The notes beneath the pieces were generated by a model that did not search any database, was not told the origin of the DNA, and saw nothing but the letters and a program-made list of their open reading frames with translations. DNA of 13,012 nucleotides, from IMG/VR virus record IMGVR_UViG_2667527633_000002, one strand, 5' to 3'. How positions within the stretch are numbered: the first letter of the stretch is position 1; the number at the start of each line of letters is the position of its first letter. The position numbers and the translations under genes are program-made. Source of the DNA: a virus. Lineage: Duplodnaviria; Heunggongvirae; Uroviricota; Caudoviricetes. This document shows, one piece after another, positions 1 through 13,012 of this stretch.

Positions 1-1
1 A

Positions 2-1297
2 TTAATTTTTCATTGCTTCGTTATGGGGCATGGTTGGGGCAAACTCGCTTAACTGTGTATTTAACAAAGCTACCTGTGCATTATTGTTTTCAGACATCCA
101 TTTTCCGTATACCTGAAATACCATTTGCGCATCTGCATGGCCCATCTGGTTTGCTATAAATGCCGGGTTAGCACCAGCTGTCAGCGACCAGCAGGCATAA
201 GTATGTCTCGACTGATATGATTTTCGATGGCGGAGTCCGGCACGTTTTATCGCTGCGTCCCACATCTGCCTTATTGAGTCAACGGTAAAATGGTCACCAT
301 AATTTTTTACTCTCGCTGACACTTCAGGTTGAAAAACAAAGGTGCATTTATGTTTTTCTGTTCTGCCATACTCTCTGAGGTGAACATCAATGATATGCTC
401 TTTGCTCAGTCTCGTTAATGTCATCTGACTCCGGAGAGCGTCGATTGCTGGCTTAATAAGATGAATGACCCGATTGGTTCCCGCCTGTGTTTTTGGTACC
501 GTGAAACGGTCTTTTGCTAAATTTCTCCTGATCATCATTGTTCCATTTTTCAGATCTATGTCCTCCCATCCAAGTGCACACAGCTCACCAGGGCGAACGC
601 CAGTATAAACAGAAACACACCATAAATTTTTGGCTTGCTGATTTCTGCACGCATCGATAAGACGGATGAATTCCTCCCGCGAAAGAGGATCCGGAATGGT
701 TCTTGATTCCTTTAATGGCGAGATCCCCTTAAACGGGTTATCTGCCAGGTAACCGTTATCAACACCAAACTGGAACACGGCGTTAAGATTTGTCATGTAA
801 TTATTTACAGTTACAGCCGATCTCCCTGGTTGTGTAACAATATAGTTACTTTTGGGGATCTGGTATCCAGTCAGTAGCTCTTTACGAACCTCCAGTAATT
901 TTTCTTTATTAATCGATGAGGCAAGATTTTTTTCACCGATTATGCTCAGGATATTTTTGATGACGGCACGGTATGTGTTGAGTGATGTTTTTGCGACTTC
1001 AGTTTCTTTCAGTGCCAGAAATTTTTCAGCCAGTTCTTTTATGGTTAAATCTTGTCGGGTCTCACCAAATTTTTCCAGATTGCGTGAGGAGGGAAACTGT
1101 TTTGCATAGTCGAAAACACCAGTTTTTATTGCGTAACAAACAGAGGCGCGTAGCTCACCTGCAACGCGCCTGTTTTTTGCTGTGTCAGGAACCCCCAGGT
1201 TTTCCCTGACTCTTACGCCTTTATAAACAAACCAGATACGTAATTTCCCTCCATGGTTTTCCACGCCTGTCGGATATTTCATTTCAATTTCTCTCAT
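2..1297 (-). CDS. Phage tyrosine-type site-specific integrase
   Basis: 431-aa ORF running to the window edge. The C-terminal region has a tyrosine-recombinase-like R...H-x-x-R...Y pattern (RHRKSYQSRHTYACWSL...HADAQMVFQVYGKWM). An excisionase-like gene sits immediately upstream on the same strand. A second in-frame ATG at 1282 (MKYPTGV...) has a better GAGAG Shine-Dalgarno and may be the true start. The attachment site would lie left of the window. Confidence 0.9.
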   Translation of the reverse strand: MREIEMKYPTGVENHGGKLRIWFVYKGVRVRENLGVPDTAKNRRVAGELRASVCYAIKTGVFDYAKQFPSSRNLEKFGETRQDLTIKELAEKFLALKETEVAKTSLNTYRAVIKNILSIIGEKNLASSINKEKLLEVRKELLTGYQIPKSNYIVTQPGRSAVTVNNYMTNLNAVFQFGVDNGYLADNPFKGISPLKESRTIPDPLSREEFIRLIDACRNQQAKNLWCVSVYTGVRPGELCALGWEDIDLKNGTMMIRRNLAKDRFTVPKTQAGTNRVIHLIKPAIDALRSQMTLTRLSKEHIIDVHLREYGRTEKHKCTFVFQPEVSARVKNYGDHFTVDSIRQMWDAAIKRAGLRHRKSYQSRHTYACWSLTAGANPAFIANQMGHADAQMVFQVYGKWMSENNNAQVALLNTQLSEFAPTMPHNEAMKN

Positions 1298-1316
1298 TAG
1301 TTAGTGTGGCTTTTAG

Positions 1317-1568
1317 TCAAGTAAGATGACGTCTTGGTCTTGCTGATGCCTGGCGCTCAATCCAGCGATCAATTTCTTCCAGGTTGTAAAAGCATGGACT
1401 GTTATCCCATGGCATACCGTCATGAGCGACATGCTTATATTCCCTTCCTTCCATAAACGATTTTTCCCGGGCCTTTTTTAACGTACCTTTTTTTATTCCT
1501 TTCAGCGCAATTAACTGCTCTTCGGATACCCATTTGCCGGGAGAGACAATCATGATTACTTCGCTCAT
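1317..1568 (-). CDS. Excisionase-like protein (Xis)
   Basis: 83-aa ORF directly upstream of int on the same strand. Small size and position are typical of lambdoid excisionase-like proteins. The family call is from recollection, not a search. Confidence 0.65.
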   Translation of the reverse strand: MSEVIMIVSPGKWVSEEQLIALKGIKKGTLKKAREKSFMEGREYKHVAHDGMPWDNSPCFYNLEEIDRWIERQASARPRRHLT

Positions 1569-1597
1569 CGATTTCTTTATCTCTTACATCAGACGAG

Positions 1598-1629
1598 CGC
1601 CGGTTGCAGAATACCAGTCACAACCGGCG
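1598..1629. promoter_or_regulatory. 9-bp perfect inverted repeat between the exonuclease stop and the xis start
   Basis: CGCCGGTTG, 14-nt loop, CAACCGGCG. No U-tract on the transcribed (minus) strand. Confidence 0.35.
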
Positions 1630-1640
1630 ACAGTTGAACA

Positions 1641-4112
1641 TTAAGAATCAGCCTGACTCGGGATCAGTTTTTGCCAGATAACTGAAACGTATTTTGCCTG
1701 GTAACGGGCGTCATCAAGTGCATTATGGCGCTCACCTTCGAATGGAATAGCCGTTCTGGCATCGAAGTCTATGGCTTTCCCCAGCTCAACGATTGTGCGT
1801 ACATCGCGATCGTTGTAGTAACGCCACGGGCAGGGGATCCCCTGCCGTTCGTATGAACGGCGCAAAATCGTGTTGTCGAAGTTGGCTCCATTTCCCCAGA
1901 CCTGAACAAAAAATTCACCGGAGTTTTCGTCGATAAATTCCCACAATTGTAACAGTGCATCATCTAACGGGATTTCATCGGTCATAATGGCAGATTGCGC
2001 TTCGCGTGATTGCTTAAGCCACCATTTAATGGTGTCCCGATCAATGACTCCGCCAGCAGTTTCCAGATCGATAGTCTTACTAAATTCCGGTCCCATATCT
2101 CCGGTTTGCGGATCGAAAAATATTGCACCTATTGAGATGATCGGGGCATCAGGATTTTTTCCCATGGTTTCAAGGTCGATCATTAGATGGTCACACGTCC
2201 TGCTGGTGGATGTGATTTCTTGATGACCGTTCACCTTAATTGAGTGATCTGCCGTCTCGCCAGTTTCATTATCGCTATCGTGATGCTGATTGCCGCCAGT
2301 GTTCTCCTTGTGTGGATGTTCAGCGCCTTCCATTTCCTCCGGATCATCTTCCTGAACTTCAATCTGATACTCTTCATCGAATGTTTCCTGGTATGTTGCG
2401 TCGCCCATTACCGCGCCACAATCAGGGCAGTTGCCGCCGCCGGTCTGACCGCAGGCGGTGCAGACTTTTTCCACTTCCTGTTGCGCCACTGATTCAGGCT
2501 GTTTCGTTTCTGGCTCGTTTTGTAACGCATTTGGGCTGTTTTGTTCCGCTTTTTGGTAGTTCCGTTCCGATTCATGCTGGTTCTGGTTCACAGAATCGCG
2601 GGTCTGGATCCCCTTAACCCATTTCGGATCATTCGGGTCACTAATCCCTTCAACAAATTCACCACGTGATGCAGCAAGCAACTTATCGGCGTCAGGCTGG
2701 ATGATATTGGCTGCCTGCATAATTTTGTTTACTTCGTCAGCGGTAACTTTTATCGGCTCTGGTTGTTCTGAATCTTCAGCGGTATCTACATTTTGCGGTA
2801 AGCCCGTGTATGTGCCATTTTTTCGGGCAAAATATTCTTCTTTTGTGATTTCAGTGGCGCCAGCAGCCAGTGCCTTATCCAGACCAGAAAGTTTGTTTGC
2901 GCGACCGTATTTTTCTCCGTCCTTATCTGCGAAGAGGAAATAGAACGGCCCCTCACGCTCTACAGATGGTTCAGCTTCCGGCGCGGTTTCATTTTTTGGG
3001 ATATCAGATACCTCAGTTTCCACTGCATCAGTTTGTGTTTCTGATGACTGGAGAACATCAACAGTGCCCAGGTCTGTTTCTTCATTCTCAAACACGCCCT
3101 TTGTCGTCAGGTATTCGCAGATATATTTGTTCAGTGCTACGGGATCTTTGTGAATGTCGATCGGACGCTCACGGACAAGGCCAAAAATAGTTTGGCGGTC
3201 GTAGCGAAGGGCATCAGGCTGTTTGCGCATTGATGCCGAGATACGCTTCCAGTCTTCGCGGTCGTTGTCGATAACTTCATTTTTTGCCCAGCGATGGATG
3301 CTGCCGTCAATGTTTCCGGCATCCACATCACCAGGCCAGAGAGCGTAGGCCAGTTCGTCATCCAGTGTTTTCCATGTCTGCTTGTATTCGCGATGAATGG
3401 CAGCAATGACCGGGCTGATTTTTCCTGTTGAATTTTCAGTGTACTGTTGATTGGCTCTGGCGCGGGCGAGATCAACAACAGACGTGTATTTTCCGGTTTC
3501 CTTGCGTTCACCTTCGCGACGTTTTTTCCAGATGCGCATCTCTGCCTGAATTTCGGGCCATTTAGCACCAGGAATACATTTATGCTTAACCCACCCAATG
3601 GCGTGCAACTTAAGCTCCGGATACATGGCGTTAACTTCTGGCATTTTCATCAACGCTTCAACGATATGTCCGTCGAATGTTGCCATGTCTTCCTGCAACA
3701 ATTCCTGTGCGCTAATAACCATATCAACGGTGATGTTTTCACATGTGTCGAACTTAACCATGACAGCGTTCTGTACTTCAGGGGCCAGCTTGTCAAAAGT
3801 GACGTTCATCGGATCGGATTCAGTCTCAACCGGGACAAAAGAAGCAGACTCCTCATCCCAGCGGTTTTCCTGCATATATTCAGCATCCCATGAATCGAGG
3901 GCAGGGCGGGGTATGCCAGGTTTATCCTCGCAGACAATAAATTTATAAGCGCAGTCCTGAGCAGCCGGATAATGTTCCAGGAATTGCCAGTGAAATTTTG
4001 CTCGAGCACGGCGTTCGTCGCCAGCTTCAATGGCTGTGGCTACAGCCACAGCGCCTTCTTCCCTTGTTGCCAGTTCGTCAGGAATAGCGGCGCAAATAAA
4101 GACTTTACTCAT
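1641..4112 (-). CDS. Prophage exonuclease with C-terminal DnaQ-like DEDDh 3'-5' exonuclease domain (full-length relative of the K-12 YdfE fragment, often annotated exodeoxyribonuclease VIII)
   Basis: Long ORF (835 codons from a TTG at 4148; 823 aa from the ATG at 4112, which has a GAGG Shine-Dalgarno 9 nt upstream). The C-terminus carries the three DEDDh motifs: MIDLETMG, VWGNGANFD and HNALDDARY. The middle is a long acidic low-complexity stretch containing a Cys4 motif CTACGQTGGGNCPDCG. The N-terminus MSKVFICAAIPDELATREEG matches my memory of K-12 ydfE. Confidence 0.85.
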   Translation of the reverse strand: MSKVFICAAIPDELATREEGAVAVATAIEAGDERRARAKFHWQFLEHYPAAQDCAYKFIVCEDKPGIPRPALDSWDAEYMQENRWDEESASFVPVETESDPMNVTFDKLAPEVQNAVMVKFDTCENITVDMVISAQELLQEDMATFDGHIVEALMKMPEVNAMYPELKLHAIGWVKHKCIPGAKWPEIQAEMRIWKKRREGERKETGKYTSVVDLARARANQQYTENSTGKISPVIAAIHREYKQTWKTLDDELAYALWPGDVDAGNIDGSIHRWAKNEVIDNDREDWKRISASMRKQPDALRYDRQTIFGLVRERPIDIHKDPVALNKYICEYLTTKGVFENEETDLGTVDVLQSSETQTDAVETEVSDIPKNETAPEAEPSVEREGPFYFLFADKDGEKYGRANKLSGLDKALAAGATEITKEEYFARKNGTYTGLPQNVDTAEDSEQPEPIKVTADEVNKIMQAANIIQPDADKLLAASRGEFVEGISDPNDPKWVKGIQTRDSVNQNQHESERNYQKAEQNSPNALQNEPETKQPESVAQQEVEKVCTACGQTGGGNCPDCGAVMGDATYQETFDEEYQIEVQEDDPEEMEGAEHPHKENTGGNQHHDSDNETGETADHSIKVNGHQEITSTSRTCDHLMIDLETMGKNPDAPIISIGAIFFDPQTGDMGPEFSKTIDLETAGGVIDRDTIKWWLKQSREAQSAIMTDEIPLDDALLQLWEFIDENSGEFFVQVWGNGANFDNTILRRSYERQGIPCPWRYYNDRDVRTIVELGKAIDFDARTAIPFEGERHNALDDARYQAKYVSVIWQKLIPSQADS

Positions 4113-4204
4113 TTGTTTTAACCTCATGACAGATTTAAGGATGAACAAATCCCTGCCATTGCTGGCATATAAGAATGAAACCGGATATTTATTACGGAAC
4201 TGTT

Positions 4205-4396
4205 TTAAAGACCTGCCGGGATTTCGATATTATCCTGGTGAATAACTTTATCGACCGGGTAACAGTTACCGGGAATTTTCTGTTCGGTTGCTGCAGTCAT
4301 ACACTCCTGCATTGTCCTGTGAACACTGACTGCAATATCAACTGGCTCTCCGGAAACAAGAAAAACTGTCAGAACAAGCACAAATGCTGAATTCAT
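4205..4396 (-). CDS. ydfD: YdfD-like small membrane lysis protein
   Basis: 63-aa product MNSAFVLVLTVFLVSGEPVDIAVSVHRTM... with one hydrophobic N-terminal helix. AGGA Shine-Dalgarno 8 nt upstream. Its ATG overlaps the dicB stop in an ATGA arrangement. Position downstream of dicB is as in Qin. The internal start was chosen over the longer 81-aa ORF in the track. Confidence 0.75.
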   Translation of the reverse strand: MNSAFVLVLTVFLVSGEPVDIAVSVHRTMQECMTAATEQKIPGNCYPVDKVIHQDNIEIPAGL

Positions 4397-4581
4397 TGTG
4401 CACATCCTTTTGGCATCAGACGTAAACGAGCCAGCATTGAAACAATGCATATTTTATTTAATAGCTCCCGTTCTTGTTTTCTCTTGTTAATGGCATCTTC
4501 AGTAAATACTGGGTTACTGATAGTGACACCAATTTCAAAACAACCTTCAGACGTATTAACGTTTGGTAATAACGTTTTCAT
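4393..4581 (-). CDS. dicB: Cell division inhibitor DicB (MinC-interacting)
   Basis: 62-aa product MKTLLPNVNTSEGCFEIGVTISNPVFTEDAINKRKQERELLNKICIVSMLARLRLMPKGCAQ, recognised as DicB from memory. GAGGA Shine-Dalgarno 7 nt upstream of the ATG at 4581. Located immediately downstream of the dicF sequence. Confidence 0.8.
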   Translation of the reverse strand: MKTLLPNVNTSEGCFEIGVTISNPVFTEDAINKRKQERELLNKICIVSMLARLRLMPKGCAQ

Positions 4582-4750
4582 TATCGCGTCCTCAACAATG
4601 AATTTTGTGATGCAGTGCCTGGTGCCTCCAGGTGACGTTAACCAGTTAACAATTAACGCCGGATACAGAGAATCCACCCATAACACTGTTTTTGGTTTTA
4701 ACTGTTCCGCGTGCGCTCAGCCGCATTCACCACATCACAAAATTCACTTT

Positions 4751-4808
4751 AAAAAGGGCGGCAGAGCAGTCACGGAGTAAAACTGATACCGCCAAACGTC
4801 ACCAGAAA
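4751..4808 (-). ncRNA. dicF: DicF small regulatory RNA (ftsZ-targeting), including terminator U-tract
   Basis: The minus-strand sequence TTTCTGGTGACGTTTGGCGGTATCAGTTTTACTCCGTGACTGCTCTGCCGCCCTTTTT matches the DicF sequence as I recall it. GGCGG and CCGCC arms followed by a T5 run form the terminator. Lies between ydfC and dicB as in the dicB operon. Confidence 0.75.
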
Positions 4809-5148
4809 ATTGATAACAGAGGGCGTTGCAGCGGGGTTGTCACTTAAGCGTATGGTCAACCTGACAACCCGGTGTCCTCAACGGGGAAGAAATAACCCCG
4901 CCATACTTACCGCCGCACCATTTCGCGGGTTGCCACAACCGGAAGCGCACGGTCGACGAAAATTTAACGACAGGCTATCTATGAACCAGCTACCTCGCCG
5001 TGCGCTTTCGCGTTATGGTCTGACTTTTCAGGGAAATATCCTTTCAGTAAACTGTCAGTGCCGGATGCTCACCCGTGTCCGGCGCACGCACTCCACCTCA
5101 CCCGTGGAGAACTCCTTAATTACCAACCTTAGCTTCGTTGGTTAGCTA

Positions 5149-5367
5149 TTAACGCGGGTATGTAATCATTCTGGCAATGCTTAATGCCGCTGCTTTTTCC
5201 AGATTGGTGATATCCTGCTCCAGAGCGGACAGATTTTCAGCCTGCTTAGCCCTGGCTTCATTGGCCCATTTCAGATCCTGCGCTGCATTAATTTTCTGGC
5301 GCATCCACTCATAAAGTTCATCATCGGTATAGTCTGGCGCGATGATGACGGGTTCTCGTTTCTGCAT
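5149..5367 (-). CDS. ydfC: YdfC-like protein of the dicB operon
   Basis: 72-aa ORF MQKREPVIIAPDYTDDELYEWMRQKINAAQ... with a GAGGA Shine-Dalgarno 6 nt upstream. Same strand and order as K-12 ydfC. Confidence 0.7.
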   Translation of the reverse strand: MQKREPVIIAPDYTDDELYEWMRQKINAAQDLKWANEARAKQAENLSALEQDITNLEKAAALSIARMITYPR

Positions 5368-5396
5368 ACTGATTCCTCGCGGTGCTGTTTCGCTTA

Positions 5397-5525
5397 TCAG
5401 CCGTTAGATTTTGCCGAACTGGAAAGCGCCTGTTTAAATTCGTTGAAGCTGTGAGCTTCTTCGCCTTCGGCAAGGCCTTCGAAGTATTCTTCGTAAGCCT
5501 TTTCCATGATTGTGTCAAAATCCAT
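5397..5525 (-). CDS. ydfB: YdfB-like small acidic protein (42 aa)
   Basis: Below the ORF-track size cut-off; found by translating the minus strand: MDFDTIMEKAYEEYFEGLAEGEEAHSFNEFKQALSSSAKSNG. AGGTGAG Shine-Dalgarno lies in the last codons of ydfA, and its start is 1 nt after the ydfA stop. Confidence 0.6.
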   Translation of the reverse strand: MDFDTIMEKAYEEYFEGLAEGEEAHSFNEFKQALSSSAKSNG

Positions 5526-5526
5526 A

Positions 5527-5682
5527 TCACTCACCTGAGTTTCTTTCCAGCCAGCGACGGGCACCATTTTCGGTTTTAAACGTTTTGCTTTTGGTATACG
5601 TCATTGCGGTGAAGGTGCCGTCCTGGTTTGGAAACACGCCGTACACCAGAGATTCGTTGTTGCCAAGATCGATAGTATCCAT
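5527..5682 (-). CDS. ydfA: YdfA-like protein (51 aa), first gene of the dicB operon
   Basis: Internal ATG of the 78-aa track ORF gives MDTIDLGNNESLVYGVFPNQDGTFTAMTYTKSKTFKTENGARRWLERNSGE, with a GAGG Shine-Dalgarno 5 nt upstream. Confidence 0.65.
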   Translation of the reverse strand: MDTIDLGNNESLVYGVFPNQDGTFTAMTYTKSKTFKTENGARRWLERNSGE

Positions 5683-5861
5683 GCTGACCTCATTTCCCCT
5701 TAACGCCGGGGTAGCGGAACAAAAACCTGCTGCATAGTTATTAAAGTTGAACCCTGCCGTCATGTTCTTACGCCTCGGGCTGGCTACTTAACCCCTGACC
5801 ACTGCCTGGTAACTCGAAGTATTGCCCTGCATTCTGTAGGATGGGGTGAGGGAATGAATGA

Positions 5862-5890
5862 AGTTTAGAAAGACGAACTTTCCAGGTCAA
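5862..5890 (-). promoter_or_regulatory. Candidate sigma70 promoter for the ydfA-dicB-exo-xis-int operon (pL analogue)
   Basis: Minus-strand TTGACC (5890..5885), 17-nt spacer, TAAACT (5867..5862). Sits between the repressor stop and ydfA. Not verified. Confidence 0.3.
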
Positions 5891-5910
5891 TGTTTTTTTA
5901 TCAAAACATT
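5889..5910. promoter_or_regulatory. Operator-like palindrome (OL analogue)
   Basis: Perfect inverted repeat AATGTTTT-TTTATC-AAAACATT: 8-bp arms, 6-bp spacer. Abuts the candidate -35. Same arm sequence and spacing as the palindrome at 6612-6631. Confidence 0.4.
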
Positions 5911-5974
5911 TTAAGCAGGCAGCTGTTAAGCCATCACCACGATGGCATACAGTTAATCAAATAGATGAGGTTGG

Positions 5975-6613
5975 TTAAATATCTTGTTGAATTTTAAAGC
6001 ATACGCCCAATATGCAAGATAGATCATCCAGCATAATTGAAGGGTAGCGAGGATTCGTGGGGACTAAAAGAATATCCGGCCCTTCTATCTCCAGTTTACG
6101 AATGACAGGTGTTGTGGTCCCTTTGGGTAAGGCAAGGACAATATTTCCTGGTTGTACGGTTCGATCGGGATCAACAAAAACTGTTGAACCATTTGGGATG
6201 GAAACTCCCCCACCAGATGTTGACATACTGTCACTCTCTAGAACAACTGCAAAGGTATTGACCGGGATTTCTCCGACAAGCTGCACACAAGAGGTTATTG
6301 AGGAATTTTTCATATAATCACTCCAGCTTGCTGCCTGCTGAAGTGATAGTAGCGGAACCGTTTTTATCGGCGGTAAAGATAGATCAAGCGAATCACCTGT
6401 ATTTAACTCTCCTCCATTAAGAAGCCAATTTTCGTTTACTTTCAATATTTTTGCCAGTGAACTTATGTAACGCGAGGACGGCGCTCCTCCACCGTTCATC
6501 CATTGACTTACGGAGCCTTTTGATGCGCCAGTGCCATTGACAAGGTCTTTGCCTTTCAGGTTTAGCGCATGCATACGTTGGGTTATGCGTTCAGATATAG
6601 TTTGCTTGCTCAT
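5975..6613 (-). CDS. CI/LexA-like prophage repressor (N-terminal XRE HTH, C-terminal S24 autopeptidase)
   Basis: 212 aa. N-terminus has an HTH-like segment. C-terminus has an S24-like serine (VLESDSMS) and lysine (VIRKL). Transcribed divergently from the Cro-like gene. No Shine-Dalgarno precedes the ATG, and a TAAAAT hexamer ends 6 nt upstream of it, suggesting a leaderless mRNA. Confidence 0.9.
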   Translation of the reverse strand: MSKQTISERITQRMHALNLKGKDLVNGTGASKGSVSQWMNGGGAPSSRYISSLAKILKVNENWLLNGGELNTGDSLDLSLPPIKTVPLLSLQQAASWSDYMKNSSITSCVQLVGEIPVNTFAVVLESDSMSTSGGGVSIPNGSTVFVDPDRTVQPGNIVLALPKGTTTPVIRKLEIEGPDILLVPTNPRYPSIMLDDLSCILGVCFKIQQDI

Positions 6614-6631
6614 GTTTTGATTTTAAAACAC
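6612..6631. promoter_or_regulatory. Operator-like palindrome (OR analogue) overlapping the repressor start codon
   Basis: ATGTTTT-GATTTT-AAAACAC: 7-bp arms (6/7 complementary), 6-bp spacer. Same architecture as 5889-5910. A degenerate relative, GTTTTGATTATTAAAC, lies at 6660-6675. Confidence 0.4.
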
Positions 6632-6646
6632 AGATGGTTTTGTTTC

Positions 6647-6675
6647 TTGACTTTCTTTGGTTTTGATTATTAAAC
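6647..6675 (+). promoter_or_regulatory. Candidate promoter for the Cro-like gene (pR analogue)
   Basis: TTGACT at 6647-6652. A weak -10 candidate follows (TATTAA at 6668-6673 or TTAAAC at 6670-6675). Overlaps the degenerate operator-like site. Low confidence. Confidence 0.3.
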
Positions 6676-6704
6676 TTTTGACGTTCAGTTTTATGGAGCG
6701 ACTC

Positions 6705-6935
6705 ATGAAAAAATCAGAAGTATTAGGCTATTTTGGCGGAGTTGTTAAAACAGCCGCAGCTCTAGGAACGTCAAAAACCACAGTCAGCATGTGGGGGGAA
6801 GAGGTTCCGTGGAAATGGGCGTTGCTAATTCAGGCAGTCACTGCCGGGGCGCTCAAATATGAGTTACACATACCGACGGTTGTCATTCCCGGTTCTGATC
6901 ATAATCCGCCTTCTAACCAAGGGGGGGATTCATGA
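6705..6935 (+). CDS. Cro/YdaS/DicC-like small HTH regulator
   Basis: 76-aa product MKKSEVLGYFGGVVKTAAALGTSKTTVSMWGE... from the internal ATG, with a GGAG Shine-Dalgarno 6 nt upstream. Divergent from the repressor. Its stop overlaps the next gene's start (ATGA). Confidence 0.75.
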   Translation: MKKSEVLGYFGGVVKTAAALGTSKTTVSMWGEEVPWKWALLIQAVTAGALKYELHIPTVVIPGSDHNPPSNQGGDS

Positions 6936-7357
6936 AAATCAAGCATGAACACATCCGCATGGCGATGAATGCCTGGGCGCATCCGGACGGCGAAAAAGTA
7001 CCGGCTGCGAAAATTACCAAAGCGTATTTCGAGCTGGGAATGACGTTCCCGGAACTGTATGACGACAGCCATCCGGAAGCCCTGGCTCGCAATACCCAGA
7101 AAATTTTCCGCTGGGTAGAGAAAGACACCCCTGATGCAGTTGAAAAAATTCAGGCGTTGTTACCAGCGATCGAAAAGGCAATGCCACCTTTGCTGGTGGC
7201 CAGAATGCGCAGCCACAGTTCAGCTTATTTTCGGGAGCTGGTGGAGACGCGGGAGCGACTGGTGAGAGACGCTGATGATTTTGTCGCAGTGGCAATCGCC
7301 GGTTTCAATCAGATGAACCGTGGTGGCCCGGCAGGAAATGCTGTGGCAGTACATTGA
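6932..7357 (+). CDS. YdaT-like protein (CII-like regulator; sometimes annotated toxin YdaT)
   Basis: 141 aa. Translationally coupled to the Cro-like gene. Occupies the cII position. The family assignment is from recollection of Rac YdaT-type proteins. Confidence 0.65.
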   Translation: MKIKHEHIRMAMNAWAHPDGEKVPAAKITKAYFELGMTFPELYDDSHPEALARNTQKIFRWVEKDTPDAVEKIQALLPAIEKAMPPLLVARMRSHSSAYFRELVETRERLVRDADDFVAVAIAGFNQMNRGGPAGNAVAVH

Positions 7358-7422
7358 CTGACAATAGCCATATCGAATCGCTTCCGGCAACTCGTGAGTA
7401 AAAAGATTCGGTATCAGAAGAG

Positions 7423-8499
7423 GTGAGTATGGCTAACGCCTGGCTCAGATTATGGCATGACATGCCAAATGACCCTAAGTGGCGAACAATTGCCAGGGTG
7501 TCAGGGCAGCCAATTGCAACAGTGATGGCAGTGTATATCCACCTCCTGGTGAGCGCGTCACGAAATGTCACGCGAGGTCACATTGATGTCACGACAGAAG
7601 ATTTGGCAAGTGCGCTCGACGTGACAGAAGAGGTAATTGATTCAATTTTGCAGACGATGCAGGGGCGGGTACTTGATGGTGATTTAATCACTGGATGGGA
7701 AAAACGCCAGGTGCTGAAAGAGGACAACGGCAATATTTCGCAAACCGCAAAATCTCCGGCAGAGCGCAAGAGGGCGCAGCGAGAGAGGGAAAGAAAGCGG
7801 GAACAAAATGGCGATTGTCACGGCGCGTCACGAAATGTCACGCACATGTCACGACGAGTCACGACAGATAAAGATACAGATAAAGATACAGATCAAGAAG
7901 ATCAAAACACTATGGTCCATGGCGTAAAAAACGCCACGAACCAGGCAGGGGATGTTCAGACCGTCAATCCTGGTCAGCCAGCAGGCACGACACCGGAAGC
8001 CGATTCAGCGTATGCGCTGAAAGCCGATTCGGGCGCTGTGCAGCAGGTGATGACCCCAAGGCCGGAGCAATCACACCAACTGCAGCAGCCTGAAGCCGAT
8101 TCCGCCATTCAGCGGGAAGCCGATCGGGTAGTCCCGGAAAACACCGGGCTGTCTGTGGGACGAGTGGATTATCCGGATGTGTTCGAACAGGTCTGGCGGG
8201 AGTACCCGTTGCGTGCCGGAGCAAACCCGAAGAAATCCGCTTTCAGTGCCTGGAAGGCCAGATTACGCGAGGGGGTGCCACCAGAGGCCATGCTGGATGG
8301 CGTGAGGCGTTACGCAAGATACTTGGCGGCTACCGGGAAAACGGGAACGGAATTTGTTCAGCGAGCGACGACGTTTTTTGGACCGGACCGGAATTTTGAG
8401 AACCCCTGGTTGCTCCCGGTAAGCGGCACGAACAACCAGCGTTGTGTGAATCATATTTCTGAACCGGATACCGAAATTCCACCGGGCTTCAGGGGGTAA
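7423..8499 (+). CDS. Phage replication initiator / replisome organiser (iteron-binding, conserved phage C-terminal domain)
   Basis: 358 aa with a GAGGTGA Shine-Dalgarno. The C-terminal segment YPLRAGANPKKSAFSAWKARLREGVPPEAMLDGVRRYARYL is typical of phage replication proteins. Two iteron clusters lie inside the gene. Confidence 0.8.
   Translation: MSMANAWLRLWHDMPNDPKWRTIARVSGQPIATVMAVYIHLLVSASRNVTRGHIDVTTEDLASALDVTEEVIDSILQTMQGRVLDGDLITGWEKRQVLKEDNGNISQTAKSPAERKRAQRERERKREQNGDCHGASRNVTHMSRRVTTDKDTDKDTDQEDQNTMVHGVKNATNQAGDVQTVNPGQPAGTTPEADSAYALKADSGAVQQVMTPRPEQSHQLQQPEADSAIQREADRVVPENTGLSVGRVDYPDVFEQVWREYPLRAGANPKKSAFSAWKARLREGVPPEAMLDGVRRYARYLAATGKTGTEFVQRATTFFGPDRNFENPWLLPVSGTNNQRCVNHISEPDTEIPPGFRG
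7557..7593. repeat. Iteron cluster 1: four GTCAC(G/A) hexamers phased at 10-11 bp
   Basis: Hexamers start at 7557, 7567, 7577 and 7588. Confidence 0.7.
7817..7863. repeat. Iteron cluster 2: five GTCACG hexamers phased at 10-11 bp (putative origin core)
   Basis: Hexamers start at 7817, 7827, 7837, 7848 and 7858. The 19-mer GCGTCACGAAATGTCACGC is shared with cluster 1. Confidence 0.7.
7865..7900. repeat. AT-rich tandem repeat adjoining the iterons (2 x CAGATAAAGATA plus a diverged third copy with two GATC sites)
   Basis: Perfect 12-bp copies at 7865-7876 and 7877-7888, then CAGATCAAGAAG. Encodes DKDTDKDTDQED in the initiator. Resembles the iteron plus AT-rich layout of lambda ori inside gene O. 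Confidence 0.6.
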
Positions 8500-8539
8500 G
8501 TGTTGATTTCTGGTCATGAGGTAATTTTCAGGAGGGCTT

Positions 8540-8962
8540 GTGGCAAAAGTTTTTACACAAGAAGAGCGAGAAAAAATTAAAGGGCAGGTTGTTGAACTCG
8601 TACGCCAGAGTGGGCGTGAGACGTTACGGCAACTGGAAGTCAAGACAGGTGCGACAAGATATCTGATGAGCGTTCTCGCAAGAGAGCTGGTTGCCAGCGG
8701 CGATGTATACAACTCCGGCTACGGGTTATTCCCCTCTGAACAGGCGCGTAAGGACTGGCAAAACGCCCGCAAAAAACTCTCGAGGGCAAAGGTGAAGAAA
8801 CCTGCTGTGGTTGATCCGGACCTTATCTGGTCATCACCTGACGGAGAAATACGTCGCTACGACAGTCGCCTAAACATAATCTGTCGCGAGTGCCGGAAGA
8901 GTGAAGCTATGCAGCGTGTACTGGCTTTCTATCAGGGTAATTTTCAGGAGGCGGTACTGTGA
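8540..8962 (+). CDS. Hypothetical protein (140 aa), GTG start
   Basis: AGGAGG lies 4 nt upstream of the GTG. Basic protein with no family I recognise. Confidence 0.55.
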   Translation: MAKVFTQEEREKIKGQVVELVRQSGRETLRQLEVKTGATRYLMSVLARELVASGDVYNSGYGLFPSEQARKDWQNARKKLSRAKVKKPAVVDPDLIWSSPDGEIRRYDSRLNIICRECRKSEAMQRVLAFYQGNFQEAVL

Positions 8963-9019
8963 GTGAAATTAGCTATCAGGCTTCAATTACCGCTGGCATT
9001 CGCATCAAAGGAGAGGAGC

Positions 9020-9376
9020 ATGGAAATAAAACCAGAGGATGAGTTAAGCAATATCGTTTTATTTCCGGTAAAAGAGGATGACCCTCGTAATCAGGTTAAT
9101 TTTCTTTATGAGCCATCGGAAAGACCATATTGTCATCACGCCTCTGTCCGGGTTGACGAAAAAGAGCGTCAGGTCCGCTGTAAAATCTGCGGTGCAGTTG
9201 TGGAGCCATTTGACTGGATGCTCTCTGTGGCGAAAAGAGAAACCAGACTGGCAGATGATGTAAGGCTCTTGCGTCAGGAGGAGCGGGAAAGGCGAAAAAA
9301 TATAGAAAAGCTAATTCAGATTGAGCGTAACGCGAAAGCGCGGATACGCAGGGCGACAAAATCCAGAACTGAATAA
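9020..9376 (+). CDS. Hypothetical protein with putative zinc-ribbon (C-H-H ... C-x-x-C) and basic coiled-coil tail
   Basis: ATG at 9020 has AAGGAGAGGAG just upstream. An alternative GTG start at 8963 lies downstream of the second copy of the repeated 16-bp initiation box. Motif YCHHASVRVDEKERQVRCKICG. Confidence 0.5.
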   Translation: MEIKPEDELSNIVLFPVKEDDPRNQVNFLYEPSERPYCHHASVRVDEKERQVRCKICGAVVEPFDWMLSVAKRETRLADDVRLLRQEERERRKNIEKLIQIERNAKARIRRATKSRTE

Positions 9377-9446
9377 TTAAATTTAGCTCTGTTAAAAATT
9401 TAATCCTTAACCGGAGGGATTTCTGCACCCTCAGAACATCAGGAGG

Positions 9447-9462
9447 CCGCCCGAAAGGGCGG
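9447..9462 (+). promoter_or_regulatory. Perfect 6-bp stem with GAAA tetraloop between an AGGAGG Shine-Dalgarno and the ATG at 9470
   Basis: CCGCCC-GAAA-GGGCGG. AGGAGG is at 9441-9446. No U-tract follows, so it is not a classic intrinsic terminator. Confidence 0.4.
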
Positions 9463-9469
9463 TAGTTAA

Positions 9470-9652
9470 ATGCGAAAGTTTAAAATAATTATTGAAACGG
9501 GAATAGCCGGTGGAGATTTCGAGGATGAATTCGAAGTGGATGATGATGCGACGCCTGATGAAATACATGACGAAGCAAAAGATATTTTCTTTAACTACTG
9601 CAATTACTCATATCACGAAATAAAAGACGAAGAGGAAGAACAAAATGGCTGA
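9470..9652 (+). CDS. Small highly acidic protein (60 aa)
   Basis: MRKFKIIIETGIAGGDFEDEFEVDDDATPDEIHDEAKDIFFNYCNYSYHEIKDEEEEQNG: about 20 D/E against 5 K/R. Confidence 0.5.
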   Translation: MRKFKIIIETGIAGGDFEDEFEVDDDATPDEIHDEAKDIFFNYCNYSYHEIKDEEEEQNG

Positions 9653-9821
9653 TTTTGGTTCAACTAAATACAACGTCAGTTTTGAAGAATGGCATGAACT
9701 GTTAATGGACTATGCAGAGTTACGTGGTGGCAGTGCTGCTGATGCTGAAGCATGGCGTGATGATTATGAAGCAGGAAAAACTCCGGTCGAAGCATATTGT
9801 GATGAGTGGGGCGATGAATGA
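9645..9821 (+). CDS. Small acidic protein (58 aa), not in the supplied ORF track
   Basis: Hand translation gives MADFGSTKYNVSFEEWHELLMDYAELRGGSAADAEAWRDDYEAGKTPVEAYCDEWGDE. The ATG overlaps the previous gene's end (ATGGCTGA), with a GAGGA Shine-Dalgarno 9 nt upstream. Its stop overlaps the next start (ATGA). Confidence 0.45.
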   Translation: MADFGSTKYNVSFEEWHELLMDYAELRGGSAADAEAWRDDYEAGKTPVEAYCDEWGDE

Positions 9822-10134
9822 GCGAGGTTAATTATCAGGAAGGGCATGAAACGGCGGGGCAAGCAAAAACAGTGGCATGGCGATATCGCTACGTGAAAAA
9901 AAAGGCGTTACGGACTTTCAGGGGAAGTAGTGGTCTGGTGACTGGAAATATGTACCGAAAAAAGAGGATTGTAACGACAGGCCGAACTATGAAATTCAGG
10001 CCTTATTCACTGCCCCGCCAGTCCCGGTTACATCAGAAGAACTGGTTAAAGCTGTGCACTTTTATGAACAACTAAAACGCGAAAATCCACCAGCATCCGG
10101 AAACCTGATTACAGATTCCCAGATAAGGCAATGA
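9818..10134 (+). CDS. Hypothetical gene that changes frame at an A_AAA_AAG heptamer (candidate programmed -1 frameshift, pseudogene or homopolymer error)
   Basis: The ATG-initiated frame (9818-10075) turns arginine-rich and unprotein-like after about codon 49. The -1 frame is open from 9931 to 10134, is protein-like (EDCNDRPNYEIQALFTAPPVPVTSEELVKAVHFYEQLKRENPPASGNLITDSQIRQ) and has no start codon of its own. The slippery heptamer A_AAA_AAG sits at 9958-9964 in the zero frame. Confidence 0.4.
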
Positions 10135-10229
10135 GCTACCTGGCGCAGAACGGGCTGATAAGTATGGGGAATGTTTTACGATGAATATTTAGACTAAAGA
10201 GTTTGTAACGCTATGTAAGTGATTTTTTC

Positions 10230-10258
10230 TGGTTTAGATATTTATATGTCCGGCCAAA
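10230..10258. repeat. Imperfect direct repeat R1 (partner at 10501-10535) flanking the small membrane-protein gene
   Basis: TGGTTTAGATATTTATATGTCCGGCCAAA versus TGGTTTAGTTGGATATTTACTGTGCCGGACAAAAA. Confidence 0.4.
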
Positions 10259-10304
10259 TTGAGGTGTGTTTAAATGTAATTGCACATTGATTGTAGGAGG
10301 AATA

Positions 10305-10484
10305 ATGAAAAACGCATTGCAGTTTTTGTTTGTTGCGTTCTGGTTGTTCGTATCATGTATGCCCATCATCTTCACAGCAAGGTATATGGAAAAAGTTGAT
10401 GTTTTGATATTAATATTTGGATATATAAATGCCCTTTTTTTAGGGGTGTTCATGGCGGTCATGTGCATTGAATACTGGCGGTAA
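10305..10484 (+). CDS. Small hydrophobic membrane protein (59 aa, two predicted TM helices) in an AT-rich island
   Basis: AGGAGG lies 4 nt upstream of the ATG. MKNALQFLFVAFWLFVSCMPIIFTARYMEKVDVLILIFGYINALFLGVFMAVMCIEYWR. By eye the surrounding 10140-10500 is much more AT-rich than its flanks. Confidence 0.55.
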   Translation: MKNALQFLFVAFWLFVSCMPIIFTARYMEKVDVLILIFGYINALFLGVFMAVMCIEYWR

Positions 10485-10500
10485 ATACAGCGAACGCCAT

Positions 10501-10535
10501 TGGTTTAGTTGGATATTTACTGTGCCGGACAAAAA
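10501..10535. repeat. Imperfect direct repeat R2 (partner of 10230-10258)
   Basis: See R1. Overlaps the region where a hok promoter would be expected; a TAGAAT hexamer lies at about 10554-10559. Confidence 0.4.
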
Positions 10536-10742
10536 CGGTTTGCGGGGAAATCTTAGTTAAGTAGAATGACTGCGGGTGCTTGAGGCTATCTGTCTCAGGC
10601 ATGAACACCAAAAGGCAGATAGAGAAAAGCCCCAGTTAACATTACGCGTCCTGCAAGACGCTTAACATTAATCTGAGGCCATATCTATGCGACACATAGA
10701 GATTAGCCTCTTACGGACCGAAAGGTCAAGGAGAAGCAGGCT

Positions 10743-10898
10743 ATGAAGCAGCAAAAGGCGATGTTAATCGCCCTGATCGTCATCTGTTTAACCGTCATAG
10801 TGACGGCACTGGTAACGAGGAAAGACCTCTGCGAGGTACGAATCCGAACCGGCCAGACGGAGGTCGCTGTCTTCACAGCTTACGAACCTGAGGAGTAA
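10743..10898 (+). CDS. hokD: Hok-family type I toxin (HokD/RelF-like, 51 aa)
   Basis: MKQQKAMLIALIVICLTVIVTALVTRKDLCEVRIRTGQTEVAVFTAYEPEE matches HokD as I recall it. Below the ORF-track cut-off. AAGGAGAAG lies upstream. Confidence 0.85.
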   Translation: MKQQKAMLIALIVICLTVIVTALVTRKDLCEVRIRTGQTEVAVFTAYEPEE

Positions 10899-10966
10899 GA
10901 GACCTGGCGGGGGAGAAATCCCTCGCCACCTCTGATGTGTCAGGCATCCTCAACGCACCCGCACGT

Positions 10967-10995
10967 AACCCGCTTCGGCGGGTTTTGTTTTTTCC
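10967..10995 (+). terminator. Intrinsic terminator downstream of hok
   Basis: AACCCGC-TTCG-GCGGGTT: 7-bp stem with a UUCG tetraloop, followed by TTGTTTTTT. Confidence 0.6.
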
Positions 10996-11065
10996 TGGCA
11001 TTCTGGTTTACAATTCGCACGCCAGCCTGAACAACTGGCACCTGCTGCGCCAGCAGAGACAACCG

Positions 11066-11344
11066 ATGGCGCACGATACCAAATTACACAATTCTAATGA
11101 TTCTGCCGTCTTTGCCAGTAGGTGCGGACGGCGTTTTCACGCATTCAAATCAGACTGGTTCCAGCATCCTCCATGCACTGAAGAGCAGGCGGAATGGATA
11201 ATTCAGTGTTACCGCAGGCGCGGATACGAGGTTAAGAAAGCTCTTAGCCTCGACTACCGTCACTGGATAATCTCAGTCAGACTCCCTTACTCCGAACGCC
11301 CACCGCGTTCATCCCGCACATACCAGCAACGGATCTGGAGGTAA
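11066..11344 (+). CDS. Hypothetical protein (92 aa), at the position of rem in Qin
   Basis: The track ORF from 10937 would span the hok terminator, so the internal ATG at 11066 is preferred. Its Shine-Dalgarno is weak. Basic, Cys-containing protein. Confidence 0.4.
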   Translation: MAHDTKLHNSNDSAVFASRCGRRFHAFKSDWFQHPPCTEEQAEWIIQCYRRRGYEVKKALSLDYRHWIISVRLPYSERPPRSSRTYQQRIWR

Positions 11345-11345
11345 C

Positions 11346-12395
11346 GTGCGGGTATTACTTCGACCTGTTCTGGTACCGGAACTCGGGGTGGTGATCGTTA
11401 AGCCGGGCCGTGAATCCATGCCGGTATTCCACAATACCCGGGTACTGGTGGAGCCGGAACCGAAAAGCATGCGTAATCTGCCGTCCGGGGTCGTTCCTGC
11501 CGTTCGCCAGCCGCTGGTGGAAGACAAAACATTGCTGCCGTTTTTCAGTAACGCACGGGTGATTCGTGCTGCTGGTGGTGCTGGTGCATTGTCTGACTGG
11601 CTGTTGCGCCATATTAAATCCTGCCAGTGGCCACACGGCGATTATCACCACAGTGAAACCGTCATTCACCGTTATGGTACCGGCGCAATGGTGTTGTGCT
11701 GGCACTGCGACAACCAGCTGCGTGACCAGACATCCGAATCACTCGAGCAACTTGCTCATCAAAACCTGTCAGCATGGATGATTGACGTCATCGGTCACGC
11801 AATAAGCGGTACGCAGGAGCGTGAATTATCTCTGGCTGAATTATCCTGGTGGGCGGTCCGAAATCAGGTGGCGGATGCGCTACCTGAAGCGGTATTACGT
11901 CGCTCGCTGGGATTACCAGCGGAAAAAATCCGCTCAATGTACCGCGAAAGCGACATCGTACCGGGAGAGCAGACCGCCACCAGCATATTGAAACAGCGCA
12001 CAAAAAATCTTGCACTGTTGCCTCACGCCCACCAGGAACAACACCCACTACAGGAAAGGACGGTGGTAAGCATCACCGTTGATCCTGAGTCTCCGGAATC
12101 TTTCATGAAGCTACCTAAACGTCGCCGCTGGGTTAAGGAGAAATACACTCGCTGGGTGAAGACACAGCCGTGTGCTTGCTGCGGTATGCCAGCCGACGAT
12201 CCGCATCATCTGATTGGTCACGGGCAGGGCGGAATGGGAACCAAAGCACATGATCTTTTTGTGTTGCCTTTATGCAGAAAGCATCACGACGAACTGCATA
12301 CGGATACCGTGGCATTTGAAGAGAAGTATGGCTCCCAACTGGAGCTGATTTTTCGATTTATCGATCACGCGCTGGCAATTGGTGTGCTGGCCTAA
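11346..12395 (+). CDS. ydfU: DUF968 / YdfU-like prophage protein with C-terminal HNH-like Cys/His motif
   Basis: 349 aa, GTG start with GGAGG 4 nt upstream. C-terminal CACCGMPADDPHHLIGHG...LCRKHHDELH. Order hok, rem-like, ydfU-like, Q matches Qin. Confidence 0.75.
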   Translation: MRVLLRPVLVPELGVVIVKPGRESMPVFHNTRVLVEPEPKSMRNLPSGVVPAVRQPLVEDKTLLPFFSNARVIRAAGGAGALSDWLLRHIKSCQWPHGDYHHSETVIHRYGTGAMVLCWHCDNQLRDQTSESLEQLAHQNLSAWMIDVIGHAISGTQERELSLAELSWWAVRNQVADALPEAVLRRSLGLPAEKIRSMYRESDIVPGEQTATSILKQRTKNLALLPHAHQEQHPLQERTVVSITVDPESPESFMKLPKRRRWVKEKYTRWVKTQPCACCGMPADDPHHLIGHGQGGMGTKAHDLFVLPLCRKHHDELHTDTVAFEEKYGSQLELIFRFIDHALAIGVLA

Positions 12396-12412
12396 TTTTG
12401 TGGAGTAAGTTG

Positions 12413-12469
12413 ATGCGTGATATTCAGATGGTTCTTGAGCGTTGGGGAGCGTGGGCGGCNNNNNNNNNN
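12413..12469 (+). CDS. Late-gene antiterminator Q (Quu-type), N-terminal fragment cut by the assembly gap
   Basis: MRDIQMVLERWGAWA matches the N-terminus of E. coli prophage Q/Quu proteins as I recall it. GGAG lies 7 nt upstream. Reading frame runs into the N run at 12470. Confidence 0.6.
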
Positions 12470-12479
12470 AATTTTTGTC
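12470..12479. other. Assembly gap (10 N)
   Basis: Run of ten n characters. The sequences either side need not be contiguous in the genome. Confidence 0.99.
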
Positions 12480-12547
12480 TGCAAAATACTACTGTATTCA
12501 GGAGTAAATGGACGGCGATGTATCATCACCGTCCAATTTTCGACATA

Positions 12548-13012
12548 CTAGATTCGTCTCGCCTGCCAGAAATTTTTCTGCCAATAGACATTATCAAGTG
12601 AGGAACGCATCACTCCCTTGCTGGTAGAGGCGTGGATAAATTGGTTGTTGGTATCGTAAATACCTACATGCAAACCATTTTGTCCGGAACCCGTTTTGAA
12701 AAAGACCAGGTCACCAGGCAGCAACTCGTCTTTATCAATTTGCGTGCCGATAGAGGCTTGTTGTTTGGTTTCTCGGGGCAGTTGCAAATCAAAACGATCG
12801 CGCATCGTCACAACCACAAATCCCGAACAGTCCACACCGCGCCGCGTCATGCCACCATAACGATACGGCGTGCCATGCCAGCTTTGTAGCTGGTCGTTCA
12901 AACCGGCAATAACGGTAATCGAATCAGAAAGTCTGGCATTTGGCGGCGGTGCTTTATGGTGGCTACACCCGGCCAGAAGCAGTGCTGTGATCAAAATAAG
13001 GCAGAAACGCAT
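12548..13012 (-). CDS. nlpC: NlpC/P60-family lipoprotein (peptidoglycan endopeptidase)
   Basis: 154 aa with a lipoprotein signal and lipobox (LLAGC), catalytic Cys in DCSGFV and His in GLHVGIY. Matches E. coli NlpC as I recall it. The start codon is at the window edge. Confidence 0.85.
   Translation of the reverse strand: MRFCLILITALLLAGCSHHKAPPPNARLSDSITVIAGLNDQLQSWHGTPYRYGGMTRRGVDCSGFVVVTMRDRFDLQLPRETKQQASIGTQIDKDELLPGDLVFFKTGSGQNGLHVGIYDTNNQFIHASTSKGVMRSSLDNVYWQKNFWQARRI

Follow-up and report, generated by a model that had tools for sequence, protein, structure and literature searches.

A putative iteron-type replication origin within the initiator gene of a Rac-like lambdoid prophage

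The initiator gene and its predicted product

The window (the whole 13,012-nucleotide stretch of viral DNA analysed here) contains an open reading frame for a 356-residue protein. It begins with an ATG at 7429, just 3′ of the sequence GAGGTGA. The entire length of its product aligns with phrog_3729 ('replication initiation protein'; E 1.7e-256), and NCBI annotates it as a 'phage replisome organizer'. These annotations and the position of the gene support its identification as a replication initiator. The features of the locus are the following:

7429-8499, plus strand: initiator gene, 356 aa (open reading frame list and translation)
7429-7713, plus strand: N-terminal winged-helix-like domain, aa 1-95 (AlphaFold2 models)
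7557-7593, plus strand: iteron array 1, four direct GTCAC(G/A) hexamers starting at 7557, 7567, 7577 and 7588
7620-7625, minus strand: inverted tenth GTCACG copy, 27 bp after array 1, in codons 64-66, which encode the turn between helices 2 and 3
7756-7806, plus strand: basic helix, aa 110-126, AERKRAQRERERKRE (predicted by AlphaFold2)
7810-8163, plus strand: long disordered linker, aa 128-245 (AlphaFold2 pLDDT below 50)
7817-7863, plus strand: iteron array 2, five direct GTCACG hexamers starting at 7817, 7827, 7837, 7848 and 7858
7864-7905, plus strand: A-rich, purine-rich tract with 2.9 copies of ACAGATAAAGAT (tandem repeat and G+C profile)
7913-7943, no strand assigned: inverted repeat of 13 pairs, directly after the A-rich tract
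8176-8334, plus strand: small C-terminal helical domain, aa 250-302 (AlphaFold2)
8425-8496, plus strand: DnaT-like C-terminal tail, ISEPDTEIPPGFRG (PDB and NF002770 matches)

The element that carries the gene is a Rac-like lambdoid prophage. A cro-like gene and a cII/YdaT-like gene precede the initiator gene, and a DUF977/Ren-like gene and a zinc-ribbon protein gene follow it; no lambda P-like gene was found after it in the window. The presence of integrase and excisionase genes indicates an integrating prophage. The element is carried by about 30% of complete Escherichia coli genomes (1646 of 5426) and by inducible phages such as Tritos and Evi. In Tritos, a complete phage of 46 kb, no other replication gene, loader or helicase is annotated. 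Nor is an origin annotated there, Tritos being the sole full phage record checked, and the searchable literature yielded no experiment on, or description of, this origin or initiator family.

The initiator protein as a whole matches no Pfam family at E ≤ 0.01, and up to E = 10 its N-terminal part matches only two of them. The first, Phage_rep_org_N (PF09681), aligns aa 5-123 to profile positions 1-119 of 121 with 16.2 bits against a gathering score of 23.3, and was found in none of 15 scanned family members at E 0.01; the second is a subthreshold HTH_Crp_2 match at aa 39-79. TIGR01714 similarly matches the N-terminal part with 15.4 bits against a threshold of 49.8. AlphaFold2 predicts an N-terminal domain with a pLDDT of about 82-94 at residues 11-90, dipping to 70-76 in the loop at aa 41-50. 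Its elements are a helix at 29-45, a loop with a strand at 46-55, helices at 56-63 and 67-77, and a beta hairpin at 78-87. Foldseek searches of the PDB with both models returned weak matches to winged-helix transcription factors, all with E above 0.2. The predicted basic helix that follows is a possible second DNA-contacting element.

Beyond the linker, the C-terminal domain is modelled as three helices (250-258, 268-281 and 285-302; pLDDT 73-80). It matches phrog_1701 ('DnaD-like helicase loader') and phrog_9327 ('primosomal protein') and occurs behind at least three other N-terminal domains; Foldseek against the PDB gave no identification for it. We presume that it is an effector or recruitment module. 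The tail resembles the C-terminal end of host DnaT: it matches the DnaT chains 6aep, 2ru8 and 9zbt in the PDB with E values of 0.02-0.07, as well as positions 156-179 of NF002770 (DnaT), and the last 14 residues of the initiator are EPDTEIPPGFRG.

Phased hexamers and an A-rich tract in the coding sequence

The first-pass annotation had described nine GTCAC(G/A) hexamers in clusters of four and five. All nine are present, with spacings of 10, 10 and 11 bp in array 1 and of 10, 10, 11 and 10 bp in array 2. That annotation put the clusters about 260 bp apart; the array starts differ by 260 bp, and array 1 is separated from array 2 by about 230 bp. The 19-mer that it reported as common to both, GCGTCACGAAATGTCACGC, is found at 7555-7573 and 7825-7843, 270 bp apart. 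The inverted tenth copy was absent from its list. The accumulation is far from random. The remaining 12.7 kb of the window holds 7 GTCACR sites, which gives an expectation of 0.17 in the 311-bp segment where 10 are observed (Poisson probability of 10 or more, 5e-15). Shuffling synonymous codons of the gene produced 2.4 copies on average and 7 at most, and none of 5000 shuffles reached 9.

Both arrays are translated. Array 1 lies within the folded N-terminal domain predicted by AlphaFold2, where by its position in the model it codes for the last part of helix 1 and for the loop between helices 1 and 2 (codons 43-55), and array 2 encodes the start of the disordered linker. The hexamers fall in codon frames 2, 0, 1 and 0 in array 1 and 1, 2, 0, 2 and 0 in array 2. 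Since all three frames are used, the repetition is a property of the DNA rather than of the peptide.

An AT-rich tandem repeat with two GATC sites had also been noted directly after the second cluster. Tandem Repeats Finder places 2.9 copies of the 12-bp unit ACAGATAAAGAT at 7864-7898, slightly more than the 2.5 copies first counted, and the GATC sites lie at 7891-7894 and 7900-7903. The top strand is A-rich, and G+C content is 0.35 at 7860-7919 compared with about 0.43-0.63 elsewhere in the gene. Together, array 2 and the tract span codons 130-157, where the disordered segment (aa 128-245) begins.

No perfect DnaA box (TTWTNCACA) occurs in the initiator gene. One-mismatch boxes lie at 7395, 7646 and 7696, the closest perfect one, at 8551, belongs to the following gene, and none near the arrays is convincing. 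Rfam returned no relevant RNA element in 7000-8600. As for the inverted repeat after the tract, small G+C-rich palindromes follow the tract in many relatives. However, enrichment of stems across the family is weak (best stem, mean 6.05 pairs versus 5.55 in controls; 63 loci), and we do not claim a conserved hairpin as part of an origin.

Conservation of the arrays and of the tract

When the layout was sought in relatives, as the first-pass annotation had proposed, an array of three to seven phased copies was found at the place of array 2 in 54 of 62 related loci. In 47 of these 54 the array 2 pentamer recurs at least twice in the array-1 zone, as against 1, 0 and 0 loci for three control zones. 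The iteron is not the same throughout: in subfamilies GAACGC, GCAACG, GTAACG, TAACGC or TGACGC replaces GTCACG. Across subfamilies the iteron type changes jointly in both arrays, along with the N-terminal module of the initiator, part of this linkage being unavoidable because the iterons sit inside the linked module.

Synonymous positions were compared in 23 non-redundant relatives. The mean codon entropy was 0.19 bit for codons with their third base inside a hexamer versus 1.51 bit elsewhere (p = 9e-7), the relatives sharing a phylogeny so that p-values overstate their independence. Thus Val47 is encoded by GTC and Thr48 by ACG in 23 of 23 sequences, whereas Arg49, which lies between hexamers, uses four codons. 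The inverted copy is kept at about +192 in many relatives, with Val65 encoded by GTG in 19 of 19 sequences. Ser134, Val144 and Thr145 are invariant in 34 homologues although they lie in the disordered linker. The hexamers are therefore under selection at the DNA level.

A similar tract directly follows array 2 in most related loci examined. Its reading frame is fixed, as GAT-AAA or GAT-ACA, in 44 of 45 loci, so that the frame cannot separate DNA-level from peptide-level selection; we replaced the frame test with a test of codon third bases. Within the tract, 81% of Asp, Lys and Glu codons have A or T as their third base, compared with 52% in the remainder of the same genes (p = 5e-35), and the corresponding values in high-G+C hosts are 73% and 43%. 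The A/T content of the tract is thus selected at the DNA level, and selection on the charged linker peptide may add to its conservation.

These data bear on whether the repeats have a role in cis at all. They could have arisen by slippage or duplication, or have been kept by selection for repeated peptides (SRNVT, DKDT): the shared 19-mer encodes ASRNVT in the same frame in both arrays, and the A-rich tract is always read as Asp-Lys or Asp-Thr. Such an origin of the repeats is hardly credible, as it is already contradicted by the use of all three frames, by near-invariant synonymous sites within the hexamers next to codons that vary freely, and by the joint shift of the repeat sequence in both arrays across subfamilies. 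Moreover, the peptide conserved at array 2 lies in a disordered linker. The frames, the synonymous invariance and the joint change are three independent tests that support the earlier proposal that this DNA is both coding and cis-acting.

Geometry alone, i.e., four plus five direct repeats at 10-11 bp spacing, would also suit a centromere-like or packaging-related site; parC of plasmid R1 has two sets of repeats spaced by one turn. For such a site we see next to no likelihood, as no partition genes were found near the arrays in the annotation of the window and of Tritos, and the element has the integrase and excisionase of a prophage that integrates. In the Tritos genome the terminase genes are at the far end, which argues against packaging. 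The A/T-selected tract and the place inside an initiator gene fit an origin instead.

The arrays travel with the N-terminal part of the gene. Phages of Aeromonas and Pseudomonas carry array 1 in an unchanged location. Two of them, pAEv1818 (Aeromonas) and phi1 (Pseudomonas), whose N-terminal regions are about 70% identical to that of the window, keep four direct, one inverted and three to four further copies and the A-rich tract at unchanged positions. In contrast, they differ in their C-terminal halves and in the next genes, a DnaC-like loader in one and a DnaB-like helicase in the other. Conversely, Shiga-toxin phage 75/02 has only aa 158-356 in common with the window. The junction falls right after the tract, indicating that the N-terminal domain, the iterons and the tract make up a single exchangeable unit.

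Among the bacteria with GTCACG arrays are Escherichia, Aeromonas, Pseudomonas, Bordetella and Stenotrophomonas. Around them the flanking genes vary (DUF977, a DnaC-like loader or a DnaB-like helicase downstream, varied regulators upstream), and the N-terminal initiator module is the sole constant. This observation argues against the idea that the hexamers are bound not by the initiator but by a host factor or by some other regulator of the phage, for instance the cII/YdaT-like or the DUF977 protein. A host factor would also leave unexplained the six or more iteron variants in related hosts, exemplified by GTCAC in an Erwinia locus (L030) and GTAAC in an Enterobacter locus (L031). What speaks for another binder is that the predicted recognition helix of the winged-helix domain shows no visible variation with iteron class; on balance we consider it very unlikely.

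The linkage of iterons and module suggests that the initiator itself binds GTCACG. Between iteron classes the N-terminal domains are nearly alike outside the loop encoded by array 1 and aa 99-126, and the comparison of residues across classes assigned no specificity determinant. In one natural chimera (L044), a single case, the basic-helix segment goes with the iteron type of array 2. It is conceivable, if rather doubtful, that the basic helix (aa about 100-126) or the array-1-encoded loop reads the iteron in place of the winged-helix recognition helix, with one protomer per helical turn on a 6-bp asymmetric core. If the loop were the reader, the sequence of the site would be written into its own reader and a change of iteron would alter both at once, which could explain the origin of six or more specificities within one family.

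A putative origin and its known counterparts

We propose that this Rac-like lambdoid prophage has its vegetative replication origin in the segment 7555-7905, inside the gene of its own initiator, and that the origin is of the iteron type with unwinding at an A-tract; we put the probability of this reading at roughly 0.8. Array 2 is the proposed core initiator-binding array, and the A-rich tract at 7864-7905 the proposed DNA unwinding element. Upon induction, the initiator would be made from the rightward early operon together with the cro-like and cII/YdaT-like genes. Its N-terminal region (winged-helix domain and basic helix, aa 1 to about 126) would bind the GTCACG hexamers. As each helical turn holds a single hexamer, this would place the protomers in a head-to-tail row on the same side of the DNA. 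The five copies of array 2 would nucleate an oligomer beside the tract, which would then melt. Array 1 (four direct copies plus an inverted one), which lies some 230 bp further upstream, would bind the same initiator and most likely stabilise or enlarge the nucleoprotein complex by looping or wrapping, or tune initiation. Finally, the C-terminal domain and the DnaT-like tail would bring in the host helicase-loading machinery, which we propose because no phage helicase or loader gene follows the initiator gene.

The arrays might instead be initiator-binding sites that serve mainly for control, with the true origin elsewhere or only at the A-tract. Binding within its own gene could block transcription from the early promoter, or could titrate or pair the initiator as control iterons of plasmids do. 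Indeed, the arrays are two and separate, only array 2 adjoins the A-tract, both are traversed when the initiator gene is transcribed, and some relatives are devoid of array 1. Four loci (L043, L044, L060 and L066) lack it and have array 2 and the tract, showing that array 1 is not universally needed. Nevertheless, nothing in the layout is better conserved than array 2 with its adjoining A/T-selected tract, a combination that is the hallmark of an origin, and Tritos has neither another GTCACR cluster than the two arrays nor another replication gene. A control role of array 1 would be compatible with an origin and does not replace it. We therefore regard control as the main function as unlikely.

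Lambda provides a precedent for the position. In lambda as in the window, the origin (predicted in the window) lies in the initiator gene of the rightward early operon, O following cro and cII as the window's initiator gene follows its cro-like and cII/YdaT-like genes. Lambda ori consists of iterons followed by a high-AT region inside gene O, whose product has a flexible linker between its N-terminal DNA-binding domain and its C-terminal domain; the origin's four iterons of 18 bp, with internal symmetry, form a single cluster (PMC6022878). The window's predicted organisation is alike in that putative initiator-binding repeats directly precede an A/T-rich candidate unwinding region, and in that the initiator is predicted to have a DNA-binding N-terminal part, a flexible linker and a C-terminal recruitment part. 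In contrast, a dimer of O sits on each 18-bp iteron, whereas the window has two arrays of 6-bp asymmetric direct cores, with one core to each turn of the helix. The DNA of array 2 and of the tract lies between the parts encoding the putative DNA-binding and recruitment domains, and array 1 inside that for the folded N-terminal domain. The window's initiator ends in a DnaT-like tail, no P-like gene follows it, and no sequence homology to O was detected (the Pfam family Phage_rep_O is absent). The likeness to lambda ori drawn by the first-pass annotation thus stands for the position in the initiator gene and the order of iterons and AT-rich DNA, and does not extend to O homology, the type and number of repeat arrays, or a P-like partner.

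A similar arrangement is found in the Bacillus phage SPP1, whose oriL lies inside gene 38 for the replisome organizer G38P. The SPP1 sequence has repeats about 11 bp apart and then an A-rich tandem repeat in the middle of gene 38; the window likewise has its repeats and AT-rich element in the initiator gene. The two proteins show no significant similarity, and the only Pfam match of G38P is the C-terminal family Phg_2220_C. Unlike the window, SPP1 has its own loader and helicase (G39P and G40P) beside gene 38. It also has a second origin, oriR, elsewhere in its genome, whereas Tritos is without a GTCACR cluster outside the initiator gene.

The Rac prophage of E. coli K-12 resembles the window in prophage type and in gene order, with recE, repressor, ydaS/cro and ydaT followed by the initiator gene, and K-12 YdaU has the same DnaT-like tail. 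The DNA for the YdaU linker contains TGTTCAA-type direct repeats, then AATAAAGATACAGATAAAGATC, then a C/G palindrome, in the same order of elements as in the window. The repeats themselves differ, the N-terminal domain of YdaU is DUF1376, unrelated to that of the window, and the DnaC-like ydaV follows ydaU. The Rac origin, oriJ, has been reported to be active (PMC3945230).

The locus also shares the general traits of iteron origins, with at least three direct, helix-phased repeats whose type changes with the N-terminal module of the initiator. The origins of P1, F, pSC101 and R6K combine helix-phased direct repeats with a replicon-specific initiator and an adjoining A/T-rich region, and additional sets of iterons in plasmid origins are auxiliary or control sites. 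In plasmids, iterons measure about 17-22 bp, are mostly found outside the rep gene and have DnaA boxes close to them; by comparison, the window has 6-bp cores at 10-11 bp spacing inside coding sequence and no perfect DnaA box in the gene.

As judged from these comparisons, a lambda-like arrangement recurs across a large, unstudied family of phage initiators, comprising at least 797 protein clusters in Gamma-, Beta- and Alphaproteobacteria and beyond. A located origin would offer a handle for building replicons, help interpret prophage induction and copy-number data, and show where to look in hundreds of related prophages. The family would also form a natural series for the joint change of specificity of initiators and sites. 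It has six or more closely related iteron types, some of which differ by a single base (such as GTCACG, GTAACG and GCAACG), and it includes natural chimeras. Some of the site array, moreover, must also encode the initiator itself and is constrained by this.

The distance between the arrays varies in the family. Gaps range from 179 to 340 bp, with p = 0.24 in a Rayleigh test for a 10.5-bp period; an apparent phasing signal between arrays at 10.0 bp is confounded by the gain of iterons in 10-bp steps. A search for plasmids with the module as sole replicon found only two 50.9-kb circular Pseudomonas aeruginosa records, which are lambdoid phage genomes and are suggestive rather than decisive as sole-replicon cases.

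Hexamer arrays and A-rich tract in the initiator gene

The repeats lie in a gene for a 356-residue protein, in a neighborhood that is that of a Rac-like lambdoid prophage:

2-1297, minus strand, integrase
1641-4148, minus strand, RecE-like exonuclease
5975-6613, minus strand, S24 repressor
6657-6935, plus strand, Cro-like regulator
6932-7357, plus strand, YdaT/cII-like regulator
7429-8499, plus strand, initiator gene containing the repeats
8540-8962, plus strand, DUF977/Ren-like protein

The initiator matched phrog_3729, "replication initiation protein", over its full length (E = 1.7e-256), and a Pfam search returned no significant family. The 7300-8600 region is present at 97-99% identity in seven phage records, including Tritos, Evi and vB_EcoS-640R1, and at least 80% of it was found in 1646 of 5426 complete E. 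coli genomes. The annotation of the complete 46-kb phage Tritos lists no helicase, loader, primase or second initiator, and no origin feature. Rfam searches of the window identified, above gathering score, a DicF small RNA (4756-4807, minus strand) and a sok antitoxin RNA of a hok/sok locus (10574-10745, plus strand), both of which are ordinary Rac- or Qin-type prophage cargo.

The first-pass annotation had described nine GTCAC(G/A) hexamers, spaced 10-11 bp apart within two clusters of four and five. They were found on the plus strand at 7557, 7567, 7577 and 7588 (array 1) and at 7817, 7827, 7837, 7848 and 7858 (array 2), with a tenth, inverted copy at 7620-7625. The 19-mer GCGTCACGAAATGTCACGC reported as common to both clusters is indeed present twice, at 7555 and 7825. 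Because the rest of the 13-kb window has only 7 such sites in total, 0.17 would be expected in these 311 bp (Poisson P for at least 10 sites, 5e-15), and shuffling synonymous codons of the initiator gene reached nine copies in none of 5000 trials. The tandem repeat noted after the second cluster, with its two GATC sites (7891 and 7900), was also recovered, Tandem Repeats Finder giving 2.9 copies of ACAGATAAAGAT at 7864-7898 rather than 2.5; G+C content drops to 0.35 in the 7860-7919 segment. Among near-identical E. coli loci of IMG/VR, the 4 + 5 pattern is kept in 67 of 69, with a variable number of units in the A-rich tract. In Tritos, three or more GTCACR sites within 100 bp occur at the two arrays and nowhere else. 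A 13-pair inverted repeat (TGGTCCATGGCGT AAAAA ACGCCACGAACCA, 7913-7943) begins 8 bp past the A-rich tract and also has a terminator-like score on the minus strand; short C/G palindromes occupy the equivalent place in many relatives, with weak enrichment relative to controls.

Conservation of the layout and selection on the DNA

We used residues 1-159 of the initiator as a tblastn query. Aeromonas phage pAEv1818 and several Pseudomonas phages showed about 70% identity across the N-terminal 137 residues and keep the elements at the nucleotide offsets of the window, with four array 1 copies at +129, +139, +149 and +160, an inverted copy near +192, and three or four copies near +389 directly followed by an A-rich tract. 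In pAEv1818 and a Pseudomonas phage the C-terminal halves are unrelated to that of the window, and the genes after their initiators code for a DnaC-like loader and a DnaB-like helicase, one in each. The layout travels with the N-terminal module. Distant relatives keep two arrays with a different repeat, GCAACG in both arrays of Ralstonia phage Firinga and GAACGC in both arrays of a Manatee Spring podovirus.

Scanning bacterial genomes, one for each species, yielded 64 loci with 41-99% N-terminal identity; 62 loci were analyzed, comprising these genome loci, four phage loci and the window. The first-pass annotation had proposed looking for the same layout in related prophages, and at least three phased copies were present in the array 2 zone of 54 of the 62 loci. 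The array 2 pentamer recurred in the array 1 zone at least twice in 47 of these 54 and at least three times in 39, as opposed to 1, 0 and 0 loci for three control zones. Both arrays change type together; the iterons include GTCACG, GAACGC/AACGCA, GCAACG, GTAACG, TAACGC and TGACGC types. Array 1 is not universal, being absent from some loci (L043, L044, L060 and L066).

One of these, L044, a Noviherbaspirillum MAG, looks like a natural chimera. Its residues 1-98 are 83% identical to those of L059, a GAACGC-class locus, its basic helix (residues 98-125) belongs to the GTCACG class, as does its array 2 (3 x TGTCACGCCA), and all repeats of the array 1 zone are lost (region +100 to +430 from the ATG). 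This single case hints that array 1 is retained only where the two arrays match and that specificity may reside in the basic helix. Among the close relatives L030, L031 and L027 (Erwinia, Enterobacter and Pantoea), iterons differ at a single position, GTCAC versus GTAAC, a good pairing for a specificity swap; their copies are denser between +140 and +460 and partly overlapping or inverted, e.g., GTCACGTCACGTCACG.

Selection for a repeated peptide was rejected, as it conflicts with the joint change of the arrays, the codon frames and the synonymous sites. The hexamers occupy frames 2,0,1,0 in array 1 and 1,2,0,2,0 in array 2, and their 10-11 bp period makes a peptide repeat impossible. In 23 non-redundant GTCACG-type relatives (Aeromonas, Pseudomonas, Bordetella, Serratia, Stenotrophomonas and others), mean codon entropy was 0.19 bit where the third base falls within a hexamer versus 1.51 bit for other conserved-residue codons of residues 1-100 (Mann-Whitney p = 9e-7). 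V47, T48 and G50 are encoded by GTC, ACG and GGT, respectively, in 23 of 23, and R49, between two hexamers, uses four codons. S134, V144 and T145 are invariant among 34 homologues despite the predicted disorder of the array 2 peptide (AlphaFold2). The first-pass annotation had proposed that this DNA is both coding sequence and probable origin; the mixed frames, the near-fixed synonymous sites and the joint change of the arrays support its double use as coding sequence and cis-acting site, and the repeats are selected as DNA. Iteron number shifts by steps of 21 bp, i.e., two helical turns or seven codons, and Escherichia albertii (L007, +129 to +181) has six copies in array 1; the alternating 10- and 11-bp spacing may keep reading frame and helical phase together.

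A purine-rich tract, (C/A)CAGATAAAGATAAAGA or CAGATACAGATA in type, comes immediately after array 2 in most related loci examined; in 44 of 45 loci its reading frame gives GAT-AAA or GAT-ACA. This near-constant frame implies that selection for a charged linker peptide may contribute. In the tract, 81% of Asp, Lys and Glu codons have A or T as third base, versus 52% elsewhere in the same genes (p = 5e-35); the corresponding values are 73% and 43% in hosts with a G+C content of at least 0.58. This codon bias argues that low duplex stability is selected for, a property to be expected of an unwinding element. In 11 loci from Dam-methylating hosts (Enterobacterales and Aeromonas), 18 GATC sites occur in or just after the tract, an enrichment of about threefold over the local background; the other hosts have 10 in 27 loci. 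This pattern, to which the window sites at 7891-7903 belong, suggests a connection with control by Dam and SeqA of the kind seen at oriC.

Many database entries for the initiator protein are labeled "partial" and lie on very short contigs (protein clusters P0002, P0008, P0010 and others; P0010, with 1121 member sequences, is on a 683-bp contig). The gene is probably a breakpoint of assemblies because several prophages per genome share parts of it. The gene is unannotated in the GenBank record of Pseudomonas phage phi1 (L003, 2501-3400) and missing from the gene table of CP137943 and CP124671 (L153, 4001-4897), 50.9-kb circular P. aeruginosa "plasmids" that are lambdoid phage genomes.

Protein modules and the putative origin

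The AlphaFold2 model of residues 1-159 has a core pLDDT of about 87-94, falling to 76 in the loop at 41-50. It comprises helices 4-14, 16-25, 29-45, 56-63 and 67-77, a loop and short strand (46-55), a beta hairpin (78-87) and a basic helix (110-126); the full-length model adds disorder at 128-245 and a three-helix C-terminal domain (250-302). Array 1 is predicted to encode the end of helix 1 and the loop preceding a helix-turn-helix, the inverted hexamer the turn joining its two helices, and array 2 with the A-rich tract the beginning of the disordered linker. Structure searches returned winged-helix regulators as weak matches only. The N-terminal domain matched Phage_rep_org_N from end to end, below threshold, so that membership of the replisome-organizer family is not established.

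The initiator of Shiga-toxin phage 75/02 is 65% identical from residue 158 to the end and unrelated upstream, and its gene lacks GTCACG repeats. The junction falls immediately past the A-rich tract, and the C-terminal half is also found behind a PF13730 helix-turn-helix domain; hence, N-terminal domain, iterons and tract behave as an origin-specificity module linked to an exchangeable effector module. The last 22 residues (ISEPDTEIPPGFRG; 8425-8496) resemble the C terminus of the host primosomal protein DnaT (PDB 6aep, 2ru8 and 9zbt; E = 0.02-0.07), and their PPGF(R/K)G end motif is shared by K-12 Rac YdaU (L001, 4924-4974) and several relatives with other C-terminal domains. The tail may be a short mimic of the host motif that recruits restart or helicase-loading machinery.

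The best-supported reading is that the region is an iteron-type origin working like lambda ori (PMC6022878) and SPP1 oriL (PMC6316719). The N-terminal region of the initiator would bind the hexamers, a single protomer to each helical turn, the array 2 complex would destabilize the adjoining A-rich tract, and the C-terminal module would bring in the helicase-loading machinery of the host. Since array 1 changes type along with array 2, it most likely offers the same protein auxiliary binding sites. As the N-terminal domain alone is constant across loci, a different protein is unlikely to bind the hexamers. A purely regulatory role is possible for array 1 and unlikely for array 2 and the tract, and the context does not fit a partition or packaging site.

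Comparison with known origins

Origins that consist of iterons plus an A/T-rich element and sit within the initiator gene are a familiar kind. The likeness to lambda ori put forward in the first-pass annotation holds for this arrangement, with qualifications: the initiator does not belong to the lambda O family by sequence, and the iterons differ in length, symmetry and arrangement. We found no description of this origin or of the family-wide two-array layout in the searchable literature. The main gain is a set of iteron types for comparison, through which the question of how initiator and site evolve together comes within reach of experiment.

The published oriL of SPP1, within gene 38 (L152, 533-627), shows its elements in the order seen in the window: GAAACGACA / GAAAAAGACAC repeats about 11 bp apart precede a AACAATGATAAC tandem repeat; N-terminal similarity between SPP1 G38P and the window initiator was undetectable. 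K-12 Rac ydaU (L001, 4505-4657) codes for an unrelated N-terminal domain, DUF1376, and its linker DNA again has this order, with TGTTCAA-type direct repeats at 4512, 4545, 4557 and 4568, followed by AATAAAGATACAGATAAAGATCTAAAAACAGATC, which contains two GATC sites, and then a CCCCCCC...GGGGG palindrome. These linker elements may correspond to oriJ, the known origin of Rac.

Follow-up and report, generated by a model that had tools for sequence, protein, structure and literature searches.

The window, by which we mean the whole 13,012-nt stretch of DNA that was analysed, carries a run of small genes between a replication module and a hok/sok locus, and two consecutive genes in this run encode highly acidic proteins. 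What are these genes, and are the acidic proteins DNA mimics directed against restriction or other host defences, as their composition had suggested in a preliminary description of the locus?

Layout and expression of the gene cluster

The region 8540-10184 contains five co-directional genes on the + strand (here g1 to g5), four of them coding for proteins of 140, 118, 60 and 58 aa and the fifth decayed. The same five + strand genes appear in the list of open reading frames and in FDAARGOS_536, an E. coli chromosome of 100% identity annotated by PGAP, confirming the tight packing described initially. The features of the cluster are as follows.

8520..8535, + strand: copy 1 of a 16-nt direct repeat, GGTAATTTTCAGGAGG; includes the g1 Shine-Dalgarno sequence
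8540-8962, + strand: g1, basic protein of 140 aa (pI 9.7), GTG start, Shine-Dalgarno sequence AGGAGG; DUF977, Ren-related
8936..8951, + strand: copy 2 of the 16-nt direct repeat, within the 3' end of g1, 11 nt before GTG 8963 (alternative g2 start)
9020-9376, + strand: g2, protein of 118 aa; PHROG 1621
9441..9469, + strand: predicted structured translation-initiation leader of g3; Shine-Dalgarno sequence AGGAGG at 9441-9446, stem, then 6 nt to ATG 9470
9470-9652, + strand: g3, DUF7167 protein of 60 aa, net charge -15
9645-9821, + strand: g4, PHROG 519 protein of 58 aa, net charge -12
9818..10184, + strand: g5, decayed PHROG 660 pseudogene; 'frameshifted; internal stop' according to PGAP

The cluster extends further than originally outlined, with the pseudogene remnant reaching 10184 instead of 10134. 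Three junctions were thought to overlap, and two of them do: g3/g4 at 9645 (ATGGCTGA) and g4/g5 at 9818 (ATGA). The g2/g3 junction is a gap of 93 nt and the g1/g2 junction a gap of 57 nt, the latter becoming an abutment without overlap if g2 starts at GTG 8963. In one phage record g2 is indeed annotated from this GTG, giving a protein of 137 aa. The overlapping frames indicate that g3, g4 and g5 are translationally coupled. A consensus scan of the + strand between 8300 and 10950 revealed no promoter-like or terminator-like site. Together with the two coupled pairs, this result supports the earlier proposal of co-expression at a nin-like accessory position. The segment is an accessory, tightly packed and probably co-transcribed early-right stretch that occupies the ren/nin position in a lambdoid prophage, and read-through from the early-right promoter would transcribe it. 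In FDAARGOS_536 the prophage adjoins tRNA-Ser and mtfA.

Two sequence elements accompany the coding regions. The 16-nt repeat is present in two exact copies, while none is expected (200 shuffles). The second element, the g3 leader, forms in the computed fold a stem of 7 pairs (9446-9452/9457-9463; six G-C and one G-U) with a GAAA loop. The stretch from TCAGGAGGCCGCCCGAAAGGGCGGTA to the ATG is identical in four loci despite their differing upstream flanks. The conserved GC hairpin would bring the Shine-Dalgarno sequence next to the AUG for initiation of g3.

None of the genes had at first been placed in a recognisable family. Searches, however, matched all five to PHROG families (g5 weakly), and g1 and g3 also to Pfam. 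The gene families are already known and are annotated across hundreds of RefSeq genomes. A literature search gave no hits for DUF7167 or for the RefSeq accessions. Since homologues of each family at 35-60% identity keep a conserved hydrophobic core, these are not mere chance ORFs. The block represents real but very common accessory small genes of an E. coli lambda-like prophage.

The Ren-like gene, the zinc-ribbon gene and the pseudogene

The first gene of the cluster, g1, codes for a DUF977/Ren-like protein by sequence and is located in the Ren position. The protein matches the whole of PF06163 (DUF977; E 4.2e-28, a score of 98.5 bits where the gathering threshold is 22.1, over positions 1-134 of the 134 in the profile) and phrog_142, labelled 'Ren-like exclusion protein' (E 2.3e-47); PGAP names it 'DUF977 family protein'. 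Its gene directly follows that of the replisome organizer, just as ren follows P in lambda. Moreover, the C-terminal motif NIICRECRKSEAMQRVLAFY aligns with residues 73-92 of lambda Ren at 60% identity (BLASTP, E 4e-7), so that ECR.S.AM.RVLA.Y is common to both proteins. There are also differences. Ren is 96 aa long against 140 aa for g1, their pairwise alignment is limited to the last ~20 residues, and Ren itself has no Pfam match. The preliminary description had weighed its proposal against homology to ordinary nin-region genes, and for g1 such homology was found: it is confidently related to DUF977 and lambda Ren and is an ordinary gene here. Rex proteins have been reported to interact with lambda Ren in a two-hybrid assay, and Ren has been described as likely involved in replication. 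Another DUF977 family member, ydaW of the Rac prophage, was identified in a published screen as a blocker of the toxicity of RcaT of retron-Sen2. As the only homology-based link of the cluster to counter-exclusion, g1 merits testing before the acidic pair.

The g2 protein belongs to PHROG 1621 (phrog_1621, E 1.8e-56). It has a zinc-ribbon-like arrangement of Cys and His residues (C38, H39/H40, C54, C57), with weak matches to Zn_Ribbon_TF and S27e that remain under the threshold. Its basic C-terminal stretch (approximately residues 68-118) can be read as a putative coiled coil. The family is confined to temperate phages of Enterobacterales (22 phage records), where it often occurs beside Ead/Ea22-like or NinG genes.

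The first two proteins are basic (pI 9.7 for g1 and 8.9 for g2), whereas g3 and g4 are acidic, and a hok/sok locus adjoins the cluster. This raises the question of whether the cluster, or a part of it, might be a prophage defence or toxin-antitoxin module that shields the lysogen, with the acidic proteins serving as antitoxins to g1 and g2. Prophage slots of this kind can carry defence genes; according to a published gene table, in E. coli SE11 a DUF977 gene is followed by a COG1479 gene, which we read as putatively GmrSD-like. However, PADLOC-DB 2.0 returned no model match for g1-g4, for intact g5 or for the neighbouring small ORFs, so that membership in known anti-phage defence systems was rejected. 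In addition, g3 and g4 occur in many contexts without g1 or g2, and the consensus scan detected no separate promoter for expression in the lysogen. We therefore regard such a module as very improbable.

The last gene of the cluster, g5, is dead in this lineage, as judged from its sequence. Compared with an intact homologue of 171 aa, it shows a frameshift (A8 for A6), is interrupted by a TAG codon and has lost ~155 nt through a deletion. The broken copy in the window matches phrog_660 weakly (E 0.006), while the intact homologue does so at 6e-43; intact proteins of this type, 119-171 aa long, are present in related prophages. The decay of g5 implies that parts of the region are dispensable, and g3 and g4, being adjacent, might likewise be functionless selfish filler ORFs. 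This is very improbable: even at 35-45% identity, and in different classes of mobile element, members of both families retain an intact frame, the hydrophobic core and the acidic positions, and the ribosome-binding site of g3 is conserved and, by the computed fold, structured.

Families and distribution of the two acidic proteins

The charges given to the acidic proteins at the outset, about -15 and -12, are correct. The g3 protein has 20 D/E (33%) and 5 K/R residues (net charge -15, pI 4.05), and g4 has 16 D/E (28%), 4 K/R and 3 Trp residues (net charge -12, pI 4.05). Acidity is a conserved trait of both families, with a median net charge of -13 for g3 and -10 for g4. The conserved Trp noted earlier in g4 holds as well, with W16 and W37 invariant or nearly so family-wide.

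The two proteins belong to separate families. The g3 protein matches PF23768 (DUF7167; E 7.9e-15, a score of 55.1 bits where the gathering threshold is 24.4) and phrog_1997 (E 9e-31); PGAP names it 'DUF7167 family protein'. I8-E9-T10, E22 and C44 are invariant in the family alignment. In an AF2 model (pLDDT 79) the chain folds as beta-beta-alpha-beta and ends in an acidic tail. The g4 protein matches phrog_519 (E 4.5e-23) at profile positions 76-137 of 143, and so do the homologues encoded by Vi01 and by a T5-like phage. An exhaustive profile search delineated 65 representative clusters of this family. In the AF2 model of g4 (pLDDT 81) three helices form a bundle whose core contains Trp, and the GGSAAD loop is conserved. 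Thus, as far as these moderately confident models go, g3 and g4 are two separate small acidic proteins of compact shape.

Within lambdoid phages g3 and g4, often with g5, travel as a cassette. The pair is present in 1750 of 5426 complete E. coli genomes. The make-up of the cassette was surveyed in E. coli prophage copies, all of them 98-100% identical and hence uninformative on diversity. Of 80 viral contigs in which g4 is identical, 79 have g3 directly upstream; a g5-type gene follows in most of them, and g1 and g2 are variable. The acidic genes are not an obligate pair, as outside lambdoid phages g3 and g4 occur apart.

In its wider distribution g3 is found in phages of Enterococcus, Pseudomonas and Klebsiella that are described as virulent. 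In Guernseyvirinae and in the Kochikohdavirus phages of Enterococcus it has exonuclease genes as neighbours. This adjacency is absent from Phapecoctavirus, Pseudomonas and lambdoid contexts, and we consider a link between g3 and exonucleases at most a weak lead.

The range of g4 covers both phages and plasmids. It occurs in 202 phage records, including virulent Ackermannviridae, T5-like phages and Morganella phage Mecenats66, and in 554 plasmid records, of which 516 are conjugative; IncI2, IncT and IncU/MOBH plasmids are among them. At 80-90% identity, g4 is present in more than 400 conjugative plasmid records (the one examined is IncI2). In Ackermannviridae the gene is located just downstream of the major capsid gene, whereas the IncI2 copy belongs to an operon with SPFH/NfeD and transfer genes. 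The homology between the phage and plasmid loci begins exactly at the g4 ATG. On IncI2 plasmids the upstream partner of g4 is DUF1187, which was considered as a remote homologue of DUF7167 and rejected (hhalign probability 0.3%). Placement of the IncI2 copy in the leading region was also not adopted: relative to an oriT that is unannotated and presumed to lie between mobC and the next gene, g4 is ~15 kb away and beyond repA, and thus not clearly in the leading region. In the T5-like phage EP_H11 g4 is fused to NADAR, and in the sister phage IME392 the two are adjacent separate genes. As general evidence on g4 this link was set aside, because the adjacency is seen in only 4 of 752 NADAR-containing phage records and the fusion represents a simple loss of a stop codon.

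The surroundings of the cassette in related phages point to a second known setting. Small ORFs of the lambdoid exo-xis/Ea22 region are developmental modulators. In Stx phage ArgO145 the block from g2 to g3-g4 is located beside or between Ead/Ea22-like genes, and in pPE4 it is likewise found among them. The gene that follows g4 is often Ea22-like; in related prophages it is an Ea22-like or a PHROG 660 gene, with a shared N-terminus, MSE(I/V)NYQ. In the window, by contrast, the block is part of the early-right operon, behind the replication genes, and Pfam PF13935 (Ead_Ea22) matched neither g1-g5 nor the intact homologues of g5. The genes could then be intrinsic modulators of phage development that tune lysogenisation, induction or replication and have nothing to do with counter-defence. 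The Ren-like nature of g1, given the presumed role of Ren in replication, and the restriction of g2 to temperate phages are in line with this explanation. However, strictly virulent phages and conjugative plasmids frequently carry g4, g3 is found in virulent phages of three host genera, and both kinds of element lack the lambdoid lysis-lysogeny switch. On balance, we find a developmental role unlikely.

Possible functions of the acidic pair

Could g3 or g4, or both, mimic DNA and thereby block restriction-modification enzymes or other defence proteins that bind DNA, in the manner of T7 Ocr, ArdA, lambda Gam, T7 gp5.9 and T4 Arn? They share with these proteins, and with phi29 p56, their small size, very high acidity and accessory location in mobile elements. 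Their fractions of D/E residues are near that of Ocr, a protein of 116 aa of which 34 are acidic. The conservation of acidity in both families, computed from composition, and the spread of g4 over phages and conjugative plasmids fit as well. Known DNA mimics, however, are mostly dimers and expose their charges in an elongated array whose spacing resembles that of the phosphates in DNA, whereas g3 and g4 are modelled as compact monomeric globules of 58-60 aa. PDB sequence searches found no sequence or profile similarity of g3 or g4 to any solved structure. At the level of fold, the g4 model has no match in PDB (best E 5.2), and that of g3 matches generic small sandwiches only. One of the proteins compared was p56, a DNA mimic that inhibits uracil-DNA glycosylase; for g3 it appeared at a probability of only 0.06-0.09. 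Thus, of the original proposal, the strongly negative and conserved composition stands, while a likeness in sequence or fold to known mimics, Ugi included, does not, and DNA mimicry is distinctly unlikely.

The reading that we prefer, with moderate confidence, is that the segment is the equivalent of the ren/nin region, an early-right accessory stretch of a Rac/Qin-type lambdoid prophage composed as a mosaic of independently mobile small genes, and that g3 and g4 are independent inhibitors. Each would act alone as a stoichiometric binder or inhibitor of a protein of the host or of a competing element, in the setting of host take-over or counter-defence. We read g3 and g4 as inhibitors because they are small, lack an enzyme motif, have a conserved strong negative charge and move horizontally between unrelated elements. 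Proteins of this type work in several ways, of which DNA mimicry is one. PHROG 519 proteins of Kuttervirus phages have been predicted to be anti-CRISPRs by two machine-learning programs, PaCRISPR and AcRanker. An anti-defence or host-inhibitor role is plausible, since g4 spans unrelated phages and conjugative plasmids and its family is among these predictions. Yet g4 shows no similarity to validated Acr proteins, and homology searches linked neither g3 nor g4 to any characterised inhibitor. The position of g4 behind the major capsid gene in Ackermannviridae, from which late expression may be expected, fits early counter-defence poorly, and the placement of the IncI2 copy, not clearly in a leading region, also speaks against this role. 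In one supplementary table of the accessory-gene screen of Silas et al. (2025), no g3 or g4 peptide strings were present.

More specific roles can be entertained tentatively. In this doubtful but possible version, g4 would be a cross-element counter-defence or establishment protein with an undescribed Trp-core three-helix fold, and g3 an inhibitor of the Gp2/Dmd type whose host target is conserved from Enterococcus to E. coli. The g3 model was compared with small phage inhibitors of the beta-beta-alpha-beta type, namely T7 Gp2, T4 Dmd (an antitoxin), AcrIIC3, AcrIC9 and AcrIE2. The scores are non-significant and are equalled by hundreds of unrelated ACT, RAM and ferredoxin-like domains, and Gp2 was not among the PDB sequences that the DUF7167 profile retrieved with an E limit of 10. 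Gp2, an inhibitor of RNA polymerase, needs R56 and R58, whereas strand beta3 of g3 (YSYHEI) is devoid of arginine. If these roles were true, each protein would define a new inhibitor family.

As it stands, the locus represents routine prophage accessory content, and the useful outcome is a sharper list of targets. Among them, g4 is present in about one third of complete E. coli genomes, in virulent phages of the therapeutic type (Kuttervirus) and in conjugative plasmids. Should g4 turn out to neutralise a host defence, a nucleoid factor or a transcription factor, this would bear on the host range of phages and on the establishment of plasmids.

Gene order and setting of the cluster

The ORF list and the PGAP annotation of E. 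coli FDAARGOS_536, whose chromosome carries an identical copy, give the same coordinates for five plus-strand genes (g1 to g5), in the place named by the preliminary description. The cluster does not end at 10134, as proposed there, since the g5 pseudogene runs ~50 nt further. Of the three gene overlaps that had been reported, those between g3 and g4 (ATGGCTGA) and between g4 and g5 (ATGA) are present, whereas the third does not exist.

Genes of the cluster and features around it
1641-4148, - strand: 835-aa protein annotated as 'exonuclease'
4756-4807, - strand: DicF sRNA (Rfam, 76.7 bits), flanking the region
8540-8962, + strand: g1
9020-9376, + strand: g2
9470-9652, + strand: g3
9645-9821, + strand: g4
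9818 (start), remnant to 10184, + strand: g5, frameshifted
10305-10484, + strand: 59-aa ORF, unannotated by PGAP
10574-10898, + strand: complete hok/sok locus, flanking the region
10574-10745: sok/hok element (Rfam sok model, 106.7 bits)
10743-10898, + strand: hokD ORF, part of the hok/sok locus
12460-12469: 10 consecutive N (masked or unknown bases), just 3' of the DUF968 gene

The chromosomes of FDAARGOS_536 and three further strains match the stretch 8500-10200 at 100% identity, and that of CFT073 at 99.9%. The FDAARGOS_536 copy is located inside a lambdoid prophage adjoining tRNA-Ser and mtfA. Upstream of g1, the order is integrase, exonuclease, ydfD, dicB, ydfC/B/A, LexA-family repressor, Cro/CI-family regulator, YdaT-family protein and phage replisome organizer; g5 is followed by hokD, a DUF968 (HNH) protein, RusA and an antitermination protein, taken to be the Q equivalent. 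Based on this gene order, g1 to g5 occupy the position of the lambda ren and nin genes. A consensus scan of the plus strand in 8300-10950 detected no sigma-70-like promoter or intrinsic-terminator-like site, which fits transcription by read-through from the early-right promoter.

The ribosome-binding site of g3 is split (9441-9472). Its Shine-Dalgarno (SD) sequence, AGGAGG at 9441-9446, lies 23 nt from the ATG, and a 7-pair stem (six G-C and one G-U) with a GAAA loop is placed between the two. The entire leader element is identical in four loci with differing upstream flanks. If formed, the hairpin would reduce the SD-AUG spacing to ~6-7 nt. A similar SD-hairpin-AUG arrangement is known for T4 genes 38 and 25.

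Two exact copies of a 16-nt direct repeat, GGTAATTTTCAGGAGG, bracket g1, with none expected by chance. One copy (8520-8535) is the g1 ribosome-binding site, and the other (8936-8951) is within the 3' end of g1, just 5' of an alternative GTG start of g2. A degenerate third copy (13 of 16 bases) is found at the 5' end of g5 (9827-9842). These repeats may represent module-junction sequences for recombination.

The AT-rich stretch (GC 0.35-0.375) separating the g5 remnant from hok/sok contains the 59-aa ORF, which has a strong SD (GTAGGAGGAATAATG) and would, by prediction, encode two transmembrane helices. Matches to this ORF are confined to three phage records that are closely related; the matching feature is a hypothetical protein in one of them and 'hornerin' in two (on the opposite strand in the one record checked). 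In the 835-aa 'exonuclease', a DEDDh domain is located at the C-terminus (PADLOC DEDDh model, 9e-6); the middle region is long, acidic and of low complexity, with a CxxC...CxxC motif in it.

Protein families and the lambdoid cassette

The cluster proteins had been thought to match no recognized family, a view that profile searches overturn: g1 belongs to DUF977 and g3 to DUF7167, while g2, g4 and the intact homologues of g5 fall into PHROG families. Searches of NCBIfam and PADLOC gave no match for any of the cluster proteins.

The g1 protein matches both DUF977 (PF06163, 4e-28) and PHROG 142, 'Ren-like exclusion protein' (2e-47), and its direct comparison with lambda Ren revealed a C-terminal motif of 20 residues (60% identity, E 4e-7). 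A winged-helix fold was assigned to DUF977 by profile methods in a 2009 paper. In the two-hybrid system lambda Ren and Rex proteins interact, and Ren was described as likely involved in replication. Blockers identified for the retron-Sen2 toxin RcaT included ydaW, the DUF977 gene of Rac. As judged by homology, the only link of the cluster to counter-exclusion is that of the Ren-like g1, not that of the acidic pair. In another prophage, that of E. coli SE11, a DUF977 gene is directly followed by a COG1479 gene (ECSE_RS07350-07355; listed in the gene table of supplementary file 13, PMC12373910), which we read as GmrSD-like, so the slot 3' of a Ren-like gene may also hold defence genes. The g2 protein (PHROG 1621, 2e-56) is restricted to 22 phage records, all temperate Enterobacterales. 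Its Cys/His zinc-ribbon-like motif scores under the Pfam thresholds, and its C-terminal part is basic and read as a putative coiled coil.

The frameshift noted earlier in g5 is real, but the decay goes further. Relative to intact homologues (PHROG 660; no match in Pfam), g5 has a run of A8 for A6, TAG for a sense codon and an internal deletion of ~155 nt, after which the original 3' end (the last ~28 codons) and the stop codon survive at 10101-10184. The same 85-aa truncated reading frame occurs in ~30 of the 80 IMG/VR contigs whose g4 is identical; in others the position is taken by an Ea22-like gene or by an intact one of 119, 156 or 171 aa.

In 79 of these 80 contigs g3 is directly 5' of g4, and a g5-type gene is usually 3', with g1 and g2 variably present. 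In Stx phage ArgO145, g2, one additional small gene, g3 and g4 are found amid Ead/Ea22-like genes, at what we take for the early-left operon's exo-xis region. In phage pPE4, an Ead/Ea22-like gene is followed by a g3-g4-g5 block. Collectively, these contexts define g3-g4(-g5) as the conserved lambdoid unit and show it moving from one early operon to another. Of 5426 complete E. coli genomes, 4274 match the 1.7-kb region at least in part, 825 carry 80% of it or more, and 1750 (32%) have both g3 and g4.

Properties of the acidic proteins g3 and g4

Composition bears out the net charges reported for g3 (60 aa, -15) and g4 (58 aa, -12), as well as the 16 D/E residues of g4, which has three Trp. The g3 protein belongs to Pfam DUF7167 (8e-15) and PHROG 1997, and g4 to PHROG 519 (4.5e-23), with no Pfam family for the latter. 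An exhaustive profile search put the g4 family at only 65 representative clusters, nearly all of 50-65 aa. Its alignment shows full conservation of W37 and near-invariance of W16, G44 and P47; a narrower alignment of ten sequences also has a conserved GGSAAD loop. The DUF7167 alignment, reaching Enterococcus and Pseudomonas phages, has I8-E9-T10, E22, A36, F40 and C44 invariant. The median net charge is -10 in the g4 family and -13 in the g3 family; at 12 alignment positions of the former and 17 of the latter, at least 60% of members have an acidic residue. With negative charge this strong throughout both families, acidity is a selected feature rather than a local quirk.

AlphaFold2 models of moderate confidence, built from shallow alignments, predict a three-helix bundle for g4 (helices 13-27, 34-42 and 47-55; pLDDT 81). 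In the g3 model (pLDDT 79), two strands (2-10 and 15-23) precede a helix (29-40) and a third strand (46-51), and the C-terminus forms an acidic helix. The likeness to DNA-mimic anti-restriction proteins suggested earlier extends to composition only: the acidic fraction (33% in g3, 28% in g4) is comparable to that of Ocr (34 acidic residues in 116 aa), whereas sequence and profile searches against solved structures found no relative of either protein and the g4 model matched no PDB fold (best E 5.2). We regard DNA mimicry specifically as improbable. The modeled g3 has a generic small beta-beta-alpha-beta shape that several phage inhibitors would share, an analogy that is no evidence of membership among them.

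Spread of g3 and g4 across mobile elements

The distribution outside lambdoid phages is the most informative new result. Homologues of g4 (40-73% identity) are found in 202 phage records, including Ackermannviridae, T5-like phages and Morganella phage Mecenats66; in Vi01 (Ackermannviridae) the major capsid gene lies just upstream of it. Another 554 records are plasmids, 516 of them conjugative, and 412 plasmid records have a copy 80-90% identical. The context of these close copies comes from one IncI2 plasmid, NZ_CP011294.1 (locus L096:8348-10662; 88% identity), in which a CaiF/GrlA-family regulator, DUF1187, g4, SPFH and NfeD adjoin repA in this order. A resemblance by eye between DUF1187 and DUF7167 was unsupported by hhalign. 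On IncU/MOBH and IncT plasmids, g4 copies (49-52% identity) are embedded in long runs of small ORFs on one strand. The phage and IncI2 loci become homologous exactly at the g4 ATG, so g4 is a self-contained mobile ORF. Its first codons, ATG GCT GA, give an out-of-frame stop codon to any upstream gene.

The g3 gene occurs in 38 phage records (among them 17 Enterococcus phages, Klebsiella Guernseyvirinae, one Pseudomonas phage and one Phapecoctavirus) and only 15 plasmid records. As their spreads differ, g3 and g4 form no obligate pair.

Two apparent gene associations did not hold up. The 218-aa NADAR-g4 fusion of T5-like phage EP_H11 (L013:2506-3162), at first sight a sign that the two genes are functionally linked, is explained by stop-codon loss between adjacent genes, as the NADAR-domain gene and the g4-like gene are separate in T5-like phage IME392 (L014:1003-1662), and this adjacency occurs in only four phage records. 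Adjacency of g3 to an exonuclease is seen in two unrelated phage groups and is absent in others.

Because both genes spread beyond lambdoid phages, a role for either in the lambdoid lysis-lysogeny circuit is unlikely; that they are phage-intrinsic regulators of some kind we also consider rather unlikely. In one paper, Kuttervirus PHROG 519 proteins were predicted to be anti-CRISPRs by the programs PaCRISPR and AcRanker, a software prediction only.

The cluster is real, ordinary and already catalogued. For its acidic proteins we lean towards a class of function in which g3 and g4, each independently, would be a small stoichiometric binder or inhibitor of a host or competitor protein, and such inhibition would serve host take-over or counter-defence.

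Follow-up and report, generated by a model that had tools for sequence, protein, structure and literature searches.

A widespread gene for a 58-residue acidic protein of family PHROG 519 in the early-right operon of a lambdoid Escherichia coli prophage

The protein family PHROG 519 comprises 261 sequences (PMC9409062). The 58-aa protein analyzed here belongs to this family; it has the same size and the same acidity, differs in no respect, and is matched over its full length by the PHROG 519 HMM with the E-value 4.5e-23 (83 bits, residues 1-58 on positions 76-137 of the 143 in the profile). The same profile was also matched by 108 of 114 diverse relatives. The protein is identical to RefSeq WP_000753060.1, the "hypothetical protein" that PGAP annotates on the identical sequence, and it is 94.8% identical to gp14 of the phage ArgO145 (YP_009907879.1), which is likewise a "hypothetical protein". 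ArgO145 is a functional Stx-type phage, and gp14 has the same flanks as the gene studied here: a DUF7167 homolog upstream and an ead/Ea22-like gene downstream. In ArgO145, this module lies in the early-left (ea) region and the gene downstream of gp14 is intact, whereas the module studied here belongs to the nin-like region of the early-right side and has a pseudogene in the downstream place. Gene calls in public collections include the exact 58-aa protein on at least 1000 contigs, and it sits in a 491-member cluster. The first-pass annotation of this DNA, made from the letters alone, had expected that automated calling would tend to drop such a short ORF; instead, the gene is already known, being listed as a hypothetical protein in RefSeq, in GenBank phage records, and in PHROGs, and has not been overlooked. 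A literature search under its accession numbers returned no match, and a literature match to phrog_5197 is a false match for phrog_519.

The window, that is, the whole stretch of 13,012 nucleotides that was analyzed (IMG/VR record IMGVR_UViG_2667527633_000002), is a Rac/Qin-like lambdoid E. coli prophage. Its region 9400-10200 matches many E. coli chromosomes at 100% identity; EC958 and MS6198 are among the E. coli strains with the identical sequence. The window encodes an integrase, an excisionase, a large exonuclease, an S24 repressor, a P22-type Cro, and YdaT, and further a replication gene, DUF977, hok/sok, and DUF968. Based on the prophage gene order, the 58-aa gene is placed in the early-right operon, where it comes after the replication genes and within a nin-like run of packed small genes. 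No terminator or promoter consensus was found on the plus strand in a scan around the gene, and an Rfam search of the region around the ORF gave no match. Among 5426 complete E. coli genomes, 2105 (39%) carry the DNA of the ORF, and by identity band roughly 1500 are estimated to have the prophage copy intact. In nearly all of the matches listed, a "hypothetical protein" is annotated beneath the E. coli match.

The ORF starts with ATG, has 58 codons, and terminates with TGA at 9819-9821, as indicated by both the ORF listing and the reading of the sequence; its translation is MADFGSTKYNVSFEEWHELLMDYAELRGGSAADAEAWRDDYEAGKTPVEAYCDEWGDE. The coordinates of this ORF and of the surrounding features are summarized in Table 1. 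Much of this arrangement had been described in the first-pass annotation, and the description is accurate. The 58-codon ORF is present exactly where it had been placed, its start lies within the final codons of the 60-aa DUF7167 gene, its TGA shares letters with the ATG at 9818-9820 of the following frame, and a GAGGA precedes its start. The product, of 6.6 kDa, was also correctly described as acidic: 16 of its 58 residues are Asp or Glu (28%), the net charge is -12.4, and the pI is about 4.05. The ORF had been said to be absent from the ORF track through its shortness, and this is the case because 58 aa falls below the 60-aa length threshold of the track. The GAGGA is kept in E. coli prophage copies, but the same letters code for the upstream protein, and the constraint on that protein confounds the conservation of the motif.

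Table 1. Coordinates of the 58-aa gene, its flanking features, and other features of the window.
Feature	Coordinates	Strand	Basis or remark
DicF sRNA	4756-4807	-	Known feature of Qin/Rac-like prophages
DUF7167 gene (PF23768, E 7.9e-15; phrog_1997), 60 aa	9470..9652	+	Stop TGA 9650-9652
GAGGA Shine-Dalgarno-like motif	9632..9636	+	8 nt 5' of the ATG, within acidic C-terminal codons of the DUF7167 gene
Gene for 58-aa acidic protein, predicted three-helix (PHROG 519)	9645..9821	+	RefSeq-identical, family match, dN/dS, AlphaFold2
8-nt overlap ATGGCTGA, DUF7167 stop / 58-aa gene start	9645..9652	+	Sequence reading
ATGA stop/start overlap with downstream frame	9818..9821	+	Junction ATGAATGAGC kept in 82 loci
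Pseudogene, disabled copy of 171-aa gene	9818..10134	+	A6 -> A8 frameshift 9896-9903; TAG 9928-9930 in ancestral frame
hok/sok type I toxin-antitoxin	sok RNA 10574-10745; hok ORF 10743-10898		Known Qin/Rac-like prophage feature

The length of the ORF alone is no evidence of a gene because shuffled sequence yields about 33 such ORFs per window (33 ± 5 ORFs of at least 58 aa in mononucleotide shuffles; the window itself contains 57). It is the comparative data that raise this ORF above chance. The dN/dS ratio was calculated by NG86 in all six frames for pairs with intact homologs from an IncI2 plasmid, another E. coli element, and Serratia. Against the IncI2 plasmid copy, which shows 86% nucleotide identity, the differences at the first, second, and third codon positions are 1/4/19, and dN/dS is 0.09. 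The corresponding values are 2/2/13 and 0.05 for the other E. coli element, and 8/8/29 and 0.11 for the Serratia copy. The frame of the ORF is the sole frame open in both members of each compared pair, and the other five contain stops. Of these, the antisense frame sharing the third codon position has a ratio of 0.11-0.12; the ratios in the rest range from 0.40 to more than 6, and one is undefined (dS = 0). The substitution pattern indicates that the 58-aa ORF is a real protein-coding gene under frame-specific purifying selection.

A decayed allele of the ORF was also recognized. This allele, with about 89% nucleotide identity, in which the ATG is replaced by GTG, W16 by R, and codon 37 by a stop, was seen in Shigella flexneri (locus L009, 3001-3174) and in E. 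coli (L094, 1500-1673; L095; L096). The decayed block as a whole (in L094, the DUF7167 gene, the ORF, and the downstream gene) is present by identity band in several hundred E. coli genomes, with 540 records at identities of at least 95%. In L094, both neighbors are pseudogenes, each with an internal stop; L095 has a pseudogene downstream and no annotated DUF7167 gene upstream; in L096, the ORF itself is truncated by an IS element. Where both neighbors are still present (L094), they are broken as well, and the pattern is one of decay of a whole cryptic prophage region. The finding that the first-pass annotation had named as contrary to its proposal, a frame interrupted by stops between conserved neighbors, was searched for and did not appear among these loci.

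Conservation of the overlaps in related prophages had been suggested as a check on the ORF. The 8-nt upstream overlap is retained in 82 of 101 loci, and so is the ATGA in 82 of 101, in a sample dominated by near-identical E. coli prophages. The same 8-nt overlap is observed with unrelated upstream genes, namely DUF1187 in IncI2 plasmids, a 140-aa ORF in a Klebsiella plasmid, and gpA in P2-like prophages, and this recurrence fits coupling as a property of the 5' end of the gene. Judging from the overlap and the GAGGA, translation of the 58-aa gene is probably coupled to that of the DUF7167 gene.

The DUF7167 protein is very acidic too, with a net charge of -15 over 60 aa, and the two consecutive mini-proteins both have a pI near 4. 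Upstream of the DUF7167 gene, the stretch 9441-9470 contains a stable GC-rich hairpin (stem 9446-9452/9457-9463, GAAA loop, -16.7 kcal/mol, z -3.4). It separates an AGGAGG at 9441-9446 from the DUF7167 ATG at 9470, with a linear spacing of 23 nt. Such a distance exceeds what a Shine-Dalgarno sequence can span, unless the two are drawn together by the hairpin; shortening of the Shine-Dalgarno spacing by a hairpin has a precedent in gene 38 of the phage T4.

The frame that begins in the ATGA overlap is an 85-aa ORF (9818..10075), which is the frameshift product of a 171-aa gene. The run of A at 9896-9903 has eight residues in the window versus six in 34 intact copies, and PGAP notes "frameshifted; internal stop" on the identical sequence. 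Intact 171-aa relatives (L026, L020, and others) begin with MSEINYQEGHETAGQAKPVAWRYRYVKK[D/G]VTDFQGK. The same frameshifted form is present in 36 of the loci retrieved, and the A8 form is either a lesion that has become fixed and is widespread or a variant in the length of the homopolymer. In other prophages, the same slot is occupied by ead/Ea22-like genes, which are mosaic, encode 119-239 aa, and have the same first codons. The 58-aa ORF had been described as overlapping the next gene; the ATGA overlap is real, while this next gene is a pseudogene here, carrying both the A8 run and the TAG.

The structure of the 58-aa protein was predicted with AlphaFold2 from a 48-sequence alignment (mean pLDDT 89, pTM 0.72), with helices at residues 13-27, 34-42, and 47-55. 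The prediction is confident that the protein folds as three helices. The conserved positions are T7, F13, W16, L20, A24, D33, W37, Y41, G44, and W55, and the family consensus is GGSAADA-AWR-DY-AGKTP--AW-DEWG. The conserved residues are mostly aromatic or hydrophobic, which fits the core of a fold rather than a defined binding surface.

The 58-aa protein has no match in Pfam or NCBIfam at E ≤ 1, and 48 of its relatives have no consistent match in Pfam. The PDB sequence search with two profiles returned chance matches only (ProRS, SecA, and OpuA, E ≥ 0.067). Foldseek found no fold match in PDB (best E-value 5.7) and only uncharacterized viral or phage proteins in BFVD, so the protein shows no likeness to a solved anti-defense protein or DNA mimic. 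Taken together, the Pfam, NCBIfam, and PDB sequence and fold searches provide no link to any function by homology. A helix-turn-helix reading of the motif G-[GV]-S-x-A-D-x-x-A-W-R, which resembles one by eye, was considered and rejected; the homeodomain matches in Foldseek are insignificant (E-value about 6, TM about 0.3), and the net charge of -12 speaks against DNA binding.

The family is very widespread. An exhaustive HMMER search revealed 193 clusters (50% identity) at E ≤ 1e-3, nearly all of them stand-alone proteins of 48-75 aa, and homologs were counted in 198 phage records and 554 plasmids. Conjugative plasmids account for 516 of the 554, and most are IncI2 plasmids, whose copies show 88% identity; IncI2 plasmids are a class of roughly 60 kb that often carries mcr-1. 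Homologs with about 55-60% identity are encoded by the virulent Ackermannviridae Det7 (gp16), 0507-KN2-1, Ag3, and PhiSH19, members of a family used in phage therapy. The identity is 57% for the Lastavirus ZX1 and 45% for the KP34-like phage phiKDA1. Homologs were found as well in prophages: Mu-like in Aquitalea, P2-like in Morganella and Salmonella, P22-like, and lambdoid in Pectobacterium. The genome-wide locus scan covers 4 species-representative loci, and the IMG/VR scan consists of 80 almost identical copies, which are informative on flanks and not on divergence. Acidity is a family trait: the net charge averages -8.2 over 147 stand-alone representatives, with values of -5 or lower in 85% and of 0 or higher in only 3%.

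The genomic slots of the homologs are diverse. In IncI2 plasmids, the homolog is flanked by a DUF1187 gene and an SPFH gene, and in the pL operons of P22-like phages it sits between N and cIII. In the KP34-like phage, it lies between the DNA polymerase and exonuclease genes, a slot which we take to be analogous to that of the T7 5.x genes. In P2-like prophages (L106/L107, 5001-5189; L100, 6001-6162), it is located immediately 3' of the replication gene A (gpA), which it overlaps by 8 nt in Salmonella, at the edge of the variable hotspot between A and portal (A-Q). The hotspot of L107 carries an nSTAND1/AAA_16 (Avs-like) gene. In Pectobacterium lambdoids, the homolog follows lambda-P-like or DnaT genes, and in a Klebsiella plasmid it is part of a long array in which small genes of no known function all run in one direction. 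This early array also holds a Tad2-like/Sequestin gene, and a homolog is found beside a weak Acb2/Tad1-hairpin match (E-value 8.8e-4, below the Pfam cut-off). A role as a type II antitoxin was rejected, as the family is not constantly paired with a toxin gene; a ParE-like gene precedes the homolog in L093 only, and elsewhere DUF7167, DUF1187, gpA, or other genes are found upstream.

A few longer proteins contain the same domain. It forms the C-terminal part of P0204, which belongs to the Mu GemA family, and of P0250, a 374-aa protein that looks ParB-like by eye and has no Pfam match. These fusions may be artefacts of assembly or gene calling; each is a single cluster representative, and they are too thin to build on. 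Most of the longer family matches are without any Pfam domain, and an apparent LysM fusion (P0196) is a false positive. In a P1-like plasmid of 99.6 kb (L097, 1422-1574), the family motif is reduced to its 21 C-terminal residues inside an annotated ORF of 50 aa, which lies 5' of a DNA methyltransferase gene and looks like a chimeric or truncated remnant.

The preferred reading is tentative, and its chance falls a little short of even: a real early accessory gene, probably coupled to its neighbor, whose acidic product would bind and inhibit or modulate a host factor, possibly a defense protein. A host-binding inhibitor is the best guess because the product is a small stable acidic domain, spreads horizontally, occupies early or accessory slots, and occasionally has anti-defense-like neighbors; the argument from genomic context carries little weight, since unrelated small genes abound in regions of this kind. 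The 58-aa gene, probably translated in coupling with the DUF7167 gene before it, encodes a stand-alone acidic protein of PHROG 519 with three predicted helices. In the proposed mechanism, this protein would act early after induction, infection, or transfer, and it would bind a host protein and inhibit or modulate it. The most likely specific version would be a role in anti-defense or host takeover. A broader proposal, judged possible but less likely than not, is that PHROG 519 as a whole serves counter-defense or host takeover. Its members, this prophage copy among them, would then be very small acidic inhibitors of three helices that pass between temperate phages, virulent phages, and conjugative plasmids of Proteobacteria; the candidate targets would be components of restriction, RecBCD-like, CRISPR, or signaling-based defense.

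The contrary reading, in which there is no gene and the frame is open by accident, in random sequence or in a non-coding element, could draw on the frequency of such lengths in shuffled sequence and on the lack of a Pfam family. It is set against the low dN/dS (0.05-0.11) and the surplus of third-position changes in this frame, the conservation of the protein in unrelated virulent phages and a betaproteobacterial prophage, the confident AlphaFold2 model, and the region's lack of an Rfam match; it is highly improbable, and the comparative data effectively refute it. The main rival to the host inhibitor accepts the gene and assigns its product to the element itself, as an adaptor, a chaperone, or a regulator of neighboring gene products, replication, or recombination. 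The probable tight coupling to the neighbors by overlaps of 8 nt and 4 nt would suit such a role, as would the frequent position right after replication genes (gpA; lambda-P-like or DnaT genes; DUF977 and replication genes here) and the rare C-terminal fusions to GemA and to the putative ParB-like protein. Yet these fusions are single representatives and possible artefacts, and the neighbors are wholly different between elements (DUF7167, DUF1187, gpA, a capsid-region gene, N/cIII), which leaves no partner gene common to all these neighborhoods. A role within the element is judged possible, on the unlikely side.

A DNA-mimic anti-restriction or anti-CRISPR protein, comparable to Ocr, ArdA, T7 gp5.9, or Acr proteins, would account for the content of 28% Asp and Glu, the net charge of -12, and the acidity kept across the family. 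The spread over phages and conjugative plasmids resembles that of anti-restriction genes, and the KP34-like position is compatible with the same interpretation. AcrHub/PaCRISPR predicted Kuttervirus homologs of phrog_519 to be anti-CRISPR proteins, in silico only (PMC9409062), which is the sole link to a function found in the literature, but PaCRISPR is a machine-learning score that favors any small acidic protein. Neither the PDB profiles nor Foldseek detected sequence or fold similarity to a solved mimic or Acr, and DNA mimics are generally larger than a monomer of 58 aa. An Aca-like regulator is not a regular neighbor, either: the window, IncI2, Det7, and P2-like contexts have no adjacent helix-turn-helix gene, and a small DNA-binding gene follows the homolog in phage ZX1 only. 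DNA mimicry is considered quite improbable, and inhibition or modulation of a host protein is retained as the preferred function.

The finding itself is minor since an ORF of fewer than 60 aa is expected to be absent from a length-thresholded track. The useful remainder is a very widespread family of mini-proteins whose fold is predicted with confidence, which is under strong purifying selection, and whose acidity is conserved. A family so widespread, with neither a Pfam family nor an assigned function, is thus a reasonable low-cost candidate for anti-defense and host-takeover screens.

Among the known systems, Ocr, ArdA, T7 gp5.9, and the anti-CRISPR proteins resemble the 58-aa protein in being small and strongly negative, in their early or accessory position, and in their distribution over phages and conjugative plasmids. 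No sequence or structural similarity to it was detected in any solved example, and the likeness is a functional analogy only. The nin genes of lambda and the ea genes of P22 are similar in setting: they too are small genes of mosaic origin that overlap and are tightly packed into the early operon of a lambdoid phage, with an ead/Ea22-like neighbor. No homology to a named nin or ea gene was found in the libraries searched, and unlike that comparison set, the family of the 58-aa protein also occurs well outside lambdoid phages.

Follow-up and report, generated by a model that had tools for sequence, protein, structure and literature searches.

The window, a 13,012-nucleotide stretch of DNA from a Caudoviricetes virus, contains a 59-codon open reading frame (positions 10305-10484) that, judging from how it has diverged among its relatives, is a real protein-coding gene under between-lineage purifying selection. 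Its product is probably an inner-membrane protein, expressed from the early operon, which is predicted to self-associate and to serve the phage as an accessory factor. In lambdoid prophages of the Qin/DicB type, the gene occupies a slot in the early region that is read rightward, with the replication genes on one side and DUF968-RusA-Q on the other, and it comprises or adjoins the following features:

9818-10184, plus strand: frameshifted, internally deleted upstream gene (a PGAP pseudogene in NZ_CP075472)
10185-10304, plus strand: AT-rich leader (30.8% GC), from the stop of the upstream pseudogene to the ATG
10230-10258, unstranded: left imperfect direct repeat
10295-10300, plus strand: Shine-Dalgarno sequence AGGAGG, followed by AATA, 4 nt to the ATG
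10305-10484, plus strand: gene for the predicted 59-aa two-helix membrane protein (MKNALQFLFVAFWLFVSCMPIIFTARYMEKVDVLILIFGYINALFLGVFMAVMCIEYWR), including the stop codon (from the ORF, homologues and AlphaFold2)
10435-10441, plus strand: T7 homopolymer in codons 44-46, the site of frameshift alleles
10501-10535, unstranded: right imperfect direct repeat, with its 3′ half (GGACAAAAACGG) in conserved sequence that directly precedes the -35 hexamer of hok
10540-10567, plus strand: inferred hok promoter, TTGCGG (10540-10545), 16-nt spacer and TAGAAT (10562-10567), placed by sequence, with the start near 10574
10574-10745, plus strand: hok mRNA leader with the sok antisense region (Rfam RF01794)
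10743-10898, plus strand: hokD coding sequence, 51 aa (ORF; called by PGAP in matching genomes)
10967-10984, plus strand: terminator-like intrinsic hairpin 3′ of hokD (terminator scan)

The 59-codon gene and its relatives

The reading frame opens with the ATG at 10305 and closes with TAA at 10482-10484. The first-pass annotation had described a strongly initiated 59-aa gene with AGGAGG-N4-ATG spacing, which can be read directly from the sequence; position 10298 of the Shine-Dalgarno sequence is polymorphic (A/G), with AGGGGG in 30 of 48 haplotypes, and the related prophage of E. coli TA280 carries GGGGGG in its place. The protein has a single Met start followed by Lys, ends in IEYWR, and is strongly hydrophobic (GRAVY 1.31), with two hydrophobic segments. 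These agree with the two helices (residues 2-24 and 30-58) of an AlphaFold2 model of moderate confidence (mean pLDDT 71.5), and the earlier description of a small hydrophobic two-helix membrane protein holds as a prediction. Two other coding assignments were rejected. An opposite-strand 85-aa ORF, called "hornerin" or hypothetical in three phage records, contains stops in both other lineages; the extension of the 72-aa GTG-start form found in some records is out of frame in B2, and the Shine-Dalgarno sequence precedes the internal ATG.

A phmmer search of 1.84 billion representatives recovered P0037 (59 aa, 41% identity over residues 1-59, E 3.7e-9); the B2-lineage homologue (59 aa, 41% identity) lies between ttcA and uspF. 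A word-indexed profile search for further lineages added the TA280 form alone (P0095, 59 aa, 76% identity). Invariant positions are M1, L5, L8, W13, S17, C18, P20, I21, I22, T24, L36, F38, G39, A43, L44, G47, E56 and W58. Equal length, the shared W13/S17C18xP20/G39x3A43x3G47/E56xW58 motif and between-lineage purifying selection mark the window, TA280 and B2 ttcA-uspF forms, by sequence comparison, as three lineages of a new small family.

Evidence for selection comes from three pairwise comparisons among only three lineages, between which dS is saturated. Within these bounds, dN/dS (Nei-Gojobori) is 0.19 for window versus B2, 0.22 for TA280 versus B2 and 0.35 for window versus TA280. Identity by codon position follows the order 2>1>3 in all three pairs: positions 1/2/3 are identical at 34/43/28 of 59 codons between window and B2 (Fisher test of position 2 versus 3, p 0.008), 37/42/31 of 59 between TA280 and B2 (p 0.057), and 51/54/44 of 59 between window and TA280 (p 0.025).

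Variation within lineages tells less. Because choosing loci by protein identity was biased, that choice was dropped and the polymorphism set comprised loci chosen by their flanking DNA pattern. Of the 107 viral loci so picked, at least 104 have an intact ORF, and within-lineage substitutions in the ORF number 12 nonsynonymous and 0 synonymous. In the B2 remnant, 3 ORF polymorphisms were observed against 5 expected from the flanks, a reduction that is not significant; with the 12:0 count, this leaves present-day constraint unproven. Frameshift alleles in the T7 run give 55-aa products (P0019, P0021, P0024 and P0025), with one deletion at 10435, and independent IS insertions were found in the island region. 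Together, these alleles and insertions show that the gene is dispensable.

Of 5426 complete E. coli genomes, 1570 (~29%) carry the window lineage and 1045 (~19%) the B2 lineage, yet in almost all genomes carrying either one the gene is uncalled by PGAP/RefSeq. Strains with an exact copy include E. coli O104:H4 2009EL-2071 and UMNF18. Among GTDB species representatives the only copies were those of Shigella and E. coli, and metagenome contigs yielded the two lineages already known and none further. An apparent tandem duplication in TA280 proved to be a scaffold-gap artefact, and a "Klebsiella oxytoca plasmid" match, a linear 9.5-kb contig whose genes resemble those of E. coli Qin, was not taken to indicate a broader host range. 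Apart from this Klebsiella-labelled contig, the family has been seen only in Escherichia and Shigella. Searches with the ORFs of both strands and with all family members gave no significant match in Pfam, PHROGs, NCBIfam or PADLOC; a PDB sequence-profile search with the 59-aa protein gave none, and Foldseek of its model against BFVD returned generic helical hairpins only (E ≥0.8). The peptide string was absent from the literature searched, and a keyword search of a recent survey of Hok diversity and localization found no mention of a 59-aa neighbour.

Composition and surroundings of the island

GC content over 10140-10540 is 0.372 (37.2%), compared with a mean of 0.476 (47.6%, sd 0.047) for 401-nt segments across the whole 13 kb; only 0.9% of these segments are equally low, and the lowest (0.357) starts at 10169. 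This calculation bears out the first-pass view of a stretch more AT-rich than its surroundings, with a composition unlike that of the flanking phage genes, as expected of a moron. The start given there, 10140, falls within the 3′ end of the frameshifted upstream gene, and the island proper spans ~10185-10530. GC1, GC2 and GC3 of the ORF are 0.34, 0.27 and 0.51, respectively. GC3 is host-like, and the low coding GC is thus due to the hydrophobic residues rather than to foreign base composition. The leader (10185-10304) is ~75% identical to its TA280 counterpart, and its RNA fold z-score (-0.35) gives no indication of a structured or riboswitch-like 5′ region.

Imperfect direct repeats of ~30 bp had been proposed to flank the island and to mark an insertion boundary. 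A weak match is present, gapped and imperfect (TGGTTTA..GATATTTA..TGTCCGG.CAAA; ungapped core of 25 nt, 72%), and its alignment score of 15 compares with ~9.3 in nulls; the resulting p of ~0.01-0.015 applies to one pre-chosen pair, and is unremarkable for a pair picked by eye from 13 kb. TA280 and B2 lack the repeat, the left flank matching the right no better than shuffles do (p 0.27 and 0.32). In comparisons among prophages, left mosaic breakpoints fall at 10093-10155 and never in 10230-10258, where the lone junction (10237) is an IS1-like end. Right breakpoints (10527, 10550 and 10554) correspond only loosely to the right repeat and represent the start of the hok promoter module; other prophages share the window sequence from 10527 onward. 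As the repeats mark no boundary, the hypothesis fails as regards insertion, by the observation that its author had named as refuting it, and we judge the repeats to be a chance similarity.

The slot itself is variable among related prophages. In locus L004, an unrelated 85-aa soluble-looking gene stands between the same upstream gene, there in an intact 171-aa form, and hok/sok, and the content differs again among L005, L006 and L007; a relative with a clean empty slot was not found. The window copy of the upstream gene was inspected in three frames, and its 3′ end, which is divergent from ~10094 onward, moves together with the island. A sigma-70 consensus scan of 9900-11100 detected no promoter belonging to the 59-aa gene, and the sole terminator follows hokD; the scan is a simple consensus test, which a weak or non-sigma-70 promoter may escape. 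The label of moron, in the classical sense of a gene with its own promoter and terminator, thus finds no backing in these scans, and the gene is probably transcribed within the rightward early (PR-type) operon.

Downstream, the hok leader matches RF01794 at 106.7 bits (gathering score 59) over model positions 1-157 of 157, and PGAP labels hokD in matching genomes as "type I toxin-antitoxin system toxin HokD". The hok promoter, which scores under the threshold of the consensus scan, was placed by sequence, by the Rfam model start and by conservation across unrelated upstream contexts. The gap from the end of the ORF to the hok leader is 89-91 nt in 248 of 250 evaluable loci. TA280 has the same arrangement of ORF then hok, and the B2 remnant retains a hok 3′ fragment (80% identity, E 4e-13) ~55 nt past the ORF; the distance from the ORF to the hok/sok locus or hok fragment that follows it is therefore 55-91 nt across the three lineages.

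The first-pass annotation also held that relBE is absent and that the island occupies its position in Qin. The absence was confirmed, neither RelB nor RelE having a tblastn match in the window, and the arrangement of Qin in E. coli K-12, with relB/relE directly upstream of hokD, does not occur here. The claim of position was not upheld. The relBE cassette enters at window-equivalent 10744/10729, downstream of the hok leader and between it and the hokD coding sequence, with the island still upstream; in K-12-like genomes (H75-H78), the match to the window begins only at 10729. Both elements occur together in PhiR42_1 and at least 52 fetched loci, and in ~52 fetched loci a 3.3-kb IS-flxA-ydfV-relBE cassette leaves the ORF with the hok leader on one side and the hokD coding sequence on the other. 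relBE is not allelic to the island.

Alternative readings of the locus

The most sceptical reading is that there is no gene, only a frame open by chance in a T-rich, AT-rich spacer, with hydrophobicity following from base composition. ATG-initiated ORFs of at least 59 aa arise in 6% of island shuffles, so that length by itself is not significant; PGAP leaves the frame unannotated, the family matches no other, and the within-lineage excess of nonsynonymous changes points the same way. Chance would nevertheless have to account for a 59-codon length and invariant polar and small residues kept at 41% identity, for dN/dS of 0.19-0.35 with third codon positions the least conserved, for a correctly spaced Shine-Dalgarno sequence in two lineages, and for the presence of stops in relatives in every frame except this one. 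We regard this reading as very improbable. The original model of an AT-rich moron between ~30-bp direct repeats at the Qin relBE site is more improbable still. The window does reach its lowest GC here, the repeat score exceeds most nulls (p ~0.01), relBE is absent and the L004 slot holds an alternative gene. Against this, the left repeat is never a breakpoint and has no counterpart in TA280 or B2, relBE inserts elsewhere and coexists with the island, GC3 is host-like, and neither a promoter and terminator of the gene's own nor an empty-site relative was found.

Two further readings accept the gene and assign it a sharper function. It could encode a toxin that damages membranes unaided, or a pinholin-like pore former, and so serve as an effector of abortive infection or lysis timing. 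The size, the two predicted helices, the probable N-in/C-in topology and the G39xxxA43xxxG47 face would, by analogy, resemble class II holins and pinholins, and one family member has a faint match to a PHROG "holin" (phrog_785, E 0.015). However, the match comes from 1 of 8 members only, and correction for multiple testing leaves it non-significant; Pfam, NCBIfam and PADLOC offer none. The gene lies outside the lysis cassette, matching prophages carrying a class II holin gene and YdfR ~5.5 kb downstream, and the protein has neither a charged C-terminal tail nor a dual-start motif. No restraining antisense RNA, antitoxin gene or structured leader was found in the region searched, and an ORF intact in a decayed remnant in 1045 genomes is unexpected for an unregulated toxin. 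We consider a pore former unlikely. Slightly less likely again is that the protein is a functional partner of hok/sok, for instance by modulating Hok insertion or toxicity or by giving immunity against it, which would make the locus a three-part module. In none of the three lineages has the ORF been seen to lack a hok gene or fragment 55-91 nt downstream, whereas hok/sok recombines away at 10527, 10550 and 10554 and is also found with other upstream genes; the dependence thus looks one-sided. Both products would also be small inner-membrane proteins. However, there are three lineages only, most prophage hok loci lack the ORF, and hok/sok of plasmid R1 works alone. Moreover, the ~52 loci with the 3.3-kb cassette separate the ORF and leader from the hokD coding sequence, the ORF stays intact in the B2 remnant although hok is truncated, and a 90-nt gap leaves little room for recombination, such that adjacency may be mere tight linkage. 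A stronger version, which we rate as a long shot, would make the hairpin an obligate hokD-type companion that tunes or exploits Hok, with one copy domesticated in B2-type chromosomes after prophage decay.

A candidate membrane accessory factor

We favour an early-expressed inner-membrane accessory protein. Read from the rightward early operon, the gene would yield product mainly after induction or infection. The protein would probably enter the membrane as a hairpin, N-in/C-in, with a basic N-terminus (MK, MKK, MRK), a loop that is either acidic or neutral (RYMEKVD, EEMEEVD, EYLTEAS) and a conserved E-x-W-R at its C-terminal end. W13 and S17-C18-x-P20 in helix 1, with G39-x3-A43-x3-G47 in helix 2, may provide a packing face for helix-helix association, and the protein may self-associate in the inner membrane and serve the phage there as an accessory factor. 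Perturbation of the membrane, or binding to a membrane protein of the host, could then affect superinfection, host physiology or Hok action. The topology and the oligomerization, like any part in exclusion, toxicity or modulation of Hok, are guesses from sequence. We do not think that the protein is structural or belongs to the lysis cassette.

This candidate can be compared with several known systems. Like Hok/Gef, its product is predicted to be a small hydrophobic inner-membrane protein, and its gene shares a prophage region and a strand with hokD at a distance of 90 nt; however, the product would have two helices rather than one and has no Pfam or NCBIfam match at E up to 10, and the gene showed no sign of an antisense RNA, of mok-like coupling or of a structured leader. 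Rfam searches of 10185-10530 were empty at E up to 1, although a novel RNA could escape them, and the minus strand there shows neither promoter nor terminator for an antisense antitoxin RNA. Class II holins and pinholins, such as S21 68 of phage 21, are proteins of ~60-70 aa with two transmembrane helices and a Gly/Ala zipper face. The 59-aa protein would share the two predicted helices, the probable N-in/C-in topology and the small-residue face of helix 2, whereas its gene falls in the interval from the replication genes to hokD and has neither the charged tail nor the dual start. T4 Imm, P22 SieA and HK97 gp15 are small phage membrane proteins that block superinfection. The present gene is similarly an accessory gene in a variable region for a predicted small inner-membrane protein, but homology to these is lacking in PHROGs and BFVD and no lysogen-active promoter was identified for it. 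DicB, YdfD, YdfC and YdfB are also short accessory genes of the same prophage type, found in cryptic prophages and of largely unknown benefit; in contrast, they are annotated by PGAP, unrelated in sequence, and located on the other side of the immunity region on the opposite strand. The morons of HK97 and HK022 have their own promoter and terminator and deviant composition, and are present or absent between otherwise adjacent genes. The island resembles them in deviant composition, in a slot with alternative content and in accessory character, but differs in that a promoter and terminator of its own and an empty-site relative were not found, alternative cassettes fill the slot, and GC3 is host-like.

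Small membrane proteins are systematically overlooked by genome annotation, and the 59-aa gene gives annotators a new family at a locus that some phage records have annotated on the wrong strand. The Qin relBE-hokD picture is also corrected: relBE is a cassette inserted after the hok leader and ahead of the hokD coding sequence, rather than a substitute for the island. We see no sign of a new mechanism. The finding is of value for annotation and for a link to hok that can be tested, the gene being a cheap, defined experimental target adjoining one of the best-studied toxin-antitoxin loci.

Evidence that the 59-codon frame is coding

The AT-rich island contains a 59-codon frame directly upstream of a hok/sok locus that is complete. 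The features of this part of the window are as follows.

9818-10184, + strand: upstream gene, internally deleted, and frameshifted with an internal stop according to PGAP in matching genomes
10295-10300, + strand: Shine-Dalgarno sequence AGGAGG, followed by an AATA spacer
10305-10484, + strand: 59-codon ORF, from the ATG at 10305 to the last base of the TAA stop at 10484
10435-10441, inside the ORF: T7 homopolymer, the site of frameshift alleles with 55-aa products (P0019, P0021, P0024, P0025)
10540-10567, + strand: inferred hok promoter (TTGCGG 10540-10545, 16-nt spacer, TAGAAT 10562-10567)
10574-10745, + strand: sok RNA (Rfam RF01794), 106.7 bits, full model length
10743-10898, + strand: hokD coding sequence
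10967-10984, + strand: terminator-like hairpin after hokD

The first-pass annotation had described a strongly initiated gene (AGGAGG-N4-ATG) for a hydrophobic protein of 59 aa, which is confirmed by reading of the sequence and by a GRAVY of 1.31. The product, MKNALQFLFVAFWLFVSCMPIIFTARYMEKVDVLILIFGYINALFLGVFMAVMCIEYWR, has two hydrophobic segments, and AlphaFold2 modeling from an 8-sequence alignment placed helices at residues 2-24 and 30-58 (mean pLDDT 71.5); the earlier view of a two-helix membrane protein therefore stands as a prediction. The window has AGGAGG as its Shine-Dalgarno sequence; 30 of 48 haplotypes have AGGGGG, and the TA280 form of the gene has GGGGGG.

The length of the ORF alone is unconvincing, because an ATG-initiated ORF of at least 59 aa occurs in 6% of island shuffles, and a T-rich strand gives hydrophobic translations by default. 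The island region is present at 95-100% identity in 1570 of 5426 complete E. coli genomes, with PGAP annotation absent in almost all. A word-indexed protein search matched only near-identical E. coli/Shigella copies plus broken forms, while exhaustive phmmer against 1.84 billion cluster representatives recovered a protein of exactly 59 aa (P0037; 41% identity over residues 1-59, E 3.7e-9), with P0095 of E. coli TA280 (76% identity) coming from a profile search. Comparison of the window, TA280 and B2 forms, the last a diverged chromosomal copy between ttcA and uspF, gave dN/dS values from ungapped codon alignments of 0.19 (window versus B2), 0.22 (TA280 versus B2) and 0.35 (window versus TA280). 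Identities at codon positions 1/2/3, out of 59, were 34/43/28, 37/42/31 and 51/54/44 for the same pairs; this order (2>1>3) is as expected of coding sequence, and positions 2 and 3 differ with p 0.008 for window versus B2 and 0.025 for window versus TA280. In addition, M1, L5, L8, W13, S17, C18, P20, I21, I22, T24, L36, F38, G39, A43, L44, G47, E56 and W58 are invariant in the family. The dN/dS values, codon-position order and invariant residues together show, at the level of sequence comparison, that the ORF on the + strand is a genuine gene.

In the relatives, stops interrupt all other reading frames, among them the antisense frame that the window keeps open. Three phage records annotate instead an 85-aa ORF on the opposite strand, two of them as 'hornerin' (ON470612.1 23105-23356; ON470619.1); this ORF is broken in both diverged relatives, and we thus regard the annotation as a wrong-strand call. 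A 72-aa GTG-start form annotated in some records carries a 13-codon upstream extension; because this extension falls out of frame in B2, the conserved form is that of 59 aa.

Lineages and adjacency to hok/sok

The window lineage occupies the rightward early region of lambdoid Qin/DicB-type prophages, where YdaT-like, replication, DUF977 and DUF7167 genes precede the ORF and DUF968 (YdfU), RusA and Q follow. The hok leader lies 89-91 nt 3' of the ORF in 248 of 250 evaluable fetched loci, the two exceptions being one IS insertion and one scaffold gap. The TA280 lineage (76% identity to the window protein) takes the same slot of a similar prophage, with hok/sok next at the same spacing. The B2 lineage (41% identity) is found, unannotated, in 1045 of 5426 complete genomes, among them those of ATCC 11775, LF82, EC958 and ST131 strains. 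Here ttcA and uspF are separated by ~2.3 kb of debris (L212 6984-9259) that contains the gene, in the order integrase fragment, intact ORF, hok 3' fragment, ABC-3 (sit-like) permease fragments and uspF. The hok fragment begins ~55 nt after the ORF (L212 8235-8300) and matches window 10811-10876 at 80% identity (E 4e-13). An intact sitABCD-like operon adjoins the ttcA-uspF remnant in one strain (L216).

ORF-hok adjacency thus holds in all three lineages, one of which is at saturated synonymous divergence. The converse fails: many different neighbours can precede hok/sok, in which case window homology begins at 10527, 10550 or 10554. The inferred promoter block is likewise conserved before hok where the surroundings are otherwise unrelated. 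Neither the GTDB species representatives nor the metagenome contigs that were scanned yielded another lineage or another genus. A 9.5-kb linear record labelled 'Klebsiella oxytoca plasmid unnamed9' (NZ_CP069920.1) carries the ORF with hokD, rem, DUF968, cspB, cspF, ynfU and essD; since these are E. coli Qin-like prophage genes, we do not count it as a wider host range, and instead of a plasmid the record may represent contamination or part of a prophage. An apparent tandem duplication of the ORF region in TA280 is false, the same sequence standing on both sides of a scaffold gap (L219 6215-6480, GL884358.1) that also yields the 'partial' protein record P0095.

Several RNA matches were seen in the window. 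A weak isrK-like Rfam match (10907-10988, + strand; 27.1 bits, gathering score 50) overlaps the hairpin after hokD. A full-length DicF sRNA lies at 4756-4807 (- strand; RF00039, 76.7 bits), adjoined by a sub-threshold STnc100 match (4549-4758, - strand; 34.4 bits, gathering score 47).

Base composition, direct repeats and the relBE cassette

The AT-richness of 10140-10540 is borne out by windowed calculation (37.2% GC versus 47.6% for the whole window): only 0.9% of 401-nt windows in the 13 kb are at or below this value, with a minimum of 35.7% starting at 10169. The position 10140 falls inside the 3' end of the upstream gene, and the island proper therefore spans ~10185-10530. Within the ORF, GC1/GC2/GC3 is 0.34/0.27/0.51; its low GC stems from hydrophobic amino-acid content, third positions looking host-like, and the most AT-rich part is the 120-nt leader before it (30.8% GC). 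The low GC thus argues only weakly for a recent acquisition from a foreign source. An intact 171-aa form of the upstream gene occurs at L004 2674-3189, and the divergent 3' end of this gene (from ~10094) co-varies with the island and holds most left mosaic breakpoints.

Imperfect direct repeats had been proposed to bracket the island (10230-10258 and 10501-10535). The similarity exists, as a gapped alignment with a 25-nt core at 72% and a local score of 15 against a null of ~9.3 (p ~0.01-0.015), but three findings speak against its being meaningful: the pair is undetectable in TA280 (p 0.27) and B2 (p 0.32), and the left mosaic breakpoints in related prophages (10093, 10098-10111, 10149 and 10155) all fall within the upstream pseudogene, with none in the left repeat copy. 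Thirdly, the conserved hok promoter region begins within the right copy, whose 3' half is thus part of the hok module. The pair accordingly does not mark an island boundary.

relB and relE are indeed absent from the window, but the island does not occupy their position in Qin. In relBE-carrying loci (PhiR42_1, PV340562, and at least 52 others fetched), window homology runs through the island and the entire hok leader to 10744, is interrupted by ~3.3 kb (IS, flxA, ydfV, relB, relE), and picks up again from 10729 on, with the hokD coding sequence; island and cassette thus coexist. A 15-nt direct repeat, GGAGAAGCAGGCTAT, stands on both sides of the cassette (L003, the PhiR42_1 locus, 6590-6606 and 9879-9895); this sequence is the hokD Shine-Dalgarno/start region (window 10729-10744). 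It is therefore the relBE cassette, rather than the AT-rich island, that forms a repeat-bounded insertion here. In K-12-like genomes, similarity to the window starts only at 10729, and a cassette between hok leader and hokD would explain a K-12 hokD without its own leader.

Variation and possible function

Viral contigs for polymorphism analysis were picked by a flanking DNA pattern, so that the ORF sample was unbiased. In the window lineage the ORF is intact in at least 104 of 107 copies, and all nine substitutions are nonsynonymous, as are all three in the B2 ORF (L212 8001-8180), where polymorphism shows no significant drop relative to the flanks (3 observed, 5 expected). The within-lineage ratio of 12 nonsynonymous to 0 synonymous (p ~0.05 under neutrality), set beside dN/dS of 0.19-0.35 between lineages, may reflect relaxed selection, diversifying selection or chance. 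L101 has IS1 inserted at 10378, L078 an IS1-like end next to 10237, and L146 an IS3-family-like end next to 10497; these insertions are independent, in different genomes, and all within the AT-rich island. Several database proteins are ORF-IS fusions or T7-run frameshift products, although the 55-aa alleles may be true variants or sequencing errors. Given the insertions, fusions and frameshifts, the 59-aa gene is dispensable.

The ORF is oriented with the entire early-right gene block, and we found neither a consensus promoter nor a terminator in the interval from the upstream genes to hok, nor any unusual structure in the leader before the ORF. The gene would be transcribed with the early-right operon, chiefly after induction or infection. 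Family N-termini are basic (MK, MKK, MRK), loops are acidic or neutral (RYMEKVD, EEMEEVD, EYLTEAS) and the C-terminus has a conserved E-x-W-R; the product would insert N-in/C-in. One face of helix 1 (invariant W13, S17-C18-x-P20) and one of helix 2 (G39-x3-A43-x3-G47) may mediate helix packing or self-association. On this basis, our committed guess is a self-associating inner-membrane accessory factor acting on the membrane or a membrane protein.

The main functional alternatives are that the protein is directly linked to Hok, or that it acts as a toxin or like a pinholin; no family, fold or defence-system match, nor the literature searched, backs any of these three readings. The protein is not a member of the Hok family. 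It differs from lysis-cassette holins in location, C-terminal tail and the lack of a dual start, and, since a search for an antisense RNA to the gene gave nothing, it cannot be called a demonstrable type I toxin. The island had also been read as a moron, but it is not a classical one, since neither an own promoter or terminator nor an empty-site relative was found. Overall, the 59-aa protein is best classed as a small new family of two-helix membrane proteins carried by prophages, notable for its near-universal non-annotation and its invariant placement adjoining hok/sok.
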